A stretch of DNA of 64,000 nucleotides from Octopus vulgaris (taxonomy: Eukaryota). The stretch is taken from positions 7,378,001 through 7,442,000 of the forward strand of contig OX597832.1 in the NCBI GenBank assembly GCA_951406725.2, given 5' to 3'. Shown one piece after another: positions 1 to 64,000 of this stretch. Made by a program: the position numbers and the translations under genes. A model generated the notes under the pieces. That model did no database searches, had not been told where the DNA came from, and worked only from the letters and a program-made list of their open reading frames with translations. Each line of letters begins with the position of its first letter. Positions within the stretch are counted from its first letter, which is position 1.

Positions 1-56
1 TTATGAAAATTAAAAAAAAATATTCAGTGTCGATATGTATTAGTATATGTATATAT

Positions 57-64
<8 letters not shown>

Positions 65-129
<65 letters not shown>

Positions 130-214
130 CCTAAATATATATTTATACGTATGTAAATATATTCCTAAATATTTACCTAAATGTATATATATATATGTGT
201 GTGTGTATATAATG

Positions 215-293
<79 letters not shown>

Positions 294-340
294 ATATATA
301 TATATATATATACACACACATACATATATATATATACATA
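65..340. repeat. Compound microsatellite (CA)n/(TA)n/(TCTA)n
   Basis: Directly visible tandem di- and tetranucleotide arrays. Confidence 0.95.
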
Positions 341-342
341 TA

Positions 343-667
343 TTTCCCTCTTCCCCTTATCTCTTTCTCTCTGCTCCCTCACTCCCATTCTCCCCCCCTC
401 CTTTCTCCCCCTCCTCTTCTCCTCTCCTTCCTTCTCCGCCTCCTTCCTTCTCCCCCCTCCTCCCTCCTCTTTCATTCTCCCCCTCTCCCCTCATCTCATC
501 TCATCTCATCTCACCCTCCCCTCATCTCACCCTCCCCTCATCTCACCCTCCTCACTCTCACCTTTCCTCTTCTCCCTCCTCTCGCCTCTTCTCTTTCCTT
601 CTCCCCCTCTCCCCTCCCCCTCATCTCCCCTCCCTCCTCCTCCCCTCTCCCCCTCATCTCCTCTCTC
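343..667. repeat. Polypyrimidine (C/T-rich) low-complexity tract
   Basis: About 320 bp almost entirely C/T on the + strand. Confidence 0.85.
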
Positions 668-865
668 TACACTACACCATACGACATTACACATCACATC
701 ATACATCATACACACGTCATCACATCATACACACGTCCATACCTTTCATATGCACTACATACTCTCTCATACACACACGCACCCTTATGTTGGGGCGAAG
801 TCATTTGACCCTGTTATCTCCCCTACTTTCGCTCTCACGTCTGATCTCTGACTTCTGGCCGGAAT

Positions 866-1073
866 CAGATCGCCATGTTGAATCGCTAGCTTCTGCACGC
901 ATTTTTTTCTCTTGTTTCTCTCCGTGTTTCTTTTCTGTGTATCTTTCTGTTGAAGAGCGTAGGCTCGAAGCGTAAAAGACTTGTTTTATTTATATTCCTG
1001 AGCCATACTAATACAATTGTTTGTTTGTACTCCACCTGCCTTCAACTTTTGTTTATTTTCATAAAGCTTCCCG

Positions 1074-1075
<2 letters not shown>
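866..1075 (+). mobile_element. Short non-autonomous Penelope-like/retrozyme-type element, copy 1, ending at (TA)n
   Basis: Near-identical to 51636-51850 and similar to 33964-34157; contains a hammerhead-like fold; 3' end abuts (TA)n. Confidence 0.65.
942..979 (+). ncRNA. Minimal type I hammerhead ribozyme-like motif (degenerate core)
   Basis: tcttt CTGTTGA a gagc-gtag-gctc GAAGC GTA aaaga: stem I, stem II, GUA triplet; core deviates from CUGANGA and GAAA. Confidence 0.5.
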
Positions 1076-1118
<43 letters not shown>

Positions 1119-1123
1119 AATAT

Positions 1124-1214
<91 letters not shown>

Positions 1215-1990
1215 CGCACAAATATTTATATACTTCTGTGTGTGTGTTTGTGTCTGATACTATAATAAATTTGCAAGCGCATATTTCTTACCAAGACAAA
1301 CGTACTGAAACTAACATACGTAAATGTACACACATGCGCGCGCAATTCACACAGAGAGAGAGAGAGGCACACACATATATTGCTTTCATTTGTATCATAT
1401 TGCCAGCTTTAAGAAAACTATCAAGTAGCAATTGCTAATCTCTTCATTGCCGTCGCTTTGACATATCAAATAGAGAGATTATATTACAGTTTGTTCTTTT
1501 TATGATTTCTACTGCTACGAATAGTTATTTGTCTCTTGACTTTTAAGAAGGTATTTATTAAATTTTATTTGTGTCAATTGCTTTTAGTTAGGTATATTTC
1601 ATGTTTTATGTTTCTTCGTTTTATTATTTTATTGTGCTTGAATATTAATCTCCAGATGTAGAAAAAATAATGAGCTCACTCTCTTTTGTTGTTCTGTATA
1701 CATACATACATACATACATACATACAGACATATATATATACATGCGTGTATATGTGTGAGTGTGAATGTGCGCAATGCAAAAGAGAATTAACGATCAAGC
1801 GTTTGCTTAAGATATTTTTAGAATCTCCGAGTAAAGTCATCAAGGAAAGAATGAGATTGAGTCAGCTAATTAGTTTCGAGAATCATTGAAGCCAACATGT
1901 GGACTCTGTTGCTCTTCTCTGGATGTATTGTTGAGAGACAGTAGTTATAACAACTGACTGAAGAGTGTTAGAGCGATCAGGTTAGACTTG

Positions 1991-2025
<35 letters not shown>

Positions 2026-2056
2026 AAGAAGTAAATACTCTAGTATTGCATTACTA

Positions 2057-2087
<31 letters not shown>

Positions 2088-2093
<6 letters not shown>

Positions 2094-2248
2094 CAAAATG
2101 GAACAAGAACGCAAAACATCCGGACAACTAGGTGATACAAAAAGGGACAAAAAAACATCCAGATAGACGATACAAAAAAAAAAGAAAAAACGGGGCATTC
2201 GAAACTTTCTATCCTCAGTCAAGAACCAGATCATCCTCGCAATTTCGG

Positions 2249-2251
<3 letters not shown>
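2088..2251 (-). mobile_element. (TA)n-flanked short repeat related to 34281-34316 and 35005-35050 (probable Penelope-like terminal repeat)
   Basis: Shares 'ccgaaattgcgagga..ggtt.ttgactga.gata' with 35005-35045 and 'aaatacaaaatgg.acaagaa.gcaaaac.tcc' with 34284-34316. Confidence 0.5.
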
Positions 2252-2304
<53 letters not shown>

Positions 2305-2411
2305 CAATAATAATTAAGGGTACTAGCAAGCAGTACCAGCATGCTAAATATAGCAGTTACAAGTTTTTTTTACGCATGCTAAGTCACTGGTATTATTATA
2401 AACAATAATAT

Positions 2412-2469
<58 letters not shown>

Positions 2470-2507
2470 GCACATATATATACATATGCACACACACACA
2501 TACATAT

Positions 2508-3900
2508 GTATAACATGGGAAAATGTGAGCAAGAGAAATATTCTTAAGATTATAAACCTGGAGAATAACAGGGCAAGTTATTATACTTGGAAAAGTTCAG
2601 GACAAGTTATTACATCTGGTAAAGCACAGAACAAGAAAATTTTTTACTTAAAATATTGCAGCTAACGATAAGATTCCAAATAAGACATTTAGATTTTGTG
2701 AACTTTAAAAAGTCATTTTTTAAATTATTGATTAATAATTAAAAATTTGAAAATAGGCGAAAGAAAATAATAGTAGTACATAATTAGTTGGCACAATAAA
2801 TAGAATAATCCAAAAATGAGTTACATATTACAATAAAATCTATCTATAACAACAAATTCACTGTAAGATTTGCTTGAGTTATTGCCTAAGTTATTCCCAG
2901 GTCTTCACATTTTTAGTCTTGACGCAATGCCTATTTTTTACAAAATTAATTAGCCTACCATAATTCTATTCTACTTTGCATAAAAATTTAGCTATATTAG
3001 TACTTCTGACTCTCATCTTTTAATCATTCTAGTGTATCAATATTTTAACAAAATGATGATACCTTTTTTAATTACAATGTTACTTTGTAAATTAAAATCG
3101 AATAATTTTTGATATTTAAATTTTATCCTAAGTTGCAATATTTTAAGTAAAGATTTTCTTGTTCTGTACTTTACTAGATGTACTAACTTGTCCTGTACTT
3201 TTTCCAGGTTTATAATCTTAAGAATATTAGTTCTCTTGCTCGCATTTTTTCATGTAATCCATGTTTTTCCAGTCTATGCTATTATGCTAATTAATAATGT
3301 GTCAATTAGCAGTGTCGTTGATAATTTTTTCCTTATTTCCATGATGCCGGTGACATATATTAAAAATCCCCTAGAACTACATTCATAAAAAAGTATATCA
3401 CCCCCAACTTTGAGAAACAAACTATCATAACTTTTTCTTTTAAATCTTCATTGCCTGAGATTGATACCATGAATTTCTCGAATTGAGGTCTATCATTTAA
3501 GCTTAATTAGAATATAGTTTGTTTGTAAAATAAAAAAAGTTAATTATACTTAAATCCAATTTTTACCTTACTTATATATTTTGCACAACTTTTTTGATGC
3601 AAATTTTTGTTGCATGGGACCAAAACTATAAAATTCCTCATGCTTTCTTCTATCATTGAAGCTAAGATAAATATATTTTGCTCTTAAAATAAAAAAAAAG
3701 TTATTTAGATCTAAACTTGATTGGTGGCTACAAATTTTGATGTAACCTTTTTTCTACTGGACCAAATCTCAATATTTTTATGCCAAACTGTAGCTAGGGA
3801 CCAACCCTCTTCACAAAGGTTAAATGATTTAACAACACGCTCTGACAGATGCTGCGTGTGAGTAAATTGCGGCCTTAAGAATATTATTAAATTACTACCG
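2508..3900 (-). pseudogene. Decayed Penelope-like element (GIY-YIG region) with an inverted partial duplicate
   Basis: Minus-strand remnants resembling GVIY..C...YV and HSIDWKN; 2508-2670 is an inverted copy of about 3120-3262. Confidence 0.4.
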
Positions 3901-5149
3901 TAGTTGAATGATTATATTATATCATATATATATTTATGATATATATATATTTAATATATATATATATATATATATATAGATAGATATTTATGATATATAT
4001 ATATATTTGATATATATATATATATATATATACATACACATATATATTTATATGTATATGTGTCTATACACATACACACAGGCACACAGACACAAGACAG
4101 AGATACACACAAGACAGAGATACACACACACGCACACATATATTATGTGAGATAAAAAATAGAAGCACGATAGATCTCATTATCTGAATATTTTACAAAC
4201 ATGGACAAATTTAAATATGAAACAGAATACGTATAATGTTCCATTTTTCATGGAATTTAAACCTGTATAGTATATTTTCGAAGTTATGATTTATGAACAG
4301 GAATTTTAAGAATTACTCTCTTCCGTTGTATATTATCTATACAGTGTTGCCTTAGAGAAATGAGTAAATGAGTGTGGAAATGCGCGAGTGTGTATTTGCG
4401 TGTGTACTGTATCAGAGGGAAGGAGAAAAAGTGAGCGGCTGTGAAGTGGAGTTGGAGACAGAAAGAAAGAAAGAAAAGGTAAAGAGGTTAAATCTAAAGA
4501 GATTAAATCTTAAAGCGCCACGTCTCGACCACACAAAATATCAGAAGCTTTTCAATGAATATAATGCTAAGGTGAGTCATTTTTGCCCAGACAAGATAAT
4601 TTCCAGCTTTGGAATCTTGATTGAAAGCAAAGCGAGCTGGGTGTCGAAAATGCCCACTTTTTTCTACTTGGCACTCCATCATCATATGTCTGAAAAGGAT
4701 TAAAATTTATTGAAACTCCAAAAATGATAAACAGAAGTTGTAGAGAAGAATAGAGCTTCTAAAACAAAGTATCATAAAATATTGCGATAAATATATTTTT
4801 CATGTTAATTCAGATAGCATCAGAAAGAAATGAACGAATTTATCTCACACATACACACACACGCACGCACATATATATCGCAAAACCTACACCTGATTCG
4901 TTACACCTCTCTTCAGGAAGTGCATTCCAAGAGAATGTGTATCCTCTTGCGTCTTCAATAAATTGCCCTACATTGTGGAGACCTATTTCTGACGTATCAA
5001 CGTTATAATGTTTGAGCTCATGATCACAAGGGCTGTATACCTTTTTGAGTGATGACTATTCTTGTTATTAGTTAGTGTACGCACATTCCAAAAGGCCAAA
5101 TCCCCTTTACACTTTTCTGACTTTGTATTGTTTGACTTTATATTTGCTA

Positions 5150-5450
5150 GTGTAAAACTTAAAACCCTGAATTAAGTATAAAACCAGTCTTGGGGAATCT
5201 AATATACCCTACAAAATGTCGAATCTATTGCTCTTGACAGAAATAAATGTCGAAAAAAGATCGGGTCAAGGGTGAAGTATTTTGAAGAAAGCAAACAAAT
5301 ATTAGCAAAAGTGAAAAGAGAACTACAGAAAAATTACTTCTTGCTAAACACAAAAATAACGTTATCCTTCTGTTTGCTCAATGTGCGGTAAGATCAACCT
5401 TTAAATGTCACTGTTAATAGGCTTAACTTCGATCTCAGGAACTCATCTTC
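5150..5450 (+). pseudogene. RTE-clade LINE 3' remnant
   Basis: Translates to ESIALDRNK...VKYFEESKQILAKVKRELQK and a CxxC (VCSMCGK), typical of the RTE C-terminus. Confidence 0.55.
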
Positions 5451-5743
5451 ATGCAGCTGGTCCAAATAAGACAGAGATCATTCCAGCAGACACGCTGATG
5501 TGACGTATTCGTAACAAGACATGTAAGTCTCCTGCTAATTTGAAAAGACATTTAAATATCCACAAATCAGACAAGACAAATAACATTGTGTAACTTGAGA
5601 TGAGATGAGAGATATCTGTTGCTTGTAATGCAAATTTCAAATTGCTCTCACGGATTCAAAAACCACTTAAGTGCTCATACATAGAAAAAAGCATATCAGA
5701 CACGAAGTGGATACGTGGTCAATATTTGAATAGGTGCAGACTA

Positions 5744-5962
5744 TAGTAATCCTTCGACTATCGCGGGTGTTACGTTCCAAACCACACCCGCGATAGGTGA
5801 AAATCCGCGAAGTAGAAACAGTTCTGTATATTTATTATTATTATTTTAATAATTTGTATGTATTTATTTAATTATAAATGCAAAACAACACCACGGAGGA
5901 ATCGACGCAAGCTTAAATAATAAACCACGATATGTGAACCGCAATATGGCGAGGGATTACGG
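5744..5962. mobile_element. pogo/Tigger-like MITE
   Basis: Imperfect TIRs tagtaatccttcgactatcgcgg / ccgcaatatggcgagggattacgg; preceded by TA. Confidence 0.65.
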
Positions 5963-5980
5963 CATAGCATCTCTCTCTGG

Positions 5981-6031
<51 letters not shown>

Positions 6032-6461
6032 TGTGTGTGTGTGTGTGTGTATACATACATACATACATACATACATACACACATACATACACACATACAT
6101 ACATACGTACATACATACATACATACATACATACATACACACATATATATATATAGCAATAATAAATCTCTGAACGAGGTATAAACAGTAACTGCACGAC
6201 AATGTGAGGTATATTTGCTATCTCAATATGGCTAACCACTAAAGGTTGGGTGTTACTGTAGCTTATAGCCCCAGGAGAACATCTCCTCCAGCTGGCTTTA
6301 GGCACACAATATATATATATATTCATATATATAAATTAGGAGAAAACACATTTTATCAATTCAACAATGAAAAAATTAAATATAAGATAAAAAAAATTAC
6401 CAATGATTAAGTAATGTGCAAAATAATAATTTTTCCCTATAAGTTTGGAATAATATTCCCT

Positions 6462-6530
<69 letters not shown>

Positions 6531-6532
6531 TG

Positions 6533-6570
<38 letters not shown>

Positions 6571-6599
6571 CATACATATATACATACATACATACATAC

Positions 6600-6631
<32 letters not shown>

Positions 6632-7619
6632 GTATGTATATACATATATATATATATAAATGTATATATATATATATAAATGTATATATATATAAATGTA
6701 TATATATACACACATATATATATATATATAGGGATATGTACACACGTGTATATAATATATGTGGCTATATATATATGCTTTCGTCGCGTATTATACACAT
6801 GCATAATGCATATGTATATGATATATATATGTGTATCTATGTAAATATATTATACAACATAAAATACTTGTGTGCGTTCTGTGTGTATGCATGTGTGTGT
6901 TTGTAACTGAAGGTGGTTCTGCATTTAGTTTTCAAACAGAGTTTGAAACAGATAATCCTGATGCGGTTATGCCAAGTGGTTTGACAACTACGAGTTTAAA
7001 TTAAAGCTAAATATTATTGGTTGCTAACCGTTCCAACCAAGTTTTTGTATATCAATTATTTTATTTTATAGCTCCATTATTTTATAGCTCCATTATTCTC
7101 TTTTTATTTCTTCAGTACATCTCAGGTCGATGAACACATAGCTGGTCAATGTTGGTCCAATTTCTCCTCCCGTTAAGTTCTTTTCATTTACCGTAATGTC
7201 AGACTGTCTGAACCTCACCGCATCACACTTTTTAAAACCAAATTCTGGTTTCTCATCTACCTCTTTGTCGCTTTCCCTTTTCATAATCCTAATCCTCATT
7301 CATTTCTCGCAACCCTCGCATGCTTACTCGAGGGCAGCTTCTGTGTAAACTGTTACCTCTCAACCGTAATCTTGATGATATTCTTTGAGTATTTAAAAAC
7401 GCTTTTATTTTTGGATGAGATTTGCTTCCTTTTCCTTTTATATAAACTGTCAAATTTAATCCGAACTCATTGTCGTACGCACACATGCACACACACAAAC
7501 ACAAACAGACGCACACACATGCACAAGTACGCACGCGCGCGAGCGGCGCACACATACTTCCTTCGTAGAATACAAGCTGAAACAGCCATGAAACAGAATA
7601 CAATAAAATACGATAAATC

Positions 7620-7664
<45 letters not shown>

Positions 7665-8553
7665 CATATGTGTGTGTGTGTGTATACCCATACACACATA
7701 CATATTTATATAGAAGCGAGTACAAACGTATATGAATTTAGTAGAAAATCAAGAGAATCTGGGGAGCGAAAGTTCATAAAGATTTCTTATAGACAGATAC
7801 AAATCTAGGAAGTTCATACCGTAATGTAGATGAAGCAGAGGAGAATCTGAGTAGCCCTTCGAGTTAGCTTAACTTAGATAGGCAAGTAAAAATCCTGGGA
7901 ATCACTTGTCGAGGCCGCGCAAGTAAGGGGTTGCAAAGGGATATTGTAACTTGCCTAACTTACACCCGTGCTGATTAACATACAATAACCTGCACCAATC
8001 CACCTTATGTGCACGTAGGCAGAAGGTACACAACTGCTTCGATCGAACACCTTTCACTAGAAACATAGTAAAGAACTACCTGTACTTTACGCATTCTTAC
8101 TTTCGAGCTTTAGAGTAGTCGTTCCCAGGATTTTTTTACTTACCTATCTAGGTTGAACCAACACAAAGGGCTAATCAAATTCTCCTATATCTCATCTGTG
8201 AGATTATTGAATGAACTTTCAAGATTTGTACCTGACTGTGCAATCACTATCAACTCTCCAGGTTGTCTTAAATTTTTTGCTGAATTTATATACTTTTGTG
8301 CTCTTTTCTCTATAAATGACGTGATACATTAAGTTGCCAGTTCATCTGGTAGCTTAATGCATCTTTATTATATTTACATTAGCTCGATCTGTACATTGCC
8401 TGTAGCCAATCCCTATTTCTACGGATCTTGTACTCGTTCATTCAACGTTGGATTTTAGTTACTTGGTCTGATCTGAGCATTTATTGCGTACATTTTATAT
8501 CATATAACTTTTTAACATTTATTACTTATTACACGCACACACACACACACACA

Positions 8554-8606
<53 letters not shown>

Positions 8607-8904
8607 CGAGAAGCATGTGTGTGTGTGTGTTGTAAATATCGCTATTTACGTAAGATTCGAAGTGTGGGAAAGGAAATTATATCGATAATACTGTATGTCA
8701 TTTAGCAATGAACAATCATCATAACCACGAAACCGAATGACATCATTAACGTAATTATGGGCGTCGTCATCGTCATCGTCGTCGACGTCGTCGTCATCAT
8801 CATCACCATCTTAGTCATCCTTCTCTAATTAATTGGCTCCTTCTAATCATTGCCACTATGAACATCAATACGACTATGACTACAACACGGTACAACCAAC
8901 CGCC

Positions 8905-9985
<1,081 letters not shown>

Positions 9986-10089
9986 CCACAACTACTGCCA
10001 CCCTTGCCTTCAATGTTTTTTTTTTATTTCTGTCTTATTCTGCGTCATCTGTTGCGGTTGTTGTTTCTTGTTGCTGCTGCTGTTGATTG

Positions 10090-10324
10090 GCGATGATGAT
10101 GATGATGATGATGATACCGATGATAATCCTGCTCTTGTTGCAGAAGACGACTACGTTGGTGATGATGATGGTGGTGATAATGATGATGATGGTGATGATG
10201 ATGGTGGTGATGATGATGATGATTGATGATGATGATGATGATGATTATGATGATGATGATGATGATGATGGTGGTGGTGATGATGATGATGGTGGTGGTA
10301 ATGATGATGTTGATGATGATGATG

Positions 10325-10355
<31 letters not shown>

Positions 10356-10415
10356 TGATGATGGTGAGGATGATGGTGATGATGACGATGATGATGATGT
10401 TGATGATGATGATGT

Positions 10416-10450
<35 letters not shown>

Positions 10451-10591
10451 TTGATGATGATGATGATGATTGTGGTAATGACGATGATGATGATGATGAT
10501 GATGATGGTGATGATAGTGATGAAGGGGATGATGATGAATGTGATGATGATGGTGATGATGGTGATGATGATGATGATGATGGTGATGATG

Positions 10592-10638
<47 letters not shown>

Positions 10639-10695
10639 GTGACGGAGACGATGACGATGACGATGATAATGATAATGACGATGATGATGATGATC
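10090..10695. repeat. (GAT)n microsatellite, opposite orientation to the preceding (ATC)n
   Basis: Directly visible. Confidence 0.95.
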
Positions 10696-11344
10696 CAATA
10701 ATGCTGATCCGATGATGTTGAGAATGTGGATGGCAGTGATAATGTCGATTACTGCTGTTGTTGCTGCTGCTGTTGTTGTTGTTGTTGTTGTTGTTGCAGC
10801 TGGTGCTGATATATTAAATGACGAATACCAGACTTCTTGCTGCTAACGATCATCACGACGACGACGACGACGATGATGGCGATGATGATGATGATGATGA
10901 TGATGCCGATGACCACCAATCTAATTTCTTGCCTGTCTCTAATTATTCTATTCTTCATCACTCAACCAGTTAATTTAGATGATACTTTGATCTTATTTAA
11001 CACAAACTGACAAGGCTGACAAGTGTTGATGTCGATGGTGATGGTGATGGTGCTATTGGTGTCGGTTGTGGCGGTGGCTGCGGTCGTTGTGGTGGTCGTG
11101 GTTGTAAATAGCCGTCTAGCTGTTGTTGCTGCTGCCAGTGGTGATGGTGTATTAGGACCAGTGTTAGTAACTGTATTGATGATGGCGGCGGCGGCGACGG
11201 TGGCCATCTTGTCGTTGTTGTTATTATGTTTAGTTGTTGCTGTTGTTGTTGTCTGTGATGATGTTTGTAGTGGTGGAAGTAGCAGTAGCAGCAGCAGCAG
11301 CAGTAGTTGTTGTTGTTGTCAGTGTGTGTGTGTGTTATTTTTTT

Positions 11345-11530
11345 TATTTAACACCAGGTCAACTCCCTGCAAACATACCTATGAGTAAAATCATTCGAGT
11401 AGTGACCATCCTGCTATACTTTTCTCTATGTACAGGGAATCTAGGACCACGTGTGTAATTTCCTAAGGATGTGGCGTGTGAACTGAGGGGGGAAATTTGG
11501 TTGCTATTTCTGGCAAGATCGACAGACTTG
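11345..11530 (+). mobile_element. Old dispersed repeat of unknown class
   Basis: Motifs 'ttta.c.ccaggtcaac...gtgaccatcc' and 'aatttggt/ctgctatttct.gca' recur at about 17730-17930 (-), 19435-19520, 20160-20420, 21230-21310, 50970-51000 (-) and 61630-61780. Confidence 0.5.
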
Positions 11531-12257
11531 ATAGCAGCGATGATAATCATGTTGGCTTTAGAAGCAGTGACGGTCGTGGTGGTGTCGTTGTTGTTGTTGG
11601 TGGCGAGGGTTGTGTTGCTGGTGGTGGTGGTAGTGGTGGTTGTGGTATTGGTGGTGCTGGTGGTGATAGTAATGGTGGTGGTAGTAGTGCTAATCATAGT
11701 GGTAGTGATGGCGGCGGTCTTAGTTGTAGAGATGATGCTTTTTTGCAATCAGCAGACGTGGTGCCGATGCTGGTGAGGATGTGATGTAAAGACAGCTGCG
11801 GAAGCTGCCTTGTTTGTTGTTGGTCCTAGTAATGGTGGTGGTGATTGTAGTGATGTTGTTGTCGGTGGTGATGGTCGTGGTAGTAGTGGTGGCGATAGTG
11901 TTGATGGTGCTAGTGTTAATGAACGAATGAGTAGTAGCGGGATCAAAGAATGTACGCTTGTGAAGATTGGAGTGGGGGAAGAAAGTGGCGGATGGAGGTG
12001 AAGAATTGGCAAAGCCACTACTGAAAGGGAGTTGGTATGGAATGGCGGTGTGGCAGACAGTAAAGAAGATGTGATTGGTGACTTGGATATGGTGTGTAAA
12101 CAGCGTGGCATAATATGTAAGTAATGTGGTACAGTGTGTAAAATGTGGCGTAATGGGTTAGGGTGTCTCCATGGTGTGAAAGGGGTTTGGTATGGAGAGT
12201 TAGTCACGAGTTGAGTGGCATCATTGGTGGTATGATGTAGTGGGTTGGTACAATATC

Positions 12258-12945
<688 letters not shown>

Positions 12946-13125
12946 CCACAAATGATACCTTTTGATGTGGCAGTAATGTGTTGGCTGCAGTGGTCGGTGG
13001 TATGGTAAATGGGAGTGGCACTATGTATGTTAATAGTTTAACAGTATGCGTAAGTGCTATATGTGGTTGGTGATATGCAATTATGTGTTTAGTGGTGTGT
13101 TATAGTGAATGTTATAGTCTATATT

Positions 13126-13358
13126 TCTTTCTTTACTACCCACAAGGGGCTAAACACAGAGGGGACAAACAAGTACAGACAAACGAATTAAGTCGATTAA
13201 ATCGACCCCAGTGCGTAACTGGTACTTATTTAATCGACCCCGAAAGGATGAAAGGCAAAGTCGACCTCGGTGGAATTTGAACTCAGAACGTAACGGCAGA
13301 CGAAATACTGCTAAGCATTTCGCCCGGTGCGCTAACGATTCTGCCAGCTCGCCGCCTT
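13126..13358 (-). mobile_element. SINE family A, full length, Tx1-type tail, 16-bp TSD
   Basis: A box tggcagaatcgtt, B box gagttcaaattcc, central gcctttcatcctttcggggtcga domain; TSD tgttatagtctatatt at 13110-13125 and 13359-13374. Confidence 0.9.
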
Positions 13359-13451
13359 TGTTATAGTCTATATTGTAGCAGTATATGTAGTTGTGTATCA
13401 GTGGTGTTTTATAGTATGTGTTGTAATGTATGTTATTGTGTATGTTATAGT

Positions 13452-13751
13452 AAAGGCGCGTGGCTTAGCGGTTAAGGTATTCGGATCACGATCGTAATGT
13501 CATGAGTTCAATTCGCGGCGACGCTTTGTGTCCTTGAGCAAGACACTTTATTTCACGCTGCTCCAGCCCACTCAGCTGGCAAAAATGAGTTGTACCAGTA
13601 ATTCAAAGGGCCAGCCTTGTCACATTCTGTGTCATGCTGAATCACCCTGAGAACTACGTTAAGGGCACACGTGTGGAGTGCTCAGGCACTTGCACGTTAA
13701 TTTCAGGAGCCGGCTGATTGGGACCCTGGCCGCCGCATCCGATGGAGCGCC
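13452..13751 (+). mobile_element. SINE family C (head C2, CORE-like, RTE-type tail)
   Basis: tRNA-like head, CORE-like tgtgtccttgagcaagacact, tail shared with 40325, 45150, 50205 and 63146 copies. Confidence 0.8.
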
Positions 13752-13989
13752 GGTTTTTTTCCCTAGTGTGTATGACTGATGGAGTGGAGTACATCTGTGG
13801 TATGGCATGCTGTATTGGTGGTGTGATACAGTTATGTTAGTAATGTTGCTTAGCTTGAGCTGGTGATTTTACTTAACGGTATGGTCAAGTGTTTGCAGGT
13901 TTTGTGGTATAAACCTGTTTGTGGTCCAATATAACGTGTTTGCAGGACGGTAGTACATCTTAGTGATGTGATATGGTGTGTTAGTATGT

Positions 13990-14175
13990 GCTGTTTTGGA
14001 AAAGCGCCTTAAGAGCCTGGACCAGAAGCGACAAGCCCGAAAAGAGAGGATCCCCAAACCTGCTTCTGCTGTTACGTGCCCAACATGTGGCCCCCGTCTG
14101 CGCGTCCGCCTTTGGGTTCCGCTCCCACCTCCGGCGTCACTGACGTCATTGTCGAACCCCGACAGACTTCCATTA
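13990..14175 (+). pseudogene. RTE-clade LINE extreme 3' end
   Basis: KRLKSLDQKRQARKERIP...VTCPTCG then, after a frameshift, ASAFGFRSHLRRH* (C2H2 finger), followed by a short 3' tail gtcattgtcgaacccgacagacttcca. Confidence 0.75.
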
Positions 14176-14334
14176 TGTGCTGGTGATGTAGCAGGAATGT
14201 GACGTAGTGTGTTTGTAATGTGCTCATTCGTTTGCACGTTCATTTCGCTAGCAGCAAGCTGTTCGGTTGATCGAGTGAACTGGGACACTCATTTTCGTAA
14301 TCAACGGAAAGCCGGGCCATATTCTATGTAAGTT

Positions 14335-14540
14335 TAGCTGAATCGTTAGCACACTGGGGAAAAATGCTAAGCGGCATTTCATCCGAATTAACGTGTCTGA
14401 GTTCAAATTCCGCTGAGGTCAACTTTGCCTTTCATCCTTTCGGAGTCGATAAAATAAGTACCAGCCGAACACTGGGGTCGATGTAATCGTCTTACCCTCT
14501 TCCGAAATTGCTGGCCTTGTGTCAAAATTTGAAATCATAG
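14335..14540 (+). mobile_element. SINE family A, tail type 2
   Basis: Same body as 13126-13358 but tail aaattgctggccttgtgtcaaaatttgaaa. Confidence 0.8.
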
Positions 14541-15009
14541 GGTATTGTTGATGCTGCGTAGAACAGTGGGGATGTTGGATTGTGTACGGTTTGTGGAGAG
14601 CGGTTTTGTGTTGGAGATAGATCTGGCGAAATAACAATGATGGGGAATTGTGTGATTATGGTGATAATGATATCTGTGTGTGTGCGTGCGTGCGTGCGTG
14701 TGTGTTTGTGCATGTGTATGTGTAAAAGTGTACGTATGGGTTATGGTAAGGAGATATGGTGGGGGTGGGTGGGGCGGGAGTTAGGGAGGGTCTGGTTGGG
14801 CATGAACTGACATTGATTAAATAAATATCGCTTAATGAAATGTCATATATCTCTTGCGATGGTTTATTCAATGGACAGAAATAGAATAGATTTGAATAGA
14901 ATGGAATGGAATAGAATGGATTAGAATGGAAGTGGCGGGAAATAAGAGGAACAATACAAAAGTAAAGGAAAATTAGAAAAAAAAAATTCCAATACCAGAA
15001 CTGCCACAA

Positions 15010-15742
15010 TCGCCACCACCATCACCACCACCACCACCACCACCAACAACAACAACATCAAGACAAAAGCCACCACCGTCATGTCACCATCACCACCATC
15101 ACAATTTCACTATCACACCACTACCACCACAACTTTCACTTTACTACGTTCACCATCACCACCGTCACTATCACCACCGCAACAACAATAGCAAGACACA
15201 AACATCATCACCATCGCCATCATCACAGCTTCAAAATCACACCACTGTTACCACCACCACCACCACCACCACTGTTGCTACAACTTTAACACTACTACGT
15301 TTACCCACTTCCCCCACACCGACACCACCAACGCCAACACCAACCCCACACCGACACCACCACCACCACCACCACCACCACCACCACCACCACCACCACC
15401 ACCACCACCACCACCACCACCACCACCACCACCACCACTACCATCACTACCACCACCACCACCACCACAACCATCGCTGCCGCCGCCATTCCCGAAACTA
15501 ACTCAATTTCTCTATCGCCAGTATGTCCCTACATCCATAAAAACCACGGGTATCACGTTCACCGTTGCAGTTAGTTCCTCCATCCCCATCTCCATCTCCA
15601 TCTTCATCTCCATCACTATCACCATCATCACCATCGCCACCGCCACCAGCACCAGCACCATCATCATCATCACCATCACCATCGCCACCAGCACCAGCAC
15701 CATCATCATCATCATCATCATCATCACCACCATCACCATCAC

Positions 15743-15774
<32 letters not shown>

Positions 15775-15795
15775 CCATCATCGTCATCGTCATCG

Positions 15796-15846
<51 letters not shown>

Positions 15847-15919
15847 CCATCACCATTACCATCACCATCACCACCACCATCACCATCACCATCACCACCA
15901 CCATCACCATCACCATCAC

Positions 15920-15951
<32 letters not shown>

Positions 15952-15979
15952 CCACCATCACCATCACCAACACCATCAC

Positions 15980-16046
<67 letters not shown>

Positions 16047-16132
16047 GCCATCACCATTCCAACCTCATTGCCGCCTCCACCACCACAACCACTATCACCC
16101 ACCCACTCACCATTGCTACTACTACTGCTACT
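15010..16132. repeat. (CAC)n/(CAT)n compound trinucleotide region
   Basis: Directly visible. Confidence 0.9.
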
Positions 16133-16583
16133 AACACGCCTTCCCTTATCCTTATTTCTTTCTTCCCTTTTTTTAAAAATTACTAAATACGTCGGAAAGA
16201 AATCACACCGCTCGACTCCTTGCCTCTTCTTCTCTTCTCAACATTTTTCAATTGCCACGTGTAAGAAATTTGCTCAATTTAACCAATTCAAAGCCGTCAT
16301 ACTTAATATTGTGAGGAAACAAAATCTAATTAATGAATAATTAATTATACAATGAAGGGAAGAAAACATTAGCTCAGTAACTAAAGTTAATTTAATCCCA
16401 ATTTAGCAAGTAGGAACGACAACTCTGATTATGTTTATTTGACATCCTCCTTCAAATGTGCACTTCTTTATCGAACGACCTCTTCAAAATCTTTGGGTTT
16501 TATACTCATTCTGTCATCTACTATGCCTTTCACTCTTTATCATCAAAACCCATTAGTTTCCGTGATTAATATTCCTCCTCCCT

Positions 16584-16802
16584 AAGGCGGCAGAGCTGGC
16601 AGAATCGTTAGGACGCCGGGAAATATGCTTAGCGGTATTTCATTCCGTCTTTTCGTTTTGAGTTCAAATCCTGCCGAGGACGACTTTACCTGTCATCCTT
16701 TCGGGGTCGATAAAATAAGTACCAGTCGTGTACTGGAGACAATGTAATCGACTTGTCCCTTCTCCCGGAATTGTTGGCCTTGTGCCAAAATTTGAACTCA
16801 AT
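16584..16802 (+). mobile_element. SINE family A, tail type 2
   Basis: aaggcggcagagctggcagaatcgttag head, B box, central domain, tail 2. Confidence 0.85.
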
Positions 16803-16941
16803 ATTTCTTCTCCCTTCCACTGTCCCCTTCAGCATTTCCTCCTCCCCCTCCCCCTCCCCTCCCCCTCTTACCCCTCCCCCTCTTACCCCCTCCTCCTCCT
16901 CCACCCGCCGCGTATATATGTATGGTGTATGTATCAGAGAT

Positions 16942-17197
16942 GTGGATGTGCGTGGCTTAGTGGTTAGGGTGTCAGCATCATGATCGTAAGATTGTGGTTT
17001 CGATTCCTGGACCGGGCGACGCGTTGTGTTCTTGAGCAAAACACTTCATTTCACATCGCTCCAGTCCACTCAGCTGGCAAAAATGAATAACGCTCCGATA
17101 GACTGGCGTCACATACGCCATAGCTGGAGAACACATACGCCATAGAAACCGGGAAACCGGGCCCACGAGACTGGCTAGGCTTTAAAAGGACGCATTT
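16942..17197 (+). mobile_element. SINE family C (head C2 with V-domain-like tail)
   Basis: Head/CORE as at 13452; tail gactggcgtc...catagaaaccgggaaaccggg shared with 21864-22178. Confidence 0.8.
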
Positions 17198-17222
17198 ATT
17201 ATTTTATTATGTATCAGAGAGA

Positions 17223-17273
<51 letters not shown>

Positions 17274-17384
17274 ACATTGAAAAATATGAAGAAATTGATG
17301 CAAACGTGAATATATACACACATGCACATACACCTACACAATGTAACTTTAGTTCTTTCCCGTCATATTTTCAATAATTCGACA

Positions 17385-17560
17385 CTTTCAACACCAATTC
17401 TGTGTGAAGTTGGCTTCGAGTAATTCTTTCAAAGACATAAGAGAACGCTTAGTCCAAGAAATAGCAGATATCTTCTGCGCGTTATTACCAGCTGCAAATT
17501 GGAAGCTTTACAAGCTTTTCTTGGACGAAGCTCTAGGGAGCTCCGAGGTGAATTCCTAAA
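17385..17560 (+). pseudogene. Possible RLE-type (Hero/NeSL-like) non-LTR retrotransposon 3' remnant
   Basis: TPILCEVG resembles the PxEVGxRG motif; otherwise degenerate. Confidence 0.25.
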
Positions 17561-18585
17561 TTGCACGTTAATGACTCCAACAGATAAGAGATAAATAGAT
17601 AGATAGAGAGAGAGACACAGAGAGAAAGAGAGATAGAGGGAGAGAAAGAGAGAGAGAGAGAAAGAGAGAGAGAGAAAGAAAAAGAGAGAGAAAGAAAAAG
17701 AGAGAGAAAGAAAGAGCCTCTAGAGTCACTAGACCTATTAGAAATAGCAACCTAATCTTCCTCGAAACACTGTATCATCTTAAAAATAATGAACATATCA
17801 GACAATGTAAAACCAGCTTTGTTATTGCTTGAAAGCTCTTTGAACGGTCAATTTGGAGTGACCGAGGGTTAAACAACAACAGAGTAATTTTTGTTTGTGG
17901 TCACTGGACTTGCTAGAAATTGTAAGCCATGTGACTGAGTCACATATTTCCAGTCTTAAATCTAAAAGGAGGAAGAAAGGATATATGAGGACAATATAGC
18001 TGACTGCTTGAAAAGCAAAGAAAAAAACCCAAAAAAACAAAACAAAAAAAACATGGGTGATCACAGTTGGTTTGCTTTTGATCATATTTTCCTCAAATTT
18101 GGGTAGAGCCGAGCCGATGTTAAACAACTATTTTTTTAATGTTCCTTTACTAGATCAATGAACTCTACAGAAAATATTAGTAGATATTCTCCAGATGGAG
18201 AACGATAAATGTTTTTGGTAGTCTTCTGTACTTTCAAGGCTGAAGAATCTGTCAAAACATTGTCTGAAATAGCTTAACATACCTTCACCCATACACTTGT
18301 GGCCGAGAAATACAAAGGTGATAATCAGGAGCGTTGGAAACGGTGGCTGCTAGTCACTTTTGTATCTCAGTACGGATGGGTGGTTAGCGTAGCGATGTCG
18401 AAGATGGATTATATAGGCATAAAAGCATGGCTTTCTTGGAAAAGATGTTCTATTCGCAACAACATGGTCTCGGATTCAGTCCCACGTTGTGGAATCTTAG
18501 ACACGTGTCTAAAACTATAGTCTCGGGTTGGCTAGTTACTTGTGAGTAAAATCGGTAGGCCGAACCTGAGCAGAAGCCCATTGTA

Positions 18586-18664
<79 letters not shown>

Positions 18665-18780
18665 TGATGATGATGATGATGATGATGATAATGATGATAT
18701 AAAAATGTAACAACAAAAGAATGAGACATCGATATTAGAGAAATAGAGGATTATTTATAAATAATAATAATAATAATTTT

Positions 18781-18954
18781 TATTTCTTTATTACCCACAG
18801 GGGGCTAAACACAGAGGGGACAAACAAGGACAGACAAACGGATTAAGTCGATTATATCGACCCCAGTGCATAACTGGTACTTATTTAATCGACCCCGAAA
18901 GGATGAAAGACAAAATCGACCTCGGCGGAATTTGAACTCAGAACGTAGCGGCAG
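18781..18954 (-). mobile_element. SINE family A, 5'-truncated, Tx1-type tail
   Basis: Body and tail match 13126-13358. Confidence 0.85.
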
Positions 18955-19320
18955 AAAAAGGTTGTCATTATAGTACTCGGAGTTTCGAGTGCCGGAGTGA
19001 AGAGCTACGATACATTCCCGTCGGCTATTAATGGCAACAGACGCTACGAAAAACCGTTAAATGTAAGGGTTTTTCGTAGTGCCTTTTGCCATTTTTCAAG
19101 ATCTTCCGGAGCCACTTGGATGATAGCTGTTATGCTCTGCCCGAGCCAATTTTGATGGGCAGAGCGTGTCACTTGTAGGATGTTAATTTTGTCCTCCCTG
19201 TTAAATAACAGGGCGGTCATCACCCCCACGGCTTCAATTTCCGGTGGTACTTCTGTCACCTTAACACGGGACGTGCGCCGCCCCGTATAGGTCGGCAGAA
19301 GCACCACTTCATTTGTTTTT
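18955..19320 (-). pseudogene. Probable Tx1/L1 ORF1 fragment
   Basis: ORF 19044-19307 VLLPTYTGRRTSRVKVTEVPPEI resembles the region before the zinc knuckle of Tx1-type ORF1; GC-rich relative to flanks. Confidence 0.45.
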
Positions 19321-19658
19321 AAAGAGATGACAGAGTTCTAAACCTGGCTACTACTGTGTCAAATGTTCTCTCCCTTGAGATATACATAATGTCATTCCAA
19401 ATTGGGGCAAGACATTGTTCAGTTTTCTTGGTTGTTGTTGTTTAGATCCAGGCCAGCACATATCAGACAGGTATGCGACGAAAGGTAGTCCAGCCGTGAT
19501 TGTCCAGTCTTTTATTCTGAAATAGTGTATCAAAAATTACATTATCCAACTACGTATTGGATTACTACATTATCCAATATTTTTTAATGAGAATGAAGAA
19601 CAAAGTGGTTTGAGAGAGACCTAGAAGCTACGTTCTGGCAGTTTTTGACCACGCAGAG

Positions 19659-20139
19659 CTATAGTTTTCAACCCATTTTTAAGTATGGACCTCTTTGATT
19701 ATTATTTTATTCTGGTGTCCCACACGTAGCCATTCAACATTTAAAACCTAGTTTTATAGATACTTCTTTAAAAAAATTCCTATTTTGTTTTCTACGCATT
19801 AACTTGTGTAGGTTGAGTTATGTAAAATATTTGAGAAAGAAACCAACCTGTTTCTTATTTCTATACTGCCCACAAGGGGCTGCACACAGAGGGGACAAAC
19901 AAGGACAGACAAACAGATTAAGTCGATTATAATGACCTCAGTGCGTAACTGGTACTTATTTAATCGACCCCGAAAGGATGAAAGGCAAAGTCGACCTGCA
20001 ATACAAACCAATACATACATCTACTGCAAATGTTTTTCAGGGACCCTTAAAATACTATTGTGGATCCCCCAATTTACTATTTCGTTTCAAGCACGCCCCC
20101 ACCATCAAATCTAATATGGACCCCAGTTGAGAACAACTG
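19659..20139. mobile_element. hAT (Charlie/MER5-like) MITE interrupted by a SINE A fragment
   Basis: Ends ctatagttttcaacc ... gttgagaacaactg resemble CAGTGGTTCTCAAC TIRs; degenerate 8-bp TSD acgcagag/gcgtaaag. Confidence 0.55.
19850..19998 (-). mobile_element. SINE family A 3' fragment, Tx1-type tail
   Basis: Tail reads tctgtgtgcagccccttgtgggcagtatagaaataagaaa on the minus strand. Confidence 0.85.
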
Positions 20140-20214
20140 GCGTAAAGCCTCTTCTGCGTTGTTGTTTAGCCCCAGGTTAACCTTGATCAAGTAACCTTGT
20201 GATAAAAAGACGTA

Positions 20215-20344
20215 CCTTCTGCCGGAGCTGCGTGGAGATTAGGTGTTTCGCTCATAAACATACACATCACCCGGTTTGAGATTCGAACCCACGATCCCTT
20301 GACCGTGAGTCCGCTGCTCTAATCACTAGGCCATGTGCCTCCAC
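20215..20344 (-). mobile_element. SINE family C, head C1 fragment
   Basis: Similar to 50460-50595. Confidence 0.7.
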
Positions 20345-21093
20345 CTAAGACGACAGAGTGTGTATTAATTTTGTGGGAGGGAGAAGGGGAAAATTTGGCT
20401 ACTATCTCTAGCAGTTCCGATTGACTCGTGAAGCTACAGTGAAAGTCGCAAGTACAAGCTGTCAAACACGGACTCTAATAGATTAACAGGCAGTCAATGG
20501 CGGATAGTTCATTATTTATTTAACACACACTCACGCATACACACAAGCACGCACGCACACACACATACAAAGAAAAATGCACGTATAAACATACTCTCAC
20601 ATAAACATAAACGTTCATACACAAACAAATACACACACATTCACATACATTCATAATAAAGACAAAAACAAAAAAGCAAACAAAAAAACGTGAACATAAT
20701 TCATTGGTTTAAAAAGTTTTTATTTCTGTGGAAATTGAATCATTGCATTCAGATTAAAAACTAATCGGGGAAACATAAAAAAAAAATATGATGTTTATTT
20801 TTATTCACAACGAAAATTTAATAATTAATGCTCCTGGCATAATTATCTTGTACAGTTCTAATCCTTTTAATCACATTGTCAGCATGCGTTTTCAATAACG
20901 TGGGATCTGATTTTCTCCTTTCCTTTATTTTTTTTTGTTTGTTTTTATCAATCTTCCTAAATTGAAGCAAATAAACTTTTCCCTTCTCTTTTTTATTTTT
21001 TAAAGTTCTTAAACTCATCTTTGATTTAATAATCAGCCAGTCATCAGTTTTCAGTCGGCTTCAGATCTGGAGAGGGGCCCTCTCCTCATAGAA

Positions 21094-21146
<53 letters not shown>

Positions 21147-21359
21147 TTGAAGAAATATTTTCACGAGTTTGGCAGAATCAGCAAGTAGATTACTCTTGTT
21201 TGATTTATATTAACTGTCCGACGTTGGATTTATTTAACCCCTGCTCAGTACATCTGTGGTCAAGCGAATCTGAAAGCAATAGCGTTCCAAGTGTGACTAT
21301 TCAGTCTTTTTTGTATATTAGAGAGTCTCTTGTCCAATATATCACTCTTTATTCTTTTT

Positions 21360-21855
21360 TACTCTAGGCAAAAGGCTCAACATTTTTTGGGAGGGGGCTA
21401 GTCGATTAGATCGTCCTCAGTACGCAACTGGTACTTAATTTATCGATCTCGAAAAGATGTAAGACAAAGTCGACCTCGGCGGAAATTGAAGTCAAGACGT
21501 AAAGACAGGAGAAATACCTATTTCTTTACTACCCACAAGGGGCTAAACACAGAGAGGACAAACAAGGATAGACAAACGGATTAAGTCGTTAATTTATCGA
21601 CCCCGAAAGGATGAAAGGCAAAGTCAACCTCGGCGGAATTTGAAGTCAGGACGTAAAGACAGGAGAAATACCTATTTCTTTACTACCCACAAGTGGCTAA
21701 ACACAGAAAGGACAAACAAGGATAGACAAACGGATTAAGTCGTTAATTTATCGACCCCGAAAGGATGAAAGGAAAAGTCGACCTTGGCGGAATTTGAAGT
21801 CAGGACGTAAAGACAGGAGAAATACCGCTAAACATTTCGCCTGGCGTGCTAACGT
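21360..21855 (-). mobile_element. Tandem array of SINE A units (two internally deleted Tx1-tail units plus one tail-2 unit)
   Basis: Unit of about 150 bp repeated, junction aaagaaata|ggtatttc in SINE sense. Confidence 0.85.
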
Positions 21856-21863
21856 ATATATTA

Positions 21864-22178
21864 AAACGATAAACGTCACCCTTTTCAAGCCTTGCCAGGC
21901 TCATGGCCCCGGTTTCCCGGTTTCTATGGTATATGTGTTCCCCCCAGCTGGACGGGACGCCAGTCCATCGCAGCGTTACTCAAGAAACAGGAAGAGAGAG
22001 TGAGAGGAAGTTGTGGCGAAAGAGTACAACAGGGGTCGCCACCACCCCCTGCCGGAGCCTCGTGGAGCTTTTAGGTGTTTTCGCTCAATAAACACACGCG
22101 ATGCCCGGTATGGGAATCAAAACTGCGATCTTCCGACCGCGAGTCTGCTGCCCTAACCAATGGACCATTGCGCCTCCA
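21864..22178 (-). mobile_element. SINE family C (head C1 with V-domain-like tail), about 15-bp TSD
   Basis: tRNA-Arg-like head; tail ctgcgatggactggcgtcccgtccagctgggg; TSD ctaa(c/t)gtatatatta at 21849-21863 and 22179-22193. Confidence 0.9.
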
Positions 22179-22659
22179 CTAATGTATATATTACCCTTTA
22201 TTAATAACGGAAGGATGCTTAGCCCAGCTTCCATTTAGAGTTCCTCGTTCACACAATAGAAGCTAATTGTTGGTTGACGTTCCACTGATGTAATTTACTG
22301 TTGCGTCATACTTATAGACTGTACAGTGGTTAAAACTAACAGGAGGTCAACAAGTATTTGTCACTCTTTGGTTTTAGGTACATATAACCGTGGGATTATT
22401 GATGTAAGCAGAGCAATACGAGGAAAATACAAAATGACACTCGGGTGTCTTGAGTAAGTGAAAGGAATATATAAATGCATGAAATACCATTATTACAAAT
22501 TTCTGCTTCTAATTATTGAACAGTCAAATATTTTGAAGTTATTTAGTTATTTCACTAGCATCGTAAAATAAGAAAACATTTCTAATTATCTGAAAAAAAA
22601 AAATGGATTTGAAAGTAATTGCAAATTGAAAACTCATAAAAATATATTAGAAAATAAAT

Positions 22660-22742
<83 letters not shown>

Positions 22743-22922
22743 ATTTATATATATATGATGAATATATATGTACATATATATACTATATATGTGTATATAT
22801 ATCTACATATATACGCACATATATATGTATATATATATGTGTATATATATATATATATTTGTATATACATATATATATTTGTATATATATATATGTATAT
22901 ATGTATATATATGTATACACAT

Positions 22923-22957
<35 letters not shown>

Positions 22958-23144
22958 AATGTATATACATACATATATACACAGACATATGTAGATATTT
23001 CAAATTGAGTTTTCAATTTAAAATTACTTTCAAATACATTTTCTTTCATAAGAAATGTGGAATGTTTTCTATTTTTTATGATGCTAGTAGAGTAACTACG
23101 AAAAATTTGGCTACTCAAGAGTTAAAAAGAGAAATCAGTAAAAT

Positions 23145-23360
23145 TGGCTCCAAATTTAGCACAAGGCTAGTAATTTTAAGGGGAGGGGGCAAGTGAATTG
23201 CATCAACCCCTGTGCTCAACTTGCAGTTATGTTATCGATCCCAAATGTAAGAAGGGTAATGTTGACCTCGTCGGAATGTGAACCCAACCGTAAAAGACGA
23301 ACGAAATGGGGTTAAGTATTTTTCCCTGCGTGCTACCTATGTTGCCCACTCGCTGCCTTC
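23145..23360 (-). mobile_element. Diverged SINE A, tail type 2
   Basis: Degenerate match to family A. Confidence 0.65.
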
Positions 23361-23451
23361 TTGCTTATGCAACAGAAGTTGCTTTTCTTTTCTTGTTTGG
23401 TACCAAATCATTTCTCAGGAACTCTAGGTGTAGGCATTATTTGTTATAGTG

Positions 23452-24230
23452 GAGGCAGCGAGCGGGCGGAAACGTTAGCACGCCGGGCGAAATGCTTAGC
23501 GGTATTTTGTCTGCCGTTACGTTGTGAGTTCAAATTCCGCCGCGGTCGACTTTAATTTTCATCCTTTCGGGGTCGATAAATTAAGTACCAGTTACGCACT
23601 GGGGTCGATGTAATCGACTTAATACCTATGTCTGTCCTTGTTTGTCCCTTCTATGTTTAGCCCCTTGTGGGTAATAAAGAAATGGGTATTTCGTCTGCTG
23701 TTACGTTCTGAGTTCAAATTCCGCAGAGGTCGACTTTGCCTTTCATCCTTTCGGGGTCAATAAATTAAGTACCAGTTACGCACTGGGGTCGATATAATCG
23801 ACTTAATCCGTTTGTCTGTCCTTGTTTATCCCTTCTGTGTTTAGCCCCTTCTGGGTAGTAAAGAAATAGGTATTTCGTCTGCAGTTACATTCTGAGTTCA
23901 AATTCCGCCGAGGTCGACTTTGCCTTATATCATTTCAGGGTCGATAAATTAAGTACCAGTTTTGCACTAGGGTCGATGTAATCGACTTCATCTCTTTGTC
24001 TGTCCTTGTTTGTCCCCTGTATGTTTAGCCCCTTGTGGGCAATAAAGAAATAAGAATCGTTAGCACGCCGGGCGAAATGCTTAGCGGTATTTCGCAAGTC
24101 GCTATATTCTGAGTTCAAATTCCACCGAGGTCGACTTTGCCTTTCATCCTTTCGGGGTCGATAAATTGAGTACCAGTTGCGTACTTGGATCGATATAATC
24201 GACTGGCCCTTCCCCCAAAGTTCGGCCCTA
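23452..24230 (+). mobile_element. Tandem array of four SINE A units
   Basis: Three units with Tx1-type tail followed by one tail-2 unit; later units lack all or part of the head. Confidence 0.9.
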
Positions 24231-24308
24231 ACATATACTTACACACACACACATACACACACACATACACACACATATACATACACATATGTACATACAT
24301 ACATGCAT

Positions 24309-24339
<31 letters not shown>

Positions 24340-24448
24340 CATATATATACACATATCTATCTATCTATCTATACATATATACACACACACAAACATGCAA
24401 TTTAGCTATATGCATTGATACACACATACACACTCTCTCTCTCACACA

Positions 24449-24509
<61 letters not shown>

Positions 24510-24989
24510 GCATACAATTTAGCTATATCTATGAATACACGCACGCACTCACACAGACACACACTCTCAGACACATACACATGTAGCATTCACGTTATCA
24601 TTTATCAAAGTACATCGGTAAATGCATCTTCAAGCAAAAGGTTCCTCTCGTGTGTAAAATGAATATGGTTCAGTGCCACATAACTTAATATAATGTGGAT
24701 TTAACTGACAAAAAATTATTTCCAGGTACTTATATTAAAATTAAAAGGAAAAAAAAAATTACAGGTCGGAAAAAAATATATTTTATTGCAATACAGAGGC
24801 CTGGAAGTATATTTATTTAGTAAAGTCAAACTCATACATAAATGGACGCCTGCACACGAACTCACACACACATCTATATCTACACACACACACGTACATA
24901 CATACATATAAATGACATACCCCGTTATGTATACTTATATAAAACATAACCCCGTTGTATATATATATAGATATATATATGTGTATATA

Positions 24990-26338
<1,349 letters not shown>

Positions 26339-26448
26339 ATGCACACACTCGCACAAATATATTTGTGTATACACACACATAGATATGTACATATATATCT
26401 ATATACGTATATATATATATATATATACATAGATGTATACATATGTGC

Positions 26449-26540
<92 letters not shown>

Positions 26541-26554
26541 ATCTATTTATCTAC

Positions 26555-26585
<31 letters not shown>

Positions 26586-28055
26586 TACACACACACATCC
26601 TAATAAGCACTCCCTCCGCATTTCAGATTGTTTGATCTGGAACTCCAAGAATCTTATGTACTGCTTAAAATGTTTATGCGATTGAGTTTCCACTAGACAA
26701 AACTGGCAGAAGATTAGCTAAGAAATTCACCGAAAAATCTAAATAACATCTGACCCGACAACAGATCACCTGTCACCTGTCCACTCATCAAACCATATCA
26801 CCTAGAGCCTATCTGTTTTCGGTCTTACCTTTTATGGCTCTTTTCTGCGACGAGAACGAGAACTCATTTTCCTTCTGGGAACTTTTCAATAACCAATGTT
26901 TAAATTCTAATTTTGCTTTCCTTTGACAGGTTTTCCAAATATAAATTCACTGTGCTGAAGGAAAAACACATAGCTATACCAAGTCACCATAATTCAGTAG
27001 TTACACATACACATCTATCATTGGCACATTAATAATGACATACAGACCGTTGCTGTTTTGTATCACATACATTCACTGTGCACAAATACCATACAGTTAA
27101 ATAAACATATTCGCACAAAAGCCTGTTTACAGAGACACATAATCAAACACGCATACCGAAACACAACAACAATTATATACAAGCAATTCCGCATTAACAT
27201 ACACACACTCATGAAATGCGTGCACACATAAATACACACATCGAATGCATTTACACAGTTACATAAACATATATACAATTACATTCACAAAACACATAGA
27301 AATACATCCACACGAATTTCTTAAAACGTACCGAAAATAAATTCATACACCAGCCGATACATACCTACAATTCACATTACCTTCCTTTGTGTGCTTACAC
27401 TGAAAGTCTTTCCTCTTGCAATTTCAAAAACAGACTCTTTTCGCAAACGCTCATGAGTAAACCCGTTTATTTTTCTCTTATTTTTAGCTCCTTTTCCTAT
27501 TACTCTCTCATTTGGTTTGTTTTTCTGATAAAGTCCCAGGACTATAAGATTTCTTTCTTTCCCTCGTTCTGCTTCAATCCAATATAACTATATATCGTGT
27601 AATTCGTTGTCTGTACTGTTATTATACATTTGAATATACTATTCTCCACGCTGACACGGACAAATCTGCTTGTATTCACACCCATCAAATTAGTTTCAAA
27701 TTATAAACTCTGACTCAATTTGGGAATACCACCACAGATTAGATCGGATCTATTTCGTTGTACATACATACATATATCGGTCAGTAGTTCATAAATACGA
27801 AAAGAGTTGTAACATTTAGAAAGCTGTTTGTTATAGCCTTTAAAGCGTTTAGCTGTATAGGCGACTTATCAAACTAAAATAGTCGGAGGCGCACAACCTC
27901 GTTACAACTGGAGGGAGGAAAACGTCGTGGTAAGCTAATTTTGTAAGCAAAAATATTCCGGAATGAGACTCTACTGGCAAACATACACACACTGGTGTAA
28001 ATGTAATAGACTTACTCCTCCCACAAAATTGCTGGCCTGAGCCAAAATTTGAATC

Positions 28056-28124
<69 letters not shown>

Positions 28125-28130
28125 TAATTA

Positions 28131-28757
28131 CTTTTAATCTGCATGTTTGTTATAATCTCTTGTCGAGACGCACCCAGCGTCCTAGGGCGAGAGAAGGATA
28201 AGAAATGTTACAGTATGACTGAAAGCTTGGGGAGAGGAAGTGGCAGGGGCAGTAGCAAAATATTTTCATGTGGTACAACACAGACATTTAAATTGACAGG
28301 GTTTTTCAAACGACGTGGGCAGTACTTGTTAGCACAATCTCTTGGATTTCTCTGAGACATGGTTCTCCTGGGATCTTATCTAGATGTTTTTGACATCCCT
28401 TTCTTATCATACCTAGGACACTCACAATAACAGGAACAGTTCTCGCTTTAAGATGCCACATCTTTTGTATTTCAATTTTCAGGTCCTTATATTTACTTAA
28501 TTTGTCAAATTCCTTTACAGATATATTTTTATCAGTGGGAACAATTACATGTATTAGTCTATAAGTATTTTTTTCCCCGACTTTAATGCCTATGTCTGGT
28601 CGATTAGTCTGGATCATTCTGTTGGTGTTGACGGAAAGTCCCAGAGGATAGTGACATTTTTTCTGTCAACAATTGGCTCAGGATGGTGTTCATAGCAGTA
28701 AGCAGGAGTGTTGATTTTGTAGTATTTGCATATTTTCCAATGTAAATACAATTCTAC
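28131..28757 (-). mobile_element. 5'-truncated R4/Dong-clade non-LTR retrotransposon (RLE domain plus 3' UTR) in a (TAA)n array
   Basis: LHWKICKYY..YEHHPEP..VTILWDF, NRPDI, DKLSKYKDLKIEIQKMWHLK..VPVIVSVLG, REIQEIVLTSTAHV; (TTA)n at 28057-28123 and 28889-28925. Confidence 0.85.
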
Positions 28758-28859
28758 CTTCTTCTTCTTCTTCTTCTTCTTCTTCTTCTTCTTCTTCTTC
28801 TTCTTCTTCTTCTTCTTCTTCTTCTTCTTCTTCTTCTTCTTCTTCTTCTTCTTCTTCTT

Positions 28860-28888
<29 letters not shown>
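28758..28888. repeat. (TTC)n microsatellite
   Basis: Directly visible, pure. Confidence 0.97.
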
Positions 28889-28927
<39 letters not shown>

Positions 28928-29210
28928 GGTTGTAATCGACTGAATCCCTTTGTCTGTACTTGTTTGCCCCCTGTATGTTTAACCCCTTGTGGGCAATAAA
29001 GAAATATGAATCGTTAGCACGCCGGGCTAAATGCTTACAAGTATTTCGTCTGTCTTTATGTTCTGAGTTCAAATTTCGCCGTGGTTGATTTGGCCTTTCA
29101 TCCTTTCGTGGTCGATAAAAATAAGTACCAGTTGAGTATTGGGGTCAATGTAATTGACTAGCTCCTCTCCCTAATTTCAGGCATTGTGTCTTTAGTAGAA
29201 AGGATTATTA
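28928..29210 (+). mobile_element. SINE A Tx1-tail fragment joined to a tail-2 SINE A at the head
   Basis: Junction aataaagaaatat|gaatcgttagcacgccggg. Confidence 0.8.
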
Positions 29211-30946
29211 TCATAGACATACATGCATAATAGTAAAATAAATGTCCCTCTATCGATTTCTGTGATGAGTTTCCATTTGTACGTTCAGGCGAACCACTTC
29301 CTCAGTAAATTAGCACAAGAGTGGATGAGTATTCCGCAGACACGTGTATCCTTAACGTAATTCTCGGGTAGAATCTATGTAACAAAATGTGTTGCAATGC
29401 TGCTCGATCTTTGAATCTCTAGTTTGATCCATCTGGTGAGCTTCGAAACAATTTCTGATAATCCAATTTCACTTACAAGTCGTTGATCAATCGGAGTCAA
29501 TGGTAAAAAAATACTTGCCTAAGAGAAAATGCCATACGGTGAGATTGAACCCGGGACCTCGTGATTGCCAAGCAAATTTCTTAACCATTGCGCCTTGCTG
29601 AGTCCATATTTGCAAACATCCATGCATACATATGTTTGCTCTTGCCGCATATACTTCAGTGTTGCATACGAGAAATCTTTCACTCTCTCTGTTTTCTCTC
29701 CTGCCTTCCATCTGTTTATTTCTAATCTACTATTGTTGTTGTTTTGTTTTTTTTTTTATTTGAAACAGGTTTGTAAAAAATAAATAGATAAATAAATTCG
29801 TAAAAAATAAATACAAAACTTAAACTACAACAGCAAAAAACAAAAACAAAAGAAAATTTCTAAAATCTTAAATTGGAAATAGCTCTACTTAATCAACATC
29901 AACGATGTGTAAGCGAGGTGATGAACCAAATATATGCTTAAACGTTGCTGTTATTGTATTCTTTCTCTCTCTCTCTCTGAGCACATTTATATGTATGTAT
30001 GTGTGTGCATATGCGTGTATGTGTGTGTGTATGTATGTGTGTGTGTGTGTGTGTGTGTGTCTGTGTGCGTGTGTGTTGGTATATTTGTATATATTTGATA
30101 CATTGTGCCGTTCATTGTTTTATTTAATCTCCCCACCACAGACGAAAACAAAATTAAAATTTGTGAGTTAAAATATCAAATCAATGAAAGACAACTTAAC
30201 TGGGGATGAAGACAATGAGTGTGTGTGTGTGTGTATGTGTGTATGTGTGTATGTGTGTGTGTGTGTGTCTGTGTGTATGAGAGCGTGTTCGTGTTTGTGA
30301 ATTATGTAAGATGATTGAGGAGCTGTTGAAATGTTATTGAAATTTCTAAATGAATTGTTTACAAGGGGAATTGATGCTAAAGGCGGCCGAGAGTTTGATA
30401 GAGCAAACGACAGACACGCACACATACACAGACAAACACACACAAACACAGAGAGAGAAAAGAACTAGAGAGGGGAGAGAGAGAGAAAGAGAGCGGAGAG
30501 AAAGGGGAGAAAGGGGAGAGAAAGATGGAGAGATACTTTTGATAGTCGTTCCACGGAATTACAAAAATGCTCCGCAATGTCATAAACACATGGCCAAACG
30601 ACAATTGATTTTGCATTCCTCTCAGCTCCACTTCCTTGACTTCTCCCTCCTAAGGCCCTTTCTTCCAATTTTCTCCGTCTTCTCAATCATTTCTCTCCCT
30701 TTCTTTCTCTCTCACACACACAAAACAAAACAAAAAAAAAACCACAGCAAAATCCCAATTGCACCGCCAACGATTAAACAAAGAAAACGTCCATTATTAT
30801 GACGATCTATAATACGCAATTTTTACAGCACCAAAAGTGTCATTAAAAGAGTATGTTTAACAAAACCAGCGTTTGTAATGGATAGCAACGAGTTTGATAT
30901 GCGTGTATGTGTGTATGTGTGTATATGTGTCTGCATGCGTTTGTGG

Positions 30947-30971
30947 TATCTATCTATCTATCTGTTTGTGG

Positions 30972-31037
<66 letters not shown>

Positions 31038-31070
31038 CCTACCTACCTACCTACCTACCTACCTACCTAC

Positions 31071-31145
<75 letters not shown>

Positions 31146-31185
31146 CCTACCTACCTACCTACCTATCTATCTATCTATCTATCTA

Positions 31186-31244
<59 letters not shown>

Positions 31245-31269
31245 CCTACCTACCTACCTACCTACCTAC

Positions 31270-31323
<54 letters not shown>

Positions 31324-31387
31324 ATCTATCTACCTACCTACCTACCTACCTACCTACCTACCTACCTACCTATCTATTTATCTATCT
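30947..31387. repeat. (TCTA)n/(CCTA)n array, 5' flank of the Tx1 insertion
   Basis: Directly visible; continues as (TCTA)n at 33489-33576. Confidence 0.97.
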
Positions 31388-33103
31388 AACGAACCTGGCA
31401 TGGGTGGGGCGCTGATCAATTTGGATCAATCGAAAGCTTTCGATAGGGTGGACCATCGATACTTGGAGGCGGTCCTCGGAGCGGCTGGCTTCGGTCCCGT
31501 CTTCCGCGGCTGGATAGCCGCTTTGTACAGAGGCATCCGTTCGGTAATTCGCGTGAATGGACATCTATCGAGACCCTTCGACATCGCACGTTCGGTCCGT
31601 CAGGGATGCCCCCTCTCGTCGCTTCTATACGTATTGACTCTCGAGCCATTATTGCGGAAGCTGGCAACCTTGAGAGGTCTCCCGCGAGAATTGGGATGCG
31701 GGACGAGCGTGTCTGCATACGCGGACGACGTCACCGTCATAGTGTCTAGCCACGAGCACATCGAGCAGGTCGGCGAGACACTGAAAAACTACGAAGCGGT
31801 GACAGGAGCGAAAATCAACCGGGAAAAGTCAGTGGGCTTGCGACTAGGCACCTGGAGAAGCAAGCCCATGTCGTCCACCAGCGCCTCCGTCGTGGGACGC
31901 TGGACCGACGGCCCGGTTGAGTTGCTCGGGGTCTGGTTTGGTCCGGACCTCCAAGTGGAGAAGAACTGGAACGAGATAACGAGTAGGGTGGTCACTCTCG
32001 CCCGGCAATGGGCCGAGAGGAAACTGTCCCTAAAAGGTCGGGCGGAGGTGGCGAACACGTACATCGCGTCCGTCATCTATTACCGCCTGACCGTCGTACC
32101 TTGTCCCGACCCTACCATCACCAAACTACAACGCATTCTCTTTCGCTTCTTGTGGAAAGGATGCGTCCCGATGGTCAGGCGATCCATTTGCTGTCAACAC
32201 CCGTTAAAAGGAGGGCTGGGCATGCCGTGGTTGATGATGCGCAGACACGCGCTGAGACTGCGACATCTCTGGCTCTATGTAGACGACGGTGAACAGGTGT
32301 GGTCGCCGTTTGTGAGGCACGCTTTCCCGCAGCTCGTCTCCATGACCGAACTGCAGTCGTGGATCAAAAAGAGGCCGAGGAAGGGCGAATGGCACCGCGA
32401 GTGTCGCGTTGCTCTCAAGCAACTCTGCCGTCCTGGGTCGACCTTTAGTGACTTCAACACAACCAAAGCATTCTATAGGGGTTTAGTGGAGGGGAGGTAC
32501 GACGACGAGCTCGGGGCGAACCTGGACGTCGACGAGGAGTACCTGACCCGCCTGTTCAGGACGACTTTCGGGCCAGGGCCCATGTACAACTTCCAGAGAT
32601 CCCTGGCCTGGCAGTGCTACCGAGAAGCGCTACCCGTTCGGGATAAGCTCTACAGACACGGCTCGAGAAACACGGGGCCGACCTGCCCGAGATGCGGTCA
32701 GAGCGACGAAACCGTTCTGCATGCACTCGTGCAGTGTCCAACAATTTCCGACCTGTGGGCTTATGTCGAACAACTGCTGCCACGTGTGGGACGAGTCGGT
32801 TTATCAGCTGAGTCTATCGTCAATATTGTCACGCCTCCTTCCTTCAAACGGGAAGGAAGAGCTATTTTCATCATCCTTGTGGCTATGGCGAAAGAATGTA
32901 TCTGGTGGACGCGTCTGAAAGGATTGGAGACAAACACTTTCCTCTCTGGTCAATCTCTCATCAACTTCTTCAAGTACCACTTGAAAAGGAAAGTGAGAGT
33001 AGAGAGGCAAGTTTTGTCTAGCGAATGTTTTAAAAAAAGATGGGTGAATGTAGCAAGAATGGCACGTATGAATGACGAAGCCACCTTGAGCATGGTCCTA
33101 TGA
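31388..33103 (+). CDS. Partial ORF2 (reverse transcriptase plus C-terminal zinc-binding domain) of a Tx1-like element; lacks the endonuclease and a native start
   Basis: [58 protein letters not shown]; no stops or frameshifts. Confidence 0.9.
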
Positions 33104-33488
33104 ACCCAGAAATTGAAATCAGAGAGTTGTTTATTCGCAAAAAAAAAAAAAAAAAAAAAAAGAAATATAACATGTGATTTCATTGACCGAGGTTACCGTG
33201 GTCTTTTCCGTAGGCTTTTCTTTGCACGGGTAAACCTCACCTGTCCTCCCCTTTACACTTCATATTGACATTTCTGTGATAACGATCCCTATTGATCAAT
33301 TTTTTTTTCCTCTCCCCTTTTTTTTAACCCCCCATTTTTTTGTCCTCTTTCTCTCCTTTTACGATCCCTTTTGATCGAAGCTCCCCCTTCCTTTTTTTTT
33401 TTTTTTTTTTTTTAAACCTTCAAAAGAAAAGCTCTACCTTGTAATTTGTTCTATCTGTGTGCAGCCCTGTGTGGCTAATAAAGAAACA
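31388..33488 (+). mobile_element. 5'-truncated Tx1-clade (L1 group) non-LTR retrotransposon
   Basis: RT and zf-RVT ORF, about 385 bp 3' UTR with A/T tracts ending gctaataaagaaa, flanked on both sides by (TCTA)n. Confidence 0.92.
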
Positions 33489-33576
<88 letters not shown>

Positions 33577-33682
33577 CCTCTCTCTGTACCCCGCTCGCTC
33601 TATCAATAAATAGTTTAAAGAACACGAAAAAGCAATACTCAGTGGCGTGGTAGAACATCGTAATTTATTTAGACTGATTCAG

Positions 33683-33805
33683 TAGCCTGTTATCCTGGAG
33701 ATTTCCCGAATGTCCGGCCGGTTCCTCAAACCGGAAGAAACTGGACCAGTTTTTCCTGTCTTAGGACTCGATATGATGTCAGGAAATCTAGCCTAACAGG
33801 CTACA
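33683..33805. mobile_element. Small putative MITE
   Basis: Inverted ends gtagcctgtta..agatttcc / ggaaatct..taacaggctac. Confidence 0.4.
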
Positions 33806-33839
33806 ACTCCATTAGCTTAAATACACACACACACATACG

Positions 33840-33962
<123 letters not shown>

Positions 33963-33963
33963 G

Positions 33964-34157
33964 ATAGATCGTTAGCCACTATACACATTTTTCTCTCTCC
34001 TTTTTTCTCTCCTTGTTTTCTCTGTGTCCCTTTCTGTAGAAGAGCGTAGGCTCGAAACGTAAAAGACATTTTCTATTCCTGAGCGTTATACTAATACATC
34101 TGTTTGTTTTGTACACCACCTGTCTTCGTCTTTTGTTTTTTTCTGTAAACACTCCCT
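33964..34157 (+). mobile_element. Hammerhead-bearing short element, copy 2
   Basis: cttt CTGTAGA agagc-gtag-gctc GAAAC GTA aaag at 34029-34066; homologous to 866-1075. Confidence 0.65.
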
Positions 34158-34169
34158 ATACACACACAT

Positions 34170-34202
<33 letters not shown>

Positions 34203-34239
34203 CATATATATACATTTATACATATACATATATACATAT

Positions 34240-34280
<41 letters not shown>

Positions 34281-34317
34281 ATAAAATACAAAATGGGACA
34301 AGAAAGCAAAACGTCCA

Positions 34318-34592
34318 GACTGGGGACGAATTAATTTCAGCTGGCGTGTTGGGAATTAAGCCAAACGGCAGAGGGAAGAATATCGATGTGGCAGTGACCG
34401 TGGTCAAATGCAAAAAGGGCTAGCAGTCGGCCAACGGTCACGTGAGAAGAGAAGTACACATTTCACTAAATTTTGTACGACTTCTTCAACACTCTCTCTC
34501 ACAATTCTTTGCTTTTCTTACTTTGCACTTCACTATGTCCCTGTCTCTCATTTTTTTTCGCCACTCCTTGATTCTTCCGTCTATCTACTGCT

Positions 34593-34633
<41 letters not shown>

Positions 34634-34804
34634 TCCCACTCCTTTATTCCTTCTTCTTTTTCTCTCTCTTCTCTTCTCACGTGACCGTTGGCCGACTGCT
34701 AGCCCTTTTTGCGTTTGACCACAGTCACTGCCACATCGATATTCTTCCCTCTGCCGTAAAGCTTAATTCCCAATAAGCCAGCTATATTAAATTCGTCCCC
34801 AGTC
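34318..34804. repeat. Inverted repeat pair of about 137 bp (34318-34454 / 34668-34804), probably from a Penelope-like element
   Basis: Arms are reverse complements with scattered mismatches. Confidence 0.85.
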
Positions 34805-35051
34805 GAAAGACGCCTGTTGTTATGTCCTCTTATTATTATTATTATAATTGTTTTTTTTATTATATTTGTATTTATATTTGTGTAACATCGTCCGTTTTTT
34901 CGTCCTTGTTTTGTATACATTCGATGCTTTTTTCCAAGGAATCTAATGCTCTTAGCTTATGTTTTCCTTGGGGCTGGCCAGATTGGAGCAATCTCAAGGT
35001 TAATCATCCGAAATTGCGAGGACGACCGGTTTTTGACTGAAGATAAAAGAT

Positions 35052-35138
35052 CTTGCAAACATATATAATTTCAGTGAAATATAATAATTTCACTGAAATA
35101 TAATATATAATTTCACTGAAATTATATATGTTTGCAAG
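35052..35138. repeat. Perfect 29-bp-arm palindrome
   Basis: cttgcaaacatatataatttcagtgaaat ... atttcactgaaattatatatgtttgcaag. Confidence 0.9.
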
Positions 35139-35180
35139 GTCTAGACAGGTATCTTCAACCAGCTAGCAAGCAATGCTACT

Positions 35181-35220
35181 CCAGACTGATGACGAGCAAG
35201 ACCCAGAAACATGACTCTGG
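35181..35220 (+). ncRNA. Degenerate minimal type I hammerhead motif
   Basis: ccaga CTGATGA N13 GAAAC atgac tctgg; stem I perfect, stem II weak, GUC site mutated to GAC. Confidence 0.45.
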
Positions 35221-35412
35221 GTGCAGGCTTAGCTGGATGGGGGTACTTGTCTCCCCCTTGTAAACATAAGGACACAGGAAATGTATCAAGCCGACAGAAA
35301 GCGTTGATGCTTCTTAGGGCTAAATAGCCTTTATGGGACTGTCACGTTAATTTGACAGTATACAACTGCTCTATGTATATATATTTGTATTTATATACAT
35401 ATTTATGTATAC

Positions 35413-35472
<60 letters not shown>

Positions 35473-35541
35473 ATATATATATACATGTATGTATATATAT
35501 GTGTATTTATATATGTATATATATTATATAAACACATATAA

Positions 35542-35585
<44 letters not shown>

Positions 35586-35753
35586 TATATATATAATTAA
35601 TGGTTGGGAATATAAAATTCCAAACTTACAAGGAAAAATTCAATTTGGCAATACTAAATTAAATTTCACGATATATAATATATGTAAATATTTAAGAGAC
35701 AAAACATCTATTTAGTTATTCAAATAATAGTGAACGATATTATCTATAATACA

Positions 35754-36012
35754 GCAATTGCAGCGTAGAAGGTGTTTATAAACCATTTAAGAAACACACA
35801 AAATCCGTTAGATTCACTTCAACATTTATATTTAATTTGCCAAAATATTTTCGTCGCTTTGAGACTGCGACCTGTTCACTGACAAAATTCCGTGCTGCAC
35901 GGAATTTTGTGTGTTTCTTAAATGGCTTGTAAACACCTTCCACGCTGCAATTGTTTTCGTTCCAGCACACGATCTCAGATCAGGTCACTTGCTATGCAAG
36001 TACATCTCCGTA
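35754..36012. mobile_element. Fold-back short element (homologous to 43165-43385)
   Basis: Inverted arms 35754-35808 / 35899-35953; both internal and right segments recur at 43175-43382. Confidence 0.7.
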
Positions 36013-36013
36013 G

Positions 36014-36185
36014 TTATCTATAACAAATGATATAGAAAGATTTTAGATATATTTTAATAAATATTATTCTAAAAATCACTAAATTAAATAAACATAGTCA
36101 ATTAATGTTTATTTAATTTAGCTATTTTTAGAATAATATTTATTAAAATATATTTAAATCTTTCTATATGATTTATTATAGATAA
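36014..36185. repeat. AT-rich imperfect hairpin, arms about 80 bp
   Basis: Left and right halves are reverse complements; 36176-36245 is also the inverse of 35680-35750. Confidence 0.8.
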
Positions 36186-36239
36186 TGTCTTTCACTATTA
36201 TTTGAATTACTTAATAGAGGTTCTGTTTCTTAATTATTT

Positions 36240-36312
36240 ACATATATACGTATATATATATGCATATATATATTTATGTATACGTATATATATATTCATA
36301 TATGTATATATG

Positions 36313-36357
<45 letters not shown>

Positions 36358-36385
36358 TATATACACATATATATTTATGCATACG

Positions 36386-36421
<36 letters not shown>

Positions 36422-36429
36422 TATATATT

Positions 36430-36470
<41 letters not shown>

Positions 36471-36888
36471 CACATATATATTTATGTATACCTATATATA
36501 TATATACATATATGTATATATGTGTGGATATATATAGTATATATATTATATACACATATAATATATATATATACATATATATATATGTATATATATTATA
36601 TTTATATATATATATATTATATATATATATATTTATATATATGTATATATATAGTATATATATATTTATATTTATATATATATGTATATTTATGTGTATA
36701 TATTTTATACACACACACATATATATATACATATATGTATATATATGTGTGTATATATATGTATATATATTATATACACATATATATAATATATAGATAT
36801 ATGCATATATATATGTACACATATATGTATATATATTATATACACACATATATATAATATATATATATATATAAATATATATATATGC

Positions 36889-36932
<44 letters not shown>
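36240..36932. repeat. Degenerate (TA)n-rich array
   Basis: Directly visible. Confidence 0.95.
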
Positions 36933-36938
<6 letters not shown>

Positions 36939-37867
36939 AACTCCGCAATGTAATGAAAATAGATTTTTACTTACCAGCATTTTAATTAGCAAAGATCCTA
37001 ATTAGCAAAGCTATTAGTCAACTCAATAAGGAGCTATCAGAGTGTTTTCCGGACCAATATGACTTAATATATATTCGTTGTTTACTTTCGCCTTATAAAA
37101 TGATGAGACTGGTCAACACTATTTTCTTTACCAAAGTAACTGGAATGATTTAAGGCAGAGTTTTTGTCTGCTGAATCTGCCTACAGCATTTGTGTTTCTA
37201 CTGTGCCTTTAGGTTTTGACGTATGTGAGAAATCACTACGTTCAGTCTTCTTTGCTTCTATCATTTTCATGACAAACTGTAGTTGGTGAATTGGTTTTTA
37301 GGCATTACAGTCATCTTATACATTTCATATTAAATGTCGAAATTAGAAATACTTTTAGTTTTATTATAAAGCATCAGAACTCTAATAAAAAATGTACACC
37401 ACCACCAAATATTATCACACTGTAATTATAATAACCATGAAAAAAGAGGCACAAAATAGTGTGAAAGACAACGCTGTAGTATTGGTTAATTATGTGTATT
37501 AAAATATACCAACCAATCCTTCAAAAAATACTGTTTGTACGATTTTCTTTCCTGTTGTTTAGCAGGGCATTCACGCTGACGTTTCCGTCAGTAGTCTACC
37601 ATCATGTGTCTGTCCTATGTGTCTTGATATCTTTCCTCCGTTACTCTCTCCTCGTTCCCCACTAAAATTTCCAAAATTCTCCGGCAGTATGTGGAAGTGG
37701 TTATGGAGAAAGTGTACTTTTATGCTCATATTTGCACCTATATTTTTAAAGTCTTTCCATCAGTTCGTCATAAGAGTTTGCTTTCTGACGACCCAAAAAG
37801 TTTTCAATAACTGAGATATAAATATACCAAGCAAAAGCTTCAACATCTTTTTTTCTTTTTTTTTCTT

Positions 37868-38051
37868 TTATTTCTTTTACTTGTTCCAGTCATTTGACTA
37901 CGGCCATGCAAATCGACCCCGGGACTTATTCTTTTGTAAGCCCAGTACTTATTCTATCGGTTTCTTTTTGCCGAACCGCTAAGTGACAGGGACGTAAACA
38001 CATCAGCATCGGTTGTCAAGCAATGATAGGGGGACAAACACAGACACACAA

Positions 38052-38128
<77 letters not shown>

Positions 38129-38293
38129 CATATATACGACAGGCTTCTTTCAGTTTCCGTCTACCAAATCCACTCACAAGGCATTGGTCGGCCCGGGGCT
38201 ATAGCAGAAGACACTTACCCAAGATGCCACGCAGTGGGACTGAACCCGGAACCATGTGGTTGGTTAGCAAGCTACTTACCACACAGCCACTCC
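37868..38293 (-). mobile_element. SINE family B
   Basis: tRNA-like head gagtggctgtgtggtaagtagcttgc, internal (TA)/(CA) repeat, conserved tail. Confidence 0.9.
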
Positions 38294-38704
38294 ATATATT
38301 TAAAGAAACTTCTAGAATCTTTGGTGAATTTACGAATATGAGGACCAGTAAATATTCTTCTTTTTTAGCTTTTCACTACTCAAGTCCAGGAAGAATCTGC
38401 AAATGTACGTGACGCAATTACCATCATTTTTATGTGAAGCGTTAACAAATTGATTCATCAGTACAAGTTTGAAATGGAAGTGAGCAGAGAATGTTGTTGA
38501 ATCTCTTTGAACTAATGGTTCATTAATGATGTTGGCTGTTCCTGTGGACATTATGTTCCTTGCAGACCGTGTAACTTTCTTCCAATGATGTTGCTTTACT
38601 CTACTGTCCCATAAGCTCATGAAACAAAGGTATTTTGGATGCCTTTTACTGCTGAAGCAAAAAATTCATCTTTGGGTAAACGCAAATATACCACTAATGC
38701 TCAT

Positions 38705-39123
38705 ACTCTTTACTCTTTACTCTTTACTCTTTTACTTGCTTCAGTCATTTGACTGCGGCCATGCTGGAGCACCGCCTTTAGTCAAGCAAATCGACCCCGC
38801 GACTTATTCTTTGTAAGCCCAGTACTTATTCTATCGGTCTCTTTTGCCGAACCGCTAAGTAACGGCGACGTAAACACACCAGCATCGGTTGTCAAGCAAT
38901 GCTAAGGGGACAAACACAGACACACAAACACACACACACATATATACATATACATATATACGATGGGCTTCTTTCAGTTTCCGTCTGCCAAATCCATTCA
39001 CAAGGCTTTGGTCGGCCCGAGGCTATAGTAGAAGACACTTGCCCAAGATGCCACGCAGTGGGACTGAACCCGGAACCATGTGGTTGGTAAGCAAGCTACT
39101 TACCGCACAGCCACTCCTGCGCC
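38705..39123 (-). mobile_element. SINE family B, full length
   Basis: Head aggcgcaggagtggctgtg, tail (gagtaaaa)n; ctcat duplicated at the flanks. Confidence 0.92.
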
Positions 39124-39325
39124 TCATGATAGCAAAGTTACTGCAAGACAATTTAGACATTTTCATATATAAACCAGTTTCCATTATGTAATAATGCTGG
39201 GTGTGTTTATAAAAGCCTCCATATTCGTGGTCGGATTTGGAGAAAAGTCCAGGAATGTTATTGCAGCAGATAAATTCATCATGGTTGTAACAACATTTGA
39301 AATCAATACTATCATTAGTAGTAAA

Positions 39326-39520
39326 GCGGTGAGCTGGTTGAATCGTTAGCACAGTAGGTCCTTACGTTCTTAGTTCAAATTCCGCCGAGGTCGACTTTGC
39401 TTTTCATTCTTTCGGTATTGATAAAAGAAGTACCAGTTGATCACTAGGGTCGTTGTAATCGAATTATTTCCTCTCCTGAAGTTACTGCTTGTGTGCCAAA
39501 ATTTGGAAACCATTATTATC
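39326..39520 (+). mobile_element. SINE family A (internally deleted), tail 2, followed by (TAC)n
   Basis: Head, B box, central domain, tail 2; (TAC)n at 39522-39593. Confidence 0.75.
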
Positions 39521-39522
39521 GT

Positions 39523-39594
<72 letters not shown>

Positions 39595-39679
39595 CAGTAG
39601 TATAACCTTATGAATGATAGCTCAGATGATCTTGTTAGTAATGATGCTAGTATTACTGTTAAGTAATAGTTGTTATCAT

Positions 39680-40090
39680 ATCTCTTTTACTCTTTTACTT
39701 GTTTCAGCTATTTGACTGCGGCCAAGCTGGAGCACCGCCTTTAGTTGAGCAAATCGACCCCATGACTTATTCTTTGGAAGCCTAGTATTTATTCTATCGG
39801 TCTCTTTGCCGAACAACTAAGTTACGGGGACGTAAACACACCACCATCGGTTGCCAAGCGATGTTGGGGGGACAAATACAGACACACAAACATATACACA
39901 CACATACATATATATATATTCATATACGACGGGCTTCTTTCAGTTTCCGTCTACCAAATCCACTCACAAGGCTTTGGTCGGCCCAAGGCTATAGTAGAAG
40001 ACACTTACCCAAGGTACCACGCAGTGGGAATGAACCCGGAACCATGTGGTTGGTAAGCAAGCTACTTACCACACAGCCACTCCTGCACCT
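39680..40090 (-). mobile_element. SINE family B, full length
   Basis: High similarity to 38705-39123. Confidence 0.92.
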
Positions 40091-40324
40091 GCAAGTAGTA
40101 TGCATTGTGGTTGTGGGTATAGTATATAGACTAGAGTAGTAGATATCCTTAATGCTGGTTGTAATAACGATGCTTGAATACTTATATAACCGCGATGTGG
40201 GTGCTGGTGTACATGTTGGTATTATATATATATATATATATATACTATGAAACAAATTTCGGCAGTATTCATATTCTCAATGTGGGTAAGTATATGTACT
40301 ACAGACCAGATAACCTTTCTATTT

Positions 40325-40660
40325 GGTACTCCGTCTGTTACGACGACGAGGGTTCCAGTTTATCCGATCAACAGAAAAGCCTGCTTATGAAATTTGCGTG
40401 CAAGTGGCTGAGCACTCCACAGGCACGTGTACTCTTGACACAGTTCTCAGGGAGATTCAGCGTGACACAGAGTGTGACAAGGCTGGGCCTTTGAAATACA
40501 GATACTACTCATTTTTGCCCGTTGAGTGGACTGGAGCCACGCGAAATAAAATGTTTTGTGAGTGGAGCAATGGGAAATAAAAGGTTTTGTGTCACCGGGA
40601 ATTGAACTTACGTCCTTACGATTGTGAGTCGAATACTCTAACCACTAAGCCACGTGCCTT
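40325..40660 (-). mobile_element. SINE family C (head C2, RTE-type tail)
   Basis: Matches 13452-13751 and 63146-63441. Confidence 0.85.
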
Positions 40661-42555
40661 CAGTAGTATTTATATCCGCAGTATACGTAGTGGTAGTGAC
40701 AATAATGATGATGGTACTAAGTGTACTATAATAGACTACAGTAGAATGAATGTCACGGTCGTCTCTATTCGCACTACAGCACGAACTACAGCGGTATTAT
40801 GTCCTCAATGTCAGTGATGTTGTAGTGGCGGTGGTAGTATGTGTACTGCAATACGTACTACAACATCAATGTCAGTATGTAACGGTGATGATGATGTAAC
40901 GGTGATGATGATGATGATGATCGTAGTATTAGTACTAGAACCTACTGCAGCTGTTTTATATGAGAGTAGTCGTGTGAAGATAATGGTACTTATATTTTCG
41001 ATGTTCGTAGTGTCCGCCATATTTATTTGCTTGGCTAACGGCTAGAAGTTACTACTTATATCATAACATTGATTTGGCTGTAAAACCAGACGACCTAGAA
41101 ACTTGACTTCCGATAGAAAAAGATGCTGATGCTGATGACGATGACGATTTTCCAACTACTATGAAGTAGAAGGAGAAGAAATGAGAAGAAAATAAAAGAA
41201 GAAAAAAAACAAACAAACGACGATAATTGAAATAAATAAATAAATAAATACAAGCCCAGAAATATAAGAACTGTAGAAAAAAAGGAAGAGATGAAATCCT
41301 TCACCACCTACCCAGTCGAAATGAACATTAAGATAAAGAAATAGATAGCCATGTGTGCTTACGTGTGTGTGTGTGTGTGTGTATATGTGCATGTGCGTAT
41401 GTGTGGGGGGTGTGTGTATGTGTGTGCGTGTTTGTACGCGCAAGGTTGTGCGTGTAAGTATGTTTGAGGTTACGAAGAACGTTAATCAACGATTGATGTA
41501 GGTATGGCCGTGTGATTATGATGATTGCTTCGAGCGTAGGTCAATGCTTCAATCGATTGAGCGGAATCTTTGGCACATATCTGCTATAGGTATCGGTTGA
41601 CCAGCGGGCTGTGGAGTAGAATTTGGAAGACGAGGTCTGGGTGGAACTCCATCGCATGCATACACAAACATATGCGTGTATTTGTATGAGTACGACATGT
41701 GTCTACGTCGGTGTCTCCGTCTTTGTTACATTTGCTTTTGTATATGCAGTGTTTCCTTAACAGTTCGAAAATTAAGAAAACCGGAAAAATAGCTACCAAT
41801 CACTTATGTGAACTGGGGTCGATATGATTAACTAAAACCTCTTGACGATGGTGCCCCAGTATAGCTGTAGTTCAATGATCGAAACAAACGAAAAATACTC
41901 AATACAAATGTTGAGTTATGTACACACACACGCGCACGCATATATACTATACTATTATTCAGATATTAAAGATAACACATCATTACTTTTAAGTTTCAAA
42001 CTGAGGTAAAATAATCTTCAGAGGATTAAAATATCGTGTTCTTCAGATAAGCAAGGCGTATTATGAAAAACCTTCCAGTGTTAATGCTGGGTTAGAAATG
42101 TAAGTGTTCTCACTGATGACATGTAAATAATGATAAGAGTGCAACGTTCCCCTTAGGTAAACATGAAATCATACAATGTAAAGATATATACTATATATAT
42201 GTATATATGTGTGTATGTGTGTGTGTGTGTAAATACTGAATTATAGACAGGAAAAATAGCAAATGGACAATAGGAATTTATGAGAGAATATTCAGTTTTG
42301 ACTGATAAACTGAGTTCAGGAAGTAAATTGACATGTAAGGTCAATGGAGAAAAATAAATAAAAGCAATGATCAGTATTGTGATGTATAGAGTTTGTAGAA
42401 GGTGTGAGGTTGTGAAATGAAGAGTATGTACGTCTTATATCTCCATCCATCCATCCATCCATCCATCCATCCATCCATCCATCTATCCATCCATCCATCC
42501 ATCCATCCATGAATCCATCCATCTATCCAGCCATCTATACCGCCAGCTTCTATAT

Positions 42556-42860
42556 CTAGACTATGAATTCACATTCATTCCAATAATAATTGGAACGCTA
42601 GGTTTTGTTAGTAAATGCTTCAAGGAGAATCTGGATAAACTGGGATTTTCAGAAAGAGGAATCGATCCGCTAATTCGTACACTACAAGTGCAATCAATGA
42701 GTGGAACAGCAAAAATATGCAAGACTTTTCTCAAGTTCCAAATGGGAATTTGTTTCTTTTAATTACACCACAAAGATGGAGCCTTGTATCTTTGTTGGAA
42801 ACCGGCTCCCTCCTCAGTGGAAGATTTATGATAATTAAAAAACAGAAGAGACACACACAC
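42556..42860 (+). pseudogene. R4-clade non-LTR retrotransposon 3' remnant (second family)
   Basis: [30 protein letters not shown]...[19 protein letters not shown]; lies between (TCCA)n and (TACA)n. Confidence 0.65.
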
Positions 42861-43164
42861 ATACTTACATACATACATACATACATACAAACATAAAGAC
42901 AAACAGACATACATATATACACACACATACATATGTATAATATATAATGTATATATAATATATAGTATATACGTATGTACATATATATGTCTATATATGT
43001 GTGTTTGTGTATGTGTGTGTGTGTGGTGTGTATGAGTGTGTGTGCATGTACGCGCGCGCGTGTTTACATCATAAGAATTTAGAAATTTCGTGTGAGGTGA
43101 AATAATTTATTTTTTAACTGTTGAACTTGAAGTAGATGGAGCCATAAATAAATGTCAGTAAACT

Positions 43165-43385
43165 AAATCCCTCATCAACATTTAAGTTTAATTTGTCAAA
43201 ATATTTTCGTTGCTTTAAGAGCGCGACCTGTTCATTGACAAATTAAACTTAAATGTTGAAGTGAATCGAACGGCTTTTGTGTGTTTCTTAAATGGCTTAC
43301 AAACACCTTCCACGCTGCAATTGGTTTCGTTTCAGCACACGATCTCAGATCAAATCACTTGGTATGCAAATACATCTCCGTAAAT
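43165..43385. mobile_element. Second copy of the 35754-36012 element
   Basis: Shared sequence gtgtgtttcttaaatggctt..aaacaccttccacgctgcaattg..tacatctccgta; ends at (TA)n. Confidence 0.7.
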
Positions 43386-43395
43386 CCCTCATATT

Positions 43396-43476
<81 letters not shown>

Positions 43477-43612
43477 CACACATATATATATGCATATATA
43501 TACAAATACATATATGCATATATATACAAATACATATATACATATACACATTTACACATATATATATACATATTTATAAACACACACATATATATACATA
43601 TATATGTACACA

Positions 43613-43680
<68 letters not shown>

Positions 43681-43765
43681 CAGGTCGTAGTCGACTTACG
43701 ACTACAATTGCCTCCGACTGACTGTTCGTAAGTAGATTTGGTCGTAAGTCGGCCTATAGGCCCAA
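43681..43765 (+). mobile_element. pogo/Tigger-like terminal fragment
   Basis: ta|caggtcgtagtcgacttacgac...gtcgtaagtcg, typical of Tigger-type ends. Confidence 0.55.
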
Positions 43766-44874
43766 ATAGCTTTGTTTTATATTTTTACATTCTTGAGGTA
43801 CATTCTCAGGTAAAAGTCACTCACAACATTCTGTATTATACTATTATACTGGCATTAGTAAAAAAAAAAGAAGCAGTCTTCTTAAAAACAAATACGAGGT
43901 TGCCTCGATGTCTCAGCGACAGGATAGCCATCCAACACACTGGCGATTGATAACCAAGACTAGTGGGAGAGTTTGTTAGCTGACATCATCCGTAGATGGG
44001 TTAATTTGTCAGAAATTAAAACCATTAGATTTCAACTAGACTATTTATTATTTATTATTGCACTTTAGTCTCTTCCATCACTCACCCCTATTAACTATTT
44101 CTCTTTTATGCTTCGGATTCTAGGGGTCATCAAAAATAGTTCTGGTTAGCTGCATTATGACCCTTCAAACGCTACTCATGTGGTTTATTGCATATGTCCA
44201 TCGCACTTCTCCTACCACTCACAACAATACCTTTCTTTACTCATCATCAACATCATTAACGTCGTTTGTGTTCCAAGCGCTTCTTCGGCAGAGGGTATCG
44301 CTAGTAATTTTATTATTATCTTTTATATTATAGCTATTTCTATTCTCATTTTTAATATCAATATCGTTACCTTTATTACTACTATTAACAGTAATTGTAG
44401 TAGTAGTATTGCTATCATTTTCTTCTTATTATTGCGGTCGTTGTTGTGATTGTTTTTACTATCATCCTTCCTTTTCTCTTTGCAATTTTCTTTATTTTAT
44501 CACTAAATATTCATAGTTCTACACTAAACTTGCTATTCACAGGTCCATTGTAATTAGATACAGGAGGTTGTTGGATCACTCGTTAATATTCACATCACCC
44601 TTTTTATTCTTCCAAACTATTCGTTTTCGCGTTCTCTTTCTTCTTCTTCTCCTTCCACCTTTCCTCTACTCCTTCACTCGTTCTTCTTCGTCTTCCCCTT
44701 CTTTTCCTCCTCCTCCTCCCTCTCGTCCCCTTCCTCCTCCTCCCTCTCCCTCTCGTCCTCCTCCCTCTCCTTCTCCTCCTCTCCTCCTCTCCTTCTCCTC
44801 CTCTCCTTCTCCTCCTCTCCTCCCCCTCCCCTCCACACCCTCGTCGTTGTTGTTGTTGAGAGAAAAATACAATG

Positions 44875-44922
<48 letters not shown>

Positions 44923-44968
44923 AGATGCGGGAATTATATGTATATAATATAATACATATAGTTATATG

Positions 44969-45342
44969 AGTGGCGGTGCAATGGCCCAGTAGTCGTAGAA
45001 AGGCGGTTTCGATTCCCAGACCGGGTGTTGTGAGTGTTTATTGAGCGAAAACATCTAAAGCTCCACGAGGCTTCGGCAGTGGGGTGGCGAACCCTGCCGT
45101 ACTCTTTCACCACAACTTTCTCTCACTCTTTCTTCCTGTTTCTGTTGTACCTGTATTTCAAAGGGCCAGCTTTGTCACACTCTGTGTCACGCTGAAATAA
45201 AGAAATCACTCTGTGTCACGCTGAATCTCCTCGAGAACTACATTGTGGAGTGCTCAGCCACTTGCACGTTAATTTCACGAGTAGGCTGCTCCGTTGATTG
45301 GATCAACTGGAATCCTCGTCGTCGCAACCGACGGAGTGCCAC
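44969..45342 (+). mobile_element. SINE family C (head C1, RTE-type tail)
   Basis: Matches 50205-50595 in reverse. Confidence 0.85.
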
Positions 45343-45463
45343 GAGTTATATCTATATATGGTTGTTAGTGTGTGTATGTGTATGTCTTTAAAGTATAAAC
45401 ACAACACAGACTTCAAAAAAGCTTTTCACTATAATTATAGGTGGTCGTTGATGCTGAGAGAGA

Positions 45464-45600
<137 letters not shown>

Positions 45601-47398
45601 TGTGAAAGATAGAATTATAATTTGTTTCAAGAAGGAAAAAGGTTGTTTTTGCTGAGAGAGAAATACAGTGAGAGAATGTGTGTATGTGAAAGACAGACAA
45701 ATCGGTAGAATTGTCACCATAGTAACTAACGAGTCTTTCACTATTTAACACTTTATTTTTAACTGGCCTTACCGTACGAGGCACATAAATAATTTTAGTA
45801 ATAACATCCGTTTTATCGTCACGCACGGCCAGCCAGAGCATATAAGGCGAGATACTGTTCAATGAATATACTCATTCCGTAGAATACGTAAAAAAATGTA
45901 TTTTAAATAAATGCTATTGTTCAACAGTTTTCAAAATGTTATTAATCTTCACTGAGAAAGTCAATCTAAACATTATTTGAAGAATTTATGAAGGTATGTG
46001 CACGATTAAGAAATACTTTTACCGGTACCATAGCGACGGATAACGACTCAGTATAGCACAGCAACAATAGTGCTGTTCAAGAATTTGGACCTGGAGATCT
46101 CCATTTCCAGCGACTTCGAGGGCCACCTCCCAGTGGTGTCGGGCGTCAACGAAGAGCCTTCGACTACAACAAGACGACCAAAGTTTTTTTTTCCAAGGTC
46201 TGGGGTCTCCCGCCCCGAAGCCCTAGACCATCATTTAATCACCCTTACCCATCTTGTTGCTTAACAACAACAACAACAGTTGGAAGTATCGCTAAAGCTA
46301 TCATAGTGTTTTGCAGTATTTAAATGCAGTTCTTTACGGTCTGAGATTAAATCTCCCTTGTGGTTAACTTTGCCTTCCAATTTTCCGAGTGACGGAGAAG
46401 TTGATAAAATAGAATACATATCAAGCACTGTGGTCATTTTAATACTCCTATGATATATCTTAGAAATGAATGGAATTATGATAGAGGTAAAAAAAGCGAA
46501 AAACAAAAACAACAACAATATCAAAATAAGACAACGACAACGGCTTCAAAGAGTAATCAATATTCATCACTAACTAACTTTACATTCTGCTATAAACCAC
46601 TTCAGATCTGAAACAAATATTTTTGTGTTGTCATTCTGGTGTATATAAATTACATAGCCCGCCGCATTTGATAGCCAAACAGAGCTGTAAATGTTAGTAT
46701 TATTATGGTTGAGTATCATCCACTATCTGCTCTGTTCTTAAAAGCTGTTAGTAGTCGGGTGGTGATTATTTGAATACAAATCTCTATAGAATCACTTAAA
46801 AATATTTGAACTTACTTTGATGACACAAGTCCAAACAAGTGTTGTTGTCGCGGTTCATTAATTTCTGCTGCTGTCATTTCTGTGTTAATACACAAACACG
46901 CTTACAGGAACTCTTCCTCTCTCTCTTGCTCTCTCTCTCTCTCTCTCACACAGCACACGCACTCACACACGCACATACACATACATATACGCATACACAC
47001 GTGCACACACAGAGACATATAAATGCATACACACATAATATTTATGCATGTATATATATACTTAAACACGCAATCATATGTTTATCAACACATATGTAAA
47101 TACATACACGCATAATATTTATGTATGTGTATTCAAGTCACACTATATGGATTCAAGTAATTTAATAGTACTCATAAAAAAGCTCAGTACGATACAAGTG
47201 AAAGCGATAAGGAGTGTATGAAGTCATAATTGACAGAGAAATAAGTTGAAATTTTATTTAACCATAAGAAAATTCAAATATCGTGACAAATTGTTTCGTA
47301 ACTTAAGGACATGAGGACGTAGTTTAAATTCTGTATTATTTTGAAAGCTCTTTTGCATTTTCAGTAATTTATTATTAAATCTCTCTCTCTCTATCTAC

Positions 47399-47487
<89 letters not shown>

Positions 47488-47488
<1 letters not shown>

Positions 47489-47740
47489 ATAGACATGACA
47501 GAAGTAAATAGACACCCTTGTAATCGTAAAAATTTATTTAAATCTGAAATTATACATTCAAGTTATTTATTAATTATTATAATGTGAATATCTAATATTC
47601 AGTAGTCATACCCTTTGCATTTTTGAATGCAAGGACCCTATTTGTCATGCTACTGATCAGATGAATATTCTCTTGAGGAATTTCTTGCCTAGTTTCATTT
47701 AGCAATCTCAAAAGATTTGGCTTTGAGTGTGATTTCGGTT
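47488..47740 (-). pseudogene. Tc1-family transposon 3' end
   Basis: LISSMTNRVLAFKNAKGMTTEY* resembles the Tc1 C-terminus (SMPRRC.AVI.AKG..TKY); TIR-like end after TA. Confidence 0.65.
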
Positions 47741-47743
47741 AAT

Positions 47744-47870
47744 CAGATCCATTCACAAGGCTTGGTCGGCTTGGCGCTATAGTAGAAGATTCTCACCCGA
47801 GGTACCATGCCGTCGGACCGAACTTGGAACTATGCGGTTGAGAAGAAATTTCTTACCACACGGCCACGCT
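47744..47870 (-). mobile_element. SINE B head fragment
   Basis: Degenerate match to the family B 5' part. Confidence 0.65.
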
Positions 47871-48049
47871 TATTTTATTATTATTTTTTGTAAATTATTT
47901 TTCATGTATCGCTTTTAATCCGCCAAAGTGTTCTGAAACAATACCGTTTGTAGATCCATTAAGGTTTCAGTGACATTAAGGTCTCATCATCAGAATAATA
48001 TGATAGTAATAGTAGCGTGTTGTTTGTGCGCTTTACAGTAGGTTGTAAA

Positions 48050-48570
48050 AGATTATGGAAGTACTGTTAAAACTGATAAATCGATAACATCATATTGAAA
48101 AACTATACAATAGTTAGGTTCTGATAGATTTCCATTATTCTTTTGCATCAGATGACTCTGTACATCCATAGTTATTTTGAGAAATTCTATATAAAATTGT
48201 AATGTTATCTACTAATGTTTCTCCAAGTAATTCTATTTCGTCTTAAATGAGTCATGACGGTTTCTTGCTTTAAATGCATTGTCAACAGATGAAGAAGTGT
48301 CTTTTATATGTTCCCTTTCTTATGCTGTATATTCCCAGTGTCTTTTTTACATCAGAGAAACCCTATTTCTAAGCACCTGATTATAATATCCAGCTGCATC
48401 CATAAAAGCATCTTCATCAGAAGATAATGAGGATATCCGTTTATTAATATTGTTAACCAAGTTCCTAAACATACACGTGGATGATTCGATTTTCTATGTA
48501 TATATACTAACATCTTATATGGTTTATGGTATGGTCTGAAACTATCATTGTCTACGAGAACCAGGAAAGA
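48050..48570 (-). pseudogene. Penelope-like element RT remnants
   Basis: SFRPYHKP..VYIHRKSNHP, NNINKRISSLSSDEDAFMDAAGYYNQVL (RT C-terminal part) and FQYDVID (RT motif A-like). Confidence 0.75.
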
Positions 48571-48869
48571 AATCAGAAGTAGGAGTCTGAAGCAGCCGTT
48601 TTTGCATGTGTCGTTCACAAAGGTATTTAAACGAAAGAACATAAGAATAAGCGTTTTCTTCAAACTTCCATTCGTTATTTAAAAAGAAAATATATTCAGA
48701 TAGTGAATATTCAAAAGAAAACCAGGCCCGGTTTACCAGCTGATGATCGAAAACGAGGAACTCTGAGTATTGGAAATCTGAGCCATTCAGTTATAATGTA
48801 TCAAAACAATACTCTACATGTATTAAGTCCTGTAATTTCATCGCTTCTGATAAATCAACAGATATATAT

Positions 48870-49152
<283 letters not shown>

Positions 49153-49191
49153 TTGATCAAAATAAAATAAAAACATGATGCGAAGGATTCA

Positions 49192-49269
49192 GCGGTACAT
49201 ATGTTTCGGGCCTTTATTAGACAGATTTATAACAATGCATAATGTATGTCTGTGGCCTTCTTCAGCCGC
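49192..49269 (-). ncRNA. Type I hammerhead ribozyme (Penelope-type, minimal palindromic stem III)
   Basis: GCGG CUGAAGA AGGCC-acaga..ucugu-GGCCC GAAAC AUAU GUA CCGC: intact core, stems I, II and III, GUA cleavage triplet. Confidence 0.75.
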
Positions 49270-49666
49270 GCACAACAGCTTCCACAAGGACATGTGTTAC
49301 ATCAAAAATTCTTGGTTGGGGATGCAAATCCTCTCATTCACGTACGACATAATGCGGCAGCAGCATAGAATTGAAGCGTCCATCTCTTTCTTCTCTCAAT
49401 GTAGAATGAGGAAAATTGGATGTTGAGGTAATGTAAATAAATAAATACATATATAGAGGTGAAGATGGAGGGGCGAGAGTTCGGGACGAGGGATAAAAAA
49501 TGTATAAAAAGTGTAAGTATAGAATAATATAAAAATGTAGAGGATAAAGATATAAAGAGTTGTAAGGAGATGTAAAGGGGTATAAAGAAATATAAAGAAA
49601 TATAAATAAATGTAAAGGCATAAGGTTATAAAGTAAAAATAGAAATAGAAATAAAAGTAATATATG

Positions 49667-49699
<33 letters not shown>

Positions 49700-50204
49700 G
49701 TATATATATATGTATATATATATATGTATATATATATATGTATATATATATGTACAACTTATAAATAAGGGCAAACGAAAAAGTTTCTAATGCCAAATAT
49801 GCCGAAAATTGGACATATTGTCCATTTACCATATACTTTTTTTCCCAGTACGCACGCTACTCGAAAAAAGGTCGATGGAAATCTCTAAAAAAATTCCATT
49901 ATTACCATATCGGACCGATTTCAAGGTTAGTTAAAAAAGAACCCTCCCTTCGTCAGTGATACATGTGGCAAAGAAGTAAATGAGATACTTACTCATACCC
50001 ATGGAAGAAGCAAACACTAAGTCATGAGCACAACTAAGTACCCCAAATAAATCCAAAATTTAAAGAAATTCAGTACTATATAAACATTTAATAATATACG
50101 ATAAAAATAAAACAAAGGATAAGAAATTAATAAGGAAAATATACAACGATAATAAATCAAGCCGATAAAAATTAATAGAAAATTAACAAGAAATATATAT
50201 AATG

Positions 50205-50595
50205 GATGGATGGAAGCATTCCGTCGGTTACGACGATGAGGGTTCCGGTTGATCCGACCAACGGAACAGCCTGCTCGTGAAATTAACGTGTAAGTGGCTG
50301 AGCACTCCACAGACACGTGTACCCTTAACGTAGTTCTCGGGGATATTCAGCGTGACACAGAGAGTGACAAGGCCGGCCTTTTGAAATACAGGTACAACAG
50401 AAATAGGAAGTAAGAGTGAGAGAAAGTTGTGGCGAAAGAGTACAGCAGGGATCACCACCATCCCCTGCCGGAGCCTCGTGGAGCTTTTAGGTGTTTTCGC
50501 TCAATAAACACTCACAACGCCCGGTCTGGGAATCGAAACCGCGATCCTACGACCGCGAGTCCGCTGCCCTAACCACTGGGCCATTGCGCCTCCAC
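50205..50595 (-). mobile_element. SINE family C (tRNA-Arg-like head C1, RTE-type tail), full length, possibly octopus OR1/OR2-related
   Basis: Head gtggaggcgcaatggcccagtggttagggcagcggactcgcg; TSD atatatataatg. Confidence 0.9.
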
Positions 50596-51537
50596 ATATA
50601 TATATATAATGACAGATTAAAATTAAAAGCAGGAAAAGATAAAACAAAATAAACTAAAGAGATAATAGGTATACAAATAATGAGGATAGTTCAAGGTATT
50701 CATACCGAAGTAGATTAAGGTATAAATTAAGATGAGGATATCAATGGATGTGGTTTCATAAATTCTAATATGTTACAGGTGCTATTTTGTGTATGATTAT
50801 ATTAGTTTTTAGGGGGTGTAAGATTTAGTCAAAAGAGGCTTACTATCACATAGCACACTACAAATATACTTAATGTGACTGACAGGGTAGAAAGTTATAT
50901 GTATATATATATATATATACAATATATATTATTATTATTATTATAAATTAGGGTATCTACGAGATACCACCATGCTGAAAATAGCAGCCATAATCTGACT
51001 TTAAAACCACCTAAATTGTCCATATATCAACACGGAGAAAAAAAAACAACAAAGAGACAAGATGAAACTAGTTGAAAATTACTGGATAATTCTAGATCCG
51101 GATTTCTGACTTTGCATTTATGAATGCTTTGCCTCGTCAGTAGAATACACACAGAAGATAAACATAAATACATATATATATATATATATACAAATACAAC
51201 ATACGAATACTTACATATACGAAAGTATACCCACATATATATGCACGTATGCATCATCGCCATATATATATATATATATATAGGTGCATTCAAAGCAATA
51301 ATTAGTAAATTTACGAAACCGGTATGCTTTTAAATCTCTTTAACAATTCACAATAATGCATTTTATTACTTTTATTCCTACCTCAGTTCATCAAATTGTA
51401 TATATCTATCGTTACTTTTCATAAAATACCTTTACTTTTTTTGATTTCCAATGTGCATTCTCGCTTATTTTTCCTTATTTTCCCCCTTACATTTCCATGT
51501 GTAGTTTCTAATTTCTTTTTGTAACATATTTCTATTA

Positions 51538-51905
<368 letters not shown>

Positions 51906-52923
51906 TATACACACAACACACACACACACACACACACACACACTCATATGTAATATAATATATATGAGTGCGTGCGTATGTGTGTTTGCGTTATCTGTTG
52001 TCTCGACTCGAGAAATTTCCTTTTGCCAAGCGTCGTATATTAATTGTTTTATGCAATTCTCATCATTCCTGGACTAATTAGGACATTTGTCACTTAACTA
52101 TGCTTAAGAGCCAACAAAATAACCACAGGATATTACATCTGAAAAGAGAAGCAAGAGAATGTAATGACAAAAACAAATATATAAAAGCAGAACCAAAGTA
52201 AACCAGTTAACTGACAGATAACACGGAACCCTGCTTGTTTGCTTGCTTGCATCAGTCAGAGAAAATAGACAAAATTCGTAAGACATGGTCTAAGAGAAGA
52301 AAAACACACAAAAAACGTCGTTGAGTAGGATTTAATTGTTCAATTATCTTACTGTAAGAGCAGATAATTGCGCACAACAATCACAGCTCTCCGTGTTTGT
52401 CATTTCGTTATCGTCCTCTTGTTGCTGCAGCTGTTGTTGAAGTCGTGGACGTGCTGAATGTGTATCAATTATTATATGAAATGAAGTGTAAGTGGTCGGA
52501 TGAAATGCAAGAAACAGCAGGCGAATATTACTGTAATCACACCCAGCCGTCTGTCTTTAAAAAGAGAAGTTAGTGATGAAGAAGAAAATGAATAACTTAT
52601 TTTAAAGTCAAGTTGGAAGAAAGATCATAACGATGAGGAATTGAAACGTGTCTCCCACGCATGAAAATACGCTCGTTTATGTATGCACGAATATACATAC
52701 ACATACTTGCACACATACGTAGATGTGTATGCACACATACACACACACACACACACTTGCATATGCATACTCATGAATACAGATATATGTATATGTTCGT
52801 TTCTACAATTGCGCATCTTTGAACTACCATGTTGATATATTTTATATTTTATGGTTTGTCTAATGCGGTGAGCTGGCAAAGTCGTTAGCACACCGGAGAA
52901 AAATGCTTAACGGCATTTTATGC

Positions 52924-53004
<81 letters not shown>

Positions 53005-53005
<1 letters not shown>

Positions 53006-53252
53006 AATTAATGTAAACAGTAGGTTGCTATGTTTGACCAAAAAAGGAGAATTATAATTGTAACCAAATGTACATAAGTTTATAATTGCAAGAAAATGTG
53101 TATATGTCTGTATGTGCGTTAGCTACAGCATTAGAGCATTTTAGCTCTTATTTCTAGCAATGTAGGTGTGTCTTAACACCCTGTTTACATTTAGTAACAA
53201 ATATAATTCTCCTTTTTGGTGAAACATAGCAAAGTGCTGTCTATATTAATTT
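53005..53252. mobile_element. Fold-back/MITE-like element with inverted arms of about 70 bp
   Basis: gctatgtttgaccaaaaaaggagaattata ... tataattctcctttttggtgaaacatagc. Confidence 0.6.
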
Positions 53253-53629
53253 TGTGTATACACATTAGCAAATTGCTAAATCATCCATTAATTTGGATGA
53301 TGAAAACATATATACTAATAGAGAAACAGATCTGGAGAAAACACTCACACGTCGCCTCACTGCAATAGCAGAACACAGAGAGTAGCAGTTTACCGGTTAT
53401 AAACCTAAGCTCAAGCTAGCGTAGAGCAAGGCATTAGTGGCAGCTTTTGACGGAGGGAGAGTCTATCGTGTCACTGGATGTCTATCACCCCCCGCCACCC
53501 ATAAACTGGAAAACGCCAGCTTGTTGGGAGTTGTCCCGTACAAACCACCTGCTTCAATGGGTGCATAGGGCTTTGGGAGAAATCCGAATTCCATTGCATC
53601 CCGATCAGTCTGAGCACCTTTGAATGTTT

Positions 53630-54900
53630 GGCAATGTTGTAGGAACTAGATACACTGCCAACTGTTGAAGAACCGAGTAATGTTGTTGATCGTCTTCTCA
53701 ATGACAAGGTAGAGGGAATGAGAGCATTTTATCAGAAGCTAACCAGTGAGCAAAGAGCATTCTGTTTCGTCACCTTCACAAACAGCTGTGTCACTTCTAG
53801 AAAGAAGAAGTTGTCCTTTAAGACGTAAGTCACTGCAATACTGTTACTCTGTACAAAAACAAATGCTATAGAATGATAGAAAAAACTACAGAAGAACCTG
53901 CATAGTTGTCAGGAAGACCTTCGTCCTTGTAATCCTCGTAAACGAACATCAGAATATCACTGAAAGAATATAAGAATATACTCCGAATCTCAGTATGGTT
54001 TCAGGTCAGAACACAGTTGACATGATCTTATCTTTATTACAGTTAAAGAAAATGGAAAGAGCAACGATAGTCACTCTACGTCATTTCCATTGACTTCAAG
54101 AAAGCCTTCAACTTTGTGAACAGAGATAACCTGTTGAAAATTCTTGCCAAGATAGCATGCCCTCTGTAGTTAATCAGGATTGTTTAAACACATGATAGGT
54201 GTCATTGAATTTGATAGGTTCTTTCTAGAAACCCTTCAGTACTCGTTCTGTAGTAAAACAGGGCAGCATAGTCCCTGCATCTTGTTTGGCATTTTCTTCA
54301 CTGCCATGGTCAAGCACGCCTATAGAACGTCAAATATAGAACGCCTATAGAACGTCTTCTATAGAAGATCAAATACAAAACTATTCACTCTGTCTCGACT
54401 GAGGTCGAAAGCCAAAGTATACGAAGTACTGGTCAGAAAGATGCAATTTGCAGATGAGGCACAGGCAACACACTCAAAGGAGCAACTGCAAGACTTCATG
54501 AACCTCCTCACAACAACTTGTCAGTTTTTCACACTGACAAGCTACCTGAAGAAAACAGAAACGCTTGGCTACGATATTGAACAGTGTTCTACCGTCACCA
54601 TTAACACTTCTGCGTCAGAGGTAGCAGTCAAGAGTTTACATACCTCGGATCCGTTATCACGGACAGCCTTTTCCTTTCCTTGAGTTTACAATATAAAAAC
54701 GTAAAGGAAGAGTTACTTAAACGTTCACAAGATTGACAACGAGAGCCTGGAAATCAGACGGTTACGGCACAAACCATAGTTGCTGTCTTCAGAAAATGTG
54801 ACTGCGCTATTGCGGTGATATCTGGATTACCCATACCAGACAGCGTCTCAGTACCTTTCACCTACTCAGTCTGAGAGGGATTCTGAACAAATGGGAACTG
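53630..54900 (+). pseudogene. Decayed RTE-clade LINE RT region (53330-53630 may be its 5' UTR)
   Basis: ELDTLPTVEE, VTLYKNK, SESQYGFRSE, IDFKKAF, VKQG, QFADE; many stops and frameshifts. Confidence 0.8.
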
Positions 54901-55505
54901 TATAGACGCCTTTCGGGTAGATTGTACTGGCAATTCTAGAGGTACAAGCCTTGTCTTCCCCTGTATCAAGCTGATTCTATCTGAGAAGTACGTTAAAGGT
55001 ACACATATCTATGAAATTTTCAAACTGCACATTATTTCAGTATCGGATAAGTAAGTTGATCAAAGAACTGAATACTTATCCCGAAACGACGGATATCTAC
55101 CGTCATATATATAAAATATATTGGTAATACTACCTTTGCTGAAACTTGCTACATTTACATCCGGAAGTAATATCGAAGAAAATAACAGCTTTCTCAGAAG
55201 CCAAGAAAAAATAATAATATATAGAGAAAAAAAGAAAAATAGTTCAATAAGAAATAAGCTAAAGAGTACGCGACATTTGCAAGACAGTCGCACGTTGTTG
55301 AATCGAGGATAATTGCAAGAAACATCGCATATATGTTAGATTGGCGACAGTTACTCTATCTTCAAATATCTTCCAACAGAAATGGCGTTTCCTCAGACAG
55401 TTCTGTCCAATTTTTTTGTATTTATGTTTGCTTTAAGCATATCAGTTATGTCCAGATAGAAATATATAAGAATGTTATATTAAACGACTGTTTGATATGC
55501 ATGCA

Positions 55506-55592
<87 letters not shown>

Positions 55593-55655
55593 TATATATA
55601 TTTATATGTATATATATATGCATATATGTATGTATATATACAGACATGTATATAC

Positions 55656-55721
<66 letters not shown>

Positions 55722-55765
55722 GTATATATGCATATATGTATGTATATTTACACACATGTATATAC

Positions 55766-55809
<44 letters not shown>

Positions 55810-56007
55810 CTATGTACATGTGCATTCATATACATTTACACATACACACACATTCACTTAGATACAAGATATATGTATATACATACAAATATATTCAAAC
55901 GTTTTTTATTGATGTTAGGCAGACATTACTGGGTGACTCAAAGTCCAAGAGTTTTGCGCTTTGTTGTGCGTACTATTTTTCTGTATGCATCACCAAAACA
56001 CACACAC

Positions 56008-56106
56008 ACATATACAAGAAAAATATTGCCTCTATTTATGGAGACAAAAGGGTTTATAAGACAGCAAAACAGCAGTGCTCAAATGAAATTCTGACAGAGA
56101 TAAGTA
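56008..56106 (+). repeat. About 95-bp unit duplicated at 56698-56792, both (TA)n-flanked
   Basis: caagaaaa.tattgcctctatttatggagacaaaagggtttataagacagcaaaa in both. Confidence 0.85.
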
Positions 56107-56118
56107 TATATATGTATG

Positions 56119-56202
<84 letters not shown>

Positions 56203-56243
56203 ACACATACACACATACACACACACATATTTATATATATATA

Positions 56244-56490
56244 TTGGGTTGCTATAGAATTATTGCGGCTTTTTTCAACAAATTTTATTCAACAAAAACA
56301 ATAGCAATATTTAACAAAAGCATTTTTAAATGACGTTCTGACCGCCTGCCAAGAAAATGGGAAGCAGTAATTGAAGTGGATGGTGAATATGCTCCGGAAT
56401 AATTATTTAAAGATGTTTTTGTTACATGTTGTTATTGTTTTTGTTGAATAAAATTTGTTGCAAAAAAGCCGCAATAATTATGCACGAACT

Positions 56491-56493
<3 letters not shown>
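56244..56493 (+). mobile_element. mariner-derived MITE (Hsmar1/cecropia-like TIRs) in (TA)n
   Basis: Inverted ends of about 65 bp ttgggttgctatagaattattgcggc; internal DRLPRKWEAVIEVDGEYAPE* equals a mariner transposase C-terminus. Confidence 0.85.
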
Positions 56494-56527
<34 letters not shown>

Positions 56528-56652
56528 ATCAGCAACAATTTAGATTCAAATGAATATGTTACTTAATTTAGATGCACCAGAATTTTGTATGGTGTTACCC
56601 ATAAAAATTTGCGGGGTGATTATAATAAAAAATAAGCAACAAGAATGATTCC

Positions 56653-56692
<40 letters not shown>

Positions 56693-56788
56693 TATATACA
56701 CAAGAAAATATTGCCTCTATTTATGGAGACAAAAGGGTTTATAAGACAGCAAAAAAGAAGTGCTCAAACGAAATTCAGACAGAGACAA

Positions 56789-56847
<59 letters not shown>

Positions 56848-57551
56848 AGTATTGTGTTAGTCGACCGGTTTAGCTAATCATGATATCGATAGTATTGTGA
56901 TTTCGTAGTTTCTTAAGTTTTTAGTCCATGTTCTTATATGAACATTTGTGAATGAATCAAGTAGAAAAATCTAAGGGGAGGTAATTGGTGACTGTTATTA
57001 TTCGGGACAGGGGAGGTAATGGCCCATTTTTATGGGGTGGGAGGTTAAATTAACATAACATATATCCATAGGCTAAAATAGTGGCATGAAATATGTACAG
57101 TGATGGATATGCAATCATGAATTGAAATATATACTGAGTCTAAACTAGGTTATGCGTTCATATTTAGATATTCTCTGTATTTTTCGATAAATAAATTTAC
57201 TTTATTTAAATGTTCATGTACAGAAATTCTTCCCTTGCATTGGTAGATGGGGAAAACCGTGAAATTTGGTTGGGGATTCCCTGCACATCTCTTTATTTGT
57301 TCACTCAATGACATCTATCTTAAAACTATGTAAACTGAGTGCATTTTCCTTCTTTTATGACATATATATATATATATTTTATTACAACTCACCACGAGGG
57401 GATAATCGGAATTCTCTTTCTCCTATATATATATATAATAGTGGTTTTGTCTCTAATTAATATTATATAATATTTTACTATAAAATTGGATTCAATCCTA
57501 AATCTGATTTTTCCCTGTAAATTTGGATGTATTCCCTAATATTTATTATTA

Positions 57552-57847
<296 letters not shown>

Positions 57848-58196
57848 TCCAAGTTCATTCCATATTTATGAGCTTCCGTATTCGACTCAATTGCAAGATA
57901 AATTGAGCCAGGGTCGGCTCGAACCCCGAGAGTGATACTGTAATGAATACCTTCAGATGGATTATACTTATACAGTATTGCGCATATTATATATGTGTGT
58001 ATATGTACACGCACACATACATATATACATACATATATATGTATCTACATACATACATAAATATATATGTATATGTATAATTATATATATATATTATTGC
58101 ATACTCAAATACATATTATATATAAATATAAGCATTAGTATATATATATACATACACACATACATATATATAACATATATATATATGTATATATAT

Positions 58197-58272
<76 letters not shown>

Positions 58273-58316
58273 GCATACCCAGTCTCACACATACGCACAC
58301 ACGAGTTTATAATGCA

Positions 58317-58347
<31 letters not shown>

Positions 58348-58511
58348 CAACAACAACAGAATTGTTAATACTAACATGCTTTTCAGTATTATGGCCACAA
58401 GGCCTGAGGATGAGGCGACATTAATAAAAATATGTTTCCTTTGAAGTATACGACATTAAGTTATTTTGTTTTGCTACGATGGAAAGGCTAGGATCCAATC
58501 TCCCTCCATCT

Positions 58512-58820
<309 letters not shown>

Positions 58821-59331
58821 AATCTGTTGTTATTGTTGTACTTATTGTTGCTGTCATTTTCTTTTTCTTTTCCACTTCTCGTGGATGTTAAATATTAGTT
58901 TTAGCATCAAATATTTTCTCAGACATTATGCATTTATCTCTTACACTTCCTTGAAAACCCGCTTTAAACATGTCTATTTATTGCACATATTTGCAGCTAT
59001 TTGCATTCATGTTGTTTCGTTTTTGTGTTTCGTTTCAAATCAGTTTATTCTATATTCTTGTTGCGTCTTGCTGTTTTATTGTCGTTGTTCTTGATTCTTT
59101 CGTTGTTGATGTTACTGTTGTTGTAGATGTTTCATTCCTTTTTAATTTTACTGACTTTTCTGTCGAATATTTTTTATCATCTCTCTCTCTTTTGATCATA
59201 TATAAATCAAACTTATAAATAGCTTTCATTAAGATATGTCTTCAGTTCTATAAAATATTTCCTGTGAATCCTATATTAAATGTTAATATTTTACTATTAC
59301 GTCGAAGCTTTGAAATAATTGTTTTCCAGAA

Positions 59332-59527
59332 CAGGCGCAGACGTGGCGGCGTGGTAAAAAGCTTGCCTCTCAACCACCCGGTTCCAAGTTCAGTCACACT
59401 CTGTGACACTGTGGGCAAGTTTCTTTTACTATAGCCTAGGTCCGATCAAAGCATTGTGAGTGAATTTGGTAGCCTCTCTCTCTTTCTCTCTCTCTCTCTA
59501 TCTATATAGTCTACCAAATCCACTCAT

Positions 59528-59608
<81 letters not shown>

Positions 59609-59723
59609 TAAAAAGATAGAAACAATCAGTCAGAACTTTCGATAATTCTTTATGAGCGCTTAAGAATTGCCTCCTTCTTGTTAATATACACTATCTATAC
59701 ATCACTTCAAACACTCAATACAT

Positions 59724-59788
<65 letters not shown>

Positions 59789-60050
59789 AACGCATACATA
59801 CACATATATATATATAGATAGATATGTGTGTGTCTTTGTGTGTTTGTCTCCCACCACCGCTTGGCAAACGGTGTTGGTGTGCTTACGTTCCCGTAATCTA
59901 GTAGTTCGGCAAAGGAGATCGATAAAATAAGTACCAGGATTTAAAAAGAATATAATTACTGTGGTCAATTCATTCGACTAAAAATTCTAAATGCCATGCC
60001 CCGGCATGGCCGCAACCTAATGGCTGAAATAAGTAAAAGATATAAAATAG
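59332..60050 (+). mobile_element. Rearranged SINE B (head 59332-59475, short inverted piece about 59508-59527, tail 59820-60050)
   Basis: Head and tail match family B; gtctaccaaatccactca is the inverse of tgagtgaatttggtag. Confidence 0.65.
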
Positions 60051-60469
60051 AACGTAAAACAAAATTCTTTGCAGTACTTATGGTCCTTTACATTGTGTGT
60101 TCAAATCCCACCAAGGTAGACTTGGCTGCTTTCCATTCCGCAATCAATAAAATAAAATACCGGACGCCGGGCGAAATGCTTAGCAATATTTCGTCTGCCG
60201 TTACGTTCTGAGTTCAAATCAATGTATTTGATTTAATCCCTTTGTCTGTCCTTGTTTGTCCCCTTGTGGGCAATAAAGAAATAAAATTAAAATACCGGTG
60301 AAAATACTGGTGACGTCATTTTCGTTGATTATCCTTTCTTTTTGAGTTTTGTGGCTTTGTATCAATGTTAGAAACGAACATTGCACTATTGATTACTTAA
60401 CGTTCTGAGTTCAAATCCTGTCGAGGCCACCATCATGTTTTCTCGTTCTGGGTCGATAAAATATTTTCT

Positions 60470-61306
60470 AATTTTGGCACAAAGCTTGCTGCTTAAGTGG
60501 GTGGAGTTTAGACGAATAGTTTTATCCCAATACTGAATGTTACTTCATTTTGTCGACACTCGGAAGATGAAGAGTAAAGTTGATCTTGGTGGAATTTGAA
60601 ATAAGAACATCGAGGACTGGAAGAACTACTAGTTTCAAACATTGGCATGGGGAGATCGATTTCGAGGGAACGCTAAGTCGATTACATTGACCTCAGTGCT
60701 CAACTGATACTTATTTTATCGACTCTGAAAGGATGAAAGGCAAAGTCGATTCCGGCGGCGTTTGAACTCAGAACGTAAAGTCGGAAGAAAATGCTGCTGT
60801 GCACGCTTCGCATTATTGTCCGGCGTGCTAACGATTCTGCCATCTTGCCACCTTTAAGACTAGAAGTAATACTGATTTTTAAATCTTGGCACAAGGCCAG
60901 CAATTTCTGGGGAGGAGATTAATCGATTACATCGACCCCAGTGTTCAACTGGTACTTATTTTATCTACTCAGAGAGGATGGAAGTCAAAATCAACCTCGG
61001 TCGAATTTGAACTCAGAACGTAAAGACACAAAATGCAGTTAACCATTTTTCCTTGTGTGCTAAATATTATGCTAGCTCGCCGCCTTAAAGACTGGAAGAA
61101 ATATTGGCTTCAAATTTTTGCACAAAGCAGCAATTCTGGAGAAGGATAATTCGATTACATTGAACCCAATCCTCAATTTTATCGACCCTCAGAGGATGAA
61201 AGGCAAAGTCGACTTTGGAGGTGTTTGAACTGAGAGAGTAAAGACGGACGAAATGCCGCTAGGCATTTTGCCCGTCGTGCTGACGATTCTGCCAGCTCAC
61301 CGCCTT
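60470..61306 (-). mobile_element. Array of four diverged SINE A tail-2 copies
   Basis: Units at about 60470-60625, 60635-60855, 60880-61087 and 61108-61306, separated by an aagact(g/a)gaag.aata motif. Confidence 0.8.
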
Positions 61307-61914
61307 CCGTGTCGATAAACTATAACGCTAGTGAAGTGCTGATGAGGTCATTTTAATCGATTAAACACACTCACTATATTTTGTGGTTTTGTATCACATA
61401 TTCAAAAAGAGGATTATATGACTGGCACTGGAGTTCGAATCCCACAGAAGCCAATTTTGTCTTTCTTCCTTCTAGGAGGTGGAGTCAATAAAATAAAGTA
61501 CCAGCCAAGTACTGGGGTTGACTTAATCGACTCTTTCTCTACCTCCAAAACTTGTAGCCTTGTGCTTATATTATAAAACCACTGACACATTAATTATTTA
61601 ACCAATGCTAGGTTGTCTATTAAATTGGTTTTTGTTGTTTAACCTGAGATCACCAAAAGCGTTCCAGCTGCGACCACACCGGCTTATTTTTGTGGAGCAA
61701 AGTCTACAATGTCTTTTTTTTTATTTATGAGTAGAGTGTGATTTACATGAAGTTTGATTGCTTTTTCTTGAAGGTCATTAGAACGTAAGTAAAGACCCTT
61801 CGGCCTTCAATCTGTTGAAATTGTCGGAAAGTCACGTTCGTATCTCTGTGATCGACGTTATATTGCCTCAGCTTATATTTCAATTTGTTAATATTGTTTG
61901 TTGTATAACACTAT

Positions 61915-62215
61915 GAAGACACGTACCTTAGCATTTAGGATATTCGGTTTACGATCGTAAGGTTACGAGTTCGATTCCCGGAAGCGTGTCGTATCCTCGA
62001 GCAAGACACTTTATTTCTCGTTGTTTCAGTCACCTCAGCTGAAAAAAAATGAATTGTTCCCGTAATTCAAAGTACCATACTTGTCACATTCTGTATCCCG
62101 TTGAAAGTATGCATGTGTTTGGAGTGCTCAGCCACTTGCTCTTTTATTTCATGGACGGGTTGTTCTATCGATCGGATCAACTGGAATATTACTTGTCATA
62201 AGCGGTGGAGAGCCA
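61915..62215 (+). mobile_element. Diverged SINE C (head C2, RTE-type tail)
   Basis: Degenerate match to 13452-13751. Confidence 0.65.
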
Positions 62216-62360
62216 GCCGTGTGTAACACTAATTCAATCTTTGATTTAACAATCGCAAACAAGCAAACCAGTGAATGACAAACTACTTCATGGTAACTTT
62301 TGAAAATTTGGCTATTTCTAAAAGAACGAGCGATAACATATACTCCTGTCATTGACTCGG

Positions 62361-62451
<91 letters not shown>

Positions 62452-62464
62452 ATATATATATATA

Positions 62465-62829
62465 AAGGCGCAGGAGTGGCTGTGTGGTAAGAAGCTTAAA
62501 TTCCACTGCGTGGCACCTTGGCAGCTGTCTTCTACGATAGCTTCGGGCTGACCAAGCCTTGTGAGTGGGTTTGGTAGACGGAAACTGAAAGAAGACTGTC
62601 ATATATATATGCATGTATGTATGTGTGTGTTTGTGCGTCTGTGTTTGTTCCCCCACCATTACTTGAAAACCGATGCTGGTTTGTTTAAGTCTTCGTAACG
62701 GCGGTTGGGTAAAAGAATCAATAGAATAAGTTCATAAATAATAAGTCCTGGAATCGATTTGTTCGACTAAAGTCGGTGCGCCAGCATGTTCGCAGTCAAA
62801 TGACTGAAACAAGTAAAAGAGTAAAAGAG

Positions 62830-62830
<1 letters not shown>
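62465..62830 (+). mobile_element. SINE family B
   Basis: aggcgcaggagtggctgtgtggtaag head; tail gactgaaacaagtaaaagagtaaaagag. Confidence 0.85.
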
Positions 62831-62872
<42 letters not shown>

Positions 62873-62999
62873 CACCACACACAAAAGTACACAAATGGAG
62901 ACACACATCCATACATAACAGACGTATGTACATAGTCACACGAACCCATACACATAGACACATTCAAACACGCAAACACGCACATAAGGAGGCAAAGAG

Positions 63000-63076
<77 letters not shown>

Positions 63077-63145
63077 TACATGAATATCCAAAATACATAC
63101 ATACACACGTATATATATATGCACATACACACACAGTAGTAGCAA

Positions 63146-63441
63146 CAGGAGCACTCCATCGGTTACGACGACGAATGTCCCAGTTGATACGATCAACAGA
63201 ACATCTTGCTCGTGAAATTAACGTGCAAGTGGCTGAGAACTCCACAGACACGTGTATCCTTAACATATTTCTTAGGGAGATTCAGCGTGACACAGAGCGT
63301 GACAAGGCTGACCCTTTGAAATACACGCACTACTCATTTTTGTCAGCTGAGCAACGTGAAATAAAGTGTCTTGCTCAAGGACACAACGCGTAGCCGGGAA
63401 CCGAACTCACGACCTTACGATCGTAAGCCAAATGCCCTAAC
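63146..63441 (-). mobile_element. SINE family C (head C2, RTE-type tail)
   Basis: Matches 40325-40660. Confidence 0.85.
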
Positions 63442-63524
63442 CACTAAGTAATGCGCCTTCAAATACACACACATAATACATACATACATACATACATACA
63501 TACATACAGACAGACAGACAGACA

Positions 63525-63742
63525 GACACGTGTATCCATAACGTAGTTCTCAGGGAGATTCAGTGTGGCAATAAGTACAATACAGGTACAATAGAAAGAG
63601 GAAGGAAGAATGAGAGAAAATTGTGGTGAAAGAGTACAGCAGGGTTCGTCACCACTCCCTGGTGGAGCCTCGTGGAGCTGTAAGTATTTTCGCGCAATAA
63701 ACACTCACAACGTCCGGTCAGGAAATCGAAACCGCGATCCCA
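63525..63742 (-). mobile_element. SINE family C (head C1) partial
   Basis: Matches 50310-50550. Confidence 0.75.
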
Positions 63743-64000
63743 ACGTGGACAGCGACTTCAGCCCCGTTGTAGATAGATTATAGCCAATAATCGCCCGGCT
63801 GGTATACTTTACTTAACAACATACTCTTGATCCTAGATAGAAGTCCCTTTTCTTACCTAGGGACAAAGTTAACCCCTAGAAATACCAACCCACTCTGCAA
63901 TTATGTCAGCCGGCTTACCTCCCTCCCTCCTCTGGCATGTGTTTAAATTTAGTTGTTGCTTATACCTAACTTTTATTCCTTTGTTGATTGCCTGGTGATG

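What the first reader, a model, noticed from the sequence alone, without database searches (positions are those of the whole stretch)
30947..33576. Young Tx1 retrotransposon inserted inside a (TCTA)n/GATA microsatellite
Seen: the same tetranucleotide array lies on both sides of the element. The ORF is uninterrupted over 31388-33103 and CpG-rich against an AT-rich background, which suggests recent insertion. Known: the Tx1 families Kibi and Koshi target (TC)n and (TTC)n. Inference: this may be a GATA-repeat-specific Tx1 family, a target I do not recall being described, using an abundant safe-harbour repeat.
Basis: partly seen in the sequence, partly recalled or inferred. Interest (0 to 1): 0.7.

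Follow-up and report, generated by a model that had tools for sequence, protein, structure and literature searches.

The report
Tx1 retrotransposon inside a GATA repeat
A shortened, recently inserted copy of a very common jumping gene (a Tx1-type LINE, probably from an octopus) sits inside a TATC/GATA repeat; its family likely prefers this repeat as a landing site, but only this one insertion could be examined, so chance remains almost as likely.

Summary
Confirmed: a 2.1-kb, 5'-truncated LINE (31389-33488, +) with an open RT-to-zinc-finger frame lies between a compound (TATC/TACC)n array and a perfect (TATC)22 array, with no terminal poly(A). Trees place it in the Tx1 clade, in a cephalopod-like lineage that is moderately supported (91.6/79) as sister to a vertebrate lineage holding a (TC)n-flanked, Kibi-like element. 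The family is very abundant and split into subfamilies. Young age rests on the open frame; CpG adds little (o/e 1.07 vs 0.83). The key claim, GATA specificity, could not be tested: no genome was held and no second copy with flanks was obtained. For it: same array and Kibi-like strand on both sides; TATC arrays cover about 0.6-1.4% of the window. Against it: 15% of the window is microsatellite; the nearest relatives with flanks (43% identical) form head-to-tail arrays with 0 of 6 host junctions in a microsatellite; a SINE sharing the element's tail has 0 of 10 ends in TATC. Verdict: a new Tx1 family; (TATC)n preference about even odds and, if true, a new target for a known mechanism.

The parts
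30947..31388 (+). 5' flank: compound (TATC)n/(TACC)n microsatellite, 110.5 units, 95% matches; probably the pre-existing target array
   Evidence: TRF; block structure
31389..33488 (+). 5'-truncated Tx1-clade LINE, 2.1 kb; the 5' junction is uncertain by 2-3 bases of microhomology with the array
   Evidence: (family continues upstream of 31391)
31388..33103 (+). ORF2 remnant, 571 aa, open: C-terminal part of RT (with YADD) and C-terminal zinc finger; endonuclease and RT N-terminus are missing
   Evidence: nearest solved structure human LINE-1 ORF2p, E 1.5e-20
33104..33488 (+). Inferred 3' UTR, 385 bp, pyrimidine-rich, with an internal A23 (33139-33161) and T22 (33392-33413); ends 6 nt after AATAAA (33477-33482); no terminal poly(A)
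33437..33486 (+). Terminal 50 nt similar to the tail of an abundant SINE in the window (36 of 50 identical)
   Evidence: local score 40, 0 of 2000 shuffles reach it (max 28); alignment
33489..33576 (+). 3' flank: perfect (TATC)22
   Evidence: TRF

Best explanation
This is a young, 5'-truncated copy of an abundant Tx1-clade LINE that was inserted, likely by target-primed reverse transcription, into a pre-existing (TATC)n microsatellite that its family's endonuclease likely prefers. Shown: the LINE identity, the truncation, the open frame, the two arrays, the lack of a poly(A) tail, the high copy number and the subfamily structure. Inferred from known Tx1/L1 biology: an APE endonuclease (present in full-length relatives, missing here) nicked the purine-rich GATA strand; RT primed on the nick at the RNA 3' end just past AATAAA, stopped early, and joined the upstream array through 2-3 bases of microhomology; any target-site duplication (10 bp fits exactly, 14 bp with one mismatch) is hidden in the repeat. 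Inferred and untested: that the family or this subfamily lands in (TATC)n far above chance, as Kibi does in (TC)n.
For: Same unit on both sides; the left array is compound and is not preceded by an element 3' end, so it looks like pre-existing host DNA and not a tail. TATC arrays offer only 0.6-1.4% of insertion points. RT trees put the lineage next to a vertebrate clade that includes L011, an element flanked by (TC)n on both sides and also without poly(A): SH-aLRT 93 in the quick 82-row tree, 91.6/79 in the 34-row tree; grouping with the U2-inserted (Keno-like) elements is rejected, p-AU 0.005. The pyrimidine-rich strand lies on the element's sense strand, as in L011. Related targets (TC)n, (TTC)n, (TTCC)n, (TTTC)n are described for Tx1 families (PMC4494074, section read).
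Against: One insertion only. 15% of the window is microsatellite interior; with priors of 0.1-0.3 that I chose, a simple Bayes sum gives 0.31-0.63. The nearest relatives with flanks (43% aa identity, genome G001) sit in head-to-tail arrays with no microsatellite between units and 0 of 6 host junctions within 60 bp of one. A SINE that shares the terminal 50 nt has 0 of 10 3' ends followed by TATC, and one copy has a 16-bp duplication in non-repeat DNA. In the laid runs 0 of 24 listed loose ends (of 3138) are TATC-like, two upstream loose ends with low agreement (0.58, 0.61) look like mixed non-repeat flanks, and each of the 4 runs has a 21-29 kb contig laid on the element, which suggests some copies abut unique DNA (weak, see Tried and rejected). 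The tree support for kinship with the Kibi-like clade is moderate.
Confidence: 0.48

Rival explanations
1. Chance: an abundant Tx1 family with little or only weak AT-rich target preference happened to land in one of the many microsatellites of this genome.
For: Microsatellite interiors are 15% of the window. Summed depth of 0.3-2.4 million against 52-100 for single listed contigs in run X1 points to the order of 10^4 copies (rough, the tool warns that this is no copy number), so about a hundred copies would sit in TATC arrays by chance. Sister arrays (0 of 6 junctions) and the tail-sharing SINE (0 of 10 ends) are not in microsatellites.
Against: The chance for this particular class of array is about 1%; strand and unit resemble the targets of the neighbouring vertebrate lineage. 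Target choice differs between Tx1 families much closer than 43% identity is likely to track (PMC4494074: one crocodilian group has different targets), so the sister data bind this family only loosely.
Confidence: 0.38
2. Tail-guided landing: the element RNA ends in a few TATC units, which anneal to a nicked GATA strand (as for CR1/L2-type short-repeat tails); the pure right array is then partly the element's own tail and the preference comes from pairing, not from the endonuclease.
For: No poly(A); the right array is perfect while the left is degenerate; sister elements run 10-30 nt past AATAAA at 3 of 3 host 3' junctions, so this element's true end could lie within the TATC run.
Against: The tail-sharing SINE ends about 6 nt after the same signal without TATC, which matches an end at 33488. 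None of the 7 other exact TATC arrays in the window is preceded by this 3' end.
Confidence: 0.1
3. Composite locus: the LINE ends at the internal A23 (33139-33161) as a poly(A) tail, and 33162-33488 is a separate piece, so only the 5' junction touches TATC.
Against: No AATAAA precedes the A run on this strand; the distal part is pyrimidine-rich and ends in AATAAA like sister 3' UTRs; outside its last 42-50 nt it matches nothing else in the window.
Confidence: 0.04

Closest known systems
Kibi ((TC)n) and Koshi ((TTC)n) of teleosts, and the crocodilian Tx1 group on (TTCC)n/(TTTC)n (PMC4494074: passages and section 15 read; PMC3812793: passages read)
   Same: Tx1-clade RT; the same microsatellite on both sides; pyrimidine-rich strand on the sense strand and no poly(A), as seen in the Kibi-like locus L011; moderately supported sister lineage.
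   Different: Unit is TATC, not listed in the passages read; host is probably an octopod; only about 35% identity to L011 over the RT stretch; specificity is not shown for this family.
Keno (U2 snRNA-specific Tx1) (PMC4494074, PMC4640811: passages read)
   Same: Tx1 clade; 26-38% identity to U2-adjacent loci L003, L007, L019, L122.
   Different: No RNA gene in the window at Rfam gathering level; grouping with these elements is rejected.
L1-Tx1 families annotated in Octopus vulgaris (80 families, 56.3 Mb; 13 recently active families, 421 insertions; PMC13282606: passages and supplement row read)
   Same: Same class, probably the same host group; this family may be one of them.
Other microsatellite-targeting LINEs: Waldo (ACAY), Mino (AC), Dong (TAA), Togen (TG), Tx1-1_ACar (telomeric repeat) (PMC3812793, PMC4640811, PMC10088271: passages read)
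   Same: Use of a simple repeat as a harmless landing site.
   Different: Other repeat units; apart from Tx1-1_ACar, other clades (clade names for Waldo, Mino and Dong recalled).

Membership tests
Tx1 clade (L1 group) of non-LTR retrotransposons | RT phylogeny groups with known Tx1 elements | tested here: met
   Falls within the group of U2-inserted, (TC)n-flanked and TX1-labelled vertebrate proteins; TX1-labelled P0097 and P0111 score 187 and 182 bits against 76 bits for human L1 ORF2p (other database). No mammalian L1 row was in the tree.
Tx1 clade (L1 group) of non-LTR retrotransposons | ORF2 = APE endonuclease + RT + C-terminal zinc finger | tested here: inconclusive
   RT and zinc finger present; the endonuclease lies in the truncated part. 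It is present in full-length relatives at 43-45% identity, not seen in the family itself.
Tx1 clade (L1 group) of non-LTR retrotransposons | ORF1 with CCHC zinc knuckle (feature recalled) | tested here: inconclusive
   Missing from this copy; zf-CCHC found in 3 of 4 sister ORF1s scanned, 2 above the Pfam cut-off.
Target-specific Tx1 family (criterion of PMC4494074) | One sequence type in more than 20% of the flanks of the family's copies | not testable with these tools
   No genome held; no second copy with flanks; laid contigs listed 24 of 3138 loose ends.
Kibi/Koshi lineage | Inside the vertebrate clade that holds (TC)n/(TTC)n-inserted elements | tested here: not met
   A separate clade (100/100), sister to it at 91.6/79.
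Kibi/Koshi lineage | Target (TC)n or (TTC)n | tested here: not met
   Flanks are (TATC)n.
Keno | Insertion in U2 snRNA genes | tested here: not met
   No Rfam match in the window; p-AU 0.005 against the grouping.

The most novel reading that the evidence does not exclude
An abundant octopod Tx1 family has an endonuclease tuned to (GATA)n, a microsatellite target not found in the papers searched; it belongs to a cephalopod-wide, poly(A)-less lineage that has switched targets since splitting from relatives that build long head-to-tail arrays, and whose 3' end also mobilises a major octopus SINE.
Probability: 0.4. Interest if true: 0.48.

Novelty: new member of a known kind. Interest (0 to 1): 0.3.

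Why it matters
Microsatellite-targeting Tx1 elements are known, so the mechanism would not be new. If the preference holds, it adds a tetranucleotide target in a new phylum and gives a close natural comparison (TC, TTC, TTTC, TATC) for how APE endonucleases change specificity, which a review calls not well understood (PMC3812793, passage). With thousands of copies it would also shape where repeats gather in a microsatellite-rich genome and would confound GATA markers there. If it is chance, this is an ordinary truncated LINE. The shared SINE tail points to this Tx1 lineage as the likely partner of a major octopus SINE, a side result that can be tested in any assembly.

Tried and rejected
Genome-wide flank census: impossible, no genome held. 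Other copies with flanks: the exact 3'-end pattern found 0 stretches in metagenome contigs; a junction pattern found 0 in viral contigs; a shorter pattern found 2, both chance 19-24 nt matches with no protein similarity; protein scans gave only relatives of at most 55% in the best segment in metagenomes (best 80 of 200 kept, scan incomplete), at most 44% in genome contigs and none in viral contigs; no match in plasmids or phages. Laying contigs of 4 of the 20 holder runs on the ORF did not settle the flank question: only 24 of 3138 loose ends are listed, most look like diverged subfamilies, junctions seen in a single contig rank low, and the tool drops human-like records without notice, which may include GATA-containing contigs. 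Microsatellite-encoded peptides (such as YLSI repeats) fused to RT: 0 of 430 fetched proteins; uninformative, since gene calls rarely run through flanks. CpG as an age marker: rejected as weak (the sister ORF2 also has o/e 1.01). A stem-loop at the 3' end or in the UTR: not better than shuffles (z 0.77, -0.23, -0.32), although the sister end folds better (z -2.3). The 766-aa stop-to-stop ORF as a gene: rejected, its first part is translated microsatellite. Homology of the element's 3' UTR to sister 3' ends: no convincing alignment, scores 15-20. Earlier scan notes on this sequence or genome: none.

Full report
Observation. The + strand holds a compound microsatellite at 30947-31388 (TATC x110.5, 95% matches, with four TACC blocks), then 2.1 kb of non-repeat DNA, then a perfect (TATC)22 at 33489-33576. 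The frame 31388-33103 is open for 571 codons and carries the C-terminal part of a reverse transcriptase (RVT_1, E 2.9e-20) and a C-terminal zinc finger (zf-RVT, E 7.2e-8). After the stop come 385 pyrimidine-rich bases that end 6 nt after an AATAAA, directly at the TATC array, with no terminal poly(A).

What it is. The best named protein relatives are from Argonauta (63%), Octopus bimaculoides (54% over a quarter of the query) and Sepia (35%), so the host is probably an octopod (inference). Full-length relatives of about 1150 aa at 40-45% identity have endonuclease, RT and zinc finger; sister loci have an ORF1, with a CCHC knuckle in 3 of 4 scanned. The nearest solved structure is human LINE-1 ORF2p (E 1.5e-20). 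In an 82-row quick tree and a 34-row tree with bootstraps (rows picked by me from the hits; no mammalian L1), the element lies in an octopod-like group (99.9/100) within a cephalopod-like clade (100/100). That clade is sister, with moderate support (93; 91.6/79), to a vertebrate clade that holds TX1-labelled proteins and locus L011, an element flanked by (TC)n on both sides. Joining it with the U2-inserted, Keno-like loci is rejected (p-AU 0.005). It is a Tx1-clade LINE, but not Kibi, Koshi or Keno.

Family and age. Twenty runs of 12 studies and 8 coded organisms hold 60-88% of its sampled words. In the 4 runs laid, 8,409-39,557 contigs fit the ORF; depth rises towards the 3' end, as expected for 5'-truncated copies; and listed loose ends in three runs continue the RT sequence upstream of 31391, which fixes the truncation point and shows 2-3 bases of microhomology with the array. 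Summed depth suggests the order of 10^4 copies, a rough figure that the tool warns against reading as a copy number. Of the 40 best-supported variable places (of 320), 26 are third codon positions and 1 a second position (p 4e-5): the window copy differs from the majority mainly as a subfamily under selection, not by decay. The open frame argues for under about 1-2% decay. CpG is a weak argument: o/e 1.07 against 0.83 in the rest of the window, reached by 2 of 34 other bins.

The target claim. The direct test, a census of flanks, could not be run: no genome is held and no collection gave a second copy with flanks. For a preference: the same unit lies on both sides; the left array is degenerate and not preceded by an element end, so it looks like older host DNA; TATC arrays offer 0.6-1.4% of insertion points; the pyrimidine-rich strand is on the sense strand as in L011; and the neighbouring vertebrate lineage is known for (TC)n, (TTC)n, (TTCC)n and (TTTC)n (PMC4494074). 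Against: 15% of the window is microsatellite interior and the unit was picked after the fact; with priors of 0.1-0.3 this gives 0.31-0.63. The nearest relatives with DNA context (43% identity; animal contigs inside the bacterial-labelled genome G001) form head-to-tail arrays without microsatellites between units; of 14 stretches fetched, six gave host junctions (three 5', three 3') and 0 of 6 have a microsatellite within 60 bp. One further 3' junction ran into another family's head and one 5' end was ambiguous; both were left out, and the rest ran to contig ends. A SINE in the window shares the element's last 50 nt (36 of 50; 0 of 2000 shuffles reach the score), yet 0 of its 10 3' ends are followed by TATC, 6 of 10 by another SINE head, and one copy has a 16-bp duplication in non-repeat DNA. 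In the laid runs 0 of 24 listed loose ends (of 3138) are TATC-like, and every run has a 21-29 kb contig on the element; both points are weak, because the list is cut and human-like records are dropped. I put a real preference at about even odds.

Mechanism. Most likely a full-length family member supplied an APE endonuclease that nicked the GATA strand; RT copied the RNA from its end just past AATAAA, stopped inside the RT region and joined the array by microhomology. A duplication of 10 bp (14 with one mismatch) is compatible with the junctions but cannot be seen in a repeat. These steps follow from known L1/Tx1 biology and were not tested. Rivals: chance landing (0.38), a TATC tail that pairs with the target (0.10), and a composite 3' part (0.04).

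Literature. Read as passages or named sections: PMC4494074 (passages, section 15; 'gata' and 'tatc' 0 times in the main text; figure labels and supplements not visible), PMC3812793 (list of microsatellite-targeting LINEs, no TATC), PMC4640811, PMC10088271, PMC13282606 (passages and supplement search), PMC4758252, PMC4824008, PMC5381506, PMC10294476. Searches for a GATA target returned 0 papers; searches showed none in their listings. Kojima and Fujiwara 2004 and Repbase Reports were not seen, and Repbase is where such a target would most likely be recorded, so absence from print is not established.

Verdict. Real and correctly located; a new family of a known kind. If the preference is confirmed it is a new target variant of a known strategy, of moderate interest to specialists; if not, an ordinary young LINE fragment.

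Noticed in passing
window 23456-23683, 13128-13352 (-), 18782-18959 (-), 19857-19996 (-), 28931-29005, 60164-60282: An abundant SINE (tRNA-like head by eye, not tested) shares its last 50 nt with the Tx1 element, which points to this lineage as its likely partner; the copy at 13128-13352 has a 16-bp target duplication.
   Followed up: partly
window 21400-21855 (-), 23456-24204, 28931-29159: The SINE forms head-to-tail arrays in which later units start at the same two head positions (about 14 and 46): 6 of 10 SINE 3' ends. Could be self-targeting, template jumping or tandem amplification.
   Followed up: partly
window 60918 (-), 21400 (-) and six more: A second SINE type with the same body has a different tail that resembles the 3' end of the sister Tx1 in L104; only 2 of 8 copies beat all 500 shuffles against L104.
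   Followed up: partly
G001 (L081-L121, L124-L137): A genome labelled as a bacterial MAG holds animal contigs with head-to-tail arrays of full-length Tx1-type elements: 63 matches to a 3' UTR motif on 15 contigs, up to 13 in a row, units of 6.4-6.9 kb, neighbours 99.0-99.9% identical in 3 arrays checked, several families, no poly(A), array ends in non-repeat host DNA. The host is probably a cephalopod (L081 groups with a Sepia protein). Worth its own look, and a contamination warning for that record.
   Followed up: partly
L011, L012; L003, L007, L019, L122: Metagenome and MAG contigs hold a Kibi-like element in (TC)n and Keno-like elements upstream of U2 genes, some beside U1 or 5S genes.
   Followed up: partly
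window 30878-33103: An ATG upstream of the left array is in frame with the ORF through the stop-free repeat; a gene caller could report a false 740-aa fusion protein.
   Followed up: no
window 28306-28665 (-): A 119-aa frame that looks by eye like the C-terminal end of another non-LTR retrotransposon next to a (CTT)44/(TTA)13 array; no Pfam match.
   Followed up: no
window 8904-10694 and 15323-16057: Very long (CAT)n/(GAT)n arrays (360 and 201 units, opposite strands) and (CAC/CAT)n arrays.
   Followed up: no
window 34318-34454 and 34668-34804: A 137-bp inverted repeat at 92% identity just downstream of the element.
   Followed up: no

What the first reader, a model, noticed from the sequence alone, without database searches (positions are those of the whole stretch)
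33435..33488. SINE family A carries the 3' end of the Tx1 element: a SINE/Tx1 partner pair
Seen: the Tx1 ends ...ccttgtaatttgttctatctgtgtgcagccctgtgtggctaataaagaaa. SINE A tail 1 ends ...ccttgtttgtcccctctgtgt(gc/tt)agccccttgtggg(c/t)aataaagaaa, and the 19850-19998 copy shares tctgtgtgcagccc exactly. Known: SINEs borrow the 3' end of their partner LINE for recognition in trans, and documented partners are mostly CR1/L2/RTE, while L1-group partners usually share only poly(A). Inference: a SINE mobilised by a Tx1-clade element through a shared structured 3' end, which arose when SINE A swapped tail 2 for a Tx1 tail.
Basis: partly seen in the sequence, partly recalled or inferred. Interest (0 to 1): 0.8.

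Follow-up and report, generated by a model that had tools for sequence, protein, structure and literature searches.

The report
Octopus SINE shares Tx1 retrotransposon's tail
In DNA that is likely from an octopus, the last 42 letters of a young Tx1-type retrotransposon copy match the tail of a short repeat (SINE) subfamily far beyond chance, so these SINEs likely took that end from a Tx1-type element and are likely copied by its enzyme, but the case rests on one Tx1 copy.

Summary
Observation confirmed. A 5'-truncated Tx1-group LINE (31388-33488, open 571-aa ORF2 piece, inside a (TATC)n tract) ends in 42 nt that match the tail-1 majority of SINE A at 33/42. Without the AATAAAGAAA end it is still 24/32, the best non-SINE score among 127,938 window 32-mers. 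Both end at the same point, with no poly(A). Tail-1 copies are younger than tail-2 copies, and two carry long target duplications, which fits a tail swap onto an L1/Tx1-group partner. Not shown: that the motif is family-wide in Tx1 (the read tool skipped that stretch), that it is structured (4-bp hairpin, z about -0.5, no covariation), or that this family is the partner. It differs from all 9 complete SINE tails at 5 sites, the first 20 nt of tail 1 do not match, and 0 of 7 SINE loci sit in (TATC)n. A sister Tx1 family is the likelier donor. Unexpectedly, 4 of 7 tail-1 loci sit in older SINE A copies. Shared SINE/LINE tails are textbook; Tx1-mobilised SINEs (SINEU) and L1-tailed plant SINEs are known; I found no printed Tx1-derived tail. 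New variant, moderate interest.

The parts
31388..33103 (+). 5'-truncated ORF2 of a Tx1-group LINE, 571 aa without a stop, RT and zinc finger
   Evidence: no other LINE ORF2 piece found in the window with six ORF2 queries
33104..33444 (+). Tx1 3' UTR, pyrimidine-rich with an A run and a T run; family-wide up to about 33382
   Evidence: covered at 33173-33382 in 4 of 4 runs, 33383 onward skipped by the tool
33445..33488 (+). terminal segment shared with SINE A tail 1 (33/42 over 33445-33486); predicted 4-bp hairpin 33463-33476, AATAAA 33477-33482, no poly(A)
30954..31386 (.). (TATC/TACC)n tract 5' of the Tx1 copy
33489..33576 (.). (TATC)n tract 3' of the Tx1 copy; the same tract on both sides is the likely target
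13128..13358 (-). full-length SINE A with tail 1 (about 230 nt: A/B-box-like head, core, 61-nt tail), flanked by an exact 16-nt duplication (13359-13374 and 13110-13125)
18783..18955 (-). 5'-truncated tail-1 SINE, followed by (ATT)n, no duplication found
19858..19997 (-). 5'-truncated tail-1 SINE with the GC variant shared with the Tx1 end
21350..21854 (-). array: two tail-1 units running into head position 48 of an older tail-2 copy; all three share private head substitutions
23454..24235 (+). array: three tail-1 units (joins at head positions 48, 48, 15) followed by a unit with a tail-2-like end
28933..29215 (+). short tail-1 piece running into head position 16 of an older tail-2 copy
60165..60281 (+). 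internally deleted tail-1 SINE inside an old SINE A core, flanked by a duplication of 11 exact nt (about 18 with one extra base)
16586..16805 (+). example of the older tail-2 SINE A (others at 14325-14545, 23140-23357, 39326-39520, 60625-61304); different stem, same CUUGU loop

Best explanation
The last 42 nt of this Tx1-group copy and of SINE A tail 1 match in register, likely because a SINE A ancestor replaced its older tail with the 3' end of an octopod Tx1-group LINE (likely a sister family, not this one), whose reverse transcriptase likely recognises that end and copies the SINE in trans. Shown: terminal homology, same end point without poly(A), Tx1-group protein, younger tail-1 subfamily, long target duplications at 2 of 7 loci. 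Inferred: template switch just after the core (SINE position about 168), Pol III transcription from the head, binding of ORF2p to the terminal segment (perhaps the small hairpin before AATAAA), target-primed reverse transcription from the AAAGAAA(C/T)A end.
For: Significance holds without the poly(A)-signal end (24/32; 0 of 20000 anchored shuffles; best non-SINE 32-mer of 127,938). The match lies at the extreme 3' end of the only LINE ORF2 found in the window and of the SINE. Three tail-2 copies and a second SINE family score 12-13 against the Tx1 end, versus 39 for tail 1. The Tx1 copy is young (open frame; differs from the majority letter at 5 listed places in about 440 covered bases in run X1), yet its end differs from all 9 complete tail-1 copies at 5 sites while those copies are 54-60/62 to their majority: not a piece of the tail-1 subfamily seen here. 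AATAAA is intact in the LINE and in only 4 of 9 SINE copies, as expected if it came from a Pol II LINE (inference). Head+core identity to own majority: tail-1 units 90-98% (one 16-nt piece left out), tail-2 copies 75-90%. Duplications of 16 nt and about 18 nt fit L1-clade lengths of 7-18 bp better than RTE, mostly 13 or less (PMC6007223 passages). The shared length and identity lie in the range accepted for bivalve SINE/LINE pairs, 35-61 bp at 72-95% (PMC11481361 passages). O. vulgaris has 80 L1-Tx1 families, 13 recently active (PMC13282606).
Against: One Tx1 copy only; the family-level test failed because the tool skipped 33380-33500. Only 42 of 61 tail nt match. 0 of 7 tail-1 loci are followed by (TATC)n, the tract this Tx1 sits in; shared targets were the main argument for SINEU/Tx1-Mar. 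5 of 7 tail-1 loci show no duplication. The hairpin is weak: z -0.5 for Tx1, -0.5, -0.8 and -2.0 for three SINE copies; in the sequence alignment there is no two-sided change and covariation is below all 500 shuffles; the Tx1 and SINE stems are offset by one base. Tail 2 has the same CUUGU loop, so both tails may serve one other partner. The tree is a quick one with no L1 outgroup.
Confidence: 0.58

Rival explanations
1. The homology is real but private to this copy: the Tx1 family ends earlier and 33445-33488 is a piece of an older tail-1-like SINE, joined by template switch or lying next to the insertion.
For: Family coverage is shown only to about 33382; SINE A is about 7% of the window; an A-rich stretch (33418-33431) just upstream could be an end.
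Against: The segment is 21% from the tail-1 majority while the Tx1 copy is about 1% from its family majority; no SINE core adjoins it; it ends exactly at the (TATC)n tract that also flanks the 5' end; no tail-1 copy in the window is under 54/62 to the majority.
Confidence: 0.14
2. The motif is family-wide in Tx1, but SINE A is mobilised by another LINE: tail 1 and tail 2 share a hairpin read by one non-Tx1 partner, and the Tx1 took its end from that LINE or from the SINE.
For: Tail 1 and tail 2 both form a 4-bp stem around CUUGU, while the Tx1 loop is CUGUGU; one tail-1 copy is followed by (ATT)n like tail-2 copies; no shared target with this Tx1; CR1, RTE and Dong-R4 are also active in O. vulgaris.
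Against: Tail 1 and tail 2 share only CCTTGTG, against 33/42 for Tx1; template switching adds new 5' parts to an existing 3' end, so LINE-to-SINE is the usual direction (general knowledge); long duplications at two loci.
Confidence: 0.15
3. This very Tx1 family is the partner; the 21% difference is drift since capture and the target differences are small-sample noise.
For: One SINE copy shares 14 nt exactly, including the GC variant; both the LINE copy and tail-1 copies are young.
Against: 5 differences fixed against 9 copies; first 20 nt of tail 1 unmatched; 0 of 7 loci in (TATC)n, although such tracts are only 1.5% of the window, so targeting should be visible.
Confidence: 0.09
4. Chance or convergence: a TG-rich stretch before a poly(A) signal.
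For: Without the last 10-11 nt, 54 of 5000 whole-UTR shuffles reach the score; a TG-rich stretch at 6869 reaches 21/32; the pair was picked after it was seen.
Against: The 24/32 match is in exact register with the terminal motif; the other 220 A[AG]TAAA sites reach 15/32 at most.
Confidence: 0.04

Closest known systems
SINE/LINE pairs with a shared 3' tail (stringent type: UnaSINE/UnaL2, HE1/HER1, bivalve V/Core/Meta SINEs with CR1, CR1-Zenon, L2, Nimb; PMC3747384 Table 1, PMC11481361)
   Same: tRNA-like head, core, exchangeable tail of 40-60 nt that matches a LINE's 3' end at 72-95%; tail swaps within one SINE superfamily are common
   Different: the matching LINE is Tx1-group, a clade absent from the 58-pair table and from the four clades named for bivalves
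SINEU / Tx1-Mar of crocodilians (Kojima 2015, PMC4494074)
   Same: SINE proposed to be mobilised by Tx1-clade LINEs; tandem insertions into a repeat target
   Different: argued from shared target, age and shared 5' heads (section 16), not from a shared 3' tail; here the tail is shared and the target is not shared with the copy at hand
L1-clade pairs ZmSINE2/ZmSINE3 with LINE1-1_ZM and SINEX-3_CR with L1-1_CR (Ohshima 2012, 2013)
   Same: an L1-group LINE sharing about 50-80 nt of 3' end with a SINE, read as stringent recognition
   Different: plants and algae, hairpin backed by compensatory changes; here an animal Tx1 lineage, hairpin not backed
Microsatellite-targeting Tx1 families Kibi (TC)n, Koshi (TTC)n, crocodilian (TTCC)n/(TTTC)n families
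   Same: Tx1-group copy sitting inside a microsatellite
   Different: (TATC)n here, one copy only, so specificity is untested
Octopus SINEs OK, OR1, OR2 (Ohshima and Okada 1994; seen only as cited)
   Same: tRNA-derived octopus SINEs; SINE A may be one of them or a Repbase/Dfam family

Membership tests
Tx1 clade LINE | L1-group ORF2 with RT and C-terminal zinc finger, RT closest to Tx1 elements | tested here: met
   RVT_1 and zf-RVT; TX1- and YTX2-named proteins 187 and 182 bits against 76 for human L1 ORF2p and 40-51 for R2; sister to the TX1/YTX2-named clade, SH-aLRT 98, quick tree of 43 rows without L1 outgroup
Tx1 clade LINE | APE endonuclease and ORF1 | not testable with these tools
   copy is 5'-truncated at about ORF2 residue 545; 40-45% relatives carry PF03372
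Tx1 clade LINE | target-sequence preference | tested here: inconclusive
   one copy, (TATC)n on both sides; such tracts are 1.5% of the window
tRNA-derived SINE | [quoted passage not shown] | tested here: inconclusive
   A-box-like TGGCAGAATCG and B-box-like GAGTTCAAATTCC read by eye against recalled consensus; ARAGORN 0 genes; no tRNA among the 150 Rfam rows shown of 213
tRNA-derived SINE | short, non-coding, dispersed, 5'-truncated copies, target duplications | tested here: met
   about 230 nt, over 20 pieces in the window, no T4 run in the full copy, duplications at 2 of 7 tail-1 loci
Stringent SINE/LINE pair | significant homology of the SINE tail to the LINE's 3' terminus | tested here: met
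   for one LINE copy
Stringent SINE/LINE pair | motif present in the LINE family consensus | tested here: inconclusive
   skipped the stretch; no other copy found
Stringent SINE/LINE pair | conserved stem-loop with compensatory changes | tested here: not met
   no two-sided change, covariation below all shuffles, z -0.5 to -2.0; ten short, closely related rows give little power
Stringent SINE/LINE pair | shared insertion signature | tested here: inconclusive
   SINE duplications 16 and about 18 nt; the Tx1 duplication cannot be read inside a microsatellite; targets differ, 0 of 7 in (TATC)n
Stringent SINE/LINE pair | trans-mobilisation that depends on the tail | not testable with these tools
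   needs a retrotransposition assay
CORE / V / Deu / Meta / Ceph SINE superfamilies | central domain matching the superfamily consensus | not testable with these tools
   core motifs not found in the readable supplements of three papers; one file of each of two papers was not searched and figures are not held

The most novel reading that the evidence does not exclude
An octopus SINE swapped onto the 3' end of a sequence-specific Tx1 lineage that uses stringent tail recognition without poly(A), and so gained a preference for inserting into older copies of itself, building the tandem SINE arrays seen here. It would be the first animal L1-group LINE with a tail-sharing SINE, and a self-targeting SINE.
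Probability: 0.25. Interest if true: 0.7.

Novelty: new variant of a known kind. Interest (0 to 1): 0.47.

Why it matters
Ohshima proposed that L1-clade LINEs began with stringent 3'-end recognition and relaxed it independently in mammals and plants; the only tail-sharing cases he lists are in maize, sorghum and Chlamydomonas. A Tx1-derived tail in an animal SINE would extend stringent recognition to the animal L1/Tx1 side and supply a 42-nt cis element that can be tested directly. It would also name a partner for one branch of the SINE expansion that makes up 11.6% of the O. vulgaris genome. The mechanism itself is textbook; what changes is which clade does it.

Tried and rejected
No whole genome is held. 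Laying contigs of 4 runs on 32900-33500 gave no cover of 33131-33172 and 33383-33500 because the tool skipped these as repeats: no evidence either way. No RNA holder listed on record. Related-locus scans: metagenome contigs gave 1 distant locus, 30% identity, whose end scores 17 against the Tx1 end; genome and viral contigs none. Motif scans: 0 in viral contigs and genome contigs. blastn in plasmids and phages: none. Rfam: only microsatellite-driven matches below gathering score in the rows shown. Pfam on 21 other ORFs: no LINE domain. Earlier findings of this scan: nothing by sequence or place; one note on another genome's Tx1/L1 tail does not bear on this. Rejected: extending the match to CCTTG upstream as significant (gap cost cancels it); calling the end 'structured'; reading contig depth as copy number.

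Full report
What is there. The window is likely octopod DNA: the LINE protein is 63% identical to an Argonauta hians protein. No whole genome is held. At 31388-33103 lies an open 571-aa frame with RT and zinc-finger domains, the 3' half of an ORF2 cut at about residue 545. Proteins named TX1 and YTX2 score 187 and 182 bits, human L1 ORF2p 76 and R2 proteins 40-51. In a quick tree of 43 rows the protein groups with the Argonauta and a cuttlefish protein, and that clade is sister to the TX1/YTX2-named clade (SH-aLRT 98; no L1 outgroup; the careful search did not finish). The 3' UTR runs to 33488. (TATC)n tracts flank the copy on both sides and there is no poly(A).

SINE A. A full copy (13128-13358, minus strand) is about 230 nt: a head with A- and B-box-like motifs (read by eye), a core, and a 61-nt tail. 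Copies agree to about position 168 and then carry tail 1 or tail 2. There are ten tail-1 ends at seven loci, nine of them complete. Over head and core, tail-1 units are 90-98% identical to their own majority (a 16-nt piece left out) and tail-2 copies 75-90% to theirs, so tail 1 looks like the younger branch; the majorities come from the same few copies, and one tail-2 unit is closer to the tail-1 majority.

The match. 33445-33486 matches the tail-1 majority at 33/42 without gaps. No shuffle of the UTR reached the score (0 of 5000). With the AATAAAGAAA end removed, 54 of 5000 whole-UTR shuffles and 4 of 5000 last-59-nt shuffles did. In fixed register the remaining 24/32 was reached by 0 of 20000 shuffles. 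Of 127,938 32-mers on both strands only the nine complete tail-1 copies score higher; next come 21 (the deleted tail-1 copy and a TG-rich stretch). Of 230 A[AG]TAAA sites, the 220 that are neither tail 1 nor the Tx1 end reach 15 at most. Three tail-2 copies and the end of a second SINE family score 12-13 against 39.

Is it the Tx1 family's own end? This was the decisive test and it failed technically. Contigs of 4 of the 24 listed runs (three organism codes) cover the ORF end and the UTR to about 33382, but the tool skipped 33380-33500 as repeat. Scans of metagenome, genome, viral, plasmid and phage collections found no second copy. Indirect evidence favours a native end. The copy is young: it differs from the majority letter at 5 listed places in about 440 covered bases of run X1. 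Its end differs from all nine SINE tails at five sites, whereas those tails are 54-60/62 to their majority. No SINE core adjoins it. AATAAA is intact in the LINE and in 4 of 9 SINE copies.

Is this family the partner? Probably a sister family. The first 20 nt of tail 1 match 5/20, the matched part is 21% apart, and none of seven tail-1 loci is followed by (TATC)n. O. vulgaris has 80 L1-Tx1 families, 13 recently active (PMC13282606; part 1 of 3 of the text, and its supplement). Two of seven tail-1 loci have target duplications: an exact 16-mer found only at the two flanks, and 11 exact nt extending to about 18 with one extra base; both begin with AATA, which also ends the SINE. Six older tail-2 loci show 6 nt or less, which age alone can explain. 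PMC6007223 (passages) gives 7-18 bp for L1-clade and mostly 13 or less for the RTE elements it studied, so the lengths lean to L1/Tx1, weakly.

Structure. Both ends can form a 4-bp hairpin just before A(A/G)TAAA, with loop CUGUGU in Tx1 and CUUGU in the SINE, offset by one base. Folding energy is unremarkable (z -0.5 for Tx1; -0.5, -0.8, -2.0 for three SINE copies) and pair counts show no two-sided change. Tail 2 has the same CUUGU loop on a different stem, which keeps open the rival that both tails serve one other LINE. 'Structured' remains a prediction.

An unexpected pattern. Six of ten tail-1 ends run straight into a SINE A head at position 48 (four) or 15-16 (two), and a seventh sits in an old core. 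By locus, 4 of 7 lie in older SINE A, which is 4.2% of the remaining window (binomial 1e-4; 0.003 at 10%; post hoc). In the 21350-21854 array all three units share four private head substitutions, while the older unit's core differs; this fits insertion into a host copy with duplication of at least 28 nt of its head, or later local duplication. Preference for a repeat target and tandem insertion are Tx1 traits (PMC4494074), but homology-driven events or multimeric master copies could give the same picture.

Mechanism, most likely. A SINE A transcript and a Tx1-group transcript were joined by template switch just after the core (inferred). The new subfamily is transcribed by Pol III (inferred; the full copy has no T4 run), its end is bound by Tx1 ORF2p (inferred), and reverse transcription starts at a fixed end without poly(A), helped by short pairing with the target (inferred from the AATA overlap at two loci). 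Confidence 0.58 for a sister-family donor, plus 0.09 for this very family.

What is known. Shared tails and tail swaps are the standard SINE model (PMC3747384 passages and tables part 1; PMC4824008 passages; PMC11481361 passages; PMC4758252 passages). The 58-pair table has no Tx1 partner and three L1-clade pairs, in maize and Chlamydomonas. SINEU is assigned to Tx1-Mar by target, age and shared 5' heads (section 16 read). PMC5786205 has no mention of Tx1 or octopus (term search); PMC3531059, PMC8967140 and PMC9115989 (passages) give no such pair. Nine searches found no SINE with a Tx1-derived tail. The library lacks subscription papers, Repbase and Dfam; Ohshima and Okada 1994 on octopus OK, OR1 and OR2 was seen only as a citation, so SINE A may already be named.

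Verdict. A real terminal homology and a plausible Tx1-tailed SINE: a new variant of a known kind, resting on one LINE copy. Interest 0.47.

Noticed in passing
window 21350-21854, 23454-24235, 28933-29215, 60165-60281: Tail-1 SINE copies sit in or run into older SINE A copies at 4 of 7 loci, with repeated joins at head positions 48 and 15-16, forming tandem arrays.
   Followed up: partly
window 16779, 14516, 60895, 23165: Tail 2 has a 4-bp hairpin with the same CUUGU loop as tail 1 but another stem, followed by A-rich sequence and (ATT)n; its partner LINE is not in the window.
   Followed up: partly
window 30954-33576: The Tx1 copy is inserted in a (TATC)n tract, a possible microsatellite target not among those named in PMC4494074 passages; one copy only.
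   Followed up: no
window 34318-34454 and 34668-34804: 137-nt inverted repeats, 92% complementary, 213 nt apart around a (CT)n stretch: likely a MITE-like element.
   Followed up: no
window 12830-12990 (minus) and 59840-60050: At least two further SINE-like families; one ends next to a (GATA)n tract, one shares part of the SINE A core motif.
   Followed up: no
window 60400-61304: Cluster of several older tail-2 SINE A copies head to tail and inverted.
   Followed up: no
proteins P0122-P0128, P0245, P0248: Relatives at 63-74% identity occur in metagenome and bacterial-bin records, one labelled Herbaspirillum: likely animal host DNA in those records.
   Followed up: no
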